59,109 bases of DNA from a virus. Taxonomy: Duplodnaviria > Caudoviricetes. The translations under genes were made by a program, and so were the position numbers. The stretch's first letter is position 1, and each line of letters begins with the position of its first letter. The notes beneath the pieces are model-generated. The model was not told the origin of the DNA, searched no databases, and saw only the letters and a program-made list of their open reading frames with translations. Shown here one piece after another: positions 1 to 59,109 of the stretch. The DNA lies in IMG/VR virus record IMGVR_UViG_3300030102_001767, positions 1 through 59,109 of that record; one strand, written 5' to 3'.

Positions 1-22
1 AAAACCCAATTTATATTCTTAA

Positions 23-202
23 TTAATCATCATGCACAAAACAATAAGACTTAGTGTAACCCCATGTGCAGTTTGACCAATCGTGTTTGCCTTCAATAAA
101 CTTAGGAAAGCCTGAATCAGTTAATGAATTATCAACCTTTTCTAATTCCGTATATATGAAAGTTTTATTTTTCTTCATATCAACTACAGTCAAAACAGTC
201 AT
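23..202 (-). CDS. hypothetical protein (59 aa), not in supplied ORF track
   Basis: Open frame MTVLTVVDMKK...FVHDD, with AAGGAG RBS and TAATG coupling to the upstream ORF. Confidence 0.55.
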   Translation of the reverse strand: MTVLTVVDMKKNKTFIYTELEKVDNSLTDSGFPKFIEGKHDWSNCTWGYTKSYCFVHDD

Positions 203-363
203 TAATTTTTCTCCTTGTTCATTGGTTCGTAATTAATTTTTTCTTTTCTATATTTTTCGTCTAACTTTTTGACCCAATCTTTTAAGCCATTTAATTCACC
301 GACATATAAATTTTCACCTACCCTTACAGTAGTTTTACTTTTAAATTTTTTAGTGTTGGACAT
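202..363 (-). CDS. hypothetical protein (53 aa), not in supplied ORF track
   Basis: Open frame MSNTKKFKSK...EKN, with GGAGG RBS; overlaps the end of 350..745. Confidence 0.55.
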   Translation of the reverse strand: MSNTKKFKSKTTVRVGENLYVGELNGLKDWVKKLDEKYRKEKINYEPMNKEKN

Positions 364-745
364 TCATTCCCTCCTGATTTTCTCCTTTGTAAGTTTGTAA
401 AAGTGATTTTAGAATTGATAGTTTTTGTTCGCTATCTTTCATTTCTTTATTATTAATCCAAGAGTCAACATCATTCAGTATTGTATCAGCAAAAACATAA
501 TCCATAGTTAAATTTAAAAATCTTGTTGCCATTTCCAAGACCTCTTTCTCATCTTCGAAAGGGTACTTTGATAAATGTAATTTAAAATTATCCATAAAGA
601 ACTGAGCCATTTCTCTGTTATCATGTATTACAGGAAATATCTTTTCTTTTAAATCTTCTCTTATGTTTATAGTTTTACTTAATTGAATAGTTTCTTCTTC
701 TATGTTCCATTCTTCTCTCAACTTATCACCTCTTTTTTTACTCAT
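350..745 (-). CDS. hypothetical protein
   Basis: 131-aa ORF with AAGGA RBS in a co-directional early-type cluster. Confidence 0.7.
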   Translation of the reverse strand: MSKKRGDKLREEWNIEEETIQLSKTINIREDLKEKIFPVIHDNREMAQFFMDNFKLHLSKYPFEDEKEVLEMATRFLNLTMDYVFADTILNDVDSWINNKEMKDSEQKLSILKSLLQTYKGENQEGMNVQH

Positions 746-868
746 TTTCTTATCCTTTTGTCTAAAATTGGGGGGTACTTACATATCAGGTGACCCCTAA
801 AACCCTCTGTAATCGCATTTATGAAGGTCGTTTTTTTCTAAAACTACCCAAAAAATGCAAATCTCTAG

Positions 869-1021
869 TTATTTCCAACATTTATAATGAATCCCTTCGT
901 CACTATGTCTGCCACAAAAATGACAATAGCCTTCTTCATCATAGTGATTCATTGACTCTTCGTACTCTTGTTGGTCTGCTAAATACTCTTGCTCGCTTAT
1001 CTCGTACTCTTTATCAATCAT
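869..1021 (-). CDS. small acidic protein with CxxC...HxxC putative zinc-binding tail (50 aa)
   Basis: MIDKEYEISEQEY...YCHFCGRHSDEGIHYKCWK; AAGGAG RBS; overlaps the stop of 1014..1544. Confidence 0.55.
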   Translation of the reverse strand: MIDKEYEISEQEYLADQQEYEESMNHYDEEGYCHFCGRHSDEGIHYKCWK

Positions 1022-1544
1022 TTTGATTCTCCTTCTTATCTTTTATGTAATTTAAAAATTCTAAAAAACTTTCGAACTCATGAACTATTAGTTTGTCATC
1101 TGTTGAATAGTTTTTATTCCTGATATTACTTTTAATAGTTTGAGAAATATCATGTGGATTGGTGAGGTAAACAGTTTCATCAACTATCTTATCTTTTGAA
1201 TAACCGATTTTAGTTTTATATTCCAACACCATGATAGGCTCATCAACTAAAGTATCAAGACCTCTACTCGCTTTAATCAAAACTTTTTGGTCTTTAGTTA
1301 CATATTCGTAATCGTATTTATACCTTTTATCAATCTCCATTGTTGATTCAATATGACCAACAAAAGAACTTATTTTAAAATCTTTATTATAACCACTAAA
1401 ATCAAAACTAGTGTCTACTTGTTTGTCAAAATTTTTCATACTCTTATGTTTAATATCTGTAAACAACTGACTCTGAATTTCATACATCTGTTTTGTTTGG
1501 TTACTTTTGCAGAAATCATATAAATTAAAATCGTAGCTTTTCAT
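1014..1544 (-). CDS. hypothetical protein
   Basis: 176-aa ORF, coupled to neighbours. Confidence 0.7.
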   Translation of the reverse strand: MKSYDFNLYDFCKSNQTKQMYEIQSQLFTDIKHKSMKNFDKQVDTSFDFSGYNKDFKISSFVGHIESTMEIDKRYKYDYEYVTKDQKVLIKASRGLDTLVDEPIMVLEYKTKIGYSKDKIVDETVYLTNPHDISQTIKSNIRNKNYSTDDKLIVHEFESFLEFLNYIKDKKENQND

Positions 1545-1753
1545 TTTGTCACCTCATCAGAATTAAATATATCAGGTGATATATGTAAATTTACAAGATA
1601 CCTAATATATTTTTTGTACAGTTTGCTGTCGTATTTTTTTAGACAACGGATAATTTGTTCAGGTTTTAGATTGCCTGATTTAATTGCTTTCTCCGATAGC
1701 CGAACAACTAATTGCTCGGCTACATCTCCAATACTAATAAAATCATTTACCAT
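1541..1753 (-). CDS. hypothetical protein
   Basis: 70-aa ORF, GAGGAG RBS, TAATG coupling. Confidence 0.6.
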   Translation of the reverse strand: MVNDFISIGDVAEQLVVRLSEKAIKSGNLKPEQIIRCLKKYDSKLYKKYIRYLVNLHISPDIFNSDEVTK

Positions 1754-3096
1754 TAATAACTCTCCTCATAAATATTTACTGTTTCTCCCCAACTCACATT
1801 GTCAGGTCTATCATATCCTGTGGTAGCCCAAATGAAAGGATAGTCAGGCTCATCATCATCAGTTAAATCCCAAGACTCACAGTCGGTAAAGTACATTGCG
1901 AACCCAATCTCATTTTGAATATTAGTTTTCTCAATGAGGTTTAGGAAAGGTTTAAAACTTGTGCCACCATTCATCATGTCACGCATTTCAATCTCCTCAC
2001 CTCTTTCAAAAATATCCCAAAACCTCATCAGGTCTGTATCAGGTAAATCTTCGTGAAGGACTACAGGGTGGTCATTGATATAAGTGATATAAACTTTTTC
2101 AATCTCGAACTCCTCTTGAATTGTTTCAATCTCTTTGACCATTTGTTGTCTTGCTCTTAGACCAACACTTCCTGAAATGTCGATAGCGAAAGCCATAGAC
2201 ATCATTGGTGTTTCAACATTGCTCGGTAAATACATATCTTGAGCAACGAATCTTCGGTTAGGTCTTTTGTAGGATTGCTCAGAACTTTCAACTAATGAAC
2301 TAGCATAATCTCTAAGTGTATCTCTCCAATCTTGAGGAACACCTTGTCCGTTTCTAGCATTGCCAACTGAATTGTAATCTGAACCTTGACCAACTGCTTT
2401 TTGTATTTGGTCAGATTGAATTATTCTTTCAGTAATCTCTTGAGATAATTGAGCAGAGGTTTTGATACCTTTTCCGTCACCACCACTTTCAATATCTTTT
2501 TTCTTTTCTTCTTGTTCATCATATTGAATAACACCACCACCCATTTGATTGTGTCCATTCTCAGCTTGGTTAGTAGAAGGATTGATAATAATTCCTTGAG
2601 CAGTTTCTTGTGGTGGATTTTTGGTGATAAGAATTTGGTAAACTTTCTCAGCACTCAATGTTTTGAACTCTCTCATTCCAACATTGAAATAATCTTGATA
2701 ATCATAAAATTCAATTCCACCTAATTTACGAATATTAGCACCATGATTCATTTTACTGCTCATGTATTCCAACTCGGTATTGATTACCAAATCGGTAGCG
2801 ATATTCCAAATCTCAGGATTTCTTTTTCCCATTCGAGTCATATGTTGCCAACCAACATGAAGAACCTCATGCAAGAAAACTGTTTCAATTAATTGTCTTG
2901 CTAACTTGTCACCATGTTCTTCAAACCAACCATTTAATGCTACCTCGTTGTAGAATACTGCCACCCCATTTGTCGCCATTAAAGGAACATCAGAAGTTTC
3001 TTCTATTTTCAGGGGTAGCATGATTGAACCCCAACCTGAGTTATTAATGACTATATTCTGTCTAACTCTTTTTATTTCTAATTCAATATTTTTCAT
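1753..3096 (-). CDS. DUF2201-type protein: N-terminal HExxH metallopeptidase-like domain plus C-terminal vWA-like domain
   Basis: MATNG, FLHEVLH and WNIATDLVIN motifs; low-complexity linker; SYKRPNRR; MIDAS-like AIDISGS, GGTSF, YFTD. Confidence 0.85.
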   Translation of the reverse strand: MKNIELEIKRVRQNIVINNSGWGSIMLPLKIEETSDVPLMATNGVAVFYNEVALNGWFEEHGDKLARQLIETVFLHEVLHVGWQHMTRMGKRNPEIWNIATDLVINTELEYMSSKMNHGANIRKLGGIEFYDYQDYFNVGMREFKTLSAEKVYQILITKNPPQETAQGIIINPSTNQAENGHNQMGGGVIQYDEQEEKKKDIESGGDGKGIKTSAQLSQEITERIIQSDQIQKAVGQGSDYNSVGNARNGQGVPQDWRDTLRDYASSLVESSEQSYKRPNRRFVAQDMYLPSNVETPMMSMAFAIDISGSVGLRARQQMVKEIETIQEEFEIEKVYITYINDHPVVLHEDLPDTDLMRFWDIFERGEEIEMRDMMNGGTSFKPFLNLIEKTNIQNEIGFAMYFTDCESWDLTDDDEPDYPFIWATTGYDRPDNVSWGETVNIYEESY

Positions 3097-3122
3097 TTTA
3101 TTTTCCCTATAATTTTAAAATG

Positions 3123-4136
3123 TTAAACACCAAAAATATCTTTAGAATTTTCCAACTCTTTAGATAATTTTTCTGTTACTGTTTTTCTTTCTTTGGAATC
3201 TTCTCTAAGTGATTTACTTGTAGAGTTACCGATTGCCTTTTCAACAGCATTGATAATTTCCTCTACTCGCTCATCATTAAAGATTTCATTCCTACCTTTT
3301 AATCCTGTTAAGGTTTTTCTAAGGTTAGGAATTTTAGAATCTCTGAAAGGTTTTTTCTTTCCTGTTTCAGCATTAGGATTGAACTCACTCAAAGAAACCA
3401 CAACATCAGTAATTCCTGATATTAAATCTTCCTGATTTCTTTCTGCAACCTCAACCAATTTATTATCCCAATATGAAATAGAATAATTACTAACCTCACC
3501 AAGAAGATTTTTAATTCCTCCTTCACCATAGGTGGTAAAAGTTTCATCAGAAACATCACCAATGACTGTGGGTATTTCAATGTTTGAAAACTCGGTATGA
3601 ATTAAACCTTTCGTAGTTTTGGTTTTATAAATTGGGTTTGCCTTCGTACCACCAACTTGTTTGGTTACTTGCCCACCAATTATTTCTTCTTTGGTAGGGT
3701 ACAAGTTTTCGTCAAAGGCAGAACCTAATTCAACTTTTGCCTGTGCCTTTAGGTCAGGTAAATCTTTGATGAGGTTATCTCTAAGAGAATCAAAATCTCC
3801 TTTGAAATCATTCCAAATTTCATTGTATTTTTTTCTATTCTCATTAGGCAATAATCTCCACTCTGAATCCCACACGCAAGTATGATAAGACATTTCATTT
3901 TTTCTTTGTCTGTCTAACTTTCTCATCTCTTTAATGGGTGTTAGGTCTATAAGATTTTTTCTAACCTGAAACCAATCAGCATTTCCTTTTACATCACTCG
4001 CTACTGCTTGAGTTAATTCAGGGGAGTCTTTTGTTGCTCCCCAAATTTTTGCTCTAGCTTTTACAAGTGTAGCTTTGGTATGTAAATCTTCAGCTAAATT
4101 ATATTTTGTTTCTTCTTGTTTCATTAGAACCTCCAC
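3123..4136 (-). CDS. conserved phage hypothetical protein (DUF3150-like), helical
   Basis: 337-aa ORF between the ATPase and vWA genes; family assignment is by resemblance and context only. Confidence 0.5.
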   Translation of the reverse strand: MEVLMKQEETKYNLAEDLHTKATLVKARAKIWGATKDSPELTQAVASDVKGNADWFQVRKNLIDLTPIKEMRKLDRQRKNEMSYHTCVWDSEWRLLPNENRKKYNEIWNDFKGDFDSLRDNLIKDLPDLKAQAKVELGSAFDENLYPTKEEIIGGQVTKQVGGTKANPIYKTKTTKGLIHTEFSNIEIPTVIGDVSDETFTTYGEGGIKNLLGEVSNYSISYWDNKLVEVAERNQEDLISGITDVVVSLSEFNPNAETGKKKPFRDSKIPNLRKTLTGLKGRNEIFNDERVEEIINAVEKAIGNSTSKSLREDSKERKTVTEKLSKELENSKDIFGV

Positions 4137-5251
4137 TAAACAAAATCTATTTCAGTATTAGCTAGAGAAAAATCTGTGAATGATTTTGTATTCATCAAAT
4201 CTTTTTCTATCTTGATACCATGTTGAGTAAAAAATACTGTGAACTCTTTGCTCTCAAATCTATTGAGATATTCGATAGCAGAACTGAAAACTTTTTCTTT
4301 TCTTTTCTTGCTGTCGCCTTCTCTAACTTTTTGTAGCAATGCTCCTGTTACAGCAAATCTAATATTGGTATCTTCAGAACTAATAAAATCTGCGTCTTGA
4401 GGATTTTCAATAATTGATTCCATACTCGGTGCTTTGGATAAAGTTTTCTCGAAAGATAAAATATTTTGAGCAACCTCTGAGCCAACAGTAGATTGATAAG
4501 TAGCAAGTTTTAATTCATCAATAATTGCGTCAGCATTTAAAATTTCAGATAATGCAACAGCACTTCTTGGTGAGCAGAATTGTTCGCTCTTATTTTTTCT
4601 ATCGTAATTCCATAAATTCTGTGGCTCGAATCTGAAGTAGCTAGTGATAAGAGGGTGAACACCATTTTCACTCGCCCATAAATCCCAAGACTCATGAGAG
4701 AACTCAATATCAAGAACTGCTGTTCTATTAAGCATAGCCATGTTGAGATTTCCAACTCCAGCATTATCTTCTTTTCTATTTGTTGCTCCGATAATTTTCC
4801 AACCCTTCGGCAGTACATAAGAACCAATTTCTCTTTCAAGAATTAGAGATTGAAAAACTTTCTGCACATCAGCACTAGCAGAACCAACCTCATCAAGAAA
4901 TAATATTCCTTTTGAATTTGGATTCTTTGGTAGTGACGACATGAACTTGTGAACCATTTCGTCTTGGTCTTTGTCATATGTTGGCAAGTACAAATCCTGA
5001 ACTCCATAATGAGAACCCATAATTTGAACTAGACCAAATTCTTTGGCAGTAGGTGTTGGAGTCATTACAGGAGTCAGTCCTAGATTGATTTCTTCATCTC
5101 TCCATAACTGCTTTACTGATTCAGATTTTCCAATACCTGAACCACCTCGCAAAAGAGGAACAAGACTGTTGACCTTTTCGTTTTCTGAAATCCAAAGTTT
5201 CTTTGTGAAATCTTTGGCGTTTTTAATATTGATATTTGTAGTATCATTCAT
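4136..5251 (-). CDS. MoxR/dynein-related AAA+ ATPase
   Basis: Walker A GGSGIGKS, Walker B ILFLDE, sensor GATNR, AMLNR arginine finger, SPRS motif. Confidence 0.9.
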   Translation of the reverse strand: MNDTTNINIKNAKDFTKKLWISENEKVNSLVPLLRGGSGIGKSESVKQLWRDEEINLGLTPVMTPTPTAKEFGLVQIMGSHYGVQDLYLPTYDKDQDEMVHKFMSSLPKNPNSKGILFLDEVGSASADVQKVFQSLILEREIGSYVLPKGWKIIGATNRKEDNAGVGNLNMAMLNRTAVLDIEFSHESWDLWASENGVHPLITSYFRFEPQNLWNYDRKNKSEQFCSPRSAVALSEILNADAIIDELKLATYQSTVGSEVAQNILSFEKTLSKAPSMESIIENPQDADFISSEDTNIRFAVTGALLQKVREGDSKKRKEKVFSSAIEYLNRFESKEFTVFFTQHGIKIEKDLMNTKSFTDFSLANTEIDFV

Positions 5252-5532
5252 GATTGATTATCTCCCTATAAAATTAATAAATGAATCATTACTCTTTGTA
5301 GCACTTAATCGAAACATTCACAAGCATTTAACGAAATATAAAGAATAAATATTACAGCTAATATATTTAAATAATTACCTGTAGGTCACGCAAATATATT
5401 TACTCGCTAGATACATCAAGCATGATTGAAAAAAAACAAACACAGGGGTCAGAGCTATCGGTGTAAATTTAAGATTGAATTAATCTGAGTTTCTGTGGTA
5501 CTTATTGAAAGTATTTTGAGGATTAAATAGTT

Positions 5533-6030
5533 ATGAAAGATAAAGACAAAGACAAACCAAAATTAGTTTTAGTAAGTGAATCGGCAAGTAAGAAAAAATC
5601 GCCAACCGATTTACCGATACTGACACCGAAACAGAAAAAGTTTTTGGAAGGTATAACCAAAGGAAAACTCTCGGCTACTGAAAGTTATCGGCTCGCATAT
5701 GATTGTGAAGGCATGAAAGATTCTTCGGTCTATGTTGAGAGTAGCAAATTAATTCGTCACCCAAAGATTACCCTACACTTAGAACGACATCAGGCAATGA
5801 TTGACCGAACTGCACAAGCCACCATGCTCTCTGTCAAAGAGTATGTGGAAAATGGATTGAAGGAAATAATTGAAGATGAGGATTCAAATGTTAATGCCAA
5901 AGTGTCTGCGTTATCTTGGCTCGGAAAATCTGTTGCAATGTTTACAGACAAAGTTGAGTCTACTGACGAAAATAAATCTGTCCAAGAACTAGAGGAAGAA
6001 CTCAGACGCAAGTTAGGTTTAACTGACTAA
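5533..6030 (+). CDS. terS: terminase small subunit
   Basis: LTPKQKKF...SATESYRLAY HTH-type N-terminus, SKLIRHPKI, ALSWLGKSVAMFTDKVE oligomerisation motif. Confidence 0.8.
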   Translation: MKDKDKDKPKLVLVSESASKKKSPTDLPILTPKQKKFLEGITKGKLSATESYRLAYDCEGMKDSSVYVESSKLIRHPKITLHLERHQAMIDRTAQATMLSVKEYVENGLKEIIEDEDSNVNAKVSALSWLGKSVAMFTDKVESTDENKSVQELEEELRRKLGLTD

Positions 6031-6194
6031 CACTAGCAAGAGAACACCAACCCCTGAAAATAAAACTCGGATTTCCTGAGATTAATTAAGGTTAATTATC
6101 ACACGATTTTACAGCACCCCAACCCCCTAGATACATAACGATTACAGGATTATCATATACACAGTGATTTGCTCAAATAATACTATTGATTTCA

Positions 6195-6476
6195 CTAATT
6201 AGCTGCTAAAAACATTAAACCTATTAAAACTAAAGCCAATAAAATACCTGGAAAACTAAAATTTCCTTTAGATTCAACACTTTGCAGTAATTCTTTGTCT
6301 TTTTTAGCTAATTCTTGCAATATTTGGTTGTTAGGTTTTTCATATGCTTCATTAATATCAGGAGTATTTGGATCATCCTTGATGTAATGGCCTTTTTTAT
6401 TACGAGCTCTCTTTAAATTTGTCTTTTTTGCTGTTTTTTTCTTAACATTTTTAGTTTTTTTTGTTTTTTCTACCAT
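6195..6476 (-). CDS. hypothetical protein with basic N-terminus and C-terminal transmembrane helix
   Basis: GGAGG RBS; RARNKKGHYIKDDPNTPDINEAY motif; hydrophobic C-terminus. Confidence 0.65.
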   Translation of the reverse strand: MVEKTKKTKNVKKKTAKKTNLKRARNKKGHYIKDDPNTPDINEAYEKPNNQILQELAKKDKELLQSVESKGNFSFPGILLALVLIGLMFLAAN

Positions 6477-6604
6477 TTTTTCCTCCGCTGGTAATTTATT
6501 TTAAGGATTTCAACCCTTTTTTTTCAGGATTTTAGGTAAACAATCCCTTATCCTCAGAAATTTTACTTTTTTTTAGTGGTATTATCGAAACCCCCTCTGG
6601 TATA

Positions 6605-6695
6605 ATACTAGATACTAGGTATTATCTAGTATAGATAAATAACAGTATAGAATCTACTAGGTAGATTCTAACTAGTATATATCTAAGTATATACT
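6605..6695. repeat. three tandem inverted repeats rich in CTAG/TATA
   Basis: ATACTAGATA-N8-TATCTAGTAT (6605-6632); TAGAATCTAC-N3-GTAGATTCTA (6648-6670); AGTATATA-N6-TATATACT (6674-6695). Confidence 0.85.
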
Positions 6696-6724
6696 CTTGT
6701 GAAAGTTTTTGCAAGTAAATGGTT

Positions 6725-6827
6725 TCGCTGGTATTTCGATACCCATGCTCCATACTTTATGGGTAAGACATGATGATTCGAAATAAGGCGAGGAAGTCCT
6801 AAACGCCCTCCCTAGTTTAGGGCTTCC
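6725..6827 (+). ncRNA. candidate structured RNA or cis-regulatory leader
   Basis: Nested pairings TCGC/GCGA, TATTTCGA/TCGAAATA and TACCCAT/ATGGGTA, then hairpin GGAAGTCCTAAAC/GTTTAGGGCTTCC whose U-G pair favours the plus strand. Confidence 0.45.
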
Positions 6828-6842
6828 AAATAATTAAAAACA

Positions 6843-7091
6843 ATGCTATGTTTTTTATTAACAAGGGAGAATTTAATGAAAGATAAAAACTATAGAGGCA
6901 AGAGGTCACATACTGCCCAAAAAAGACCATGGTTAAGAGAAATGTTTCCAGAACTATATCCAGGTAGTGGTAAAAAATCAGCTAGAAAAAAAAGAAAACA
7001 AAAAGAGAGAGCTGAAAAACTAAAACACAACAATCAAGTTTTTGAAGTAAGAGGTAATTTCTTAGTTGGTGAGTTAGATGACAAAAAATAA
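6843..7091 (+). CDS. small basic hypothetical protein (probable start at ATG 6876)
   Basis: AGGGAG RBS before MKDKNY; Lys/Arg-rich. Confidence 0.6.
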   Translation: MLCFLLTRENLMKDKNYRGKRSHTAQKRPWLREMFPELYPGSGKKSARKKRKQKERAEKLKHNNQVFEVRGNFLVGELDDKK

Positions 7092-7215
7092 TGATGAATA
7101 TAAAAAAAATGCACGCTGGAAATATGAGCTACACGCTTATAGAAAAGCTAAAAAGGCTAAAGTAACTATGCCAACTTACAAATTTATGAAGGATAAGGAT
7201 AATGAAGGAAACTAA
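7078..7215 (+). CDS. small basic hypothetical protein (45 aa), not in supplied track
   Basis: MTKNNDEYKKNARWKYELHAYRKAKKAK...; fills the gap between neighbours. Confidence 0.45.
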   Translation: MTKNNDEYKKNARWKYELHAYRKAKKAKVTMPTYKFMKDKDNEGN

Positions 7216-7459
7216 AGAACTAACAATAACTTTTAATCACGATCATAAAGCTACTTACATTTTAGTTAATGTTAATGGCGAATATCATAAAAAATACTTA
7301 ACAGAGCAACAACATGGAAATATATTACAGGGATGTGTTTCATCTTATTTTCAAAAAAGGTCTATCGCTTTGTTAAATGATGCTGTAAAGTTAGAAAAAG
7401 ATTCTGAAGAACTATTGGAGAAATCAGAAAAACTATTGGAAGTAGCAAAAAGTTTATAA
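7202..7459 (+). CDS. hypothetical protein
   Basis: 85-aa ORF, AAGGA RBS, TAATG coupling. Confidence 0.65.
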   Translation: MKETKELTITFNHDHKATYILVNVNGEYHKKYLTEQQHGNILQGCVSSYFQKRSIALLNDAVKLEKDSEELLEKSEKLLEVAKSL

Positions 7460-7761
7460 TGGCAGAAAGAAAAAAAGAAAAACCAATAAGAAGAACCACT
7501 AAAGGCAAAGGTGCTAATTATAGACCTACTAAATCTGGTGCTGGAATGACAGCAAAAGGAGTAAGGGAATATCGTAAAAAAAATCCTGGCTCTAAATTAA
7601 AAACTGCTGTTACTGGTAAAGTTAAAAAAGGTAGTAAAGCTGCAAAAAGAAGAAAAAGTTATTGTGCTAGGTCATTAGGTCAATTAAAAAGAAGTAGTGC
7701 TAAAACTAGAAATGATCCTAATTCTCGAATCAGACAAGCGAGAAGAAGGTGGAAATGTTAA
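7459..7761 (+). CDS. conserved basic phage protein
   Basis: GAGMTAKGV...NPGSKLK...RRKSYCARS...DPNSRIRQARRRWKC, a type of basic protein common near packaging genes. Confidence 0.75.
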   Translation: MAERKKEKPIRRTTKGKGANYRPTKSGAGMTAKGVREYRKKNPGSKLKTAVTGKVKKGSKAAKRRKSYCARSLGQLKRSSAKTRNDPNSRIRQARRRWKC

Positions 7762-7776
7762 CAAAAGGAGATAATT

Positions 7777-7947
7777 ATGAAAAAATCTAAAGGTAAAGCT
7801 CGCAGAATGATGGGTGGCAAATCCGTAAAAGGAAAGGCTCGTAGAATGATGGGTGGTAAATCTGTTAAAGGAAAAATGAGAGGTGGAGTTACTCGCATGA
7901 AAGCTGGCAAAAAAGTTAAAGGTAAAACAAGAGGCGGCAAAAGATAA
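7777..7947 (+). CDS. very basic 56-aa repeat peptide, not in supplied track
   Basis: AAGGAG RBS; KGKARRMMGGKSV repeated twice, then KGKMRGG and KGKTRGG. Confidence 0.75.
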   Translation: MKKSKGKARRMMGGKSVKGKARRMMGGKSVKGKMRGGVTRMKAGKKVKGKTRGGKR

Positions 7948-7966
7948 ATAAAATTAGGGAGGTTTT

Positions 7967-8620
7967 ATGTCTTATTTAATATCTAATATTCCATACTTTA
8001 AGGTATGGGTAAGAAAAGAGTTTACGGCTAATCACGAGAAATATCATGGAGAGTTTATTCATGGATTAGCTGTAGCAGTTAATTGCATTCCAGATAGGTC
8101 GTTATCATTTCAAGTAATTTTTACAGGTTGTGAAGACATGGACAATAATGTTCATGGTGGTGCTATGTGGGCTAGAATGCCAATACAAGGAATGGTAGCA
8201 GATATTCCTGTAGAAGAATGGCCTGACAGAATGGAGAATCATTTATGTCAACCTTGGGATTGTATGTCACATCATCACTCAGTCTTATCAATAGACAGAG
8301 CATCATCATCACCTTGGTATGCAAAAATAGATGGTGAGTTTTATATGGCTAAATATATTTTTACTGTTGATTACACCGAGCATGAAATAGCTGATAGCCC
8401 AGATCAACACAAACAAAGTCATGTATTATATTTAACTGAAGGTCAATGGAAAGGAAATATTGTTGCTTTGCCAAATAACAGGGTAAGGGTTACTAATCCT
8501 GCGTTATGGGTTACAGGAGAAGGTGCTCCTGACTTTATGCCTAGTCAAGAAATACATAGTAGTGAAGAACATGAAAGTTACACTGATCCTAATATAACCT
8601 TTAACAATTTATATAAATAA
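7967..8620 (+). CDS. conserved phage hypothetical protein
   Basis: 217 aa, GGGAGG RBS; YIFTVDY...QHKQSHV...GNIVALPNNR motifs; function unknown. Confidence 0.75.
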   Translation: MSYLISNIPYFKVWVRKEFTANHEKYHGEFIHGLAVAVNCIPDRSLSFQVIFTGCEDMDNNVHGGAMWARMPIQGMVADIPVEEWPDRMENHLCQPWDCMSHHHSVLSIDRASSSPWYAKIDGEFYMAKYIFTVDYTEHEIADSPDQHKQSHVLYLTEGQWKGNIVALPNNRVRVTNPALWVTGEGAPDFMPSQEIHSSEEHESYTDPNITFNNLYK

Positions 8621-8634
8621 GGTAATGTAAAAAA

Positions 8635-8835
8635 ATGGCTACAAAGAAAAAAACAAAAAAGAAAACTAAATCTCGTGTAAATGAAGCAGGTAATTATACT
8701 AAACCTTCTATGAGAAAAAGTTTATTTAATAAAATAAAAGCAGGAAGCAAAGGTGGTAGACCAGGACAATGGTCTGCTAGAAAAGCACAAATGCTTGCTA
8801 AACAATATAAAGCAAAAGGTGGTGGCTATAAATAA
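8635..8835 (+). CDS. small basic phage protein
   Basis: NYTKPSMRK...GQWSARKAQMLAKQYKAKGGGYK. Confidence 0.75.
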   Translation: MATKKKTKKKTKSRVNEAGNYTKPSMRKSLFNKIKAGSKGGRPGQWSARKAQMLAKQYKAKGGGYK

Positions 8836-9077
8836 TGGCACTTAAAAAAACACAAAAATCTTTAAAAAGATGGGGTAAACAAAAATGGAGAACCCCTAGT
8901 GGAAAAAAATCATCTGAGACTGGAGAAGTATATGCACCTTCTTCTACTATTAAAAAATTAAAATCTACTGCAAAAGGAAGAGCCAAACTTTCAAGAGCAA
9001 ACAAAAAGAAAAGAGAAGCCACATCTAAAGGTAAGCAACATGCTAGACATGGTTTACATAAAGGTAAAAAAAGATAA
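8835..9077 (+). CDS. small basic phage protein
   Basis: QKSLKRWGKQKWRT...SETGEVYAP; coupled to neighbours. Confidence 0.75.
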   Translation: MALKKTQKSLKRWGKQKWRTPSGKKSSETGEVYAPSSTIKKLKSTAKGRAKLSRANKKKREATSKGKQHARHGLHKGKKR

Positions 9078-9322
9078 TGGCTAGAAATTACAAAAAAGAA
9101 TATAAAAATTATCAAGGAACAGATAAACAAAAGAAAAGAAGAGCAGCAAGAAACACAGCTAGGAATAGAGCATTAAAGAGTGGTAAAGTTCGTAAAGGTG
9201 ATGGTAAAGATATTCATCATAGAGACGGAAACCCTAAAAACAATTCAAAAAAGAATCTAGCTGTTACATCTAAAAGAAATAATAGGTCTTTTCCAAGAAA
9301 CAAAAAAGCAGGAAAAAAATGA
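9077..9322 (+). CDS. small HNH-type protein adjacent to terminase
   Basis: DIHHRDGNPKNNSKKNL...NNRS HNH-like motif immediately upstream of terL. Confidence 0.7.
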   Translation: MARNYKKEYKNYQGTDKQKKRRAARNTARNRALKSGKVRKGDGKDIHHRDGNPKNNSKKNLAVTSKRNNRSFPRNKKAGKK

Positions 9323-10833
9323 CTCTGGATATATCTTCTTCTGATGTTTTAGACAATCTGTCTACTTACGCACCTGCAAAACAAAAAGAAATACTTGAAA
9401 TTCTTCATAACTTAGAAGACGCTAAAAATAGAGAAAAATGTCAGGAAAAGTATCTTCCTTTTGTAAAACATATGTGGCCAGCTTTTATTAATGGTAATCA
9501 CCATAAAATTATGGCAGATGCTTTTCAAGATGTTGTTGATGGCAAATTAAAAAGATTAATTATTAATATGCCTCCTCGACATACTAAGTCTGAGTTTGCT
9601 AGTTATCTTTTACCTGCTTGGTTTTTAGGTAAATTTCCCGGAAAGAAAGTAATTCAAACAGCACATACAGCAGAACTAGCTGTAGGTTTTGGTCGTAAAG
9701 TCAGAAATTTAGTTGGAGATAAAGATTTTCAAGGTGTATTTGGAGATGTAAAATTACAATCAGACAGTAAAGCAGCTGGTAGGTGGAACACAAATAAAGG
9801 TGGAGAATATTTTGCTATTGGTGTTGGTGGTGCTGTTACTGGTAAAGGTGCTGATTTATTAATTATTGATGACCCTCATTCAGAGCAAGAAGGTGCTTCT
9901 GCTGATGTTAATGTTTTTAATAAAACCTATGAATGGTATACTTCTGGTCCAAGACAAAGATTGCAGCCAGGTGGTGCTATCGTTATAGTTATGACTAGAT
10001 GGCATGACAGAGATTTAACTGGTCAAATTATAGATGCTAGTATCAAAAGAGGTGGTGCAGATGAATGGAAGGTAATTGAGCTTCCTGCAATTATGCCTTC
10101 AGGAAATCCTTTATGGCCAGAATTTTGGAAAATAGAAGAGCTTGAAGCATTAAAAGCAGAACTTCCTGTTTCTAAATGGTCTGCACAATATCAACAAAAC
10201 CCTAGCTCGGAAGAAGGTGCTTTGGTTAAAAGAGAATGGTGGCAAATTTGGGAACATGAAACCCCACCTAAATGTCAGTTTATTATTCAATCTTGGGATA
10301 CAGCATTTTTAAAAACACAAAGAGCCGACTACTCGGCTTGTACTACATGGGGTGTATTTTATGCCGAAGATGAATTTGATGGCGTGATGACACCACAATT
10401 AATTCTTCTTGACGCATACAAAGAAAGATTAGAGTTTCCTGAACTAAAAGCAAAAGCAATGGAAATGTATAAAAATTATCAACCTGATGCTTTTATTGTT
10501 GAGGCTAAAGCAGCAGGTACTCCATTAATATTTGAGTTGCGTTCTATGGGTATTCCAGTTTCAGAGTATACACCAAGCAGAGGAAATGATAAGATAGCTC
10601 GTGTGAATGCAGTTGCAGACTTATTCGCTTCTGGTATAGTATGGTGTCCAGAAACAAGATGGGCAGAAGAAGTTGTTGAAGAATTTGCAGCTTTTCCAAA
10701 TGCAGAACATGATGACCTTGTTGATAGCAGTACGCAAGCGTTAATAAGGTTTAGACAAGGTGGTTTTGTTAGTCTATTTAGTGATGAAGTAGAAGAACCA
10801 TTTAACGAAAGAAAAAGAGCTGATTATTATTAA
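9319..10833 (+). CDS. terL: terminase large subunit
   Basis: MPPRHTKS Walker A variant, LLIIDDP Walker B, VMTRW coupling motif, RNase H-fold SWDTA and HDDLVDS. Confidence 0.95.
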   Translation: MTLDISSSDVLDNLSTYAPAKQKEILEILHNLEDAKNREKCQEKYLPFVKHMWPAFINGNHHKIMADAFQDVVDGKLKRLIINMPPRHTKSEFASYLLPAWFLGKFPGKKVIQTAHTAELAVGFGRKVRNLVGDKDFQGVFGDVKLQSDSKAAGRWNTNKGGEYFAIGVGGAVTGKGADLLIIDDPHSEQEGASADVNVFNKTYEWYTSGPRQRLQPGGAIVIVMTRWHDRDLTGQIIDASIKRGGADEWKVIELPAIMPSGNPLWPEFWKIEELEALKAELPVSKWSAQYQQNPSSEEGALVKREWWQIWEHETPPKCQFIIQSWDTAFLKTQRADYSACTTWGVFYAEDEFDGVMTPQLILLDAYKERLEFPELKAKAMEMYKNYQPDAFIVEAKAAGTPLIFELRSMGIPVSEYTPSRGNDKIARVNAVADLFASGIVWCPETRWAEEVVEEFAAFPNAEHDDLVDSSTQALIRFRQGGFVSLFSDEVEEPFNERKRADYY

Positions 10834-10842
10834 GGATAAAAA

Positions 10843-13317
10843 ATGGCTATAGAAAAAGGAATCGTTGTAGAAGAATCAAAACCACAAAGTGTAAATGGTG
10901 AGGCTATAGAGATAGAAATAGTAAACCCTGAATCAGTTGGAATAGAAACTGAAGATGGGGGAATGGAAATTAGTTTTGAAGAAACAAGTGGTTTAGAATC
11001 TGGTTTTGGAGAAAATTTAGCAGAATTATTAGATGATACTGAATTAGATATAATAGGTAACGATGTTGTAGATAGTTTTAATTCAGACAAAGAATCAAGA
11101 GCAGATTGGGAAGAAACATATGTAAAAGGTTTAGACCAGTTAGGTCTTACTGTTGATGAAAGAACAGAACCATGGCCCGGAGCTTGTGGTGTATTTCATC
11201 CACTTTTATCTGAAGCAGTTATAAGGTTTCAATCACAAGCTATATCAGAAATATTTCCAGCAGAAGGTCCAGTAAAAACTAAAATTGTTGGAACTGTTAA
11301 CATAGAAAAAGAAAAACAAGCTAATAGAATACAAGAGTATATGAATTATCTATTAACTGAAAACATGGTTGAATATAGAACCGAAACTGAAAAGCTCCTA
11401 TTCTCTCTCCCCCTTGCAGGATCAGCTTTTCGTAAAGTTTACTATGATTCAAACATGGGGAGACCTTGCTCTATATTTGTTCCAGCAGAAGATTTTGTTG
11501 TAAGTTATGGAGCAAGCGATCTTCTAACATGTGAAAGAGCTACTCATGTTATGAAAAAATCTGAAAATGAAATTAAAAAATTAATGCATTCTGGTTTTTT
11601 TAGAGATATTGAACTACCCTCACCTGCTCCAGATATTGATGAAATAACAGACAAATACAACCAATTAACTGGGGAAAGTAGTGTTAATTATGATGATGAT
11701 GGTAGACACACTATTCTTGAAATGCAAATTGATTTAGATTTACCTGGTTTTGAGGATATGGAAAACGGAGTACCAACAGGTATTGCACTTCCATATATTG
11801 TAACAGTTAATAAAGCTGATGGTAAAGTTTTAGCAATTAGAAGAAACTATAAACAAAACGATCCTAAAAAAACTAAAATACAACATTTTGTTCACTATCA
11901 ATATTTACCAGGTTTAGGTTTTTATGGTTTTGGTTTAATACATATGATTGGAGGACTAAGTAAATCAGCAACATCTTTATTAAGACAACTTGTTGATGCA
12001 GGTACTCTTTCAAATTTACCAGGTGGTCTTAAAACTAGAGGTCTTAGAATTAAAGGTGATGATACACCTATTATGCCTGGAGAGTTTAGAGATGTAGATG
12101 TTCCCGGAGGCACTATAGCAGAAAATATTTCTTTTTTACCTTACAAAGAACCAAGTCAAACACTGTATGCATTACTTACAACTATTGTTGATGAAGGTAG
12201 AAGATTTGCAAGTTTAGGAGATTTAAAAATTGCTGACATGAACAATGAAGCACCTGTTGGAACTACTCTTGCTCTTATGGAAAGACAAATGAAAGTTATG
12301 AGTGCAATTCAATCTAGGCTTCATGCAGCTATGCACAAAGAGTTTGTTATATTAACAACAATAATAAAAGATTTTACACCACCAGAATATCCTTATTATG
12401 AAGACCCAGATGAGTTTTTAAAGTCTGAAGATTTTGATGGTCGTGTAGATGTCATACCAGTAAGCAATCCAAATGCTGCTACAATGTCTCAAAGAATTAT
12501 GCAGTATCAAGCAGCTTTACAGTTAGCACAGCAATCACCTGAAATGTATGATATGCCTGAATTACATAGACAAATGCTAGAAGTATTAGGCATTGAAAAT
12601 GTTGATAAGGTTATTCCTAGTAAAGATGATATTAAACCTACTGATCCTGTAACAGAAAACATGAATTTCTTAAATGGTATACCTTGTAAAGCATTTGAAT
12701 ATCAAGATCATGAAGCACACATTGCTGTACATACAGCAGGAATGCAAGACCCTGAGTTTCAAGAATTATTAAGTCAAAGTGCAAAAGCAAATGAAATAAT
12801 TATGGCAGTAGAAGCACACATTAGAGAACACTTGGCATTCTTATATAGAAAACAAATTGAAGAAGAATTAGGAACTCCGTTACCACCTATTGGAGAACCT
12901 TTACCAGGAGATGTAGAAAAAAGACTTTCAGAACTTGTTGCACAAGCTGCTGATAAATTATCAGTTCGTAAACAACAAGAAGCTCAACAAAAACAAATAC
13001 AAGAACAAATGGAAGACCCAATTATACAACAAAGAAACAGAGAGCTTGATATTCAAGAAGGCGAGTTAATAAGAAAAGCTCAAGCTGATATGGCTAAAGC
13101 CGAAAATAATAAAGCTAAACTTAAAGCTGAAATGATGACAGAAATGAAAAGAATACAATCAGAAGAAAAGATTGAAGGTGCTAAACTAGGTCAAAGAATT
13201 GGAGATGCTTTACTTGAAGCTGCAATGAAGGGTGAAGGAGACTCAGCTAAAGAATTTGCAGAAGGAGTAAGGCTCGCAATAGAAATACAAAGAGAAATTA
13301 ACAATCAAAATAAATAG
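10843..13317 (+). CDS. portal protein
   Basis: 824 aa directly after terL; PWPGACGVFHP and GFYGFGLIH motifs; coiled-coil C-terminus typical of podovirus-type portals. Confidence 0.85.
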   Translation: MAIEKGIVVEESKPQSVNGEAIEIEIVNPESVGIETEDGGMEISFEETSGLESGFGENLAELLDDTELDIIGNDVVDSFNSDKESRADWEETYVKGLDQLGLTVDERTEPWPGACGVFHPLLSEAVIRFQSQAISEIFPAEGPVKTKIVGTVNIEKEKQANRIQEYMNYLLTENMVEYRTETEKLLFSLPLAGSAFRKVYYDSNMGRPCSIFVPAEDFVVSYGASDLLTCERATHVMKKSENEIKKLMHSGFFRDIELPSPAPDIDEITDKYNQLTGESSVNYDDDGRHTILEMQIDLDLPGFEDMENGVPTGIALPYIVTVNKADGKVLAIRRNYKQNDPKKTKIQHFVHYQYLPGLGFYGFGLIHMIGGLSKSATSLLRQLVDAGTLSNLPGGLKTRGLRIKGDDTPIMPGEFRDVDVPGGTIAENISFLPYKEPSQTLYALLTTIVDEGRRFASLGDLKIADMNNEAPVGTTLALMERQMKVMSAIQSRLHAAMHKEFVILTTIIKDFTPPEYPYYEDPDEFLKSEDFDGRVDVIPVSNPNAATMSQRIMQYQAALQLAQQSPEMYDMPELHRQMLEVLGIENVDKVIPSKDDIKPTDPVTENMNFLNGIPCKAFEYQDHEAHIAVHTAGMQDPEFQELLSQSAKANEIIMAVEAHIREHLAFLYRKQIEEELGTPLPPIGEPLPGDVEKRLSELVAQAADKLSVRKQQEAQQKQIQEQMEDPIIQQRNRELDIQEGELIRKAQADMAKAENNKAKLKAEMMTEMKRIQSEEKIEGAKLGQRIGDALLEAAMKGEGDSAKEFAEGVRLAIEIQREINNQNK

Positions 13318-13325
13318 GAGGCATT

Positions 13326-13466
13326 ATGAAAAATTTAGTTTTTATTTTTATAGTCACTGTTTTTCTTGTAGGTTGTGGTAGTTCAAGAATAATGTTGAAC
13401 GCTGACATTCCAGAATCACAAGAAATAGACATAAGAATTACTACTCAAGACAACGAAACAGAATAA
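13326..13466 (+). CDS. small lipoprotein (46 aa), not in supplied track
   Basis: GGAGG RBS; MKNLVFIFIVTVFLVG-C signal peptide with LVGC lipobox. Confidence 0.7.
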   Translation: MKNLVFIFIVTVFLVGCGSSRIMLNADIPESQEIDIRITTQDNETE

Positions 13467-13536
13467 TTTTTTTTAAAATAATTGTGTAATCATTGTTTTT
13501 GTGTAATATATACTTAAATATATTTAGGGAGTTTCG

Positions 13537-13725
13537 ATGGCGGAATCAGCTTTTAGTCTATTAAGACAAAATTTACAAAAAAGAAGAAAAGATTTTGAAG
13601 AAAATCTTGGACAAGGTTCTGCCAAAGAATACTCAGAATATAAAAAAGTTGTAGGTATCATCGAAGGATTATCTATAGCTGATAGAGAGATTGCTGATTT
13701 AGAAAGCAGAATGATGGAGGACTAA
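13537..13725 (+). CDS. hypothetical head-module protein
   Basis: 62 aa, YSEYKKVVGIIEGL motif, between portal and GroES. Confidence 0.7.
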   Translation: MAESAFSLLRQNLQKRRKDFEENLGQGSAKEYSEYKKVVGIIEGLSIADREIADLESRMMED

Positions 13726-14142
13726 ATGGGAGTTATTGAACCGACTAAAAAAAAAATAAAAGTAGTTGATAAAAGAAAAGATGAAAAACCAGAGGCTAAA
13801 GAAGATACAGCAAGCCAACTTCCAGAACCTCAAGGATATAGAATTTTAATTGCTTTACCAGAACCAGAAGATAGAACTAAAGGAGGCATTTATAAAACTG
13901 AAACTGAAATACACACGGAAGAGATTGCGACAGTAGTTGGTTTTGTTTTAAAAATGGGTGAAGATTGCTATGATGACAAGAAGAAATTCCCATCAGGAGC
14001 ATGGTGCAAAGAAGGAGACTGGATTGTTTTCCGTGCTTTTACAGGCACACGCTTAAAAATACACGGCAAAGAATTTAGAATTATTAATGACGACAATGTA
14101 GAAGCTGTCGTTCAAGACCCAAGAGGCATAGAAAGAGTATGA
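13726..14142 (+). CDS. groES: GroES-like co-chaperonin
   Basis: PQGYRILI, TKGGIY, VLKMGE, KEGDWIVF, GTRLKIHGKEFRIINDDNVEAVV. Confidence 0.9.
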   Translation: MGVIEPTKKKIKVVDKRKDEKPEAKEDTASQLPEPQGYRILIALPEPEDRTKGGIYKTETEIHTEEIATVVGFVLKMGEDCYDDKKKFPSGAWCKEGDWIVFRAFTGTRLKIHGKEFRIINDDNVEAVVQDPRGIERV

Positions 14143-15158
14143 CCGAAACACAATCAGCCGAAGAAGTAACAGATAGTCAATCATTACCTGAAACTTCACA
14201 AAGTGCAGAAGAAAAATTTTTAGGAGTAAAATCTACTGTAGGCACAAATAAAGACTCCGATAACATAGAAATAGAGGTAGTAGACGATAGACCTGAAGAA
14301 GATAGAAAACCTCCTCGAAATGTTAAAGCAGATGATAATAAAGAAGAAATATCTGACTTATCAGAAAATGCTAACAAAAGAATAAAAAAATTAAAATATG
14401 ACTACCATGAAGAAAGAAGAGAAAAAGAAGCAGCATTACGACTCAGGGATGAGGCGATTAATCATGCTAAAAGAGCTGTTAATGAAAATCAAAGGCTCTC
14501 TCGACTTGTTGGTACTGGTCAGGAAGAACTTGTTAAACAAGCAACAGAAAAAGCAGAATTTGCAAAAAAAGCAGCAACAAAAGCGTATAAGGAGGCCTAT
14601 GAGTCTGGTGACGCAGAAGCGATTGCACAAGCTCAAGCAAACCTCACGGATGCGACATTTGCACATTCACAAGCTGTAAATCTTCCACAACAAATAGCAA
14701 ATCAAGTTCTTGCAAATGAAGAACAAGAAAGAGCTCAACAACCAAGACAAACACAACAACAGTCAAATCCAACTCCTCCACCACCAGATAAAAAAGCTCA
14801 AGAATGGGCTGTAGAAAATGAGTGGTTTGGTAAAGATGAAGAAATGACAAGTTTTGCATATGGCTTACATAATAAACTAGTGGTGAAAGAAGGTATTGAC
14901 CCAACATCAGATGAGTATTATGATCGCATTAATTCACGCATGAGGGAAGTATTCCCAAATGAGTTCGAGGATACAGCACAGGCGTCAGTAGCAGAGCCTG
15001 AAGAACCTCGCAGGTCGTCAGAAGTAGTTGCTCCAGCGACTAGAAATAATGGAGCAAAACCTAAAAAGGTTAAATTAACAGCTACCCAGGTTACCCTCGC
15101 TAGGAAACTTGGTATAACACCAGAGCAATATGCAGCTCAACTAGTAAAGGACAGATAA
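14139..15158 (+). CDS. putative capsid scaffolding protein
   Basis: Acidic coiled-coil protein upstream of the capsid genes; C-terminal LTATQVTLARKLGITPEQYA. Confidence 0.65.
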   Translation: MTETQSAEEVTDSQSLPETSQSAEEKFLGVKSTVGTNKDSDNIEIEVVDDRPEEDRKPPRNVKADDNKEEISDLSENANKRIKKLKYDYHEERREKEAALRLRDEAINHAKRAVNENQRLSRLVGTGQEELVKQATEKAEFAKKAATKAYKEAYESGDAEAIAQAQANLTDATFAHSQAVNLPQQIANQVLANEEQERAQQPRQTQQQSNPTPPPPDKKAQEWAVENEWFGKDEEMTSFAYGLHNKLVVKEGIDPTSDEYYDRINSRMREVFPNEFEDTAQASVAEPEEPRRSSEVVAPATRNNGAKPKKVKLTATQVTLARKLGITPEQYAAQLVKDR

Positions 15159-15160
15159 TT

Positions 15161-15721
15161 ATGACTAAAAATAAAAAATTTGAAAATGTAGAAGTTGGTA
15201 AAAGTAATAACCAACAAGAAAACATTGAATCCGATGTACTTGAAGCAGCAGAAGCTACAGGTGACAGCCGCACACCACGAGAAACTCGTGGGAACAATGA
15301 TAGAGCCGACACGCAGCGAACAAAAGCGTGGCAACCACCATCAGTTTTACCTGATCCAAAACCACAAGATGGTTATGTTTTTAGATGGATAAGAACTTCT
15401 ATTATAGGTCAAGCAGACAATCCAAATGTTTCTTATAGATTCAGAGAAGGTTGGGATGCTTGTAAATCAGAAGACCATCCTGAACTTAAAGTTTTGTGTG
15501 ACCAAAATTCAAGATGGGCAGATCAAGGAAATATTGAAATAGGTGGTCTTTTACTATGTAAAGCTCCTGTTGAAATTGTGGAAGCAAGAAGAGAATATTA
15601 TGATAAATTAGCTCAACAACAGGTAGATTCCATAGACAGTAATTATTTGAAAGAAAGTGATCCAAGAATGCCAATGCTTGAACCGCAAAGGTCTTCTAGG
15701 ACTACATTCGGCAAACATTAA
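15161..15721 (+). CDS. head-module hypothetical protein
   Basis: GYVFRWIR...REGW...GGLLLCK motifs; position between scaffold and capsid genes. Confidence 0.6.
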   Translation: MTKNKKFENVEVGKSNNQQENIESDVLEAAEATGDSRTPRETRGNNDRADTQRTKAWQPPSVLPDPKPQDGYVFRWIRTSIIGQADNPNVSYRFREGWDACKSEDHPELKVLCDQNSRWADQGNIEIGGLLLCKAPVEIVEARREYYDKLAQQQVDSIDSNYLKESDPRMPMLEPQRSSRTTFGKH

Positions 15722-15741
15722 ACATAAATACGGAGTAAATT

Positions 15742-16332
15742 ATGGCTACAAAAGCAACCCCAATGGGTGCAGAGCCAGTAGGTACTACTTCAGCAAGTGG
15801 CTCATTTAGTGGAAAAACAAGACATATTCCAATTAAATCAGCAGAAGGCACAAGCATCTTTTATGGTGATTTTGTGAAACTTGTTGCAGCAGGAGGAGTT
15901 GTAACAGTGGCAAAAGACACTGGTACTACAACACTTACACCTGTAGGCATCTTTTTAGGATGTAGATATACTGATCCTAATACTAAACAACTTACTTTTG
16001 CTCAATCCTACAACACATCTATTGCAGCTGATGACATTGAAGCTATCGTTTTAGACGATCCAAATGTTGAGTTCAGAATGCAAGCAGATGGAGCTGTAGC
16101 AAAAGGCAAAATCGGCAGTAACATAGCTGTGGTGCAAACCGCAGGTTCAACAGACATCGGAAGAAGTAAAAACGCTCTCGATGCCTCTACTGCTGCAACC
16201 ACTAACACTTTACCAATTCGTATACTTGGATTCGTAGAAAGCGGAGAAAGCACACCAGGAGATGCATTTACTGATCTTATTGTGAAATTCAACGCAGGAA
16301 TGCACGCATACGATAAGGCATTAGGCACATAG
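15742..16332 (+). CDS. putative capsid decoration or minor capsid protein
   Basis: Small-residue-rich beta protein (IFYGDFV, VGIFLGCRYTDP, DDPNVEF) directly before the MCP. Confidence 0.6.
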   Translation: MATKATPMGAEPVGTTSASGSFSGKTRHIPIKSAEGTSIFYGDFVKLVAAGGVVTVAKDTGTTTLTPVGIFLGCRYTDPNTKQLTFAQSYNTSIAADDIEAIVLDDPNVEFRMQADGAVAKGKIGSNIAVVQTAGSTDIGRSKNALDASTAATTNTLPIRILGFVESGESTPGDAFTDLIVKFNAGMHAYDKALGT

Positions 16333-16343
16333 GAGAATAAGAT

Positions 16344-17282
16344 ATGGCAATTTCAAGAGCCCAGATGCTCAAAGAGCTACTTCCAGGTCTAAACGCTTTG
16401 TTTGGTTTGGAATATGAAGGATACGATTCAGAACACGCAGAAATTTATGAAACTGAAAATTCTGATCGTTCATTTGAAGAAGAAGTGAAACTTTCTGGTT
16501 TTGGTCAAGCACCTGTAAAAAATGAAGGAGCAGCAATGACTTATGATTCTGCTCAAGAATCTTTTACTGCTAGATATAACCACGAAACTATTGCTTTAGG
16601 TTTTGCGATTACTGAAGAAGCAATGGAAGATAATCTTTACGATAGTCTTTCAAGCAGATACACGAAAGCATTAGCTAGAGCTATGGCTTATACTAAACAA
16701 GTAAAAGCTGCATTTCCTCTAAATAATGGTTTTACTAACACTTTTCAGTCAGGAGATGGCGTAAATTTATTTACTGCTGTTGGTGATGGCGTAGCAGGAG
16801 GGGGTGGTCACCCTCTAGTAGATGGTGGATTCAATAGTAATCGACCAGTTACAGCAGCAGACCTTAATGAAACTTCATTAGAAGCTGCTATCATAGATAT
16901 TTCTGGTTATACTGATGAGCGTGGATTATTAGTTGCAGGTCGTGCAAGAAAACTTATTGTACCATCTAATCTAATGTTCGTTGCTCAAAGAATACTAGCA
17001 ACTGATCTAAGACCTAACACTGCTGACAATGATATTAATGCTATTAAGTCATTAGGAGTAGTACCTCAAGGTTACTCAGTTAATCACTATTTAACTGATA
17101 CAAACGCTTGGTTCTTACTTACTGATATACCTAATGGTATGAAACATTTTGTTAGAACACCGTTAGAAACTGGTATGGATGGAGATTTCGACACAGGTAA
17201 TGTTCGTTATCGTGCTAGAGAAAGATACAGCTTTGGTGTATCAGACCCTCTAGGAATCTACGGAAGCCCAGGTTCTTCATAG
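16344..17282 (+). CDS. major capsid protein
   Basis: MAISRAQMLKELLPGLNALFGLEY N-terminus, EEAMEDNLY, DFDTGNVRYRARERYSFG; followed by a strong terminator. Confidence 0.9.
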   Translation: MAISRAQMLKELLPGLNALFGLEYEGYDSEHAEIYETENSDRSFEEEVKLSGFGQAPVKNEGAAMTYDSAQESFTARYNHETIALGFAITEEAMEDNLYDSLSSRYTKALARAMAYTKQVKAAFPLNNGFTNTFQSGDGVNLFTAVGDGVAGGGGHPLVDGGFNSNRPVTAADLNETSLEAAIIDISGYTDERGLLVAGRARKLIVPSNLMFVAQRILATDLRPNTADNDINAIKSLGVVPQGYSVNHYLTDTNAWFLLTDIPNGMKHFVRTPLETGMDGDFDTGNVRYRARERYSFGVSDPLGIYGSPGSS

Positions 17283-17303
17283 GTTTTTAAAGCAGAAAAC
17301 TTT

Positions 17304-17336
17304 AAGGAGGATGCTCTTGCATCCTCCTTTTTTTTT
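17304..17336 (+). terminator. rho-independent terminator after MCP
   Basis: AAGGAGGATGC-TCTT-GCATCCTCCTT stem followed by a T tract. Confidence 0.9.
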
Positions 17337-17360
17337 GTGTACTATTAAATTATAAAAACG

Positions 17361-17406
17361 AATCACTTGACTAACTTCGGTTAGACAACCCAACGACAAG
17401 GAGATT
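17361..17406 (+). promoter_or_regulatory. structured 5' leader with UUCG hairpin overlapping the RBS
   Basis: CTAAC-TTCG-GTTAG (17371-17384); outer AATC..CTTG can pair with CAAG..GATT across the AAGGAG RBS of 17411. Confidence 0.5.
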
Positions 17407-17410
17407 ACAA

Positions 17411-17866
17411 ATGGGTAAAACAACATTTTCAGGTCCTATTAAAGCAGGAACTATTAACGATACAACAGGTACTACAGTAGGAACAGATGTTACTAATGTA
17501 GGTTTTGTCACAATGGCACAATCAAAAGTAGTAAATATTACAGGTGCAAGTCAACTTAATCAAAGAGTTGCAGTTGTTCCTGCAAATTCACAAATTGTAG
17601 ATGTCATCTTAAATGTAACAACTGCTGGCAATGATGGTGGAGCTGCTATTATTTCTGTAGGAACATCAGCAGATGCAGATGCTTTTTTAAATGATGTGAA
17701 TACTAAAGCAGTAGGAACAACACACGGAACTTTAGACACAGAAGCTACTAATGTAGGAACAACTGATTTAGAAGTTCTTGCTGATTTTACAGGTGCTAAT
17801 GGTGACGGAACAACAGGTGTTGCTACAGTTACTGTTCTTTATGTTCAAAACAATAACCTTTCTTAA
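17411..17866 (+). CDS. virion structural protein
   Basis: MGKTTFSGPIKAG N-terminus, Thr/Gly/Val-rich, follows the MCP. Confidence 0.65.
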   Translation: MGKTTFSGPIKAGTINDTTGTTVGTDVTNVGFVTMAQSKVVNITGASQLNQRVAVVPANSQIVDVILNVTTAGNDGGAAIISVGTSADADAFLNDVNTKAVGTTHGTLDTEATNVGTTDLEVLADFTGANGDGTTGVATVTVLYVQNNNLS

Positions 17867-17883
17867 TAATTAAGGAGGTCTAA

Positions 17884-17994
17884 ATGACAGAAGAAAAAAA
17901 AGATAAAGCTAAGGCTAAACCTAAAAAAGTAAAAGATAAATACGCTAGAGCTGGTTTTGTTCAAGCTGTAAGGTCTGCCAAAAAGGAGAAGTAA
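17884..17994 (+). CDS. small basic protein (36 aa), not in supplied track
   Basis: AAGGAGG RBS; MTEEKKDKAKAKPKK... Confidence 0.55.
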   Translation: MTEEKKDKAKAKPKKVKDKYARAGFVQAVRSAKKEK

Positions 17995-18408
17995 ATGGCT
18001 GCAACATTAAGAAAAATTCAAGATGGAAGTAGCAGAGCAGTATGCGTTTTTACTAATCCTGACAATACATCAGAAACTAATGCTGTAAAAATTGATTTAA
18101 ATAGTGGTGGAACAGGTTTAACTTTAGAAGATAATCAACTAGGTCAAAAGTGCACAAGAGTAGGTATTGAAAAAATATGGTATTCTAATGTAGGCATGGG
18201 AGTTAAAATTCTTTTTAAAGCAAATGCTAATGAACTAGCTATTGAACTTAAAGAAGACTGGTCTGATACAATATGTTTTAAAGAGTTTACTGCGTTAAGA
18301 GATTCAGGAACAGCAGGTACTAATGGTGATATTCTATTTACTACTGTTGGTGCAGGTTCAGGCGACACTTATACTATTATTATTTCTTTTAAAAAATACT
18401 ACGGATAA
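17995..18408 (+). CDS. putative virion structural protein
   Basis: IEKIWYS...GTNGDILFTT...DTYTIII beta-rich protein in the structural operon. Confidence 0.6.
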   Translation: MAATLRKIQDGSSRAVCVFTNPDNTSETNAVKIDLNSGGTGLTLEDNQLGQKCTRVGIEKIWYSNVGMGVKILFKANANELAIELKEDWSDTICFKEFTALRDSGTAGTNGDILFTTVGAGSGDTYTIIISFKKYYG

Positions 18409-18434
18409 TAAAGGCACGTAACCCTCTGGGGAGG

Positions 18435-19541
18435 ATGCTATTTATGGCAAATCATTCAGTTAAAGACCATATTTTAATTGCTGCGTTAGATCAATTTTTA
18501 AAGTCAGGATCACAAAAACAAGCAGCTAAAGATATAGGAACACCTTTAACAACTTTTCGTGCTCATTGCAGAATGGCACAATCAAGATGGAATATAACGG
18601 AAGATGAATTTTGGAATAGAGATTTTAAACATAAAATACCTAATTCAGAACAAGTTTTTTCACCAAGATATGAAAGTATTAATCCTGATGCTGAAGATAA
18701 TATAGAAGAATATATAGATCATCTTGAAAAAAGATTTATTAGAGCTAAAAACAAAAAAGAAAAATTAAAGTGGCATAAAGTTAAAATTCAAAAAAATGAG
18801 CCTATAGGATTAGTTTGGTTAGGTGATCCTCATATTGATGATAATGGATGTGATTGGGTAACCCTTAGAAGAGATTTAGCTATAATAAACTCTCATCCTA
18901 ATATAAAAGGTTGCAGTTTGGGTGATTTACAAAATAATTGGGTAGGCCGCCTAGGTAGGCTTTACGCCAATCAGGACACTTCTGCTGAAACCAGTTGGAA
19001 GCTCGTGGAATGGCTTGTAAAAGAAGGAGATTTTCTTTTGCTCGTAGGAGGTAATCACGATCTTTGGTCCGGGGCAGGTGATCCTATTACATACATGAAA
19101 TCAGAACATACGATATATGAGCCTTGGGATGCAAGAATATGTCTTGAGTTTCCTAATGGAAAACAATGTAAAATTTATACGGCTCATGATATGCCAGGTC
19201 ATTCACAATGGAATCCTCTTCATGCTCAGATGAAAAAAGCTAAATGGCAAAGTGATGCTGATTTATATATATCAGGGCACAAACATAATTGGGCATTAGC
19301 ACAACATGAATTATATGATGGAAAAATTCATTGGTTAGCTCGTGCTCGTGGTTATAAATTTTTTGATGATTATGCAAGAAACCTTGGATTAGATGAACAA
19401 AAAAATGGTCAAGCCATTATGCAAGTAATTGATCCGTTTGCAGAAGGAACTAGCTTTACACATTGTTTTTCTGATATAGAATATGGAAAAGAATTTCTTA
19501 TGTTTCTTTTAGACAAATATTCTGATAAAAAGAAAGAATAA
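18435..19541 (+). CDS. calcineurin-like metallophosphoesterase with N-terminal HTH-like segment
   Basis: GDPHID, LGDLQNN, GGNHD, AHD and SGHKH motifs; N-terminal GSQKQAAKDIGTPLTTFR. Confidence 0.85.
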   Translation: MLFMANHSVKDHILIAALDQFLKSGSQKQAAKDIGTPLTTFRAHCRMAQSRWNITEDEFWNRDFKHKIPNSEQVFSPRYESINPDAEDNIEEYIDHLEKRFIRAKNKKEKLKWHKVKIQKNEPIGLVWLGDPHIDDNGCDWVTLRRDLAIINSHPNIKGCSLGDLQNNWVGRLGRLYANQDTSAETSWKLVEWLVKEGDFLLLVGGNHDLWSGAGDPITYMKSEHTIYEPWDARICLEFPNGKQCKIYTAHDMPGHSQWNPLHAQMKKAKWQSDADLYISGHKHNWALAQHELYDGKIHWLARARGYKFFDDYARNLGLDEQKNGQAIMQVIDPFAEGTSFTHCFSDIEYGKEFLMFLLDKYSDKKKE

Positions 19542-19559
19542 CAATTTTGTGAGTTTTAA

Positions 19560-20258
19560 ATGGCAGTAACAGGTACATCAACTTTTAATTTAGATATTGG
19601 AGAAATTTGCGAAGAAGCATTTGAAAGAGCTGGTTTAGAGCTTAGAACTGGATATGACCTTAGAACAGCTAGAAGGTCTTTAGATTTATTGTGTATTGAA
19701 TGGCAAAATAGAGGTATAAATCTTTGGACTATAGAAAAAAAAGAATTAACTTTAGTTCCAGGTCAGACTACATATACTTTAGATAATGATGTTGTAGACC
19801 TTATAGAGCATTCAATAAGAACAAATTCTGGAGATTCTGACAGACAAAATGATATACCAATAACAAGAATTAGTGTTTCTACATATTCAACAATTCCTAG
19901 TAAATTAACACAGGGCAGACCAATCCAGGTATGGATTGATAGGCAAAGAGAAGCTCCTCAAGTTAATTTTTGGCCTGTTCCTGATTCAGCAGAAACTTAT
20001 ACTTTTTGTTATTATTATCTTAGAAGAGTATATGATGTAGGAGATACAGCTAGTTTTAATGCAGATGTTCCTTTTCGTTTTCTTCCAGCTCTTGTAGCTG
20101 GTCTTGCTTTTCAAGTAGCAATGAAAAGACCAGAACTTGCTGAAAGAGCTGTCTTATTAAGAGATTATTATATGGAACAATTTGATTTAGCAGCTCAAGA
20201 AGATAGAGTAAAAGCATCTATTCAATTTATTCCTTATAGCTATAGTTATGGTGAATAA
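19560..20258 (+). CDS. head-tail adaptor / tail tubular protein A-like
   Basis: IGEICEEAFERAG...TARRSL...WQNRGINLWT, WPVPD, DVPFRFLPALVAGLA. Confidence 0.7.
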   Translation: MAVTGTSTFNLDIGEICEEAFERAGLELRTGYDLRTARRSLDLLCIEWQNRGINLWTIEKKELTLVPGQTTYTLDNDVVDLIEHSIRTNSGDSDRQNDIPITRISVSTYSTIPSKLTQGRPIQVWIDRQREAPQVNFWPVPDSAETYTFCYYYLRRVYDVGDTASFNADVPFRFLPALVAGLAFQVAMKRPELAERAVLLRDYYMEQFDLAAQEDRVKASIQFIPYSYSYGE

Positions 20259-20594
20259 ATGGTAAAGTATGCTGCAGGTAAATATGCTTTCGGTTTTTGC
20301 GATAGAACTGGTTTTAGATATAAATTAAAAGATTTAAAACAAGAATTTGTTGGAGGAAATCGTACTGGATTTTTAGTTGGCAAAGATGTTTGGGATAAAG
20401 ATCAAGGACAAAATTTTCAAGGAAGATATGCATTTCAAGACGCACAAGCATTGCCTTTTGCAAGACCAGATTCTAATTTAGCAGAAAGTAGAAGAATGTT
20501 TTCTTTTAATCCTGTTGGAAATGGAAATGCAGGAGGATCAGGAAATTTAATAATAAATGGATCAGTTGGTTCTGTAACAATAAAAACGAGTTAA
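20259..20594 (+). CDS. structural-module hypothetical protein
   Basis: AFGFCDRTGFRYKL motif; coupled ORF. Confidence 0.6.
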   Translation: MVKYAAGKYAFGFCDRTGFRYKLKDLKQEFVGGNRTGFLVGKDVWDKDQGQNFQGRYAFQDAQALPFARPDSNLAESRRMFSFNPVGNGNAGGSGNLIINGSVGSVTIKTS

Positions 20595-20597
20595 ATT

Positions 20598-21242
20598 ATG
20601 TCATATACTTATACTACCTTAGTACAAGCAATTAAAGATTATGCTAATACAGATGAAACTACATTTAATAATAATATAAATAATTTTATAACAAGTGCAG
20701 AAGATAGAATACTTAGAACTTGTCAATTACCTAATTTTAGAAAAAATGTAGAAGGTCAAATGTCAGCAGGAACTCAGTATCTTTCAACACCTTCAGATTT
20801 TTTAGCACCTTTTTCTTTATCTGTTACAGATTCAAGCAAACAATCTTTTTTATTATTAAAAGAGGTAGCTTTTTTAAGAGAAGCATATCCTAATGCATCT
20901 GTACAAGGAGAACCAAAATACTATGCATTGTTTGATGATGATACCTTTATGTTAGCTCCTACACCAACTAATGGATATATAACAGAATTACATTATTTTT
21001 ATAGTCCTGCGTCTATTACAGAAGTTTCAAGTGGAGAAACATGGTTAGGAACAAATGCACCAGAATGTCTTTTATATGGAAGCATGGTTCAAGCAAATCT
21101 TTTTATAAAAGGTGAGGCTGATATGCAACAACAATATGAATCACAATATCAAGAGGCCATATTAAGATTAAGAAACGAATCAGCAGGTAAAAGCATGCAA
21201 GATAGCTATAGATATGGACAACCTAGACAAGCAGTAGAATAA
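20598..21242 (+). CDS. second head-tail connector-like protein
   Basis: FITSAEDRI, GEPKYYA, LAPTP, LHYFY, WLGTNAPECLLYG. Confidence 0.65.
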   Translation: MSYTYTTLVQAIKDYANTDETTFNNNINNFITSAEDRILRTCQLPNFRKNVEGQMSAGTQYLSTPSDFLAPFSLSVTDSSKQSFLLLKEVAFLREAYPNASVQGEPKYYALFDDDTFMLAPTPTNGYITELHYFYSPASITEVSSGETWLGTNAPECLLYGSMVQANLFIKGEADMQQQYESQYQEAILRLRNESAGKSMQDSYRYGQPRQAVE

Positions 21243-21255
21243 AGGAGAAAAATTA

Positions 21256-21549
21256 ATGTCAATAACAGAAGGTATAGGATTATCTATAGGAAATGTAATT
21301 GTTACAACAACAAAAAATTCAGGACATCCAATAGAGTATTGGGCAGAACAAGCAACAAACAAAATTATACAATATTCAGATAATATTGATCCTGTATTGC
21401 AACAACAAGCAAAAGAGTTTAGAAATAATATTTACACTGTTGTATTAGATTACATGAAAAAAGCTGTTCAATCAGATAGAAGTACATTAATATATACATT
21501 AGAAAAAGAAGGCCACAAATGTGGCTCAGATATAATTAGGAGATTATAA
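21256..21549 (+). CDS. hypothetical protein
   Basis: 97-aa ORF with AAGGAG RBS. Confidence 0.65.
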   Translation: MSITEGIGLSIGNVIVTTTKNSGHPIEYWAEQATNKIIQYSDNIDPVLQQQAKEFRNNIYTVVLDYMKKAVQSDRSTLIYTLEKEGHKCGSDIIRRL

Positions 21550-21983
21550 TGGCGATAACTCAAGCAATGACTACTTCTTTCAAGCGTCAACTTTTAGAAG
21601 CAGGTCATAATTTTAAAACATCAGGATCAGGTGGTAATACATTTAAAATTGCTTTGTATACAAATGCAGCAAGTTTAGATGCAGGAACAACTGCATTTAC
21701 TACAACTAACGAAGCTACTGGAACTAATTATGTATCAGGTGGAAAAGTATTAACTAATGCAACACCTGCTACTTCAGGCACTACAGCTTTTTGTGATTTT
21801 AGTGATGTTACTTGGTCAGCTAGTTCTATTACTGCAAGAGGAGCACTTATTTATAATACAAATCTTTCAAATGCGGCTGTTGCTGTTTTAGATTTTGGTG
21901 CTGATAAAACATCTACAAGTGGTGATTTTACAGTTCAGTTCCCAACTGCTGACGCAACAAATGCTATAATAAGGCTTGCATAA
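21549..21983 (+). CDS. putative tail structural protein
   Basis: MAITQAMTTSFK...FKIALYT...ITARGALIYN...VLDFGADK...FTVQFP. Confidence 0.7.
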   Translation: MAITQAMTTSFKRQLLEAGHNFKTSGSGGNTFKIALYTNAASLDAGTTAFTTTNEATGTNYVSGGKVLTNATPATSGTTAFCDFSDVTWSASSITARGALIYNTNLSNAAVAVLDFGADKTSTSGDFTVQFPTADATNAIIRLA

Positions 21984-22664
21984 ATGCCTCATTTTAGTCT
22001 GAAAATATCAGATAGAGTAAAAGAAACTACTACTACAACAGGTACAGGTACTCTTACTCTTGCAGGTGCTGTTGATGGATTTCAGGCTTTTAGTATTTTA
22101 GGTGACGGAGCAAGAACGCAATACGCTATCGTAGACACAGCAAACAATACATTTGAAACAGGAATAGGAACTTATACATCTAGTGGTACTACATTAAGTA
22201 GAGATTTTGTTTTTGAATCATCTAATTCAAATGGATTAGTTAATTTTGGTGCAGGTGAAAAACAAGCATTTGTAACATTACCAGCAGAAAGAGCAGGTGT
22301 TTTATCTGCTGTTGATATATCTTCTGCTTCAGGAACTATTAATGGAGCACAAAATGTTATACCTGAAACAACAGGTGGATTTACACTAGGTGCAGTATTT
22401 ACAGCAAAAGATGGAACAACAATAGGTGCAAATGGTTCAGTGACTGTTTTTGATGATGCAGTATATTATATTGCAGATACAGCATACGCTAACGAAGTTT
22501 CTCCTTTTTGGTCTGATGGTACAATCACAGAAATTACAGTTGCTTTAGGACAATTTAATGTGGTAGGCTCGGTAGCAATTACTGGTTCAGGAAGCGTTGA
22601 AGTTATTGACGCAACTTCTCATGCCACACTAAACTTAGGTGACACAGTTACATTAAACGCATAG
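21984..22664 (+). CDS. putative tail fibre base or attachment protein
   Basis: DRVKETTTTTGTGTLTL...ETGIGTY...TLSR N-terminal domain typical of fibre-anchoring proteins. Confidence 0.6.
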   Translation: MPHFSLKISDRVKETTTTTGTGTLTLAGAVDGFQAFSILGDGARTQYAIVDTANNTFETGIGTYTSSGTTLSRDFVFESSNSNGLVNFGAGEKQAFVTLPAERAGVLSAVDISSASGTINGAQNVIPETTGGFTLGAVFTAKDGTTIGANGSVTVFDDAVYYIADTAYANEVSPFWSDGTITEITVALGQFNVVGSVAITGSGSVEVIDATSHATLNLGDTVTLNA

Positions 22665-22673
22665 GATAATAAA

Positions 22674-23621
22674 ATGTCATTATTAACAGTAGATCAAATA
22701 CAATATAACGGAGGAACAGCTCTTACCTTACCAACAGCAACACCTGGTGCTGGTGATATGTTGCAAACAAATGGTTCAGGCGTTCTTTCATGGAGAGATA
22801 GACTTCAAAAAGTAACAAATGCAGCAGGAACAGTTACTTATACAACTCCTGCTAACATTCAAGCAGGAAAAGCATTAGGAACAGGTGGAAGTGGAACATT
22901 AGGTTGGTATTCTGGTGGTGGTGATCCAATGCAAATTAACTCTCACATTGGATGGAGACTTGCTGATAAAGCAGATTTTAATGCTATTATTTCTGGTTAT
23001 AGTGGCAGTGAGTCAAATGGTGCTAACACAGGAGTTGGTTCAATAGATTTAACATTACCTAGTGGTGTAAATGCTTCAGATGTTATTAGTTATTATATGG
23101 AGGGTTATAATCTTTCGGCACAAAACGGAAGTTGGTATTTAAATATTGAAGCTATAAAATCAAATGGTTCTAATGCTGCAAACAATCAGATTGGTCATCT
23201 TAATCAAACTCTAAGTAATAATTGGGGTGCTAATTATAACACACAAAATACTAATAAAATTAGAGCAAACGATGGTCCGACAGGTACATTAATTCAAAAT
23301 GGTTCAGTTAACACTACTTATGGTGATTGGAATAGATTACAATCTCAAAACAGTAGTATGGCATTTAGAGACTTGAATTTTCAATTACAACATTACAATG
23401 CAAAGCACGATTTTGATGGTGTTTTAGAAGTAAATGGAAATTACACTGGTAATAGTAATTATAATTTTGCATCTTCAATCGTTTATCAAGGAAGAGGCAA
23501 CCAAGGTGCTTTTACAATGAGTACAGATTATGCAAATGGTTTTAAAATAGAATTAGGGGGTGGTGGTAATTGGAAAAAAGGAACTATTTGTTTATATTAC
23601 TGTCTTAAAGATGGTGCATAG
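22674..23621 (+). CDS. tail fibre-like protein (paralog 1)
   Basis: LTLPTATPGAGDMLQTNGSGVLSW repeat; C-terminal GTICLYYCLKDGA. Confidence 0.65.
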   Translation: MSLLTVDQIQYNGGTALTLPTATPGAGDMLQTNGSGVLSWRDRLQKVTNAAGTVTYTTPANIQAGKALGTGGSGTLGWYSGGGDPMQINSHIGWRLADKADFNAIISGYSGSESNGANTGVGSIDLTLPSGVNASDVISYYMEGYNLSAQNGSWYLNIEAIKSNGSNAANNQIGHLNQTLSNNWGANYNTQNTNKIRANDGPTGTLIQNGSVNTTYGDWNRLQSQNSSMAFRDLNFQLQHYNAKHDFDGVLEVNGNYTGNSNYNFASSIVYQGRGNQGAFTMSTDYANGFKIELGGGGNWKKGTICLYYCLKDGA

Positions 23622-23630
23622 GAGAAAAAC

Positions 23631-24584
23631 ATGAGTATTTTAGTAGTAAACAGTTTAAAAAATTCAGCAGGTAGTTCTCCAACTTTAACCATACCAACTG
23701 CTGATGGCACTGACGGACAAATCTTACAATCATCAAATAATTCAGGTAATCTTGTTTTTGGAGGAGCTCAGATAGAAGCACAGAATGGAACTAACATAAC
23801 TTTTCCTGCGAGTGCAGCTGATGATCGTACTTTTGTTACTGATGCAAATGGTAATTTAACAGCAACTGAGGCAGGAGGTAATCCAATGAATACTCCTGAC
23901 AATACACATCAAGGAGAAAGACTTCTTGATAGGTATGTATTTTCAGGAGGAACAGCTACTTCTAGTGTTAGTTTAACTGTACCAACAGGTTACACAAATA
24001 CTGATTTAAATACTATAAGAACTATGAAATTTGTTATGAAAGGCATACAACTTGGAGCTGGTAGTTCTTTTAGACCTACTTTAAGACTTTTAGAACAAGA
24101 CGGAACAGATTTTTTTAGTGGTAGTGGAAGCAACCCTAGTGCTACTTATGCTAGGTTTGGAGTAGAAGGTAAAACTTATAGTTCTGCTGTTACTAACTTT
24201 AACAATGGCTCTCAAGAAAAGTATCTGACTAGAGAGAATGTAAACAGAAGCTCTAGTGGACTTAGTAATCAAGATTATTTTAGTTCAACTAATATAAGTC
24301 AATATGAAGCTCTTAATGGTTCATCTTGTTTTAATGGTATAGTTTATATTAATCCAACTAGTTCTCCTACTATGATTTCAAAAATTGATTATATTGATAA
24401 TTCAAATCAAGCAAATTTTTATAATGAACAATGCTATCTTGGTAATTTAGCTGGTCAATTAGCTTCTGGTAATAATACAGGAAGACATCCAATGGGTGTT
24501 CGATTTAGCACTAACACAGGTAATAATATTTCTACAGGTGTTGTTGAATTATACGGAGTATTTAAAGATGGAGTAGTAAGCTAA
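23631..24584 (+). CDS. tail fibre-like protein (paralog 2)
   Basis: LTIPTADGTDGQILQS repeat; C-terminal GVVELYGVFKDGVVS. Confidence 0.65.
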   Translation: MSILVVNSLKNSAGSSPTLTIPTADGTDGQILQSSNNSGNLVFGGAQIEAQNGTNITFPASAADDRTFVTDANGNLTATEAGGNPMNTPDNTHQGERLLDRYVFSGGTATSSVSLTVPTGYTNTDLNTIRTMKFVMKGIQLGAGSSFRPTLRLLEQDGTDFFSGSGSNPSATYARFGVEGKTYSSAVTNFNNGSQEKYLTRENVNRSSSGLSNQDYFSSTNISQYEALNGSSCFNGIVYINPTSSPTMISKIDYIDNSNQANFYNEQCYLGNLAGQLASGNNTGRHPMGVRFSTNTGNNISTGVVELYGVFKDGVVS

Positions 24585-25552
24585 TGGGTAAAATAGTCGT
24601 AAAAAAAATACAATCACAAGCAAGTAATACTGCTTTTACTATACCTTCTGCCGATGGTACTACAGGACAAGTTTTAAAGACAGATGGTTCTGCTAATCTA
24701 GGTTGGACAGATAAATCATCAAAAATAGGAAGTGCTGGTATAGATTACACAATGCCTGCTTCTGATGGAACTGCTGGTCAACTATTACAAACAAACGGAA
24801 CTGGTGGAGTTTTAGAATTTGTAAGCCCTGCAACTAATCCATTGTCAACTCCTGATGGAAATCATCAAGGTATAAGACTTTGCGATAAATATTTTTGTGG
24901 TTTAAATGATGCAGCTAATGTTAGTTCTGTTACCTTAACTGTTCCTTCTTCTTACACAACTGAGCCTTCAGATGTTTTAACTTTAGAACTTTATTTAAGT
25001 GGAATGACACAATCACAAACAGTCTCTTATGATGATCATTTTAAAATAACTATGCTAGGTCAAGACGGCTCTACTACTTCTAGAGCAACAGGTAGTCTAA
25101 TTACTATGTATAGTGGATATGGTAATCAATACAAAGACTGGAATGTAGAAAGAAATTGGGGAACTGATCCAACAACAGGTAATGATGTTTATTTCAATGT
25201 TGGACATAATTATAATTCTTATAGCGATAGAACTAGATGGAGCACTACACAGGACACTTTTTCAAAGCATCCTGTTGGTCAATTAATGGCCACTTGGTTT
25301 AACTCTGCTACTTATCCTGTTTGGATGGCACAAGGATCAATGGGAAGAACTAATTTTGCAAGTAATGAATTACCAGGTCAAAGAATTTATCAAAAAGCTG
25401 CTAACTATTCTTCAACAAATGGATTTCATAAAACAACTCCAAGCAATTTAAAACATTCTTTAGGAATGAAAATAGAATGGAAATCTGGTTATACAATGCG
25501 AGATGGTGTTTTTATGTTGTTCGCTAGATTTAAAGATGGCGTAGTATCTTAG
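24584..25552 (+). CDS. tail fibre-like protein (paralog 3)
   Basis: FTIPSADGTTGQVLKTDGSANLGW repeat twice; C-terminal GVFMLFARFKDGVVS. Confidence 0.65.
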   Translation: MGKIVVKKIQSQASNTAFTIPSADGTTGQVLKTDGSANLGWTDKSSKIGSAGIDYTMPASDGTAGQLLQTNGTGGVLEFVSPATNPLSTPDGNHQGIRLCDKYFCGLNDAANVSSVTLTVPSSYTTEPSDVLTLELYLSGMTQSQTVSYDDHFKITMLGQDGSTTSRATGSLITMYSGYGNQYKDWNVERNWGTDPTTGNDVYFNVGHNYNSYSDRTRWSTTQDTFSKHPVGQLMATWFNSATYPVWMAQGSMGRTNFASNELPGQRIYQKAANYSSTNGFHKTTPSNLKHSLGMKIEWKSGYTMRDGVFMLFARFKDGVVS

Positions 25553-25561
25553 GAGATTTAA

Positions 25562-26647
25562 ATGACATCTAAGATAGTTGTAAATAACATTGAATCATCT
25601 TCAGCGACAAATGATGTTAAAATTAAATCAAGAAATGTAACTTATACAATGCCAACTGCTGACGGCACTAATGGTCAGTTTATGAAAACAGATGGCAGTG
25701 GTAATTTAGGTTTTGCTACAGTTGATACATCCGTAGATCAAACTTCTTTAACAAATACAGTAACAACACCAGGAACAACTTATCAAAGTGAAAAGTTAGT
25801 AAAGGTTCTTGATTATAATAATAATGTACCACCACTTGCTGCACAAAAATTTGATTTTGTAGTTCCCACATCAATGTTTACGGATGATGGTGATACAACA
25901 AAAATGTTTTACATTACTAGATTTAAATTTAAATTTAAAAATCTTTGTTGGTCTTATACTAGTGATAATAACACAACTAACACCACTAGATTATCTGCTT
26001 ATGCTGTACCTTTAAACGCTAGTGGTAGTCCTATTTTATCTAGTAATAATAATTATGAAACTGAACTAAATTGGTATTACTTAGATAATGGTACTTCATG
26101 GAATTCATCTAATGCAACTATGGGTTCTGGTAATTCTTTTACTTATCCTAGAAGTGGTGGAAATCCTTCAAATTATCCACGATCAACAGTTGGGCATCAA
26201 TTTATAAGAAGCAACATGAATCTTTATGCTTCTAATGGTGGATTAGGTGTTAATTATAGATTAAGACAAGGTGTTGATAAATTAACAAGAACTGATAATG
26301 CTAGAATGAATGGATTTAGGGCTAATTTAAATGGAGAGCTTACAATATTAAATGCAAAAAATCAGTGGGATATGGATTTTCATTGTACACATCAAGAAAA
26401 TAATAATCGTAATACTGGAAGAAAAAATGAATCTAGTAGTAATTATCAATCAAGTATGAATTCTAGCACTTGGTATGAGCAAAATACAGCACCTGCACAA
26501 GGCGTAAGGTTGTATTTTTTACCTCACGATTTTAACGATGCTAATGGTGGTAGTTCAGGTAGTTCAGGACAAATAGAAGCACTCAAATGGGGTTTAGCTG
26601 GTGGAATTATAGAATTTTATGCAGATATTAGTAACAATTTCACTTGA
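25562..26647 (+). CDS. tail fibre-like protein (paralog 4)
   Basis: YTMPTADGTNGQFMKTDGSGNLGF repeat; C-terminal GGIIEFYA. Confidence 0.65.
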   Translation: MTSKIVVNNIESSSATNDVKIKSRNVTYTMPTADGTNGQFMKTDGSGNLGFATVDTSVDQTSLTNTVTTPGTTYQSEKLVKVLDYNNNVPPLAAQKFDFVVPTSMFTDDGDTTKMFYITRFKFKFKNLCWSYTSDNNTTNTTRLSAYAVPLNASGSPILSSNNNYETELNWYYLDNGTSWNSSNATMGSGNSFTYPRSGGNPSNYPRSTVGHQFIRSNMNLYASNGGLGVNYRLRQGVDKLTRTDNARMNGFRANLNGELTILNAKNQWDMDFHCTHQENNNRNTGRKNESSSNYQSSMNSSTWYEQNTAPAQGVRLYFLPHDFNDANGGSSGSSGQIEALKWGLAGGIIEFYADISNNFT

Positions 26648-26690
26648 TTAGTTATTATAAGTAATATAAAAATTTAATAGGAGTATTAAT

Positions 26691-27074
26691 ATGGCAAGAC
26701 CAACACAAGATGATTTTGAAGTCTTTACAACAAGACCTAAAAAAGCAGTTCGTAATTCTGAAGGCGTAAGAGTTGTTGAAGACTATACAGATGCAGAATG
26801 GGATGAAGCTAAAGCTAGTGCACAAGAAATGATAGATAATTATGATGTTGATGCATTTGCAAAAATTAGAGAATACAGAAATAAATTATTAAATGATTCG
26901 GATTGGGGATTAGTCGCTGATACTACATTAACTGAATCTGAGATAGTAGATTTAAAAGCATGGAGAACCAGTCTTAGAGATTTACCTGCATCTCAAGAAG
27001 ACCCTGATGATATTGTTTTTCCTGAGTGTCCTATTGATTATTTAGGTATTGAAGTATTTCAACCATTAGCATAA
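26691..27074 (+). CDS. tail fibre assembly chaperone
   Basis: IREYRNKLLNDSDW...AWRTSLRDLP...DIVFPECP motif directly after the fibre genes. Confidence 0.8.
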   Translation: MARPTQDDFEVFTTRPKKAVRNSEGVRVVEDYTDAEWDEAKASAQEMIDNYDVDAFAKIREYRNKLLNDSDWGLVADTTLTESEIVDLKAWRTSLRDLPASQEDPDDIVFPECPIDYLGIEVFQPLA

Positions 27075-27077
27075 AAA

Positions 27078-27293
27078 ATGACTGAGGGAAAAAAAGAGGA
27101 ATGGATTCCTCAACAAAAAGAATTAGAAGCACTTCATACTATGAGAATAGAACATAACTATGATGTAAACTTTTCTGTTATTAGTGATAAAAAAGATTTT
27201 TTAGATGCTTTAATGGAAATAGATTCTTTAGAGCTAGGCAATCAAATTAAACAATTAATAGAATCTCAGGATAGACAATTCACAGTAGAATAG
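27078..27293 (+). CDS. hypothetical protein
   Basis: 71-aa ORF. Confidence 0.55.
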   Translation: MTEGKKEEWIPQQKELEALHTMRIEHNYDVNFSVISDKKDFLDALMEIDSLELGNQIKQLIESQDRQFTVE

Positions 27294-27327
27294 TGTAAGT
27301 TGTTTATATTAGGAGTAATATAGATTA

Positions 27328-28101
27328 ATGGCACTTGGTTTTACAACATATTCTGAAGCAGCATACGCACAATCTAGCGTAATTAATAATGTTATTGTTA
27401 TACCATCAGGAGTTCAAGCTACAGGTGCTATTGGCAATGTAGGTGTTACATCTCCTGAATTAGTTATACCTACAGGTGTTGAAGCTACAGGCGTTATAGG
27501 ACAAGCTCTTGGTAAAGCAGGATTTGTTTTTGCTAAACCTCGTGGCAATGAAACATTTACTATAACAGTACAAAATGTTGGTGGCTCAAATAAATATTTT
27601 GTAAATGATTTCCAACAACAAATGCCTACTGCATTACATAAAGGCTTTACTTATATATTCGATCAATCAGATTCAAGCAACGCAGGTCATCCATTAAGAT
27701 TTAGCACTACACAAGATGGTTCAAACTATACTGATGGAGTTACAGTAGTAGGAACACCAGGTCAAGCAGGTTCTTACACACAAATTGTAGTAGCTAGTAA
27801 CGCACCATCAACTTTGTATGTAAAATGTAATATTCACAGTGGTATGGGTTTTGCTGTTAGTGTAGAAGCAAATGTTGAAATTAAATCTACAGGTGCAGTT
27901 GGAAATGCAACAGCAATACCTCAAATGATTGTAGTACCTACAGGAGTTCAAGCAACAGGTGCTATTGGTAATGTAAGTATAAAATTAAGTGCAGTTGCAT
28001 CTGTTACAGGTGTTTCTGCTTCAGTAACTACAACAAATGTGTTAGTTTGGAGTGAAGTTGATACAAATCAAAATCCAAATTGGACTGAGATTGCGGCATA
28101 A
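27328..28101 (+). CDS. virion protein with inserted cupredoxin-like domain
   Basis: PTGVQATGAIGNV repeats flank YIFDQSDSSNAGHPLRFS...LYVKCNIHSGMG. Confidence 0.65.
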   Translation: MALGFTTYSEAAYAQSSVINNVIVIPSGVQATGAIGNVGVTSPELVIPTGVEATGVIGQALGKAGFVFAKPRGNETFTITVQNVGGSNKYFVNDFQQQMPTALHKGFTYIFDQSDSSNAGHPLRFSTTQDGSNYTDGVTVVGTPGQAGSYTQIVVASNAPSTLYVKCNIHSGMGFAVSVEANVEIKSTGAVGNATAIPQMIVVPTGVQATGAIGNVSIKLSAVASVTGVSASVTTTNVLVWSEVDTNQNPNWTEIAA

Positions 28102-28113
28102 AAGGATTAAATA

Positions 28114-29178
28114 ATGGCTACATTTAGTAATTTAGGGTTAAAATTAATATCACAAGGTGATGAAGCAGGTACATGGGGTACAAGCACAAATACAAATTTA
28201 GATATTGTTGATGAATCTCTTCAATATAATTCTAAAAATTTTACATCTGATGCAAATTTAACAATAACAGTAGCTAATGGAACAACAGGTACTTCAGGTT
28301 CTCCAAGTGGTCGTGAGCAAGTTTTAGAATTTACTGATACAGGAAATGTTCTTACAGCTGCTAGAAGTGTTATAATTCAACCATCTACACTTAAAAAAAT
28401 GTGGTTAGTAAAAAATTCAACTGCACGAAGCCTTTTAATTAAAATGAGTAATGGAGATAGTGGTGTAACTATATTAGCAGGAAACGATGCTTTATTATAT
28501 TCTAAAGGAACAGGTAATATGCAATCAAGTGTTGCAGGTTCTCCTGGTGTAAGTTCTTTAGCAGGAACTACTAATCAAGTAGCAGTATCTCAATCATCAG
28601 GTGCAGTTACCTTATCTTTAGATGATTCTCAGGTAAGACTAGTAAATCAATCTGCTTTAACTACAGGAACAACAGTAAATAATATTTATAATTCAACTAA
28701 TTATAATAGATATAAATTTACAGGCTCTGCACAAATAACTGTTGCGAATGGTGGAAGTGGTAATATTCAAATACAACCTATATCTACAACAGGCCAAACA
28801 GGTGTAGGAAATTATTATAGTTCTGGTTTTTATACTGATGTTTCAGCAGGAACACCATCAACAGCTCTTATTAATAATCAACTGGGTGCTAGTTGGACAA
28901 TACCTTTAGCTACAGCAGGTAGTAGTAATCAAATAGACATTTGGTGGGAAATTAATTTAGCAAGAGATACAACATATCAATCAACTTATGGATTTCCATA
29001 TTATGGAACTGGTAAAGTTACATCTAGATCAGGATTAAATGTTGATTCTGCAAGAATAGTAGATTTTAATATGGGTGCTGCGGCAAATGGTAGTTGGAAT
29101 ACATTTGGAGGTTTAAAGTTTACTACTCCTACAAATGTTAATTCAGGTCATTCTATATTCGAAGTTAGTAATTATTAG
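28114..29178 (+). CDS. putative tail fibre or tail protein
   Basis: LGLKLISQGDEAGTWGTSTNTNL N-terminus, Thr/Ser/Gly-rich. Confidence 0.6.
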   Translation: MATFSNLGLKLISQGDEAGTWGTSTNTNLDIVDESLQYNSKNFTSDANLTITVANGTTGTSGSPSGREQVLEFTDTGNVLTAARSVIIQPSTLKKMWLVKNSTARSLLIKMSNGDSGVTILAGNDALLYSKGTGNMQSSVAGSPGVSSLAGTTNQVAVSQSSGAVTLSLDDSQVRLVNQSALTTGTTVNNIYNSTNYNRYKFTGSAQITVANGGSGNIQIQPISTTGQTGVGNYYSSGFYTDVSAGTPSTALINNQLGASWTIPLATAGSSNQIDIWWEINLARDTTYQSTYGFPYYGTGKVTSRSGLNVDSARIVDFNMGAAANGSWNTFGGLKFTTPTNVNSGHSIFEVSNY

Positions 29179-29188
29179 GAGTTAAATT

Positions 29189-29398
29189 ATGGCAAAAACG
29201 ACTGTTGCAGATATAGATAAAAAAGTTGCGGTAATAGAACAACAGTTAGTAGACCATGTTAAGTCTTGTGAGCAATTAGCAGTAGAAACTTTAGCTAGAG
29301 TAAAAAGATTAGAATATTTTATAATAGCAACTTTATTTTCTGTTCTTAGTGGAACAGTTTTAGTAGTAGTTCAGCTTATTTCAAGAACAATAAATTAG
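29189..29398 (+). CDS. small membrane protein (coiled coil plus one TM helix), lysis-module type
   Basis: HVKSC...RVKRLE followed by a hydrophobic helix. Confidence 0.55.
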   Translation: MAKTTVADIDKKVAVIEQQLVDHVKSCEQLAVETLARVKRLEYFIIATLFSVLSGTVLVVVQLISRTIN

Positions 29399-29406
29399 GA
29401 GAAATT

Positions 29407-29607
29407 ATGTTAAATAATATTATAGAAAAAATTAAATCAAATTTAAAAACATTAAATGAATGGACAAAAGAACCTCAAATAGCTCTAGGTATTTCATGGG
29501 TATTATTAGCTGTAGGATACTTTTTTTCTTCAGTTATATTATTTATTTTAGCTTTAGGTTTAGCTGGATATGGTGTTTATTTAGTTACAAGACCAGAATC
29601 GGAGTAA
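29407..29607 (+). CDS. small two-TM membrane protein
   Basis: AGGAG RBS; two hydrophobic segments. Confidence 0.6.
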   Translation: MLNNIIEKIKSNLKTLNEWTKEPQIALGISWVLLAVGYFFSSVILFILALGLAGYGVYLVTRPESE

Positions 29608-29610
29608 ATT

Positions 29611-30072
29611 ATGATAAGTTTACTTGGAAGTTTGGTAGGCTTCAGCACTTCTTTTCTCCCATCTATTCTCGGATTTTTTGAAAAAAAAGCCAAATTTAAG
29701 CAAGACTTGCTTATGCTTGAGGCCAAGGCAAAGTATGCCGAACAAATGTCTAAGTATAAAATACAAGAGCTAGATGCAGAAGCTGACATAGCCGAAGCAA
29801 AAGCTATCTATGCTCATGCTGAACAACTTTCTAAAAATAATTCATCTAAATTTATAGGTGCTTTACAGGCATCAGTACGCCCAGTTATTACTTATTTATT
29901 GTTCTCTGTGTTTGCTTTTGTTAAAGTTACACAAGTTTATATATCAGTACAACAAGGTGAAGACCCATTAGAGGGTGTAGTAGCTGCATGGGATATTGAA
30001 ACGCAAAGCATGTTTTCTGCAATAATTGCATTCTGGTTTGGGAATCGTATGATGAATCAATCGAAAAAATAA
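29611..30072 (+). CDS. holin (3TM / GTA-holin-like)
   Basis: SVRPVITY and IIAFWFGNR motifs, N-terminal amphipathic segment. Confidence 0.7.
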   Translation: MISLLGSLVGFSTSFLPSILGFFEKKAKFKQDLLMLEAKAKYAEQMSKYKIQELDAEADIAEAKAIYAHAEQLSKNNSSKFIGALQASVRPVITYLLFSVFAFVKVTQVYISVQQGEDPLEGVVAAWDIETQSMFSAIIAFWFGNRMMNQSKK

Positions 30073-30073
30073 A

Positions 30074-32266
30074 ATGGCTTATACAGATATTACACCACCA
30101 CCCGGATTAAATAAAATAGGTTCTCGCTATACAGCAAGAAATCAATGGTTTAATGGCAATCTTGTAAGATTTTTTAATGGTATTCCTGAAAAATTAGGAG
30201 GTTGGACTTCTTGGGTTAGTCTTAATCAAACAGCTTCTCCTAATAATAATATTAGATCAATATACCTTTACAAATCTAGTGATAATACAAGGTATACAGG
30301 TGTAGGAACGACATCTAATTATACAATTATAGAAGGAACATCTCCTACAGATATAACTCCTGTTACATCTCTTGTTTTAGGAAATAATCCTGTCGCATGC
30401 GTATCAGGAAATTCTTTTATAACATTTACTTGCACTGATCCACATGGATTGCAGTCAGGAGATTTAGTAAGAATATCAGGTTTAACAGGAACTATAGGAA
30501 GTATAGATTTAACAACATACAATGCTGTAGCTAGTAATTCATATGACACAAGAGTTGTATTAGCAACACCTACTACAACAACTTTTACATTATCAAGCTC
30601 TACAGCTAACGCTACTGCAAGTGGAGGAGGAAACAGTGTTTCTGTTGAAGCATATTTATCTGTTGGTTCAAACGGTTATATTTCAGGTACAGGATGGGGA
30701 GCAAGTGATTGGGGTGGTTTAATTGATAATACAGCTTGGGGTAGTACAGCTTCTTTAGATTATAAAAATCAATTAAGACTCTGGTCAGAAGATAATTTTG
30801 GTGATGATCTTCTTATAAATCCTAGAGGTGGTCCTATATATTATTGGAAAAAATCAAATGGTACAGGTCAACGAGCTAAACTAATTTCTACACAATCTCA
30901 AAGTTTATTTCCAATTAGTCAATCAGAAATAGGATCAACAGCTTTAAATGGTGGTTTAAGTAGAACAGCTACAACAATTAATGTTGTATCTACAGATGGA
31001 TTTTATACACAAAATGGATACTTAATAGTAGGAGATGAGGTTGTTTCTTATACTAATACAACTGCAACATCTTTTACAGGATGTGTAAGAGGTAAAAATA
31101 ATACTATTTCAAAAGCACATTCTACAGGTGCTTCCGTTCAACAATATCAATCAAATGCTCCTTTCTTTTCTTTACAAGTTTTAACAAGTGATCAAGATGG
31201 ACATTGTATATCTTTTGGTTGTAATCCTTATTATCAAGACGATATTAACCCTATGCATATAAGATGGTCAGATTCAGAAAACGCAATGGACTGGACACCT
31301 CGTGCTACAAATTCAGCAGGTGGTGTTGATTTAAGTAGTGGCTCAGAAATTGTTGGTGCTTTATCAGGAAGATCAGAAATACTTATATGGACAGATAAAG
31401 CAATGTATTCTATGCGATTTATAGGAGGAGATTTAGTTTTTCAATTTGATGAAATACAAGATGGAATAACAATGATTTCTCCTAGAGCGGCATCTAATGC
31501 TGGAGCTAGTACATATTTTATGGGTGAAAGAGGATTTTACAAATACTCAGGTGCTGTTGAACCAATACCTTGCCCTGTTCAAAACTATATATTTGATGAT
31601 TTAGATGTTAGTGAACAAAAAAAAGTATTTTCTGTTGCTAATCCTAGATATAATGAAGTTTGGTGGTTTTACCCAAGTAATGAAATGAACTCTACTTACT
31701 CTGGCAATCAAACAGCTAATTCTGATTTAATTCAGGCAGCTCAATCAGCAGACCCAACTAGATGTGTTATTTACAACTATGTAGAAAATACTTGGACAGT
31801 AAGCGATATGTGGCGTTCAGCAGGAGCAACTGCTTATGAAGAAGATTATATGTTATTAGGTCAGCAATTTAATACAACAAATAGTTTTTTAGTTAGACAA
31901 GATGATGGTGATAGAGCTAACAGTTTATCTGCTGATGCTATAGGAGATAATTTTAGTTCATTCATTGAAAGTGGTTCTATTCCTATAGCAGATGGTGACC
32001 AATTTATAGCTATAAAATCATTAATACATGATATGGAAATAGGAGGACAAAATCAATCAGATGTTATAGCAAAATTATCTGTAAGTAATTATCCATCCGA
32101 ATCACCAACATCATCTTCTACAAATACTGTAACAAGTACAACAACAAAAACAGATGTTCGTGCAAGAGGCAGATCAGCAGTTCTTAGATACGAACATAAA
32201 AATCAAGATTCATTTTTTAAAATATATGGCATTAGAGCAGATATTCATCCAGATGGGAGAAGATAA
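30074..32266 (+). CDS. tail tubular protein B / stabilisation (nozzle) protein
   Basis: VRFFNGIPEKLGGW, LWSEDNFGDDL, IRWSDSE, ILIWTD, EVWWFYPS, RARGR, DIHPDGRR. Confidence 0.75.
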   Translation: MAYTDITPPPGLNKIGSRYTARNQWFNGNLVRFFNGIPEKLGGWTSWVSLNQTASPNNNIRSIYLYKSSDNTRYTGVGTTSNYTIIEGTSPTDITPVTSLVLGNNPVACVSGNSFITFTCTDPHGLQSGDLVRISGLTGTIGSIDLTTYNAVASNSYDTRVVLATPTTTTFTLSSSTANATASGGGNSVSVEAYLSVGSNGYISGTGWGASDWGGLIDNTAWGSTASLDYKNQLRLWSEDNFGDDLLINPRGGPIYYWKKSNGTGQRAKLISTQSQSLFPISQSEIGSTALNGGLSRTATTINVVSTDGFYTQNGYLIVGDEVVSYTNTTATSFTGCVRGKNNTISKAHSTGASVQQYQSNAPFFSLQVLTSDQDGHCISFGCNPYYQDDINPMHIRWSDSENAMDWTPRATNSAGGVDLSSGSEIVGALSGRSEILIWTDKAMYSMRFIGGDLVFQFDEIQDGITMISPRAASNAGASTYFMGERGFYKYSGAVEPIPCPVQNYIFDDLDVSEQKKVFSVANPRYNEVWWFYPSNEMNSTYSGNQTANSDLIQAAQSADPTRCVIYNYVENTWTVSDMWRSAGATAYEEDYMLLGQQFNTTNSFLVRQDDGDRANSLSADAIGDNFSSFIESGSIPIADGDQFIAIKSLIHDMEIGGQNQSDVIAKLSVSNYPSESPTSSSTNTVTSTTTKTDVRARGRSAVLRYEHKNQDSFFKIYGIRADIHPDGRR

Positions 32267-32466
32267 TGGCAAGACAACCACTAAGACCAGCACAACAAGA
32301 ATATAATTCTGTAGATGAAGATTTGTTTAGACAACAAGTAACTAATTTTATGAACGAAATAACTAATAAAGTTGATTTAATAGAACAAGTAAAAACAACA
32401 AATAGTGCCAAAAGCGTTAGAAGGCTTCAGTTAATGATGCTTGGTGCACCAAATTGGACAGGATAA
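32266..32466 (+). CDS. hypothetical tail-module protein
   Basis: 66 aa, coupled ORF. Confidence 0.6.
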   Translation: MARQPLRPAQQEYNSVDEDLFRQQVTNFMNEITNKVDLIEQVKTTNSAKSVRRLQLMMLGAPNWTG

Positions 32467-32829
32467 ATGGCAGATAATTATAAAGTATTAGCTCAATTAA
32501 ATCCTAATGCTGCAACTCAAACAGTTCTTTATACTGTTCCTTTTAGAGAAGGAACAGGAGTTGATGCTTCTTTCCCAGCTCAAACAACTGTTAGTTCTTT
32601 AGTTGTATGTAATAGAGATACATCAACTGCTGATACATTTAGAGTCAGGGTAAAAGTTCGTAATGAAAGTGATGACAACAAACAATTCTTATATTATGAT
32701 AAAACTGTTAATGCTAAAGACACTCTTGCGGCAGTAATTGGTATTACATTAAACGAATCAGATGTCATAGAGGTATATTCTACGAATGGCACTTTAAGTT
32801 TTAACTTATTTGGAGTAGAAACAACATAA
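32467..32829 (+). CDS. structural hypothetical protein
   Basis: LYTVP...SSLVVCN...FLYYD...GITL...SFNLFGVE. Confidence 0.65.
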   Translation: MADNYKVLAQLNPNAATQTVLYTVPFREGTGVDASFPAQTTVSSLVVCNRDTSTADTFRVRVKVRNESDDNKQFLYYDKTVNAKDTLAAVIGITLNESDVIEVYSTNGTLSFNLFGVETT

Positions 32830-35800
32830 TGAATTATAATAGACCTTATAAGAATATGGCAGACCAAGTTGCAGGAAGAGGAAGGTATGGCGACACAACT
32901 TTAATGCATGTTAATCCTGCTGAAGTTCAAGCTCTTTCTAATGTAGCACCATTAACTGTAAATCCAGATACAGGTTATCCAGAAGCATTTTTACCTTTTT
33001 TAGCACCTATACTAGGTAGTTTAGGTGGTACAGCTTTAGCAACAAGTGGAGCTTTAGGAGCTTTATCTCCTTTAGCAACTTCAGGTATCGCTGCTCTAGG
33101 TTCTGGACTTGCAACAACAGCTGCAACAGGAAGTCTTGAAGAAGGCATGCTTGCTGGTCTTACTGGTTTTGGTCTTGGTCAAGTAGCTCAAGCAGGAAAT
33201 ATTTCAGGAAATTTAGCTGAAGCAGGTGCTTCAAGTGGGGTTACACCTGATCAACTTGCTAATATAAGTGCTGAGTATGTTCCAGCAGTAACTAATCCTG
33301 TTGGTGCTATGGGTCCTGTTCAATTATCTGACGCATCAATGAAACTTGCAGGTACAGGTGTTGCAGGTTTAAATCCAGTGCAAGCTGCAACTTTAACAGA
33401 CGCTGTAAATAAACCAGGAATTGGAGGTATGTTTAGTAATGCAGGGATAAAAGGAGCTGGAAGTGCTTTAATGAATCCAGCAAACTTAGCTCCTGTAGCG
33501 ATTGGTATGGGTGGAATTGCTGTAGAAGAAGATTATAAAGACTATGTAGAAAGCCTAGAAAATGCAGAACAAGCAAGAAAAGATAAAAGAGAAGCTGATA
33601 GAGCATCTTATGTAGAACAAATACCAGGCAAAGTAAATTTACAATATGCTAGTAGAAACGATAATCCTACTAGTTTGAGTGGTTCTGGTTTAGGTGGTCC
33701 TTATGCTAACAGATACGCTGCATCTGGTGGTTCTGTTCAAAGATTTGCAAATGGTGGCCCAACTCTTAATTATTTAGCAGGAGTTGGTTATACATACGAT
33801 CCAAATACTGGAATTTGGACTGGACCAAACGGAGTAACTATTCCAGACCCAGGATTTATTCCAGGTAATCCACCAAGTGAAGATGGAACTCCAGAAGAAC
33901 AAGGTTATCAATACGAAGGAACTCCGGGTCAATTTAGACCTCCTTCAGATATAGGAGCTACACCACCTCGTGGTTACAACGCTTTACCAGCAGGATATAT
34001 GCCAGGATTTGATCCTGAATTTCAATATTTAACAAACCTTACTCCAAGTGCTACAGATATAAGAGGAAATCCAGCTTATAGTGGTGTATCAGGTGGTGTT
34101 TACAATACACCTTTTGGTGACATACCAGCAAATATACCAAACCCAAATGCTACTGAGGTTGATCCAAACGCAAGAGATTTATCAGTAAACCCTTATGCTT
34201 ACGGTTCAGATTGGAATGAATTTTTAATGGGTAATGAATCTATAGGAAGAGAGTCTTATTTAGATGAATATAGGGCTTCTAATCCTTATTATCAATATGC
34301 TGATATGTCTTTTGACAATATATTTGGTGGAGGTGGTTATGGAACTCCTGATTTCCAAGGATATTATGGAAGTCCTAATTTTATTCCAGTAAATACAACA
34401 AATCCAGCACAACCCAATCCTTATGAATCTCAAATATCTGCTCTTAATGCAAGAATAGATGAGCTTATGGCAAGACTTAATCAAGGTTCTTCTGAAGAAG
34501 TACAAGAAGATAATTCAGAAGTTAAGCCAGAAGATAAGCCAGAAGATAAGCCAGAAGATGAGAAAAAAAATGAAGAACCAAATTGGGAGTTTTTTAACAG
34601 CTCTATAAATGCTGATGGATTTACTGTAACTAAATATATAGACACAAATCCTGATTCACCTACATATAATACTACTAAAGAAGAAGTAGGAACAGAAAAG
34701 ACAGAAGAAAAAAATAAAGAACCTACATGGGGAAATCCAAAAACAATAACATTAAATAATGGTCAAACTCAAACTACACTTACTGATACAAATCCTGATT
34801 CACCTACTTATGGTCAGACTAAAGTAGAAATTTCAGGTGAAGTAACAATGGAACAAGATGAAAATGGAAATTGGGTCCCGGTAGGTACTTCAAGTAGTTC
34901 TGATGATAAAGGAGGCACAGAAGATACCCCACCTGGAGGAAGTGGTGCTGACTCTATTGATGGTGGTGCTGGTAACGACATTATAACTGATGGTGCTGGT
35001 AATGATACTGTAATTGATACAGTAAATGGTGGTGCTGGTACTGATACTCTTACTGGAGGAAATGCAAACGATACTCTTACTACTCTTGAAGATTATGGTT
35101 TAACACCAGGAACAACTATTGGAGCAGGAACTCCATTTTCATTTACTATTCCAGAAGACTTTACTCTTCCAGCAAATACTACTCTTCCAGCAAATACTGG
35201 TGCAACAAACAATACTGTAACAAGCAATACAAACAACAACACAACTTCTGTAAATACTGGTCAATACATTCCTCCTATAAGCACTGGTTTTGATTATAGT
35301 AATGTGTATAATCCTTACAACATGAACTATTTAGCAGGTTTTAATATGCCAGGAGGAGGTTTTGCAGAGGGTGGCCCTGTTCCTCAATATCAGGATGGAG
35401 GACCATCATTAGCTGTATTAGAAGATTATGCTCAAGATTTACCTATGCAACCACCAGTACAACAACCAATGTCTAATCCTAAAGTAGAACAATTAGTATC
35501 TTCTTTTGAGGATGTTGCAGAACAAAGAGGGCAACCTTTATCAGAAGGCGATAGAGATTTATTAAGAAAAACTTCTCTTGTTATTCTTGGTGAAATACAA
35601 GATGACGGAAGTATAGTTTCTGAATTTGTTTCTTTATTTGGTGCTGAACAATTAGACAATTTAAAAAAATATTTAAGTCCTCCTGAAGCACAAACAAAAG
35701 GAATTATAGAGGGAGAAGGAGGAGGAATGGATGATAAAGTAAAGGGAACTCTAGGAGATGAACAAGTTGCTTTAAGTCCAGGAGAATATATCGTTACTGC

Positions 35801-35945
35801 TGATGTTGTAAGTGATTTAGGTGATGGTAATAACGCTAAAGGTGCTGAAATAATGGATCAGTTTATGGAAAGAGTTCGTGTAGCTAAACATGGAACTCCA
35901 AAACAACCAGACCCTGTAAATTTAGATGAGGTAATGCCAGTATGA
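32829..35945 (+). CDS. putative internal virion (ejection) protein with RTX-like repeats
   Basis: GRYGDTTLMHVNPAEV...TVNPDTGYPEAF N-terminus; GEGGGMDD...LSPGEYIVTADVVS..GDG C-terminus; GGxGxD repeats. Confidence 0.65.
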   Translation: MNYNRPYKNMADQVAGRGRYGDTTLMHVNPAEVQALSNVAPLTVNPDTGYPEAFLPFLAPILGSLGGTALATSGALGALSPLATSGIAALGSGLATTAATGSLEEGMLAGLTGFGLGQVAQAGNISGNLAEAGASSGVTPDQLANISAEYVPAVTNPVGAMGPVQLSDASMKLAGTGVAGLNPVQAATLTDAVNKPGIGGMFSNAGIKGAGSALMNPANLAPVAIGMGGIAVEEDYKDYVESLENAEQARKDKREADRASYVEQIPGKVNLQYASRNDNPTSLSGSGLGGPYANRYAASGGSVQRFANGGPTLNYLAGVGYTYDPNTGIWTGPNGVTIPDPGFIPGNPPSEDGTPEEQGYQYEGTPGQFRPPSDIGATPPRGYNALPAGYMPGFDPEFQYLTNLTPSATDIRGNPAYSGVSGGVYNTPFGDIPANIPNPNATEVDPNARDLSVNPYAYGSDWNEFLMGNESIGRESYLDEYRASNPYYQYADMSFDNIFGGGGYGTPDFQGYYGSPNFIPVNTTNPAQPNPYESQISALNARIDELMARLNQGSSEEVQEDNSEVKPEDKPEDKPEDEKKNEEPNWEFFNSSINADGFTVTKYIDTNPDSPTYNTTKEEVGTEKTEEKNKEPTWGNPKTITLNNGQTQTTLTDTNPDSPTYGQTKVEISGEVTMEQDENGNWVPVGTSSSSDDKGGTEDTPPGGSGADSIDGGAGNDIITDGAGNDTVIDTVNGGAGTDTLTGGNANDTLTTLEDYGLTPGTTIGAGTPFSFTIPEDFTLPANTTLPANTGATNNTVTSNTNNNTTSVNTGQYIPPISTGFDYSNVYNPYNMNYLAGFNMPGGGFAEGGPVPQYQDGGPSLAVLEDYAQDLPMQPPVQQPMSNPKVEQLVSSFEDVAEQRGQPLSEGDRDLLRKTSLVILGEIQDDGSIVSEFVSLFGAEQLDNLKKYLSPPEAQTKGIIEGEGGGMDDKVKGTLGDEQVALSPGEYIVTADVVSDLGDGNNAKGAEIMDQFMERVRVAKHGTPKQPDPVNLDEVMPV
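34524..34559 (+). repeat. 3 x 12-bp perfect tandem repeat encoding KPED
   Basis: AAGCCAGAAGAT three times. Confidence 0.9.
35163..35198 (+). repeat. 2 x 18-bp perfect tandem repeat encoding TLPANT
   Basis: ACTCTTCCAGCAAATACT twice. Confidence 0.9.
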
Positions 35946-36379
35946 AAAATATAAAAAAAACATTAGTAAAACCAAAAGACTTAGGATTTATATGGCCTTT
36001 TGTTGAAAAACTACTAAATAAAAGTATAAAAAGAAGTTATGGGAGAACTAGTACAAATGATTTACTACAAGAATGTCTTTATGGAGAAAGTCATTTGTGG
36101 ATTTTTTTCGAAGAAGACAAGTATCCTGAAATATTAGGATGTGGTATAACTCAAATAAATGATTATCCGTCAGGATTAAGAATGCTTAATATTGATCATT
36201 TAGCTGGTAATCATCAAGATAAATGGACACAAGAAGGATTAAAATTTGTAGAAGAATTTGCTAAAGATTCTAATTGTGATGGAATAGAAGCATTAGGTAG
36301 ACCAGGTTTTTGGAATTGGTTAAAAGATGATAACTGGGATCAAATAGCAGTAGCCTATCAGAAGAGGTTTTTAAATTAA
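35942..36379 (+). CDS. hypothetical protein, possible GNAT-like fold
   Basis: LNIDHLAG...EEFAKDSNCDGIEALGRPGFW; sits among ejection genes. Confidence 0.45.
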   Translation: MKNIKKTLVKPKDLGFIWPFVEKLLNKSIKRSYGRTSTNDLLQECLYGESHLWIFFEEDKYPEILGCGITQINDYPSGLRMLNIDHLAGNHQDKWTQEGLKFVEEFAKDSNCDGIEALGRPGFWNWLKDDNWDQIAVAYQKRFLN

Positions 36380-37269
36380 TGTTTAGAAGAAGAGCAAGAA
36401 GATTTAAAGGTGGTGGCGGCCCAAGTCATACAACATCAACTGTAACTCAGTCTAATTTACCTGAATATGTACAAGACGAATTTGAGGCTTTACTTAGGCG
36501 TTCAGAGTTTGAAAGTCTTCAACCCTATCAACCTTATGGTCAAGCTAGATTAGCTGGTTATTCTCCAGCAGAACAATTTGCAATGCAAGGAATAACTAAT
36601 ATTGCAAGAGTAGGAGACCCAAGACAAGTAAGGCAGGGTACTCGAATGATGGAAAATATTCCAGCTGCTATGAACAATTCAATATCTAGGACATATATGT
36701 CACCTTATTTTGCTCAAGCATTAGACCCAGCTAAAAGAGAAATAAGAAGAGAATCTGCTATGATGGGCAGAGATATAAGAGATGAAGCTGCTAGAAGAGG
36801 TGGTTTAGGTGGTTACAGAGAAGCTATTATGCAAACTGAAAGAATGCGTAACAGAAACAGACAATTAGAAGATTTAGAATATAGAGGCAGACAAGACGCA
36901 TTTATGGATGCTTCAAACAGATTTAATCAAGACAGAACATCAAGAATGGAACAAGCTCGTATGCTAAATGAAATGGGTCAAGCAAGACAAGCTGCTGCAT
37001 TTGAAAGGTTAAATGCTCTTAGAGGTATAGGTGCAGATCAAAGAGGAATGCAACAAGCAAGTCTTGATATAGGTTATGAAGACTTCTTGAGACAACAAGG
37101 TTATCCTAGTCAGCAATTAGGTATTTATGGTAATATGCTTCATGGTTCTTTCACACAACCAGATAAAAATGTAAGTCAGTTTCAACAAAGACCAGGGTTA
37201 TTTTCTCAAGCACTTGGATTAGGTTTAGGTGGATTAGGAATGTTTAACGCAATGGGTGGAGGAAGATAA
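36379..37269 (+). CDS. putative internal virion (DNA ejection) protein
   Basis: FKGGG N-terminus, YMSPY motif, Gln/Arg/Ala-rich helices, Gly-rich hydrophobic C-terminus. Confidence 0.6.
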   Translation: MFRRRARRFKGGGGPSHTTSTVTQSNLPEYVQDEFEALLRRSEFESLQPYQPYGQARLAGYSPAEQFAMQGITNIARVGDPRQVRQGTRMMENIPAAMNNSISRTYMSPYFAQALDPAKREIRRESAMMGRDIRDEAARRGGLGGYREAIMQTERMRNRNRQLEDLEYRGRQDAFMDASNRFNQDRTSRMEQARMLNEMGQARQAAAFERLNALRGIGADQRGMQQASLDIGYEDFLRQQGYPSQQLGIYGNMLHGSFTQPDKNVSQFQQRPGLFSQALGLGLGGLGMFNAMGGGR

Positions 37270-38996
37270 TGCCTATAGGACAAAATATAGTAGAGCAGCA
37301 ATACGAACTTGAAAATGTTCCAATGGATAGATTAATGTCAATGGCAGAAAGACCTGATGGTATATTTCCTCAATATCTTGTTCTAACTGAACTTGAAAGA
37401 AGAAATAAAATGAAAAGTGCATATGATATGCAAAAAGCATCTATGGAAGGTAATACAACTGTAGCTGAAGACTTAATTATGTCTTCTAGTGAAACTCCTG
37501 CTGGTATTAATGCACTTGGGACCTCCTCATCTCTCTCAAACCAGTCTGTTGATCCAGCAGGAGGAATTACTCAAATGATGGCAGGTGGAGGAGAAGTTGA
37601 AAAAGAACTTCCAAGTGCTTTTAGAAATATATTTACGCCAGTTACTGATACAGGAAATAAAGCAGTTGATAATACTATAGGAATGTTAATGAATATTCCT
37701 GATCTTTTTGTAAATACTTTTGATGGTGTAAAAGGAACTTCTTTAAAAGATAAGATAAATTTAGAAAGAGGTTATCCTGAATTAGTGCATGAAGATAGCT
37801 ATCAGTTTGAACTTGAGAATTATCTTGGTAGATATGATAAATATAAAGATAGATTAAAAAAAGACGGAGTTCCATCTAAACTGTATCAAGAAGGTGGTTC
37901 AGTTTATAGTAATCCTTACTTTGGTGATGCAGACCCTGAAGAAGTAAAAAAACTACAAGAAAAAATGCCTGGATTATCAACAGAAGATGCTGTTGCTATA
38001 ATACTAGGAATAGATACTTCTGATATAACCAAAGGTTTTGCTGGAGGAGGTAGTGCTGATGAAAATTTACCTAATAAAGGTTTAGAAGCATTAAATAAAG
38101 TAGCTCCTGAAGTTGTAGATAGAATGGGTTTTTATGGTGGAGGTCTTGCTGATATTATTGGTGGTGCAAAAGTAAAATACGCAAAAGGTCCTGATGGTTT
38201 ACCGGGAATGGATAAAACTATACAAAGACAAAACGCTCAAGAAGCTAGAGCTAGAGCTAATAAAATTATAGCTGATTTAGAAGCTCGGTATGGAGTTGGT
38301 AATATTCCTCGTTCAGAATATGAAAAAGTTAAAGATATTTTACAAGAAGCTAATTTGTATGAACAAGTAATAGAAGAAAGAGATGTAGAGCAATATAAAA
38401 AAGATTTAAAAGCAAAAGAAGAAGCTGAAGCATTAGGAGTACAAACAGAAAAATTAATTGTGCCAGATTCTGAAAGAAAGCGTATAGAGCAAGAAAAAAA
38501 AGATAGAGAAGATCAAGCACAAGCTATTATGGAAATGAGTAGTCCTGATTTTCTTGCAGAAGAAATGAAAAGATATGCTGGAATACTTGGTTTACCAAGT
38601 GAAGAAGAAAGAAGAAGAGACAAGACAACGGCTATGTTACTTGGTCTTGGTTCAAGTATAGCTAACGCAACAAATTTAGGTGATATTGGTAAATCATTCC
38701 CAGGAATATTTAATGCAATGCAAGGAATAGATAAACAAGAAACCAAAGATAAGATGGGTATTTTAAATCTTCTTGCTACACAACAAAAAACAAATACTTT
38801 AAGCAGAAAAGACCAAATAAAAGCTCTTAATGATTATTTAACAAGTAGACAAAAAGCATTAGAAATGCCTGGTACTGATGCTAAAGCTAGAGAACAAATT
38901 GAAGCAGAAATAAAACAAATAGAAGCAGCTCTGTCTTCAATGTTAGGAACACAAAGAAACACAACACAAAGTTTAACAGAATATTTAAAGGGGTAG
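37269..38996 (+). CDS. putative internal virion protein
   Basis: 575 aa, helical, with repeated (M/F/Y)xxGG motifs; lies between ejection-type genes. Confidence 0.55.
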   Translation: MPIGQNIVEQQYELENVPMDRLMSMAERPDGIFPQYLVLTELERRNKMKSAYDMQKASMEGNTTVAEDLIMSSSETPAGINALGTSSSLSNQSVDPAGGITQMMAGGGEVEKELPSAFRNIFTPVTDTGNKAVDNTIGMLMNIPDLFVNTFDGVKGTSLKDKINLERGYPELVHEDSYQFELENYLGRYDKYKDRLKKDGVPSKLYQEGGSVYSNPYFGDADPEEVKKLQEKMPGLSTEDAVAIILGIDTSDITKGFAGGGSADENLPNKGLEALNKVAPEVVDRMGFYGGGLADIIGGAKVKYAKGPDGLPGMDKTIQRQNAQEARARANKIIADLEARYGVGNIPRSEYEKVKDILQEANLYEQVIEERDVEQYKKDLKAKEEAEALGVQTEKLIVPDSERKRIEQEKKDREDQAQAIMEMSSPDFLAEEMKRYAGILGLPSEEERRRDKTTAMLLGLGSSIANATNLGDIGKSFPGIFNAMQGIDKQETKDKMGILNLLATQQKTNTLSRKDQIKALNDYLTSRQKALEMPGTDAKAREQIEAEIKQIEAALSSMLGTQRNTTQSLTEYLKG

Positions 38997-38999
38997 CCT

Positions 39000-41900
39000 A
39001 TGCCTCAGTTTACCCTACCAAATGGTAAAATCTTAGATTTACCTGAAAATATTTCTGAAGAACAAAAATCTGATTTAAGAACAAAGTTAGCAGAAGATTT
39101 TCCTGATGAATACGGAGAATCATTTACTGCTGATGGAGATGACACCACGATATTAGGAACAGTAGCTGAAACAGTAAAAGCTGTTCCTAGAGGTTTTATG
39201 CAAGGACTTGGAATGACAGCAGAAGGTCTTCTAAGTTTAGGTGGTATGGATGATGACAATCCAATATTAGACGCAGTTCAAGATTACACAGAAAGTTGGA
39301 ATACAGAAGGCCCTTTTGCAGTTGGAGAAGGTTACGAAGATGCATGGCTAGTAAAAGCTGGTGCTGGTTTAGGTAATGTAGGTTCTTTTTTTGCTCCAGC
39401 ATTATTATCTGGAGGAACAAGTCTTGCAGCCTCTGCTTTAGGAACAGCAGGAAGAACAGGAAAAGCACTAGACCTTGTATCAAAAGGATTACAAGCACAA
39501 AAGTTTGGTATTCCTGTTTCTGCTGTACCTTTAGCTGTTGGTATGGGTGCTTCTGAACAGTTAGATTATAGAGAAATGGCTAGACAAAAAGGTATGGACA
39601 TAAGTGGTTCAGAACAATTTTTGTCAAAATTAGCTGGTGGAACAATAGGCTTAACAGAATTAGCTCCTTTATGGAGAATATTTAGAAAAATACCTAAATC
39701 AGCAGAAGGTAAAGCATTAGTTAACGATACACTAACAAAGTTATTAGGTACTGAACAAAGAGGTTATTTAGCTGGTAGTGTAGGTGGTCAAGCATTTGCA
39801 GAAGGTATGCAAGAAGCTGGTGCTGGTTTGTTACAAAGAGCTGTAGCTAAAGGTCTTTATGATCCTACATTAGATGTTGGAGAAAGTATTTTTGATGAGT
39901 TTACTATAGGAGGTGCTGTAGGTGGAACTGTTGACTTACTTTCAGAAGTAATGTTTCCAAGAAGCAAATATAGAAAAGGTTTTGGTCCAGATGGCAAAGC
40001 TATAGAGGTAACTTATAATGAAAAAGAATCAACCGAAGAGCAAAACATATTAGCTTCTGAACAAGAAAGAATAGGAAAAAAGAAACAAAAGAAACAACAT
40101 AAAATACATAGAGAAGATATTTTAAATTTAACTCCTATTGTTGAGCCAGGAAGAAATGGATTTAATATTATAGATAAAAATACAAATAGAATAATAGAAT
40201 CAACTAATCAAGAAGCAGATGCTATAAATAAAACTAATAAACTTAGAAGAGAAATAAAAGACGCAAGAAGAATGGCTCAGGTATCTAAAGATGCCAACGA
40301 ATTAGGTGTTGTTGGAAACTCTACAGATCAATCAATATTAATACAAACATCTGCTCCTGAATATTCATCTATAAGTAAAACAGAACTAGCTCAAAATTTA
40401 GACGAAAATCCAAAAGGAAAAAATGGTAAACAAATTAGAGATGATTTAAGTAAAAAATTACAAAAAAGAGCAGGAAAATTAAAAGATTCAAACAGAAAAC
40501 TTTTATTAACAAAAGAAACTATAGATTTTGAAGATGCTTTAAAATATAAATTATTTCCAAATAAAAAAAGTATTGATTTATTTTTTGGTAGAAGAGCTGA
40601 AGCTGCTGATAAAATTCAAGGAAAAAGAGCTTTAAAAAACGCAAGAAATAAAAACGGAAATATAACAATAGAATCTATAAATAAAATTCTTAAAGCAAAA
40701 AATTTAACATCTACAACTAACTCTCCAGAGTTTAAAGAATATGCTAAAAAAATTGTTGGTACTAAAGACTTTTCTAAAATGACATTAGGTCAAAAACAAT
40801 TACTTGTTGTTAGATTACAAGATATACCAAGAAGATTATCACCAGCACCTATGACAGATGTTTCTAATGTAATTCAAGGTAAAGAAAGACTTAACAAAGA
40901 ACCTTTAAGAAAACTATTAGCAGATGATGCAGATACTAGAGTTGATTTAAATACTCCAAAAGAATATTCAAGAAAAGAAATAAAAGATATTTCTGGAACT
41001 TCTGGAGCAGAAACAACTCAACTAATAGATAGATTATTAAAAAGTAAAAGATTAACAAAAAAGAACAATAATAAATATGTATTTTTTGATGGCAGTTTAA
41101 AATTAAAAAATGGACAACCAGTTCAAACAGAAGATTTTTTCCAAAAATATATGTATGAAAATGGAAGTTCTTTTATGGAATCTCCACAAGATTACGCCAG
41201 CAGATTAGCTAAATTAAAACTTAGCAATGGATCACCTATGTTCAATGATATTAATGAAATGAACAGTATGGTTGAAAGCGAGTTTAAGAGAAGAAGAGTA
41301 AATCAAGTAAGTCTTGAAGAAATGCAATCTAACGATTTAAGACAAAGATTAATTGCTGCTAATATGGCAGGAGAAGCACCTCAGTCTGTTCAAAGAACTC
41401 CAGAAGAAATCATAATAAGAGAAAGACAAGCTATTAGGATTCAAAAAGAAATAGATAAAAAATTAAAAAAACTTGTTAGTGGAAAACAAGAATTACAAGT
41501 TGCTATTTCACCTATAATGAGAAGTGAAAATAAATTTAAAAAATTTGGAGAGCTTTCTCCAGAAGTTGAAGGTTCTTATATTAAAAGTTTAAATACTATA
41601 TTTTTAAATGTAGAATCTGTTGATCCTGATTTAAATAAAAGCCAAGAAGATATAGAAGCGTCTTTATCAAGTGTTTTAGATCACGAAATTATTCATGCTT
41701 TAGTTGATTTAAATTTATTTACAGATAAAGAATTATCTAATCTTAATAGGTATGCAAGTAACACACTTGTTCCTAAATCTTATGATGAATTATCAGCAGA
41801 AAAAAAAGAAACATTTGTTCAAAGAGCTGCAAGAATTAATCCAAATTTAAGAACAAATCCAGAAGCAATACAAGAAGAAGCTGTAGCAGAAATGTATAGG

Positions 41901-44900
41901 GCTTGGTCTCAAGATAATAAATCAGTTACTGGTCAGCCAAGAAGTTTATTACAAAGGATATTAGATTTCTTTACAGGTATTATAGATGGACTAAAAGGAG
42001 CTGGGTTTAATTCAGCAGAAACATATGATGCTATTGCTTTATCTATTAGTGAAGGAGAAATAGGTAAAAGAAAAAATAATGAAGATGTTGTAGAAACAAT
42101 AGTTGGAGCAATAGAAGAAGGAGAAAAAGAAGTTCCAGATGATGAAGAAGACAGAAGAATAGAAACAACAACAGAAAGATTATTTACAGAAAGAGAAACA
42201 CCTGGATTACTTCCTTCAGATGAAATTGTTTATTCAATTTCTCCAGTTAAAGCTCCAGGGCCAAACGCTGAAACATATGAATATTTAAATCAAACAAGCA
42301 TAGGTTATCCTATTGTTTCTAATGATAAAGTTACAAGAGAGCTTGTAAGAATTTACGAACAAATGAGAAAGAATGGAACTGAAGGTCAGTTTGGTCAAAG
42401 ACAAGTAGAATCTGTTTTTAAAGAAATGAAAGTTGATTTACCAGATGGTATTAATATTCCAAACATAGACACCCTTCGTGAAAGAATTGTAAAAAGTTAT
42501 AATGAAGACAATGACTCTCATTGGTATAAAAGATTTGGTAGATTAATTGAATCAGAGATAGGTTCAGCAAATATGGTAGAATTTTCTACTGTTTTAGCTA
42601 TTACATCAGGACAAAATGCTGTTGATTCTAATCTTATTCAAACATTAGACACAATGATGGAAATAAGAAAAATTAAAAAAGAATTAGGTAAATTACCATC
42701 AGAAGCTGCACTAACAAAAAGATTAAAAGAAAATGCTATATACAATGGGCAACAAGCTAAATCAGTTGCTAAAATGTATTTAGAAGGTAACTGGAATACA
42801 TCAGATATAGGTTATGCAAAAACTCCTACTTTTGCTAGAAGTATGTTTGCTGGCACTCAAGGAGAATTTTTTCCTTTTGGTACTATGGATATTCATATGA
42901 TGAGAGCTTACGGATTTGAACCTGTATATCCTCAGACAATTAAATCTGGAAAAAATAAAGGAAGACCTCACAAACAAGCTGGTCAATTAAGAGATATACC
43001 TACAGCTAACGAACAATCTGTAATGCAGTTTTTAAATACTGTTTTATCAACTCAGGCTTACGAAACAAAAGATGGGAAAAGTTCTTTTGCTCCAGATGAA
43101 ATACAGGCTTTAGGTTGGTTTGAACAAAGAAGAAGAACGACTGACGCAGATCAATTTGGTGATGCTACTATAGATGGTTTGTTTGCAACACCAAAGGTAG
43201 CTAGGTCTGTAAGAGATTTAAAAGAAATGAAAGAAAATGAAGATTTTAATATCAACATTCCTTTGGATGAAGGTTTAAGTAGTATTAATGATATTTTATT
43301 TAAAGGAAGAGATAATTTTTTAGGTTGGAATGGTAATTTAGACCCATTGTATTATATACATCAGGCAGTAGCACCGACTATTGTTGTTTCACCTAATGTT
43401 GGTGTTGATACATTAGGTATGACAGAAGGATTAACTTTAGAACAATCAGAAGATTTAAGTGATAGAATATTTAATTCAATTACAAATGATCATCTTGGAA
43501 GACCTCAAATAACATTTTTAAATGATTTATCTATTCCACATGAAATAAGAAAAACTTATGGTGGATGGAATGGTGTAATAGAACCTAGCTATATTATAAC
43601 ATTTCCATCATTAAGATATGATACAGATGAGATTACTTCTATTGCTCAAATTCTTGGTTCTGCTTTAAGACAAGACGCTACAGTAATTGCACAACCAAAT
43701 TATAGTGGTGATTATAAAGGTATTATAGTAAGAAAACAAAATGGAGAGCCAATAACTAGAGAAGACTCTATAGCTTTAGCTGAAAATTTAAGTTTTGAAG
43801 GTAATCCTTTAGGGTTTACATTAGAAATGATACCAGAAGACAATAGTGTATTTTTTATGGATGATGCTAGTTTTGGTCTTAAAACTAAAACAGAAAGAGA
43901 TCAAAGAGCCTCTGAGTTTGCTGCTTTCTTAAAAGAAAATGTTGGCAATATATTAGGAACAGATGTAGAATTAAATTCATTCAATACAGAAGGAGATTAT
44001 CTTGACAGAGAAGCAGGAGATTACAGAGGAAGAGACAATAGACCAACGCCTTTTGAGGGAATCAGGCGTTACGCCAGTGTCACAAAATCATCCAATTTAC
44101 AAACGGCCGCCTTCAATACGCTTTTTGAACCGATTGAACGACAAATCAGAGACTTCTTCGAGTTAGAACAAATTCCTATACCTTCTAAAGGTATATCAGC
44201 ATTAAAAGACCCATTATCAGCTTTAGAATCAAAACAAGATGCTGATAATTTTGAGATAGAAAAAGCTAAATTAGAACTAGAACAAGCCAATATATCTATA
44301 AGTCCGGGTGGTATTCCTCCATACAGTCTTAGAAATGCTTCCAATACAGCTATAGAAACTGCTAACAGAATGTTAAATTCTGATACATTTATATACGATA
44401 AAAAAATAGATGACGATTACAAAGAAAGTAGAAAAGCAGAAAAATTAGATTTTAACAATTATGGAACTCCATTTAAATCACCACCTTTTAAAGAAGATCA
44501 AGAAATACATTGGGCTAGAAAGATGTTAGATACCCTTACAGTTCCGTTTTTTAGTTTAATTGGTAAAGGAAGTTACGCAGAAAATAAAGAAAACACATAT
44601 CTTGGAGCAGAGATATTTAATAATATGAGAGGAAAAATTGTAGACAGACATGATGGCCAAAGAAAAGCTGCTCAGAAAATTTATACATGGTTAAAAGAAG
44701 AAGGAAAAGATGAAGAAGCAGAAAAGTTAATAAGAGCTGATACAAGTGCCGAAGCTGCATCAACTTTTGCTGATAGATCAAGAGCTTTTCTAGGAGATTC
44801 AATAAAAAAAGGTGGTATTTATCAATTTGTAGATGGTAAAGGAAACATAACAAATGATTGGAGAAACGGAAGTACAGCAGTAGTACCAGTAACACTAGAA

Positions 44901-47330
44901 GATGGTTCTAGTGCTAGTTTTTTAGATTTAATGGCTCTTCTTCATCAAGAAGTTACAAACGAAGATGGTTCTAAAAAAACTATTTCATTAGAACAAGACT
45001 TTGCTAATTACATGATACATAGAAGAATAAAATCATTACAAGAAAATGATTTGTTTGATGAATCAGAGCTAAAAGAACAATTAGAAAATAATAATATGTT
45101 GAAAAACTTTTTAGATAATGATGATTATTTTAAAATGTTAACAAACGATAAACCTACAATAGAAAAAGCAGCTGATATTTATGACGCTTTAAACGATCAA
45201 GTTATTGATTATGCTATAACAACAAATCTTTTAAATAAAGAACAGGGAGCTTTATTTAAGCAACTAGCATCCTTCTATCCATTCTACAGAGAATACGAAA
45301 GTGTAGATAATCCAGGGTATGGTATTTTTAATACAGATGAAATTAATGGTCAGAGAGATGTATTTGATACACCAGTAGACGCAACTAATTTACAAGGTGA
45401 GTTTCAAAATCCAATAGAGGCTATGTTAAAAAATTGGTTATCTATTGTATCTGCTGGTCAAAAAAATGTAGCAAGATTAAGAACTATTGAAATGTTAGAG
45501 CTTGGTAGAAAAGCTGGAGAAGGAAAAGAAGATAACGTAGAAAATATGGTAATACCTTTAGGAACTAGAAAAGGTATGAAAGAAAAAATAGAAAAAGGTA
45601 TTGAGGTAAATGGTCAGCGTGTACCTATGGATGTTACAAAAATAATGACGGCTAAAGTAAATGGTGAAGAAAATTTATTTTATGTTGATGACCCATCTAT
45701 AATTTATTCTTTTGAAAATTTAGGAGAACCAGCTTTAAACGGCTTCCTTCAATTTGTCGGTATGCCTTCAGGTCTTTTAAGAGAAATGGTAACAAGAGAC
45801 CCTGCTTTTATTATGGTTAACATGATGAGAGATACTTTATCAGCTTATGCTACCTCTGGAAGCGATATAACGCCCTTTTTAGACACAATTAAAGGTTTTA
45901 CATCAGATATATCAGATTTAGAAAGATTTGGCGTGGTGGGCGGTTATGACCTTGCTGGAGACCCTAAAGATATTATGAGGTTTATGAATAAACAATTAAG
46001 AAATATGGGTAGAGATAAGAATGGAGGTCTTACTCCAGATAATTTATTTATAAAAGCATGGGATGGTTTAGGTAATCTTACAACTCGTTCTGATGCAGCT
46101 ACAAGACAAGCAGTTTATCAAGATGTATTGAAAAAAACAGGCAGTCACATAGAGGCTGCATTTCAAGCATTAGAAATAATTAACTTTAATAGAAGAGGTG
46201 GCAATCCTTTATTTAAAGTTGTAACAACAGCGATACCATTTCTTAATGCAAGAATACAGGGTTTAGATGTTTTATACAGAGCTGGTGCAGGTCAATACTC
46301 TGCTAATATAGAAGACAGACTATCTCCTGAAACTAAAAAATTACTACAAAAAGCATCTGCAAGAAGGTTTTACACAAGAATAGTAACTTTAATGGGAATT
46401 ACAGCTCTTTATTGGCTTATGGTTAGTGATTCTGAAGAATATGAAGAATTAAATGCTAAAAAAGAAGTAAGAGATGATAACTGGATTATACCTATGGGAG
46501 ATAGATATAGCTTTAAAATACCTATTCCTTTTGAAGTAGGTGTTATAACAAAAGTTTTACCAGAAAGACTTCTTAATCTAATGCTTGGTGATGATAATTT
46601 TAGAGAATTTAGAGACGCTATGTTTAGACAAGCTGAAACAACATTTAAAGTTAATCCTTTTAATTGGCAAATTGTAGCTCCTTTACAAGAAGCATTTAAT
46701 AACAAAAGTAAATTTACTGGTAGAGAAATTGTTCCTTACTGGATGTTATCAAGTAGAATACCAGAAGAAAGATTTAGTGAAAATACATCTTTATGGGCTA
46801 GGTCTCTTGGAGCTGCTTTAAATATTTCTCCTTTAAAAATAGATCATGTTGCTAGAGGATACTTAGGAACTCTTGGAAGTTATGGTCTTCAAGCTACTGA
46901 TATAGTTTCAAGAAGTGCTTTAGGAGAACCTCAAATTCCATTAGGATTTCACAATAGTCCTTTTGTAAAAAGATTTGTAACTGACAGTGTTTATGGTGGT
47001 GGTTTAGTGCAAGACTTTTACACAATGAGAGGTGAATTAGATAGATTAATTGGAACAATGAATAAGTTAAGAAAAGAAGGAAGACTTGAAGAAGTTGAAG
47101 CACTTATGCAAAGCTATGGTGACCTTTATAGAAACAAAGGTAGACTAAGATGGATAGAAAGATATTTAAGTAAATGGAGAAATAGAAGAAACTTTGTTAT
47201 GAGAGATAAAACTATTGACTCTTCTACTAGGAAAGATTTAATAGAACAAATGAACCTTGAGAGGGATCGTGTTTTAATGGAAGTTCCAAAAATTAAAGCT
47301 ATGGTAGGATCACCTTTTGGGGAATTATGA
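39000..47330 (+). CDS. giant polyvalent virion/ejection protein with zincin HExxH domain and LPD38-like C-terminus
   Basis: 2776 aa; Gly/Ala hydrophobic N-terminus; LDHEIIHAL...EEAVAE; C-terminal INFNRRG...IPFLNARIQG...RDDNWIIP...KIPIPFEVG...SPLKIDHVARGYLGTLG. Confidence 0.75.
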   Translation: MPQFTLPNGKILDLPENISEEQKSDLRTKLAEDFPDEYGESFTADGDDTTILGTVAETVKAVPRGFMQGLGMTAEGLLSLGGMDDDNPILDAVQDYTESWNTEGPFAVGEGYEDAWLVKAGAGLGNVGSFFAPALLSGGTSLAASALGTAGRTGKALDLVSKGLQAQKFGIPVSAVPLAVGMGASEQLDYREMARQKGMDISGSEQFLSKLAGGTIGLTELAPLWRIFRKIPKSAEGKALVNDTLTKLLGTEQRGYLAGSVGGQAFAEGMQEAGAGLLQRAVAKGLYDPTLDVGESIFDEFTIGGAVGGTVDLLSEVMFPRSKYRKGFGPDGKAIEVTYNEKESTEEQNILASEQERIGKKKQKKQHKIHREDILNLTPIVEPGRNGFNIIDKNTNRIIESTNQEADAINKTNKLRREIKDARRMAQVSKDANELGVVGNSTDQSILIQTSAPEYSSISKTELAQNLDENPKGKNGKQIRDDLSKKLQKRAGKLKDSNRKLLLTKETIDFEDALKYKLFPNKKSIDLFFGRRAEAADKIQGKRALKNARNKNGNITIESINKILKAKNLTSTTNSPEFKEYAKKIVGTKDFSKMTLGQKQLLVVRLQDIPRRLSPAPMTDVSNVIQGKERLNKEPLRKLLADDADTRVDLNTPKEYSRKEIKDISGTSGAETTQLIDRLLKSKRLTKKNNNKYVFFDGSLKLKNGQPVQTEDFFQKYMYENGSSFMESPQDYASRLAKLKLSNGSPMFNDINEMNSMVESEFKRRRVNQVSLEEMQSNDLRQRLIAANMAGEAPQSVQRTPEEIIIRERQAIRIQKEIDKKLKKLVSGKQELQVAISPIMRSENKFKKFGELSPEVEGSYIKSLNTIFLNVESVDPDLNKSQEDIEASLSSVLDHEIIHALVDLNLFTDKELSNLNRYASNTLVPKSYDELSAEKKETFVQRAARINPNLRTNPEAIQEEAVAEMYRAWSQDNKSVTGQPRSLLQRILDFFTGIIDGLKGAGFNSAETYDAIALSISEGEIGKRKNNEDVVETIVGAIEEGEKEVPDDEEDRRIETTTERLFTERETPGLLPSDEIVYSISPVKAPGPNAETYEYLNQTSIGYPIVSNDKVTRELVRIYEQMRKNGTEGQFGQRQVESVFKEMKVDLPDGINIPNIDTLRERIVKSYNEDNDSHWYKRFGRLIESEIGSANMVEFSTVLAITSGQNAVDSNLIQTLDTMMEIRKIKKELGKLPSEAALTKRLKENAIYNGQQAKSVAKMYLEGNWNTSDIGYAKTPTFARSMFAGTQGEFFPFGTMDIHMMRAYGFEPVYPQTIKSGKNKGRPHKQAGQLRDIPTANEQSVMQFLNTVLSTQAYETKDGKSSFAPDEIQALGWFEQRRRTTDADQFGDATIDGLFATPKVARSVRDLKEMKENEDFNINIPLDEGLSSINDILFKGRDNFLGWNGNLDPLYYIHQAVAPTIVVSPNVGVDTLGMTEGLTLEQSEDLSDRIFNSITNDHLGRPQITFLNDLSIPHEIRKTYGGWNGVIEPSYIITFPSLRYDTDEITSIAQILGSALRQDATVIAQPNYSGDYKGIIVRKQNGEPITREDSIALAENLSFEGNPLGFTLEMIPEDNSVFFMDDASFGLKTKTERDQRASEFAAFLKENVGNILGTDVELNSFNTEGDYLDREAGDYRGRDNRPTPFEGIRRYASVTKSSNLQTAAFNTLFEPIERQIRDFFELEQIPIPSKGISALKDPLSALESKQDADNFEIEKAKLELEQANISISPGGIPPYSLRNASNTAIETANRMLNSDTFIYDKKIDDDYKESRKAEKLDFNNYGTPFKSPPFKEDQEIHWARKMLDTLTVPFFSLIGKGSYAENKENTYLGAEIFNNMRGKIVDRHDGQRKAAQKIYTWLKEEGKDEEAEKLIRADTSAEAASTFADRSRAFLGDSIKKGGIYQFVDGKGNITNDWRNGSTAVVPVTLEDGSSASFLDLMALLHQEVTNEDGSKKTISLEQDFANYMIHRRIKSLQENDLFDESELKEQLENNNMLKNFLDNDDYFKMLTNDKPTIEKAADIYDALNDQVIDYAITTNLLNKEQGALFKQLASFYPFYREYESVDNPGYGIFNTDEINGQRDVFDTPVDATNLQGEFQNPIEAMLKNWLSIVSAGQKNVARLRTIEMLELGRKAGEGKEDNVENMVIPLGTRKGMKEKIEKGIEVNGQRVPMDVTKIMTAKVNGEENLFYVDDPSIIYSFENLGEPALNGFLQFVGMPSGLLREMVTRDPAFIMVNMMRDTLSAYATSGSDITPFLDTIKGFTSDISDLERFGVVGGYDLAGDPKDIMRFMNKQLRNMGRDKNGGLTPDNLFIKAWDGLGNLTTRSDAATRQAVYQDVLKKTGSHIEAAFQALEIINFNRRGGNPLFKVVTTAIPFLNARIQGLDVLYRAGAGQYSANIEDRLSPETKKLLQKASARRFYTRIVTLMGITALYWLMVSDSEEYEELNAKKEVRDDNWIIPMGDRYSFKIPIPFEVGVITKVLPERLLNLMLGDDNFREFRDAMFRQAETTFKVNPFNWQIVAPLQEAFNNKSKFTGREIVPYWMLSSRIPEERFSENTSLWARSLGAALNISPLKIDHVARGYLGTLGSYGLQATDIVSRSALGEPQIPLGFHNSPFVKRFVTDSVYGGGLVQDFYTMRGELDRLIGTMNKLRKEGRLEEVEALMQSYGDLYRNKGRLRWIERYLSKWRNRRNFVMRDKTIDSSTRKDLIEQMNLERDRVLMEVPKIKAMVGSPFGEL

Positions 47331-48289
47331 TAAAAGAATTAGTAAAAGAATCATTAATAATAGTTGTTAGTTTATCTTTAGTTACTACATTGTTAGTAAT
47401 AAATCCATTAAGTGCTGAGGATTCAAACATAACAAATACAACTACGACTACATCGACTGTTACTAGTAATAATACCAATACCAATAACAATACCAATGTA
47501 AATCAAAGCACTAGCACCTCAACAAATACAAATCTTAATACTAATAATACGACAATTAATTCAACGACTAATTCTACTGCAACAAATACTAACAACAATA
47601 CTTCTGTTGTAACAAGCACTGTTAATCAAACACAAAATGTTAACAACACCTCTTTAATAACTAACAACTCTACATCAGAAAATACCAACTTTAATACCAC
47701 TAATTCAACAAGTTCTAACACAAATACTAACAACAATGTTTCAACATCAAGTTCCGATGTTACAACAAATAACCAAAATTTTAACACCAACAACAACACT
47801 TCACAAAATGTGAACACAAATAACTCAACAAGCAATAGTTCACAAAAAGTAACACAAAGAGTTAAATCTCCTCCCCCAAGTGCCGTGGCCCCTTCCATAA
47901 TGTCATATAGTCAAGACTTGTGCACCACAGGAGCTAGTTCAGCAGTTCAAACTCAGTTCTTTGGTATATCATCTGGTAGAAGTGTACGAGACGATAACTG
48001 CGAAAGACTAAAATTATCAAAAGGTTTATATGACATGGGAATGAAGGTAGCTGCAGTTGCTTTACTTTGTGAAGATTCTCGTGTGTGGCGTTCAATGATG
48101 CAAGCTGGCAGCCCCTGTCCGTATAAAGGTAAGATAGGTGAAGAAGCTCGTATAGCATGGGAACAAAACCCACACGAAAGACCAGACTGGGAAGAGGTAA
48201 AGAAAGAACTTACCGGGTATGAAATAAAAGCGTATCGTAAAGGCGACTTCTGTAAAAAATATCCTAAGCACAAGATATGTTCAGGCTAA
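47327..48289 (+). CDS. exported Asn/Thr/Ser-rich protein with Cys-rich C-terminal domain
   Basis: N-terminal signal/TM segment; long N/T/S tract; SPPPSAVAPS...C...DDNCERLK...GMKVAAVALLC...AGSPCP. Confidence 0.75.
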   Translation: MIKELVKESLIIVVSLSLVTTLLVINPLSAEDSNITNTTTTTSTVTSNNTNTNNNTNVNQSTSTSTNTNLNTNNTTINSTTNSTATNTNNNTSVVTSTVNQTQNVNNTSLITNNSTSENTNFNTTNSTSSNTNTNNNVSTSSSDVTTNNQNFNTNNNTSQNVNTNNSTSNSSQKVTQRVKSPPPSAVAPSIMSYSQDLCTTGASSAVQTQFFGISSGRSVRDDNCERLKLSKGLYDMGMKVAAVALLCEDSRVWRSMMQAGSPCPYKGKIGEEARIAWEQNPHERPDWEEVKKELTGYEIKAYRKGDFCKKYPKHKICSG

Positions 48290-50160
48290 TAACACTATTA
48301 TTTTTAACCACATCTGCATGGGCAACAGACCCTACCTTTACTGTTGGTACAGAAAGCATAATAAATATACAAAACTCAGGCACAGCTCTCAATCTTGGAG
48401 ACGATTCGATGAGTGGAATGAAAGATATTGGTTTTGATTTTACTTTTTATGACCAAACTTTTGACCAAGTAAATATATCTATGAACGGATTCTTTACCTT
48501 TCAGTCAAACTTTAATGTATCAAGACAAAGAAATTACTTATCAGAAACGCTACCAGCAAGTTCGTTCAATTACAGTGTTTTTCCAATGTGGACTGATTTA
48601 ATTAATAGGAACGGCACTCGAAATCCTTATATTCAGACATTTGGTAATACATCTGATACAGACCAGTATTTTGTTATAGGATGGTACAACGCAAAAGAAT
48701 ACAGCAATCAATTACAAAATACTTTTGAAGCTATTCTATACGAAGGCACAAACGCAATAGAATTTCGTTACGATAAAATACAAGTTCGCTCACATAATAT
48801 AACCATAGGAGTTCAAGGCAATAACGAAGCAACAACTTATTTACGTTATTTAGATAATAATAACACGACATATATTGAAACAGATGACTTTAGTCTTACT
48901 ACAGCAGATGTTGTAGATGAATCGTTTAGTAATCTTTCCTCTGAATGTTTAGTAGACTCTTCTTACTCAGAACTTTGTGATGTGTATGACTTAACAAATA
49001 ATTTTGAGGATGATGACTTTCTTTATGGTGTGGATGAAGATATAATATTTGGCTATGACCAAGATGAAACAATATATGGATATAGCATGGGTGAAGATGA
49101 ATTTACTTTCACCTCTACATCTATTTCTGATGATGATAACTTTTGGGGTGACGATGATTATAATAATGATAGCACTATTATCATTTACGATATTGAACCT
49201 GATGAAGAGTATCAACTAGAAGATGACACATTATTTATACATATTGATAGTGAGTATGATATTGAGTTTGTGGATGCTCTCCCGGACTTGGAAGAAATTG
49301 AAATAATAGAATTAATAGAAGATATTGTTGTAGAAGAGTTTGATATTTTTGAAGAAAGAATAGAAGAAGATTTTCTTGTTTTTGTAGAAGAAGAAATAAT
49401 TGAAGAACTGTTTGATGAAGAAGAAGCAATAGAACAAGAAGAAGAAGAATTAGAAGAAGCCATTGATGAGATAAGCCCAGAAGAAGTAAAAGAAGAAAGA
49501 TCAGAGCAAAGAAGAAGTATGATAGTAACAAGAAATGTAGTATCAAATCTTGTTACAAGTGTAATAAGAAATAGTTATTCTAGTTCAAACAGCAATCAAA
49601 ATTCAGTATCTGGAAATTCTATTAATGTTTCTAATACATCAAATACAAATATAAACTCACCAACTGTTTCTAATCAGATAGCAAGTCAACAAGTGGAAAC
49701 AAACAATGTTTTACAATCTATTGAAATTATACCCATGCCTTCCATGGACAACACACCATCAACTTTAATGGCAGAAGTTCAGGTAACTACCATGGAAAAT
49801 CAAATAGAAAGTGTTACCTCTTCTGTAATGACATCATCTGAAGCTGATCAAGTAGCAGAACAAATTATTTCTCAAAACATAGAAAATCAACAAGAACAAA
49901 ATCAAATATCAGAAAGTGAAACAGGACAATACAATGAACAAGGACAAGCTAATCTAATAGGGTTTATGGGTTACTCTGCTGGATTTAATAAATATCAAAA
50001 AATGGATATACCTGATAACGATACTTGGTACGAACCAAAAATTATATATGCAAATATAGTTTTAAATGATAATGTAGATGTATATTATGATTTAGTAGGA
50101 ACTAATTTAGACCAACAATCAAATATAATAGGTACACAGAACATGGAGTTTTTTAGATGA
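48277..50160 (+). CDS. exported NIDO-like domain protein with acidic linker
   Basis: Signal peptide; LGDD...IGFDFTFY...ISMNGF...PMWTDL...NTFEAILY; long Asp/Glu tract. Confidence 0.7.
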   Translation: MFRLITLLFLTTSAWATDPTFTVGTESIINIQNSGTALNLGDDSMSGMKDIGFDFTFYDQTFDQVNISMNGFFTFQSNFNVSRQRNYLSETLPASSFNYSVFPMWTDLINRNGTRNPYIQTFGNTSDTDQYFVIGWYNAKEYSNQLQNTFEAILYEGTNAIEFRYDKIQVRSHNITIGVQGNNEATTYLRYLDNNNTTYIETDDFSLTTADVVDESFSNLSSECLVDSSYSELCDVYDLTNNFEDDDFLYGVDEDIIFGYDQDETIYGYSMGEDEFTFTSTSISDDDNFWGDDDYNNDSTIIIYDIEPDEEYQLEDDTLFIHIDSEYDIEFVDALPDLEEIEIIELIEDIVVEEFDIFEERIEEDFLVFVEEEIIEELFDEEEAIEQEEEELEEAIDEISPEEVKEERSEQRRSMIVTRNVVSNLVTSVIRNSYSSSNSNQNSVSGNSINVSNTSNTNINSPTVSNQIASQQVETNNVLQSIEIIPMPSMDNTPSTLMAEVQVTTMENQIESVTSSVMTSSEADQVAEQIISQNIENQQEQNQISESETGQYNEQGQANLIGFMGYSAGFNKYQKMDIPDNDTWYEPKIIYANIVLNDNVDVYYDLVGTNLDQQSNIIGTQNMEFFR

Positions 50161-50390
50161 TTAATAAATTACAAAGCATTGGAACTCTTTTAGCCTTAGT
50201 AAGTGCTATAGGAGGAGGATTCTACACTTGGGGTGTGTTTAACAATAGATTAGAGGTATTAGAAAGTGCTTCCTCTGTTGATGTTGGCCCTATTAATGAA
50301 AAAATTGTAACACTTGAAACTAAAGTAGATAATTTAGAAAAAACTGTAGATAAATTAGAGGACAATAATACAAATCCACTAGCAAAATAA
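50157..50390 (+). CDS. small membrane-anchored coiled-coil protein
   Basis: N-terminal TM segment, heptad region, C-terminal NPLA. Confidence 0.65.
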   Translation: MINKLQSIGTLLALVSAIGGGFYTWGVFNNRLEVLESASSVDVGPINEKIVTLETKVDNLEKTVDKLEDNNTNPLAK

Positions 50391-50414
50391 TAATTAACTT
50401 AGGGAGAATTAATT

Positions 50415-50927
50415 ATGGCAAGACAGGAAAACGACTTTTATCCAACGCCTCCAGAGGCAACTCAATTACTATTAGATAATGAAACATTTGAAGGAATGGT
50501 ATGGGAATGTGCTTGTGGTGATGGTGCAATGGCTAATGTTCTTGAAGATAATGGTTACACAGTTGTAGCAACAGACCTTAATTATTATAATTATGGTATT
50601 CCAGGTAAAAACTTTTTAAATGCAGATATGAAGTTAGCACCAAATGTTTGTACAAATCCACCATTTAAAGTAGCACAGGAGTTTATACAAAAATGTATAG
50701 ACTTAAAGGTTGATAAGTTTGCTATGTTTCTTAGACTTTCTTTTTTAGAAAGTGTTAAAAGAAGGTCTTTTTTTCAAGAAAATCCACCAGTTAGAATTTG
50801 GGTTATGAGTAAAAGATTTACCTTGTGGAGAGGAGACCAAAAAAGAAACGGCAATGGTATTACTCCATACGCTTGGTTTGTGTGGGAAAAAGATAACGAA
50901 GAAAGACCAGTTTTATGGTGGTTGTAA
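50415..50927 (+). CDS. amino (N6-adenine/N4-cytosine) DNA methyltransferase
   Basis: DFYPTP, motif I WECACGDG, motif IV TNPPF, LRLSFLE, YAWFVW. Confidence 0.85.
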   Translation: MARQENDFYPTPPEATQLLLDNETFEGMVWECACGDGAMANVLEDNGYTVVATDLNYYNYGIPGKNFLNADMKLAPNVCTNPPFKVAQEFIQKCIDLKVDKFAMFLRLSFLESVKRRSFFQENPPVRIWVMSKRFTLWRGDQKRNGNGITPYAWFVWEKDNEERPVLWWL

Positions 50928-50928
50928 T

Positions 50929-50954
50929 TTAAATATATTAGGTAATATATTTAA
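50929..50954. promoter_or_regulatory. 26-bp palindromic motif TTAAATATAT-N6-ATATATTTAA (perfect copy)
   Basis: Lies between the two MTase genes, just before the RBS; same arms at 53281 and 59047. Confidence 0.7.
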
Positions 50955-50970
50955 TTTAAGGGAGAGAATT

Positions 50971-52494
50971 ATGAATGTTTTAAGTTTATTTGATGGTATG
51001 TCTTGCACTCAGATTGCACTAAAAAATCTTGGCATAAAAGTTGATAAATATTATGCAAGTGAGATAGATAAGTATGCAATAGATATAACAAGAAAAAATT
51101 TTCCAAATACGATACATCTTGGAGATGTAAAAAATATAAAAGGATCAGACTTTTTATATGACATAGACTTAATAGTTGCAGGCAGCCCTTGTCAGGGATT
51201 TAGTTTTGCAGGAAAGCAGTTGGCATTTAACGATCCTCGTTCTGCACTGTTTTTTGAGTTTATTAGATTGTTAAAAGAGCTACAACCTAAATACTTTTTG
51301 CTTGAGAATGTTCGTATGAAGAAGGAATATTTAGATGTTATATCGCAACAGGTGTCAGCAATATATCCAGAATGTAATAATGGGAGTTTATTTGGTATTG
51401 AGCCTATACTTATTAATTCAGCAAAACTCTCAGCTCAAAATAGAAATAGATTTTATTGGACTAATATACCTAATGTAGAGCAACCAGAAGACTTAGGTAT
51501 TGTTTTAAAAGATATAATAGAAGATAACTTTGTAACGGATAGAGATAAAAGCTACTGTATTGATGCTAATTATTATAAAGGAGGAAATCCAAAGACTTAC
51601 TTTAAAAAATCAAGAAGGCAATTAGTTTTTAATAAACCTAAAAAAGTAGGAATGAATGTTGAGGAAGTAAAAGTTAGAAAACATGAGGTAGATATTCCTA
51701 ATTTACAACAATTATTAAGAGTTTATAAATCTTCATCTAAAAAAACTCATAAACAAATAGCAAAAGAAATAAATATGCCTGTTACTAAGGTTGAGCATTG
51801 GTTCAGAACAGATACTAGCTTTGCTATTCCTAGCGATGACATTTGGTTCAAACTTAAAGATATATTAGGTATTGAAACTGATGTTTTTGATAAACAAATT
51901 ATGGAGTTTGAGTATAGAGATGGGGTGTATGAAACTAAACAAAGAGTTTATTCAGAGAATGGTAAATCACCTACCCTAACAGCTAGTAATAAAGAACAGT
52001 ATATTGAAACATACAGTACACCCAAACAAGTTGGAGTTGCCTCAGATATAAAAGGTTTTGATATAATAAAGAGAATATATTCTGAAAATGGTAAATCACC
52101 GACACTTACCACTATGCAAGGTGGACACAGAGAGCCTAAAATTGCTGTTAATTCTTACAGAGAAGTAAGAACAGAACAAGCCAAGAAAGAAAGAAAAAGA
52201 ATTAGAAAAGAAACAGGCAAAGACCATACACCTTTTAGAAGTAAAAAGTTGGTAGTAAGGGATGATAATAAAGTAGGAACAGTAACTCCTGCTTTAAATA
52301 ACGATCATAAAATATCTTTTAGCAGAGATGACTCAGAAGAACTAACATGGAGAAAGCTATCTGTTTTAGAATGTGAAAGACTCCAAACAGTTCCAGATAA
52401 TTATACAGAAGGTGTGTCTAACAGTCAGCGTTACAAAATGTTAGGCAATGGATTTACTGTAAAGGTTATCGAACATATATTAAAAAATATGTAG
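50971..52494 (+). CDS. C5-cytosine DNA methyltransferase (start reassigned to ATG 50971)
   Basis: AGGGAG RBS; motif I SLFDG, IV GSPCQ, VI LENV, VIII QNRNR, IX/X ECERLQT...LGNGF. Confidence 0.92.
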   Translation: MNVLSLFDGMSCTQIALKNLGIKVDKYYASEIDKYAIDITRKNFPNTIHLGDVKNIKGSDFLYDIDLIVAGSPCQGFSFAGKQLAFNDPRSALFFEFIRLLKELQPKYFLLENVRMKKEYLDVISQQVSAIYPECNNGSLFGIEPILINSAKLSAQNRNRFYWTNIPNVEQPEDLGIVLKDIIEDNFVTDRDKSYCIDANYYKGGNPKTYFKKSRRQLVFNKPKKVGMNVEEVKVRKHEVDIPNLQQLLRVYKSSSKKTHKQIAKEINMPVTKVEHWFRTDTSFAIPSDDIWFKLKDILGIETDVFDKQIMEFEYRDGVYETKQRVYSENGKSPTLTASNKEQYIETYSTPKQVGVASDIKGFDIIKRIYSENGKSPTLTTMQGGHREPKIAVNSYREVRTEQAKKERKRIRKETGKDHTPFRSKKLVVRDDNKVGTVTPALNNDHKISFSRDDSEELTWRKLSVLECERLQTVPDNYTEGVSNSQRYKMLGNGFTVKVIEHILKNM

Positions 52495-52525
52495 CGTGCA
52501 GAAGATTCTACCAGGCGTGACCCGG

Positions 52526-52592
52526 TTAAATGTAAATTTACAGAAAAATTGTAGATCTCAAAAAAAAATTAAATCTTAAATGTAAATTTACA
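52526..52592. repeat. two 17-bp direct repeats, each containing palindrome TGTAAATTTACA
   Basis: TTAAATGTAAATTTACA at 52526-52542 and 52576-52592. Confidence 0.85.
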
Positions 52593-52611
52593 TAGAGTCC
52601 AAGGGTCGTGA

Positions 52612-52692
52612 TTAGCCAACAATTATGGTAAACAAAGTCAGACCAATAAGTTGAATAACCATTGTCATTGATAAGAATTTAGTAAAAGTCAT
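52612..52692 (-). CDS. 26-aa hydrophobic peptide
   Basis: GAAGGAG RBS; MTFTKFLSMTMVIQLIGLTLFTIIVG. Confidence 0.5.
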   Translation of the reverse strand: MTFTKFLSMTMVIQLIGLTLFTIIVG

Positions 52693-52990
52693 ATTTTTCT
52701 CCTTCTAATTCGTTATTTAATTTTCTTCTAGTTCCACAAGCGATTGCACAATCAACATCAGTAAAATTACGATAATTTAATTCTACAGATGTTTCGTACA
52801 AGCACATCACAAGCAAACTTATTATGTTCACTAATAAGTGTTTTATTTCTTTATTGTTAATGAAGAACTTTCACTCCCATAGTTTCCTCCTTTAAAAAAA
52901 AGAAACTACCCAGTAGTTAAGTAGTAAATAAAAATAATAATTAGAAGATTGACTTTACACTTTTTTTCAGCATAAAAATTTAGCTAAATA

Positions 52991-53052
52991 TGGCATAAAA
53001 AAGGCAGTAGATCGAAATGAAGTTCATAGGCATTGATGCCCTTTTTATGCCA
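52991..53052 (-). ncRNA. stem-enclosed TIGR-like guide unit (unit 3)
   Basis: 16-bp stem with one G-U pair on the minus strand; its 30-nt loop reads TCA-ATGCCTATG-AACTTCA-TTTCGATCT-AC. Confidence 0.55.
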
Positions 53053-53086
53053 AACAAGTTAACTTATTGGGGAAAAAATTAACTTG

Positions 53087-53120
53087 CGTTCTCTAGTTCT
53101 GATGTTCATGTGGATTGACT
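53087..53120 (-). ncRNA. TIGR-like guide unit (unit 2)
   Basis: AGTCA-ATCCACATG-AACATCA-GAACTAGAG-AACG, followed by hairpin CAAGTTAA/TTAACTTG (53055-53086). Confidence 0.6.
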
Positions 53121-53266
53121 TATAACTCGTTGTCTAGTAGCTGCACGCACTCTTGTATTTTTTCTTTTTTATCTCTTTGTTTGTTTGTTTCACTTGAAAT
53201 AAAAATAAAACCTAAAAGAATCAATCCTGCTACATATAATTGTAATTTTTCTTGCCAATTTAACAT
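53120..53266 (-). CDS. 48-aa single-TM protein, not in supplied track
   Basis: AAGGGAG RBS; MLNWQEKLQLYVAGLILLGFIFISSE...DNEL. Confidence 0.65.
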   Translation of the reverse strand: MLNWQEKLQLYVAGLILLGFIFISSETNKQRDKKEKIQECVQLLDNEL

Positions 53267-53280
53267 TTTTTTCTCCCTTT

Positions 53281-53306
53281 TTAAATATATCACTTAATAT
53301 ATTTAA
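53281..53306. promoter_or_regulatory. 26-bp palindromic motif (perfect copy)
   Basis: TTAAATATAT-CACTTA-ATATATTTAA, just before the RBS of 53266. Confidence 0.7.
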
Positions 53307-53309
53307 TTC

Positions 53310-53343
53310 GGTGGTTACTTAAAAGGCACTAAAAGTAACCACC
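53310..53343. terminator. 11-bp stem-loop just downstream of the tasA-like gene (terminator or processing/stability hairpin)
   Basis: GGTGGTTACTT-N12-AAGTAACCACC; no clear U tract. Confidence 0.5.
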
Positions 53344-53357
53344 TACCACTAATTAAC

Positions 53358-54176
53358 TTACTCAATGTCCTCCAAGTTAATAGGTGGTTTAATTAAATTA
53401 GTATTATTAAGTTTAGTTAAAGCATATGGTTCAGGTGGTGTTTTATTAAATTCATATTTAAACCAAACATAATGCAGATGACTTAAAAATAATTTTACTG
53501 TCCAACGCTTTGATATTGCATGAATATGAGCTGGAGGTAGCTCTCCTTTTTTATAATGACTATAAGCTATAGTATTTTTTTGATAATTTTTTTCTTCTAA
53601 TTGTTTTTTTGCATGGTCTTTATAACTTCCAGCATTATTTTTCTTTGTTTCAATTTGTTTTCTTTTAGAGTACAGCTTTCCATAAAAAGCATCTTCATGA
53701 TTACAAACCTTTACAAAACTTTCCCCTATTTTCCAAGCAAGAGTTCTTAATTGACCATTCCAAGGTCTTTTTTCTCCCTTGTTCCATTTTTGATTAGGGT
53801 TAAGACCAGCAAAATTCCATATATGACCAGCAGTAGGTGCTTTGTGTATATCTATATGTGACAACAGACCAGCAGTTATAACGCCACCAACCCCATAATT
53901 TGACATACACCATCTTCCAACTTTGTGAGATTGAGAATATTTAGTTAAGAACTTTTTTATTTCATATTCTAAAGTTTTATCTTGTTCTAATAAATAATTT
54001 AAAGCACTGCACTGTTCTTTAGAGCTAATGGCCTCCCTTAGTTGGTTGGCACTTCTTTTTCTATTTTCTTGTATTTGATAATATCTATCAACCAAAACTC
54101 TTATTTCTGTTTGGTTTAATTCTTTTGCTGTTTGAAGAATATCTCTTTCCATTCTTCTGACTGGTGTCATTTCCAT
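53358..54176 (-). CDS. IS110/Nop-domain protein without a nuclease domain; TasA-like TIGR-associated protein
   Basis: Coiled coil YYQIQENRKRSANQL, then WCMSNYGVGGVITAGLLSHIDI...HIWNFAGLNP...WNGQLRTLAW...SKRWTVKLFLSHL, matching the IS110 C-terminal/Nop fold; no N-terminal DEDD RuvC domain; flanked by guide-like units. Confidence 0.75.
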   Translation of the reverse strand: MEMTPVRRMERDILQTAKELNQTEIRVLVDRYYQIQENRKRSANQLREAISSKEQCSALNYLLEQDKTLEYEIKKFLTKYSQSHKVGRWCMSNYGVGGVITAGLLSHIDIHKAPTAGHIWNFAGLNPNQKWNKGEKRPWNGQLRTLAWKIGESFVKVCNHEDAFYGKLYSKRKQIETKKNNAGSYKDHAKKQLEEKNYQKNTIAYSHYKKGELPPAHIHAISKRWTVKLFLSHLHYVWFKYEFNKTPPEPYALTKLNNTNLIKPPINLEDIE

Positions 54177-54195
54177 TTCTCTCTCCCTTTAGAAA

Positions 54196-54230
54196 CGCTC
54201 ATTATTATTGATGTTTATAACTCTTTGGCT
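54196..54230 (-). ncRNA. TIGR-like guide unit (unit 1) in the leader of the tasA-like gene
   Basis: AGCCA-AAGAGTTAT-AAACATCA-ATAATAATG-AGCG, ending 19 nt before the start codon. Confidence 0.6.
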
Positions 54231-54382
54231 TTAAATAATTTTTGATAGACAAATAAGAATTGTAAATAGTGACACTATATCTAATAATTTTTCCATTTTT
54301 TCTCTTCGTGAAGCTACTGTACGAAGATTTATATAAACTTAATAAATTATTTTTCAAATCAATAATCATCATAATCACTATT

Positions 54383-54463
54383 TTAATTTAAAATACTAGC
54401 CGTTGCCTCTAATGATATGTAGGTTACATAAAAACCTAATAACAAAAGAACAAAGACTAGCAT
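54383..54463 (-). CDS. 26-aa hydrophobic peptide
   Basis: AGGGAG RBS; MLVFVLLLLGFYVTYISLEATASILN. Confidence 0.5.
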   Translation of the reverse strand: MLVFVLLLLGFYVTYISLEATASILN

Positions 54464-54489
54464 TAATGTCTCCCTAAAATTAAACATGA

Positions 54490-54834
54490 CTAAAACGGAA
54501 TCTCATCGTCAATGAGAGCTTCTTCTTTCTTTGGTGGAGATTGCTCTGGATAATCTGTAGCTGGACTCGATATTCCTGGTGGTGCTACCTCAACACTAAT
54601 ATAAAAATATTTTATTCCTTCTTGACCATCTTTAGGTTTAGATTTTCTATCCCACATTGCAATTTTAATTTCAGCTTGTTCTAAATTATTAGACTTAGCT
54701 AAATCAATCATTGCCTTGATTTGTTTTTTATTTATTTCTACTTGACCAACAAAATCTGGTTTTTTTGGTGTATCTTTGTATTTGTTTGGGAAAGCCGCAC
54801 CTTCGGACTTTAGTTCTATATCATAATTAGCCAT
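54490..54834 (-). CDS. putative single-stranded DNA-binding protein
   Basis: KKPDFVG...IAMW core and acidic C-terminal DDEIPF tail. Confidence 0.7.
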   Translation of the reverse strand: MANYDIELKSEGAAFPNKYKDTPKKPDFVGQVEINKKQIKAMIDLAKSNNLEQAEIKIAMWDRKSKPKDGQEGIKYFYISVEVAPPGISSPATDYPEQSPPKKEEALIDDEIPF

Positions 54835-55738
54835 TGTTTATTTCTCCTTTTCTAGCTTTTAAATTTGATAACATTTTTTTATAAGTTTCTATGTCTACAT
54901 CTTGCATTCGTTGAAATTGTTCTTTGTTGTTTTTAAATATGTCATTTAACTCTTCAACAGTTTTACAAGTTTCTGCCCAGACCTTTACTAAATCAGAAAA
55001 TGCTTCAGCTTGTTCTTTAGTCGTAATGTCTGTATCTTTTACAGAAACTTCTGGATTATGAATAGCACCTTCAGAATTACTATTTAAAAGTTCTGTAACC
55101 TCCTCAACCTCTTTAACCTCTGCATCATTACTAAAATGTGTATCGGTTTGTTTACTTTCTGTAATTACTTCTACTTCTACAGTATTTTTTGATTCTTCTT
55201 CTGGAAAATCTTCGGCTTCTTCTTTCGTAATTAAACCTTTTAAAGAATCAGGAAAGGCATCTCTAAGAGCAAAACCTCTGGCTCTCATTTGCAACATTCT
55301 ATCTGGGTAACTTTTCCAAGGCCCTCTGTTAGTAAGACCAGCTCTTGTAGCATCTGACCAAGCAAATTCTCTTATAGTTTTTTCTATTTCATTAGTAGCC
55401 TTAACTAATCTTTTTACTGTGCAAACAGCTTTTCTTTCATTTCCAGACCCAACAATTTGCTCCTCAATACCAGCAAAATCTGGGTTTACTCTGCATAAAG
55501 CAATAGCACTATCTCCGTATAAAGATGGTTTTCCATTTATCACGGCAATATTTTGTAAAGCCTGGATTGGTTTTAAACCAACCTCATGACCCATTTGTAT
55601 ACATATTAATATGTCTGCTGGCTTTCCTTTGTAATTTACTGGAACAAAATCACTTTTAGATACTAATTCTGAAAATTCTTTTGCCTCGTTAAAGTTTGAT
55701 GGTGTCATACCATCCATTTTTTGTAATTCATTAGTCAT
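54827..55738 (-). CDS. RecT/Red-beta-like ssDNA annealing protein
   Basis: QMGHEVGLKPIQALQNIAVINGKPSLYGD...PWKSYPDRMLQMRARGFALRDAFPD. Confidence 0.85.
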   Translation of the reverse strand: MTNELQKMDGMTPSNFNEAKEFSELVSKSDFVPVNYKGKPADILICIQMGHEVGLKPIQALQNIAVINGKPSLYGDSAIALCRVNPDFAGIEEQIVGSGNERKAVCTVKRLVKATNEIEKTIREFAWSDATRAGLTNRGPWKSYPDRMLQMRARGFALRDAFPDSLKGLITKEEAEDFPEEESKNTVEVEVITESKQTDTHFSNDAEVKEVEEVTELLNSNSEGAIHNPEVSVKDTDITTKEQAEAFSDLVKVWAETCKTVEELNDIFKNNKEQFQRMQDVDIETYKKMLSNLKARKGEINNG

Positions 55739-56489
55739 TTACTCTCTCCTTATATTGTTCACAAAAACTATTTACATTACACCATTGCTCACACCTCGTA
55801 GCTATTCCTTTTGGAGATAGCCATACTTCCTCATCTGAACAAACAAATTTTTGAGGGTCTTTTACAGCTTCTTCGTGTAATTTAATTCTTTCTACTATAA
55901 AATTTTGTATTTCATCTTCACTCCAGTTTTCAATAGGTTTAATCATAACTGGTGAAGGTGGATAAGTATTACTGTTAGTTGCTCTCCCTTTGCTCCAGTC
56001 TTTTAATATAGCAATAATTCTAGCATCTGGTATAGGGGTATCTTTATATAATTTTGAATACATCCATCTATATATATTAAGTTGATGTGTCCAATCTGGT
56101 TTATCGTAATTTACTGCATAAGCATTAGTTGTTTTGTAGTCGCTTAAAATATTATCAGTAATACTATAATGATCGACTGTTCCAGAGATTAAAAAAGATT
56201 TTCCGTCAATTTTTAAAGAAACTTCCATTCTTTCTTCTGTTTTACAATCATCATGTATTTTATTTGCATTTTCTATTACTTGATGAACAGCAGTACCAAT
56301 AAAAGTAGCAATAGAATCAGAATAATCTTCAGTTATTTCATTTTTATGAAGCATTTTTAATGCTCTAACTTTCGGTGGTTGTAACAATTCTGTTACAGAA
56401 TAATCTGCGTCACCTTTTGTATGATTCCATGTGCCTTTGATACCTCTAATTACATCTAAAGGTATCATTTTATTGTTAGTGTGTTCCAC
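55731..56489 (-). CDS. PD-(D/E)XK exonuclease (Cas4/RecB-like)
   Basis: GTAVH, EER, ISGTVD, DYKT and QLNIY motifs; C-terminal Cys cluster. Confidence 0.85.
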   Translation of the reverse strand: MEHTNNKMIPLDVIRGIKGTWNHTKGDADYSVTELLQPPKVRALKMLHKNEITEDYSDSIATFIGTAVHQVIENANKIHDDCKTEERMEVSLKIDGKSFLISGTVDHYSITDNILSDYKTTNAYAVNYDKPDWTHQLNIYRWMYSKLYKDTPIPDARIIAILKDWSKGRATNSNTYPPSPVMIKPIENWSEDEIQNFIVERIKLHEEAVKDPQKFVCSDEEVWLSPKGIATRCEQWCNVNSFCEQYKERVND

Positions 56490-56785
56490 TATTTAGTTCT
56501 CCATATAACTATGCCATTCGAATCAGTAGTAACAGAAAAACTAATGTTTTTATGACCTTGTTTTTGTCTCCATCTCCATATGTGACTTCTTATAGCTTGT
56601 ATCATTGCATTTGCATCTTCACGACTCATTTCTAACTTCATGCAGTCGTAAACAAACTCACCAGAACTGTCTTTTATAGGATAGTGTAGCTCTTCCAATG
56701 GTAAAGACCATCTTTGTTTTTTTCCTCTACCTAAAGATTCTTTTGGTTTTTGCTGCCTATCAATTTTTATGTTAATATCACTCAT
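56489..56785 (-). CDS. hypothetical protein, possibly DNA-binding
   Basis: GAGGAG RBS; first gene of the leftward operon; C-terminal GIVIWRTK. Confidence 0.6.
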   Translation of the reverse strand: MSDINIKIDRQQKPKESLGRGKKQRWSLPLEELHYPIKDSSGEFVYDCMKLEMSREDANAMIQAIRSHIWRWRQKQGHKNISFSVTTDSNGIVIWRTK

Positions 56786-56803
56786 ATCATCTCCTCATTT
56801 ATG

Positions 56804-56832
56804 TTGACACTTTATACAAAAAAAAGCATACT
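56804..56832 (+). promoter_or_regulatory. sigma70-type promoter for the rightward replication genes
   Basis: TTGACA-N17-CATACT. Confidence 0.65.
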
Positions 56833-56881
56833 AAAAATCGAACTTATAAAGTATTTAATGTAACAATTAATCAAATCTTAG

Positions 56882-57265
56882 GTGAAACTTATGCGAATGT
56901 CAAGAGTATTTAGAACGATTATTTCCAATCAACCAACATTAAAAAATGATAAAAAAAAACTCTCAAATAAAAAGATATTCTATGACCAGATGTCAGAATT
57001 AAACGAAAATGAGCTTCTTACAGGAGATGTTGGAGTTGTTTTTGATGTTTATAGTGCAACAAAAAAACCTGATTTAGATGAGCTTGTAATTTTAGATTTA
57101 TTAGAAGAAAAAGCATTTAAATCTACAAGACAAGTAAAGGTAAAATTAGTCAGACATCACATTGATAAAAAAAATCCTAGAACTTGTATCCAGGTTTTTA
57201 AATTAAACGAATCATTAAAGAACTGGTGGGATGAAATAGAAATAATGTCTGAAGAAACAAATTAA
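56882..57265 (+). CDS. RusA-like Holliday junction resolvase (divergent)
   Basis: KKPDLDE..ILDLL...RQVK...IDKKNPRTCIQV pattern; some expected acidic residues are missing. Confidence 0.6.
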   Translation: MKLMRMSRVFRTIISNQPTLKNDKKKLSNKKIFYDQMSELNENELLTGDVGVVFDVYSATKKPDLDELVILDLLEEKAFKSTRQVKVKLVRHHIDKKNPRTCIQVFKLNESLKNWWDEIEIMSEETN

Positions 57266-57276
57266 AGGAGAAAAAA

Positions 57277-59046
57277 ATGGGAGAGAGAGAAATAATAAGG
57301 CCAACAATCACAAGATTAGGAGAAGGTAAACATAGAATACATTGTCCTTCTTGTCACAAAAGTAGAAAAAAACACAACCAACACATGAAAGAAATGTCTG
57401 TTGAGGTCGATTTTAAAGGTGCAAAATATTATTGTCATCATTGTGGTTTAAGTGGTTTTGAAGGTAATAATGTAAATTCACAACAATCTAACAAAGCGGT
57501 TGTTGCTAAAAAAACAATTAGCACAAAAAAAGTAAGGGAAGTCAGAAGAGAGATTGAAATGGAAAACTTTGAACATAATGATAAAACTATTAATTTTCTA
57601 AAAGAAAGAGGTATTTCAGAAAAAGTAATAAAAAAATACTCAGTTGGTAAACTTTATAATTTTAGAGAAAAGAAGGCTAACGCTGTTGGTTTTCCTTACC
57701 ACGATAAAGAAAATAAAGTAACAGCAGTAAAGTGGAGAAGTGCAGATAAAGAAAAGTTGTTTTCTCAGACTGGTGTATGCGATGAATTTTTTAATATAAA
57801 TAGTATAATCGAACAACAGTCTTTAATTATTTCTGAAGGAGAGATAGACACTCTTACTTGGCTTACAGTTTTAGAAGATAATAAACATTATGGTGCAGTA
57901 AGTGTTCCTAATGGTGCTCCTTTAAAAGTTTCCGAAGAAGTTGTTGAACCTTCTGAAGATAAAAAATACAAATACATTTGGTCATCAAGAGAAAAATTAC
58001 AATCAATACCAGAGGTTATTTTTAGTGGAGATAATGATGAACAAGGTCTTGCTCTTTTAGAAGAAATGGCCAGAAGAATTGGAAGAGGAAAATGCTCTAT
58101 TGTTTCTTTAGAACCTTACAAAGACGCAAATGAGGCTTTGCAAAAAGAAGGTAAACAATTTTTACTTGACCGACTGGCACAAGCAAAACCATACCCAGTA
58201 AAAGGTTTGTACAGAGCTGAAGATGTTAGAGGTAAAATAGAGGAATTATATACAGAGGGAAAACCCAGTGGTTATCAAATTCACCCAGCAGTTCCTTTAG
58301 AAATTGCAAGACAACAAATGACTGTTGTTACCGGGCTACCTGGGTCAGGTAAATCTAACTTCGTAGACGATTGTTGTATTCATTTAGCAAAAACATACGG
58401 ATTGAAGATATGTTATTCTAGCTTTGAAAAACCAATCGCTGAACACATTACTCAACTAGTAACGCACATAGCTAAAAAACCTTTTTTCAACACTGGAAAA
58501 AATAAAGAACGCATTACAGATTTAGAGCTAGACGCAGCTTATAATTTTGTGAATGAACACTTTGTTTTTCAGGACTTTACTTCTGGAAGAAGTACAAAAA
58601 TAGAAGAAGTGCTTGATGTTGCGAATGTCGCAACTATGTGGGGAAGTTCTGTTCTTGTCATTGACCCATATAACTGGATAGAACCAGAAAAAAACGCAAA
58701 TATGTCAGAGGGAATAAGCAATATGTTAACCAAAGTGCAGAACTGGAGCGTAGCTTCTAACTCTCATGTATTTTTTGTGGCACATCCAGCCAAATTTCAC
58801 GACACGGAAATACCAGAAGGTATGCAAATTGGTGGCTCTATTTCTTGGTTTAGTAAAGCAGATACTGGACTAACAATCCATAGAGATAAACAATCTAAGC
58901 AGCCAATATGTAAAATATGGAAAGTAAGATGGTCGTGGCTTGGCACACCTCAAACAGTTGAACTTGACCACAACCCAGACACAGGTGCTTTCACCAAACG
59001 AGTTGGCTACAATCCTAATGATTGGGATTTCGCTGACGATTTTTAA
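57277..59046 (+). CDS. primase-helicase (T7 gp4/Twinkle-like)
   Basis: Zn finger CPSC...CHHC; TOPRIM EGEIDT, SVPNGA, DNDEQG, KDANE; SF4 helicase GLPGSGKS, VIDPYN, VAHP. Confidence 0.93.
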   Translation: MGEREIIRPTITRLGEGKHRIHCPSCHKSRKKHNQHMKEMSVEVDFKGAKYYCHHCGLSGFEGNNVNSQQSNKAVVAKKTISTKKVREVRREIEMENFEHNDKTINFLKERGISEKVIKKYSVGKLYNFREKKANAVGFPYHDKENKVTAVKWRSADKEKLFSQTGVCDEFFNINSIIEQQSLIISEGEIDTLTWLTVLEDNKHYGAVSVPNGAPLKVSEEVVEPSEDKKYKYIWSSREKLQSIPEVIFSGDNDEQGLALLEEMARRIGRGKCSIVSLEPYKDANEALQKEGKQFLLDRLAQAKPYPVKGLYRAEDVRGKIEELYTEGKPSGYQIHPAVPLEIARQQMTVVTGLPGSGKSNFVDDCCIHLAKTYGLKICYSSFEKPIAEHITQLVTHIAKKPFFNTGKNKERITDLELDAAYNFVNEHFVFQDFTSGRSTKIEEVLDVANVATMWGSSVLVIDPYNWIEPEKNANMSEGISNMLTKVQNWSVASNSHVFFVAHPAKFHDTEIPEGMQIGGSISWFSKADTGLTIHRDKQSKQPICKIWKVRWSWLGTPQTVELDHNPDTGAFTKRVGYNPNDWDFADDF

Positions 59047-59072
59047 TTAAATATATCATCTAATATATTTAA
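59047..59072. promoter_or_regulatory. 26-bp palindromic motif (perfect copy)
   Basis: TTAAATATAT-CATCTA-ATATATTTAA, right after the primase-helicase stop. Confidence 0.7.
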
Positions 59073-59109
59073 ATAATATCATCATACCTGGTATCTGTTT
59101 TTTTTAAAT

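Follow-up and report, generated by a model that had tools for sequence, protein, structure and literature searches.

A probable TIGR-TasA system with a collapsed guide array in a marine phage genome

Background

TIGR-Tas systems were first described in 2025, and the literature presents their natural targets, as well as the role of the nuclease-free TasA proteins, as unsettled. TIGR units usually stand in a tandem array next to tas, most often 5-15 of them. Other descriptions include sub-arrays, stem-loop units and arrays that lie upstream of tas, downstream of it or on both sides (PMC12045711; bioRxiv 10.64898/2026.09.09.750476). In the dual-repeat class, e.g., Flavonifractor plautii FpTasA (Faure et al. 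2025, PMC12045711), the protein is a solo coiled-coil + Nop protein and each unit of 36 nt is composed of an edge repeat, a 9-nt spacer A, a loop repeat and a 9-nt spacer B, with a box C (CA) before each spacer and a UG-type box D after it. In the stem-loop class, represented by Peromyscus-gut PlTasA, BlTasA and CsTasR, palindromic arms flank the spacer pair and the units are placed at flexible positions around tas (PMC12045711; bioRxiv 10.64898/2026.09.09.750476 and 10.64898/2026.08.11.744272); in the same sources, these three proteins have no Tyr/His site for processing and TasA functions by binding or repression. A third point of comparison is TasH of Salicola phage CGphi29 (SpTasH; structures 9w03, 9w04 and others), whose residues Y289 and H296 are reported to process the pre-tigRNA (PMC13421893). 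More distant are the IS110/IS621 bridge-RNA recombinases, with a Nop-like RNA-binding domain and a two-part guide (PMC12045711).

Here we analysed a tas locus in a stretch of viral DNA of 59,109 nt, called the window throughout, which is a complete phage genome. The locus is a variant of the TIGR-Tas systems known from 2025-2026, carried by a marine phage. It resembles dual-repeat TIGR-TasA in its solo coiled-coil + Nop protein, in the order of repeats and spacers and in the C and D boxes; it is encoded by a phage, and arrays accompany tas in its closest relatives. It differs from that class in having only three units of 34-35 nt, none in tandem, one upstream and two downstream of tas, with a hairpin between the downstream ones and a 16-bp stem around the last, and in the replacement of the processing His. 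With stem-loop TIGR it shares the palindromic arms around a spacer pair and the flexible positions of the units, whereas its TasA falls by sequence in the clade with dual-repeat arrays, only one of its three units has a stem, and its loop repeat is the conserved dual-repeat one. SpTasH has a homologous coiled-coil + Nop core (25.6% identity by tblastn), is the best fold match and shares the processing Tyr, but the window protein has no HNH domain and carries Asn where SpTasH has His296. In contrast to the IS110/IS621 recombinases, it has neither the DEDD catalytic domain nor element ends, and its scores fall under the family cutoffs.

Results and discussion

Identity of the Tas protein

The 272-aa product of the ORF named tasA (Table 1) matched the NCBIfam model NF052498 (TIGR_Tas_endo) with 190.1 bits (cutoff 100), over model positions 1-214 of 215 and residues 25-238. 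A profile of 26 relatives matched PDB 9mty (TasR) at E 2.4e-20 and TasH chains at E 1.3e-15. The AlphaFold2 model (pLDDT 89.4, pTM 0.86) was all-helical, with helices spanning residues 5-254, and Foldseek placed TasH or TasR complexes at all of ranks 1-10 (TMq 0.57-0.66). The Pfam search of the ORF matched neither RuvC nor HNH, nor any further family beyond a weak Transposase_20. The curated equivalog model, the profile matches to solved TasR and TasH and the predicted fold identify the ORF as a Tas protein and, since it has no nuclease domain, as TasA. A previous sequence-only reading of this DNA had proposed precisely a TasA-type protein with coiled-coil and Nop motifs and without RuvC or HNH; the comparison with Tas and IS110 families, which it had called for, agreed with it, the Tas scores being far above those of IS110 and Transposase_20.

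The weak IS110-type similarity (Transposase_20, 17.1 bits; NCBIfam IS110 model, 28.4 bits; IS621 in PDB, E 4e-5) would be the argument for a remnant of an IS110-family transposase accompanied by fragments of bridge RNA. Both family scores, however, lie under the curated cutoffs (21.3 and 140, respectively), the tasA product lacks a DEDD/RuvC domain, its score with the Tas model is much greater, Tas structures reach a TMq of 0.6 versus 0.43 for IS621, and the relatives bear TIGR arrays, not IS ends. On the Tas score, the fold match and these arrays we rejected the IS110 identity; such a remnant is practically out of the question.

Table 1 Features of the tasA locus, with coordinates in the window
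Feature	Position	Strand	Description
Short hairpin followed by T run	52894..52918	-	Conserved in L002 and L082
16-bp stem	52991..53052	-	Arms 52991-53006 and 53037-53052; 30-nt loop, almost exactly unit 3
Unit 3	53005..53038	-	Last TIGR unit; rank 2 in R1 scan, E 0.0073
Hairpin 1	53054..53087	-	12-bp stem between units 2 and 3; two pairs kept by two-sided changes
Unit 2	53087..53120	-	First downstream TIGR unit; rank 1 in R1 scan, E 0.0026
57-aa ORF	53120..53293	-	Between tasA and unit 2; one hydrophobic stretch; no Pfam family
tasA	53358..54176	-	272-aa coiled-coil + Nop-domain protein without nuclease domain
Unit 1	54196..54230	-	Upstream solo TIGR unit; rank 3 in R1 scan, E 0.05
21-aa ORF	54231..54296	-	Hydrophobic, conserved, own ribosome-binding site; directly upstream of unit 1; read from sequences

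Three guide units homologous to array units

Direct reading confirmed three units of 34-35 nt on the minus strand, with their letters exactly as first quoted. The dual-spacer order of edge, spacer A, loop repeat, spacer B and edge was present in all of them (in unit 1, the two edges are a 5' and a 3' half), and each spacer was preceded by a box C and followed by a box D. The exception was unit 2, with a truncated 3' edge and CG instead of UG at the 3' box D position; one edge of the related locus L002 also has CG. The pattern under which the units had been noticed (YCA, 9 nt, (A)AACWTCA, 9 nt, A) had three matches on both strands of the window, all of them at this locus, a circular count because the pattern was derived from these very sites; the bare 7-mer AACWTCA occurred 38 times in the window. 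An independent, sequence-only model, R1, derived from 25 array units in the related loci L002, L003 and L005 and from none in the window, was scanned unfiltered against all 59109 bases on both strands. Among 68 matches with E up to 10, the three units occupied the first three ranks (Table 1), followed by an E of 0.31 at rank 4. By their sequences, the three units are homologues of units in the canonical dual-repeat TIGR arrays of related phages, and the proposal of three same-strand units with a common layout stands at the scale of the whole genome.

Tandem Repeats Finder and a periodicity scan both found no tandem array in the window, the latter no stretch of at least three units at period 30-41; repeat finders would miss these guides, as had been predicted. 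Related loci were recovered from viral_contigs by an alignment query, a single-protein query having given none. The periodicity scan found a tandem array of period 34-38 beside tas in 74 of 80 viral loci. The closest TasA relatives have arrays of 6-48 units, and L002, whose Tas is 72% identical, has 11 tandem units of period 34 with a loop repeat identical to that of the window. The reduced layout of the window, i.e., a solo unit upstream of tas, another unit downstream of it, a 12-bp hairpin and a last unit within a 16-bp stem, is common to its 88%-identical relatives L082, L083 and L084. The same three units occurred in every member of this subclade that was seen (window, L082/L083 and L084), and unit 1 also in L085. 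The guides had been described as scattered singly on both sides of the gene: the lack of a tandem arrangement holds, but units 2 and 3 are the remnant of a single downstream array, not free-standing guides. "Non-canonical", the term applied to the whole system, proved overstated, because arrays on either or both sides of tas, sub-arrays and stem-loop units were already described (see Background). The explanation we favour, and regard as likely, is that in this TIGR-TasA system, which belongs to the dual-repeat clade, the guide array collapsed and left three separate units.

Comparing the window with L082 and L084, tas had a dN/dS of 0.095-0.105 at a pS of 0.41-0.42, and the non-coding cassette spanning unit 2, hairpin 1 and the whole stem was identical at 116/129 and 110/129 positions, respectively; set against the 42% synonymous difference in tas, the cassette is 90% identical. 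Judged by these substitution patterns, the tasA locus in its reduced layout is shown to be under purifying selection.

A conserved stem around unit 3

Palindromic arms around the spacer pair were found in unit 3 only. Folding gave no enclosing stem for units 1 and 2, nor any structure better than shuffles in the region 54177-54400 upstream of tasA (z +1.57). The structure comparison, of three sequences from about three lineages, covered 37 predicted pairs, three of which were kept through double changes. In the 16-bp stem, a double change preserved one pair and G-U-compatible single changes preserved three, and none was broken. The G-U pairs work only on the tasA strand, where a strain variant at 52996 also yields a G-U pair. 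As read from this covariation, the stem around unit 3 is shown to be maintained at the RNA level, on the tasA strand.

The stems could alternatively be an ordinary terminator or attenuator at the end of the array, with unit 3 merely lying in the loop and only the linear units, if any, acting as guides. Canonical arrays are described as finishing in a rho-independent terminator (PMC12045711), the last unit in L003 and in L005 is directly followed by a clear GC-rich terminator, and the inner part of the window stem is G+C-rich and located between an A run and a T run. However, the 30-nt loop is far beyond those of terminators, and a scan with loops of 3-8 did not list the stem; the outer 6 bp, past the A and T runs, likewise stay paired, in one case through a double change; and the spacers in the loop are conserved and common with L002. 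We consider this alternative improbable. The conserved short hairpin and T run further downstream (Table 1) would be the end of the tasA-guide transcript; it was not flagged in the terminator consensus scan, which listed only two terminator-like sites in total, both inside tasA on the opposite strand, and supported no transcript boundary. The promoter scan returned 9 promoter-like sites against 9.6 expected, i.e., chance level. The promoter and terminator of the transcript are, accordingly, putative and proposed from conservation.

Unit 1 upstream of tasA

Unit 1 sits between the stop codon of the 21-aa ORF and the ribosome-binding site of tasA, 19 nt upstream of the tasA start codon. Its spacer A and both edges were invariant or nearly so in 10/10 loci with Tas at least 54% identical. 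Spacer B, of 6-8 nt in the relatives, varied among those loci only in its first bases. The position just before the ribosome-binding site, the near-invariance of spacer A and edges and the short spacer B with variable first bases would also suit a cis-acting TasA binding site in the tasA mRNA leader (window, L002 and L082-L085), that is, autoregulation, which would be compatible with guide function of units 2 and 3. Against it, a promoter-like TTGACA + TATA was read by eye between unit 1 and tas in L003, L004, L005 and L010, so that unit 1 would there lie outside the tas leader, and the termini of unit 1 match both edge-repeat halves of the 21-unit array of L069, as in a normal processed unit. 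A cis-acting role for unit 1 is rather unlikely, though the least so of the alternatives weighed here.

The processing Tyr/His dyad

In the profile alignment, Y289 and H296 of SpTasH corresponded to Y251 and position 258 of the window TasA. Tyr251 is kept, and codon 258 (53403-53405) is AAT (Asn) at the processing-His position of the family, leaving the dyad incomplete. The His was present in 79/82 locus-encoded Tas and in 118/121 sequences when cluster representatives plus the window were counted. Within the subclade the position is variable: AAT (Asn) in the window, TAC (Tyr) in L082 and CAT (His) in L084 and the X10 contig. The C-terminal loop is full length, like that of dual-repeat relatives, and its changes are confined to residues 257-260 and concern the His and a neighbouring His; the truncation or absence of this loop, a trait of the stem-loop class, was not found in the window TasA. 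The loss of the His is recent and polymorphic; L084 and a 98.5%-identical strain contig keep the residue, so that its replacement may be mildly deleterious and need not point to an altered mechanism. At the position of the partner Tyr, Phe occurs in 14/83 locus-encoded relatives and in 22/121 representatives, most of which have arrays; therefore, the dyad model of SpTasH may not transfer exactly to this family.

Spacers and putative targets

The spacer pair of window unit 3 is shared with unit 2 of the L002 array, and that of L082 unit 3 is identical to the pair of L002 unit 2; further spacer pairs are shared among L002, L003 and L005. Spacer A of unit 2 matches the reverse complement of one L002 spacer over 8 nt, which we discarded as within chance, given the number of comparisons. 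The sequence-only reading held that spacers as conserved as the repeats across related loci would count against guides. Among the 88%-identical relatives the 9-mers were indeed that conserved; we do not take this as a refutation, because array content turns over between the window group and L002, L003 and L005, and conserved spacers fit conserved targets.

Composite targets (spacer A plus the reverse complement of spacer B, as well as the opposite order, with gaps of 0-2) were sought for the three units on both strands of the window. The best sites had 3-4 mismatches in 18, as did those of 100 shuffles per unit and of wrong-orientation controls. A search for exact matches to the 18-nt unit 3 composite, in which two positions were degenerate, gave 5 in viral_contigs, with unrelated flanks and GC of 0.37-0.56, and at least 120 in genome_contigs over unrelated taxa. 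These matches are at chance level in both sets, and this search of viral and genome contigs yielded no target for unit 3. As for the host, the only matches of the primase-helicase were distant ones in cyanophage and Flavobacterium phages, none above 29% identity, and we inferred no host from them.

With these results the possibility of decay can be weighed, namely that the array was deleted, that units 1-3 and the stems are non-functional, and that TasA is being lost or is kept for a guide-independent role. The missing tandem array, the loss of the catalytic His in two lineages, the truncated 3' edge of unit 2 with its CG and the empty self-target and composite scans are all in line with it. 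It sits poorly with a dN/dS of about 0.1 in tas at a pS of 0.42 and a cassette 90% identical over the same divergence, with pairing kept by compensatory changes, and with the persistence of the same units in all subclade members seen and, for unit 1, in L085. Decay has, in our estimation, little probability.

Proposed mechanism and significance

Under the favoured explanation, a functional TIGR-TasA with a collapsed array, a single transcript would start upstream of the 21-aa ORF and run through unit 1, tasA, the 57-aa ORF, unit 2 and hairpin 1 to the stem-enclosed unit 3; among the sequencing runs listed with the locus, none is of RNA. The guides would probably be released less by the Tyr/His ribonuclease site of TasA than by flanking structure and host RNases, and the catalytic His would be dispensable in the window subclade. 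A TasA dimer would bind each dual-spacer RNA of ~34-35 nt, spacer A and spacer B pairing with adjacent stretches of opposite DNA strands. TasA would occupy such sites without cutting and block transcription or replication there, by analogy with other TasA proteins, which are described as RNA-guided binders and repressors (bioRxiv 10.64898/2026.09.09.750476). From the conservation of the spacers across phages it would follow that the targets are constant sites, in the host or a rival element, and not recent acquisitions.

More speculatively, the subclade could be a natural intermediate between the two TIGR architectures: the array collapsed, one unit enclosed in a stem, the Tyr/His site dispensable (lost twice and polymorphic), and maturation passing from self-processing by Tas to host RNases acting on flanking structure. 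In that case, the set of three guides, fixed and conserved across phages, would be hard-wired and regulatory, for constant sites in the host or a rival element, instead of an adaptive repertoire. We put this forward tentatively, as a possibility that is more doubtful than the collapse of the array itself. Within the sections of TIGR-Tas papers covered, we found no description of a collapsed dual-repeat array or of the loss of the processing His within the dual-repeat clade.

Since this complete 59-kb phage genome has no more than three guides, which several related phages conserve and which are under clear selection, the target search is far smaller than for arrays of 10-48 guides: three RNAs, and three composite sites to be sought once the host is identified. 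The coexistence of linear and stem-enclosed units beside a TasA of dual-repeat type, together with the rare His loss, bears on the question of who processes the guides. Array finders based on tandem periodicity would call such loci array-less. Unit 2 begins at the stop codon of the 57-aa ORF, and counterparts of this ORF are present in L002, L005, L082 and L084.

Identity of the tasA product

In this complete virus record of 59109 bases (33% G+C), tasA encodes a protein of 272 residues that matched the curated NCBIfam equivalog NF052498 ('TIGR-Tas system RNA-guided endonuclease') with 190.1 bits (E 4.9e-56; cutoff 100), residues 25-238 covering positions 1-214 of the 215 in the model. The IS110 transposase model and Pfam Transposase_20 both stayed under their cutoffs (28.4 bits against 140 and 17.1 against 21.3, respectively), and PHROGs assigned the protein to phrog_4285, labelled 'transposase' (E 3.1e-44). 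An alignment of the protein with 25 relatives (A1), used as a profile against solved structures, retrieved the TasR chain 9mty_A (E 2.4e-20) and TasH chains (E 1.3e-15), with the IS621 recombinase reaching only E 4.1e-5. The AlphaFold2 model obtained from A1 was all-helical (mean pLDDT 89.4, pTM 0.86); in a Foldseek search of the PDB, the first ten ranks were taken by complexes of TasH and TasR (TMq 0.57-0.66), followed by IS110-type recombinases at about 0.43. No match to a nuclease domain was found in the protein, whose 272 residues leave no space for one. Since family and fold are those of Tas and the nuclease domain is absent, the product is TasA. An earlier sequence-only reading of this DNA had proposed a nuclease-less Nop-type protein rather than an active transposase, to be checked against the Tas and IS110 families by HMM and structure; both comparisons agree with it, Tas scoring far above IS110 in each.

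Arrays in related loci and guide units in the window

With an E threshold of 0.001, 2470 of 2862 candidate proteins belonged to the Tas family, and a scan of viral contigs with A1 left 80 kept loci of 437 confirmed. One of these, L002 (Tas 72% identical to that of the window, 57.7-kb contig), carries a canonical dual-repeat TIGR array, located downstream of tas at a distance of 0.6 kb. Its 11 units are 34 nt long and comprise an edge repeat (9 nt), spacer A (9 nt), the loop repeat AACATCA (7 nt) and spacer B (9 nt). Loci L003 and L005 have seven units apiece of the same pattern, and in L069 a run of 21 units precedes tas. These arrays match the published description of TIGR arrays as alternating 8-12-nt repeats and 9-nt spacers, upstream and/or downstream, with the edge truncated at either end (PMC12045711). 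The L069 array (1734-2480), from a G+C-rich relative with a 48% identical Tas, has the same loop repeat, an edge repeat of 10 nt and spacers of 8 nt, and reaches to ~25 nt from the tas start.

A periodicity scan detected stretches of at least three units (period 34-38) beside tas in 74 of the 80 kept loci and none in the window. Among the 6/80 loci lacking a call, the flanks of L004, L010 and L072 are truncated; inspection by eye showed a short array in L055 and an irregular one in L034, with L078 ambiguous.

The three candidate units of the window agree letter for letter with those quoted in the sequence-only reading. As its composite pattern would be a circular test, we built a sequence-only model from 25 array units of L002, L003 and L005 and ran it unfiltered over the whole window on both strands. 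The three units filled ranks 1-3, with rank 4 at E 0.31, and are therefore more than chance. The observation of three units outside any tandem array is confirmed, and their interpretation as TIGR guides of a TasA is supported with the qualifications discussed below.

Features of the tasA locus and its surroundings
Feature	Position	Strand	Remarks
Stretch between unit 3 and the T-run hairpin	52943-52963	(-)	~20 nt
16-bp stem	52991-53006 with 53037-53052		predicted by RNAalifold
Unit 3	53005-53038	(-)	model rank 2, 53010-53037, E 0.0073
12-bp hairpin	53054-53087		predicted by RNAalifold
Unit 2	53087-53120	(-)	model rank 1, 53087-53122, E 0.0026
A/T-rich palindrome	53281-53306		just ahead of the ribosome-binding site of a 57-aa ORF
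11-bp hairpin	53310-53343	(-)	15 nt past the tasA stop codon; no T run after it
tasA	53358..54176	(-)	272 residues
Unit 1	54196-54230	(-)	model rank 3, 54198-54223, E 0.05
21-codon hydrophobic ORF	54231-54296	(-)	own ribosome-binding site; directly upstream of unit 1
RecT-family protein	54490-56489 region	(-)	29.6 bits, cutoff 24
114-aa protein	54490-56489 region	(-)	acidic DDEIPF tail at its end; no family match
252-aa protein	54490-56489 region	(-)	no Pfam match
Primase-helicase	tasA region
C5 DNA methylase	tasA region	other strand

Conservation of the reduced layout and RNA structure

A metagenome scan yielded four loci, L082-L085, whose Tas proteins are 88-89% identical to that of the window; the tas genes of L082 and L083 are identical to each other. 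The window, L082, L083 and L084 have a common layout in which unit 1 lies upstream of tasA, and tasA is followed by a small ORF, unit 2, a hairpin and, enclosed in a long stem, unit 3; L085, which stops within tas, has unit 1. Comparing the window with L082 or L084, tas showed a pS of 0.41-0.42 and a dN/dS of 0.095-0.105, and the non-coding cassette spanning unit 2 through the end of the stem was identical at 116 and 110 of 129 columns, respectively, so that its conservation exceeds that of synonymous sites about fourfold. The reduced layout is common to these relatives and under selection.

RNAalifold, applied to three sequences, predicted the 12-bp hairpin and the 16-bp stem, with three pairs preserved by changes on both sides. 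Among these sequences the 16-bp stem has no broken pair, one double-sided change and three changes to or from G-U; the G-U pairs form on the tasA strand only, as does that produced by a strain variant at 52996 (sequencing run X7). Folded alone, the window cassette had a z of -3.7 relative to shuffles. As for the 11-bp hairpin behind tasA, L002 preserves its stem with another loop, and it is absent from L082 and L084. The stretch beyond unit 3 is near-identical in the window, L002, L003, L005, L082 and L084; it opens like the 5' edge of unit 2, and its opposite strand presents TTGACT or TTGACA with an A/T-rich hexamer 17 nt on. It may represent an antisense promoter or else an additional, degenerate unit.

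Unit 1 was present in all ten loci with Tas at least 54% identical (window, L002-L005, L010 and L082-L085). Its 5' edge and spacer A hardly vary and are followed by the loop repeat; spacer B, 8 nt long in the window and 6-8 nt in relatives, is variable at its start, and the 3' edge is conserved. The ends of unit 1 are identical to the two halves of the 10-nt edge repeat of L069, as expected of one complete unit. The ribosome-binding site of tasA comes immediately after unit 1 in the window, L002 and L082-L085; by eye, a promoter-like stretch lies between unit 1 and tas in L003, L004, L005 and L010. Unit 1 may be either a guide or a TasA binding site in the leader. The 21-codon ORF next to it is conserved in L002-L005, L010 and L082-L085; one Cys is invariant and most changes are conservative.

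Spacers and putative targets

Unit 3 and unit 2 of the L002 array have a spacer pair in common, identical in L082 and differing at 2/18 positions in the window. Another pair is common to the L002, L003 and L005 arrays with 1-3 changes. The shared pairs occupy different array positions (L002:3915-4297, L003:3575-3823, L005:3835-4119), and this recurrence suggests fixed guide sets in that phage group. Across the 88% relatives, units 2 and 3 show 1 to 4 differences in their 18 spacer positions, and strain contigs showed only two spacer variants (second base of spacer B in unit 2, first base of spacer B in unit 1). Since pairs recur in relatives and vary little, we conclude that the spacers are inherited and constrained. 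The sequence-only reading had taken 9-mers as conserved as the repeats to speak against guides: such conservation was found in close relatives, whereas whole-array content differs among the window, L002, L003 and L005. We do not accept it as a refutation, since constant targets would predict conserved guides.

Other Tas proteins are described as dimers on a dual-spacer RNA whose A and B spacers pair with adjacent stretches of opposite DNA strands, and a nuclease-free TasA complex is reported to block transcription (bioRxiv 10.64898/2026.09.09.750476). By analogy, a TasA dimer would sit on each dual-spacer RNA of the window, spacer A pairing with one DNA strand and spacer B with the neighbouring stretch of the other, and the complex, having no nuclease, would stop transcription. 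As published Tas work puts the first paired guide base at the outer unwinding junction, a target site would read spacer A and then the reverse complement of spacer B; target tests were run with both spacer orders. No self-target of the units was found in the phage's own genome, and database scans for composite targets gave chance-level matches only.

The processing site

In SpTasH, Y289 and H296 are described as the residues that cut pre-tigRNA (PMC13421893); in a profile alignment they correspond to Y251 and position 258 of the window protein. Histidine occupies column 258 in 79 of the 82 Tas of fetched loci covering it, the exceptions being the window (Asn), L082 and L083 (Tyr), and in 118/121 sequences when the best 120 cluster representatives and the window are considered, the exceptions being the window, P0001 and P0079. 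At codon 258 the window reads AAT, L082 TAC and L084 CAT. In a run X10 contig (12 differences over 823 bases), CAT is restored by a G in place of T at 53405. Given the different Asn and Tyr codons and the CAT kept by L084 and the X10 contig, the His was lost twice, recently, and only in the collapsed-array subclade (P0079, whose locus was not seen, apart). This loss fits a relaxed need for self-processing; a mildly deleterious polymorphism is another possible explanation. Column 251 has Phe in 14/83 locus-encoded relatives and 22/121 representatives, the majority of them with arrays, which calls for caution in transferring the SpTasH mechanism literally: if the Tyr is catalytic in SpTasH, TasA proteins with Phe may process differently.

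Comparison with known systems and genomic neighbourhood

By protein and unit anatomy the locus is TIGR-Tas, and by sequence it falls in a dual-repeat TasA clade; it lacks both the tandem array and the processing His of that class; of the stem-loop class it has one feature, at one unit only. We do not rank it as a new system, because the TIGR literature already mentions dispersed positions, sub-arrays and possible intermediates. With its minimal, conserved, partly stem-enclosed guide set and a seemingly dispensable processing His, the locus is a helpful natural example for addressing two open questions, namely which targets TasA has and how its guides mature.

The gene lies in the early replication and recombination region of the phage. 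Upstream of the tasA operon lie genes that resemble a recombination module; the 114-aa protein we take to be SSB-like. The A/T-rich palindrome near the 57-aa ORF was seen in the sequence.

Follow-up and report, generated by a model that had tools for sequence, protein, structure and literature searches.

A phage TIGR-TasA locus with a linear and a stem-enclosed guide unit, probably a contracted dual-repeat array

Downstream of a tasA gene on the minus strand of the window, by which we mean the whole stretch of 59,109 nucleotides that was analyzed, lies a guide cassette consisting of two tigRNA units, a 12-bp hairpin between them and a 16-bp stem that encloses the second (Table 1). We believe that this cassette is probably the guide part of a phage TIGR-TasA system, namely a dual-repeat array that has shrunk and whose guides have become bounded by helices, with the inferred mechanism set out further below. 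Both units follow one scheme in which UCA, a 9-nt spacer, a loop repeat AAC(A/U)UCA, a second 9-nt spacer and a truncated edge succeed each other, and both fit UCA-N9-AAC(A/U)UCA-N9-A(A/C)(C/U)G on the tas strand. The layout described in an initial annotation of this DNA was recovered in full: unit 2 is followed directly by a hairpin on the minus strand, and the entire 30-nt loop of the 16-bp stem is a guide-like unit. The mixture of a linear unit with truncated edges and a terminal-stem unit at a single locus is likewise supported.

Table 1. Elements of the tasA and guide locus in the window (truncated edges and box-C-like parts as parsed for each unit).
Element	Position	Strand	Composition and remarks
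Unit 1	54196-54229	(-)	GCCA + AAGAGUUAUA + AACAUCA + AUAAUAAUG + AGCG; upstream of the tasA ribosome-binding site
tasA	53358-54176	(-)	272 aa; coiled coil and Nop domain, nuclease domain absent; upstream of the cassette
Small conserved ORF	53120-53266	(-)	48 aa with a single hydrophobic helix; separates tasA from the guides
Guide cassette	53118-52991	(-)	two tigRNA units, hairpin 1 and stem 2
Unit 2 (linear tigRNA unit)	53118-53087	(-)	UCA + AUCCACAUG + AACAUCA + GAACUAGAG + AACG
Unit 2, UCA (box-C-like)	53118-53116	(-)	
Unit 2, spacer A	53115-53107	(-)	
Unit 2, loop repeat	53106-53100	(-)	AACAUCA
Unit 2, spacer B	53099-53091	(-)	
Unit 2, truncated 3' edge	53090-53087	(-)	AACG
Hairpin 1 (between units 2 and 3)	53087-53054	(-)	12 bp, 10-nt loop, core CAAGUUAA/UUAACUUG; two G-U pairs, 53087/53054 and 53078/53063
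Stem 2	53052-53037 with 53006-52991	(-)	16 pairs, one G-U (53041/53002)
Stem 2, 5' arm	53037-53052	(-)	inner end overlaps edge-repeat-like sequence, AGGGCAUCA in the window and AAGGUAUCA in L081
Unit 3 (whole 30-nt loop of stem 2)	53036-53007	(-)	UCA + AUGCCUAUG + AACUUCA + UUUCGAUCU + AC
Unit 3, UCA	53036-53034	(-)	
Unit 3, spacer A	53033-53025	(-)	AUGCCUAUG
Unit 3, loop repeat	53024-53018	(-)	AACUUCA
Unit 3, spacer B	53017-53009	(-)	UUUCGAUCU
Unit 3, AC	53008-53007	(-)	
Stem 2, 3' arm	52991-53006	(-)	UGCCUUUUUUAUGCCA; aligns with the terminator 3' half and U-tract at relatives' array ends
Downstream hairpin	52894-52918	(-)	AACUAC-UGG-GUAGUU, then UCUUUUUUUU (U8 tract); about 75 nt downstream of stem 2

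The protein encoded next to the cassette is a TasA, a nuclease-less Nop-domain Tas protein. A phmmer search of the PDB recovered SpTasH (21kl_A, E 7.3e-11, query residues 4-264 against SpTasH 50-302) and TasR (9mty_A, E 1.3e-9), and the single Pfam match was a sub-threshold one to Transposase_20, the IS110 C-terminal domain. An AF2 model generated from 22 homologues (pLDDT 87.1, pTM 0.84) had as its best Foldseek matches the tigRNA complexes of TasH and TasR (E 7e-8 to 1e-6, TM 0.56-0.72, probability 1.00), with IS110-family recombinases next in order. Given that the HNH or RuvC part is absent, we assigned the ORF to TasA. The guide-like units that had been proposed to lie beside a tasA-like gene on the same strand thus prove to be real tigRNA-type guides, next to a protein that is TasA by both sequence and fold match. 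The family comprises 2470 proteins at E <= 0.001, and dN/dS for tasA is 0.095-0.105 (0.095 between the window and the related locus L081). The window is a 59-kb phage-like genome, which also encodes RecT, a PD-(D/E)XK nuclease, a primase/helicase-like protein and a C5 methyltransferase; its source is described as a marine phage. In a collection of isolate phages there was no DNA match, and the only protein matches were in Salicola phage CGphi29 (25.6%) and Microcystis phage Mvi-JY20 (26.7%); a single-protein scan of viral contigs for close relatives found nothing.

Periodic arrays, mostly with a period of 36 nt (range 32-38 nt), were detected at 67 of the 80 viral loci that encode relatives of this TasA. 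L001, the closest among these viral loci (TasA 72% identical), has 11 regular 34-nt units at the corresponding place, after a counterpart of the small ORF, and these take the form of an edge AAUGAAUCA, N9, the loop AACAUCA and N9. The second of these units, AATGAGCCA + ATGCCGATG + AACATCA + TTTCGATCG + AACGAATCA, shares its spacer pair with unit 3 of the window, with 16 of the 18 spacer bases being identical. This match fixes the parse of the window units and shows their descent from a dual-repeat array, and with it their homology to a normal array of this type. A search with the unit-3 pattern recovered the contig of L001 alone. Seven to 11 regular units were counted in each of L001, L002, L004, L102 and L134, and several spacer pairs recur among these loci. 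A first parse of the stem 2 loop, as GCA + UCAAUGCCU + AUGAACUUCA, had unequal halves and disagreed with the register of the L001 array, and was dropped.

The window itself shows no array periodicity (best 0.45): there are only two units, spaced 82 nt apart, and their edges are truncated. Accordingly, the tandem full edge and loop repeats of a dual-repeat array, which typically has 5-15 units, are seen in L001 and not in the window, and the form of a stem-loop unit is seen in unit 3 with its 16 bp and not in unit 2 or unit 1. The pattern YCA-N9-AACWTCA-N9-ANYG has two occurrences in the 59-kb window, both of them in the cassette and on the minus strand (expectation 0.04; two were reached in 1 of 100 shuffles), a statistic that is only indicative because the pattern was derived after the units had been seen. 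Box C of the window units is (C/U)CA, in agreement with the published CCA, and box D (UG) is found in the edge parts (AAUG, AGUG, ACUG) and is absent from the loop repeat (AAC). The small ORF ends with the stop codon UAA at 53122-53120, which is followed by a G and then by unit 2; its counterparts precede the array in L001, L004, L081 and L083, and in L081 the ORF continues into unit 2. Unit 1 is atypical in that its spacer A is 10 nt long. This element occurs upstream of tasA in all seven relatives examined (L001, L002, L003, L004, L081, L083 and L084), and between the window and L081 five of the nine bases of its spacer B differ, with all else identical; its role as a guide is uncertain.

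Folding calculations, a check suggested in the initial annotation, set the two strands well apart. As minus-strand RNA a 181-nt stretch folds with -41 kcal/mol at a z-score of -4.31, equaled by none of 200 shuffles, whereas the plus strand scores a z of -0.01. Taken alone, hairpin 1 reaches z -8.81 at -9.7 kcal/mol as minus-strand RNA against z -2.60 at -5.4 kcal/mol as plus-strand RNA, and stem 2 reaches z -5.49 at -23.0 kcal/mol against z -4.24 at -20.6 kcal/mol; judged by these z-scores, the two strands differ strongly in hairpin 1 and in the cassette as a whole, and modestly in stem 2 by itself. A single U separates the two helices. Furthermore, the 28 pairs include three that are G-U when read on the minus strand and C-A mismatches when read on the other, which confirms the earlier observation that mismatches in both stems resolve only on the minus strand, and makes the structure specific to the tas strand.

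A metagenome scan identified three further loci, L081, L082 and L083 (TasA 88% identical), which carry two units, hairpin 1 and stem 2; the contig of a fourth, L084, ends before the cassette. The cassette is thus found in at least four contigs, which come from different samples. Between the window and L081 the synonymous sites of tasA differ by 0.423 (42.3%), yet units 2 and 3 together differ at only 3 of 64 bases (binomial P = 9e-12 against the synonymous rate) and their spacers at 3 of 36 (P = 8e-6). One of these differences is among the 34 bases of unit 2, where a close strain shows the L081 state at 53098, and two are among the 30 bases of unit 3. The guides are hence about 9 times as conserved as the synonymous sites of tasA, indicating that they are under purifying selection.

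The stem arms show a distinct pattern. Ten of their 56 bases have changed between the window and L081 and all 28 pairs have been kept, while ten random stem substitutions simulated with a matched transition/transversion mix break five pairs on average and leave all pairs intact with P = 1.9e-4. Across the three distinct cassette sequences 83 of 84 cells are paired, the exception being one cell in hairpin 1 of L083, as compared with 32-52% in slid controls. Three pairs have changed on both sides (in hairpin 1, A-U to G-C and U-A to G-U; in stem 2, A-U to G-C), and four pairs across both stems, one of them in hairpin 1, show wobble-only changes. A strain variant, 52996 T>C, which was seen in one contig at a depth of 4.1, likewise turns a U-A pair of stem 2 into U-G on the minus strand. 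The shuffle control for covariation, in which 23 of 500 shuffles reach the observed values, is weak and only moderately convincing because there are just three distinct sequences. Since the changes in the stems are compensatory or lead to G-U pairs and are valid only on the tas strand, they point to a selected structure there, and we conclude from the substitution pattern that both stems are under structural selection on that strand.

An alternative is that stem 2 is a mere terminator or stabilizing hairpin of the array transcript, with the last guide lying in its loop by chance. It has in its favor that the array ends with stem 2 and that the 3' arm of this stem, UGCCUUUUUUAUGCC, aligns with the terminator half and U-tract of L002, L004, L102 and L134, as well as of L001. 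In the first four, the array closes in a truncated edge (AGUGA...), after which come a G+C-rich terminator hairpin and AUUUUUUAU, and L001 has UGCCUUUUUAUAGCC at the place of the 3' arm, without a long partner arm and with ordinary folding (z +0.55). We nevertheless regard this explanation as unlikely. Rho-independent terminators have a G+C-rich stem, a loop of 3-8 nt and a U-tract immediately behind the stem. Stem 2 departs from them in its 30-nt loop, in having its U-run sequestered within the 3' arm and in being followed by U at only four of the first eight bases, and it is absent from the terminators listed by a consensus scan. Downstream of it, at 52918-52894, there is another hairpin, which has a U8 tract, is conserved in L081, L083 and L001 and is likely to be the actual intrinsic terminator of the tasA-guide transcript; the scan omitted it because it contains only two G-C pairs. 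Given these departures and the better candidate downstream, stem 2 appears to be derived from a terminator without simply being one any longer. Moreover, its loop is a complete guide unit under strong purifying selection, with 2-4 of the 30 bases differing from relatives and with a homologous unit in L001, so that the picture of a long stem acting as a terminator around a non-conserved loop fails, and the internal hairpin 1 shows compensatory change just as stem 2 does. A screen of the arrays of the 67 relatives for stem-enclosed units found none with at least 16 pairs around a unit, the remaining stem matches having 12-14 pairs. One match in L002, with 19 of 20 pairs, was set aside, being A+T-rich, situated beyond the terminator and without a unit inside.

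Much less probable still is that the cassette is the remnant of a decaying array, with guides and stems idle and a TasA that is losing its function. The reduction from the 7-11 regular units of the relatives to two, the truncation of the edge repeats and the replacement of the catalytic histidine in the window and L081 are all what decay might produce, but a dN/dS of about 0.1 in tasA, the roughly 9-fold conservation of the guides relative to synonymous sites, the preservation of pairing by all ten stem substitutions and the recurrence of the cassette in contigs from different samples speak against it.

RUGAUGA and CUGA boxes, together with k-turns, are the motifs of box C/D sRNAs, and the likeness to such RNAs drawn in the initial annotation stands as regards the general shape, with its terminal stem and bipartite guide, and falls as regards the canonical boxes, the k-turn, L7Ae and fibrillarin. 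That the stem-enclosed unit is a box C/D guide for RNA 2'-O-methylation and not for DNA binding is scarcely credible: a terminal stem, two guide segments and a Nop-domain partner would fit, and stem-loop tigRNAs have been noted as snoRNA-like (PMC12045711), but the boxes and the k-turn are absent from the sequence, an Rfam search gave no match on the cassette to a C/D or any other family, none of the nine neighboring ORFs scanned against Pfam is fibrillarin or L7Ae, and among solved structures the protein is closest to TasH and TasR, which target DNA.

We next consider how the guides of a contracted array might be matured. In PMC13421893, SpTasH is reported to cleave pre-tigRNA within the edge repeat by means of Y289 and H296, in a metal-independent reaction that is abolished in H296A, and minimal arrays were processed only when their edge repeats were full (PMC12045711). 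Stem-loop TIGR clades lack this Y/H dyad, and bioRxiv 10.64898/2026.09.09.750476 ascribes their maturation to an unknown, probably host, RNase. In the phmmer alignment SpTasH Y289 corresponds to Y251 of the window protein and H296 to N258; the tyrosine of the self-processing dyad is therefore kept and the histidine replaced by Asn258. The 120 homologues listed, out of 2470, are 262-339 aa long, and the SpTasH dyad aligns with a C-terminal motif, P.PY.....LGHAH, that all of them have. These 120 were aligned by MAFFT with the window, L081 and L083. Among the resulting 123 sequences the position of H296 is occupied by H in 119, by Y in L081 and P0001, by N in the window and by L in P0079, and that of Y289 by Y in 101 sequences and by F in 22. 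Because of the F in 22 of 123 sequences, the correspondence between the SpTasH dyad and this TasA family may be inexact. Within the 88%-identical clade that carries the cassette the H296 column takes H, Y and N, and L001 with its ordinary array reads LGHAH. L083 retains the histidine together with the hairpin cassette; loss of the histidine is hence not required for this architecture, and the cassette is older than the loss. The substitution fits a shift of maturation away from TasA, short of proving it. It is plausible that the stems direct processing, given the compensatory changes in them, the loss of the full edge repeats and the substitution of the self-processing histidine. As substrates of RNase III, however, helices of 12 and 16 bp would be short. 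Of 20 public runs recorded as containing the stretch or a part of it, none is on record as RNA.

According to the reading that we favor, an ordinary dual-repeat TIGR array would have been reduced to two guides plus the atypical unit before tasA. Both guides would have retained the dual-repeat layout of a box-C-like (U/C)CA, the spacers, the loop repeat and a box-D-like edge start, and the full edge repeats cut by Tas would have been lost and replaced by a 12-bp hairpin after guide 2 and a 16-bp stem around guide 3, which would thereby have acquired the shape of the published 'stem-loop tigRNA'. The 3' arm of stem 2 would have been recruited from the terminator and U-tract region of the array. 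In this scheme tasA, the small ORF and the guides would be cotranscribed from the minus strand, with the transcript ending near 52900, and the guide ends would be set or protected by the stems and not by Tas-catalyzed cleavage of the edge; the cutting might fall to a double-strand-specific RNase of the host, for instance RNase III, or exonucleases might trim the RNA back to the helices. A TasA dimer could then assemble on each guide. At an 18-bp DNA site the two spacers of the guide would each pair with a different strand, and the bound complex would presumably block transcription there. bioRxiv 10.64898/2026.09.09.750476 presents TasA as an RNA-guided repressor and demonstrates its repression of transcription.

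By homology, TasA would act as a dimer that either guide brings to an 18-bp site, and the assumed geometry of the target was derived from bioRxiv 10.64898/2026.08.11.744272 and 10.64898/2026.07.30.739390. Searches for self-targets, composed of spacer A and the reverse complement of spacer B in both orders with gaps of 0-7, gave no match in the 59-kb genome; the best contiguous sites had 4 mismatches in 18 for unit 2 and 5 in 18 for unit 3, and the best over all arrangements had 3. Among viral contigs the 18-nt predicted target of unit 2 had no match, and that of unit 3 had five unrelated ones with no common context. In bacterial and archaeal genomes there were at least 120 matches spread over unrelated taxa, where a rough estimate puts the number expected by chance in the tens. 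None of these outcomes is informative, and neither the phage nor viral contigs nor prokaryote genomes yielded a target that exceeds chance. The authors of published work meet equal difficulty in finding targets for 9+9-nt spacers. Given that the spacers are conserved far beyond the neutral rate and that spacer pairs are shared between loci at TasA identities of 55-72%, the comparison suggests that the guides serve a fixed, probably regulatory, target and not adaptive immunity.

Stem-enclosed, snoRNA-like tigRNAs are a published architecture, termed 'stem-loop' TIGR (PMC12045711 and bioRxiv 10.64898/2026.09.09.750476). The terminal-stem guide noted in the initial annotation is therefore of a known kind, stem-loop tigRNAs and TasA having both been published already. 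In published work dual-repeat and stem-loop arrays are properties of separate Tas clades, and Faure et al. (PMC12045711) raised the speculation that there are intermediates among those stem-loop arrays whose loop repeats are conserved. No published locus of the dual-repeat family was found that, as this one appears to do, joins a linear and a stem-enclosed unit, a stem derived from a terminator and a substituted histidine. A literature search by terms returned no paper on such a mixed locus, with supplementary tables and TIGRSafari, both of which may list it, lying outside that search. The locus bears on two matters left open by published work, namely the maturation of stem-loop guides and the origin of one architecture from the other, in that a TasA of the dual-repeat family stands beside a linear and a stem-enclosed unit, and its close relatives keep an ordinary array and an intact histidine. 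These form a testable pair with regard to whether a helix can replace an edge repeat, which RNase cuts, and whether or not the histidine is dispensable. One could go further and suppose that a dual-repeat array has been caught in the course of turning into solitary guides bounded by stems, with its terminator recruited, its maturation passing to host RNases and its histidine drifting, but we put this forward as a tentative possibility only. If this were true, stem-loop TIGR arrays, and perhaps the terminal stems of box C/D-type guides as well, would have a concrete way of emerging repeatedly from dual-repeat arrays, and L001 and the window phage would be a matched natural pair for finding the maturation nuclease.

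Compared with the dual-repeat TIGR systems (FpTasA, and SpTasH of Salicola phage CGphi29; Faure et al. 2025, PMC12045711), the window agrees in the fold and sequence family of the protein, in the order of edge, 9-nt spacer A, short loop repeat, 9-nt spacer B and edge, in the box-C-like (C/U)CA ahead of the spacers, in its location in a phage adjoining tas, and in that its close relatives, L001 among them, carry regular arrays. It differs in having only two full units, which are not in tandem and have truncated edges, in the hairpin between the units and the 16-bp stem around the last, and in the asparagine at the position of the self-processing histidine. With the stem-loop TIGR systems (PlTasA, BlTasA, CsTasR and PateTasR; PMC12045711, bioRxiv 10.64898/2026.09.09.750476 and 10.64898/2026.08.11.744272) it has in common, through unit 3, a spacer pair set between palindromic halves, which join in an extended stem beside boxes C and D, and also a nuclease-less TasA partner with an apparently impaired Y/H self-processing site. 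In contrast to these systems, the window protein appears to belong to a family with dual-repeat arrays at 67 of 80 loci, outside the stem-loop clades. Its dyad-bearing C-terminal loop is present at full length (residues 244-272, low pLDDT), whereas truncation of this CTD5 loop is the mark of the published stem-loop clades. Only one of the window units has a stem, its loop repeat is the conserved dual-repeat one, and the stem comes from the array terminator region and lacks the conserved CUU at its base: upstream of stem 2 the window has ACUUG against ACCUG in L081, with L081 and L083 both reading CCUG, and the CUU within the 3' arm of stem 2 is close to the loop and not at the base. Archaeal and eukaryotic box C/D s(no)RNAs, with Nop5/Nop56/58, share the terminal stem, the bipartite guide and the Nop-domain dimer; the window differs from them in lacking the canonical C/D boxes, k-turn, L7Ae and fibrillarin, and the studied Tas relatives target DNA. 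The proposed action of a host double-strand RNase on helices that flank the guides would be akin to the maturation of CRISPR pre-crRNA by RNase III with Cas9, but the helices in the window are intramolecular and of 12-16 bp, and there is no tracrRNA. Set among these systems, the cassette may be a natural half-way form between the two known TIGR guide architectures.

A 16-nt element downstream of the array recurs in relatives of the window's phage. We noted it, with a run of A in front of it, 3' of the array in every one of the eight group sequences examined: the window, its viral relatives with ordinary dual-repeat arrays (L001, L002, L004, L102 and L134) and the metagenome relatives L081 and L083, which carry the same two-unit cassette as the window. 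The element is kept even where TasA identity is 55%. A consensus scan of the window did not list the window's own copy. The opposite strand of the element reads TTGACT, or TTGACA in L002, L004, L102 and L134, and L004 also has a TATAAA 16 nt beyond the TTGACA. Judging from these motifs, the element is a candidate promoter, which could be antisense and directed at the array. A contig from a public marine sequencing run (run X10 record 3) matches window positions 52938-52978, including this element, beyond which it carries a G+C-rich terminator resembling the one in L002. This phage type is therefore found together with relatives whose arrays end in the ordinary way.

Table. Features around tasA and the guide cassette in the window.
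Feature	Position	Strand	Remarks
C5 cytosine methyltransferase, 546 aa	50415-52494	+	Pfam E 1.6e-49
Second short downstream ORF	about 52615-52692	-	ribosome-binding site; in relatives
Short downstream ORF	52679-52831	-	ribosome-binding site; in relatives
16-nt element GTAAAGTCAATCTTCT	52943-52958	-	recurs in relatives; preceded by a run of A
48-aa single-helix protein ORF	53120-53266	-	ribosome-binding site; in relatives
11-bp hairpin GGUGGUUACUU...AAGUAACCACC	53310-53343	-	directly 3' of tasA stop
21-aa hydrophobic peptide ORF	54231-54296	-	ribosome-binding site; in relatives
SNORD20 match (Rfam, C/D box)	54308-54377	-	24.8 bits vs gathering score 43; E 0.25

Recurrent small ORFs with ribosome-binding sites lie on both sides of tasA and the guides, and in L081 the reading frame of the counterpart of the 48-aa ORF runs on into unit 2, the linear tigRNA unit. 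The hairpin that follows tasA (-16.1 kcal/mol, z -3.26) is without a U-tract; L001 has a similar hairpin, and L081-L083 have none. The sub-threshold SNORD20 match, situated upstream of the 21-aa ORF, is probably due to chance. The Pfam match of the methyltransferase covers the entire protein, with a long insertion within it, and its gene and the end of a 170-aa ORF, for which Pfam gave no hit, overlap.

Among the 120 listed homologues, the only other loss of the processing histidine (the column of SpTasH H296, occupied by N258 in the window's TasA) was seen in P0079, where leucine replaces it.

Several spacer pairs are common to the arrays of L001, L002, L004, L102 and L134, whose TasA proteins are only 55-72% identical to that of the window, including TGGACTGCG/C(A/T)ACATATA, CCAAC(A/T)GCG/CAAAATATA and GGACAAATG/ATAAAAATA. 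The arrays have the look of guide sets that are inherited and conserved, not of immunity records with a fast turnover.
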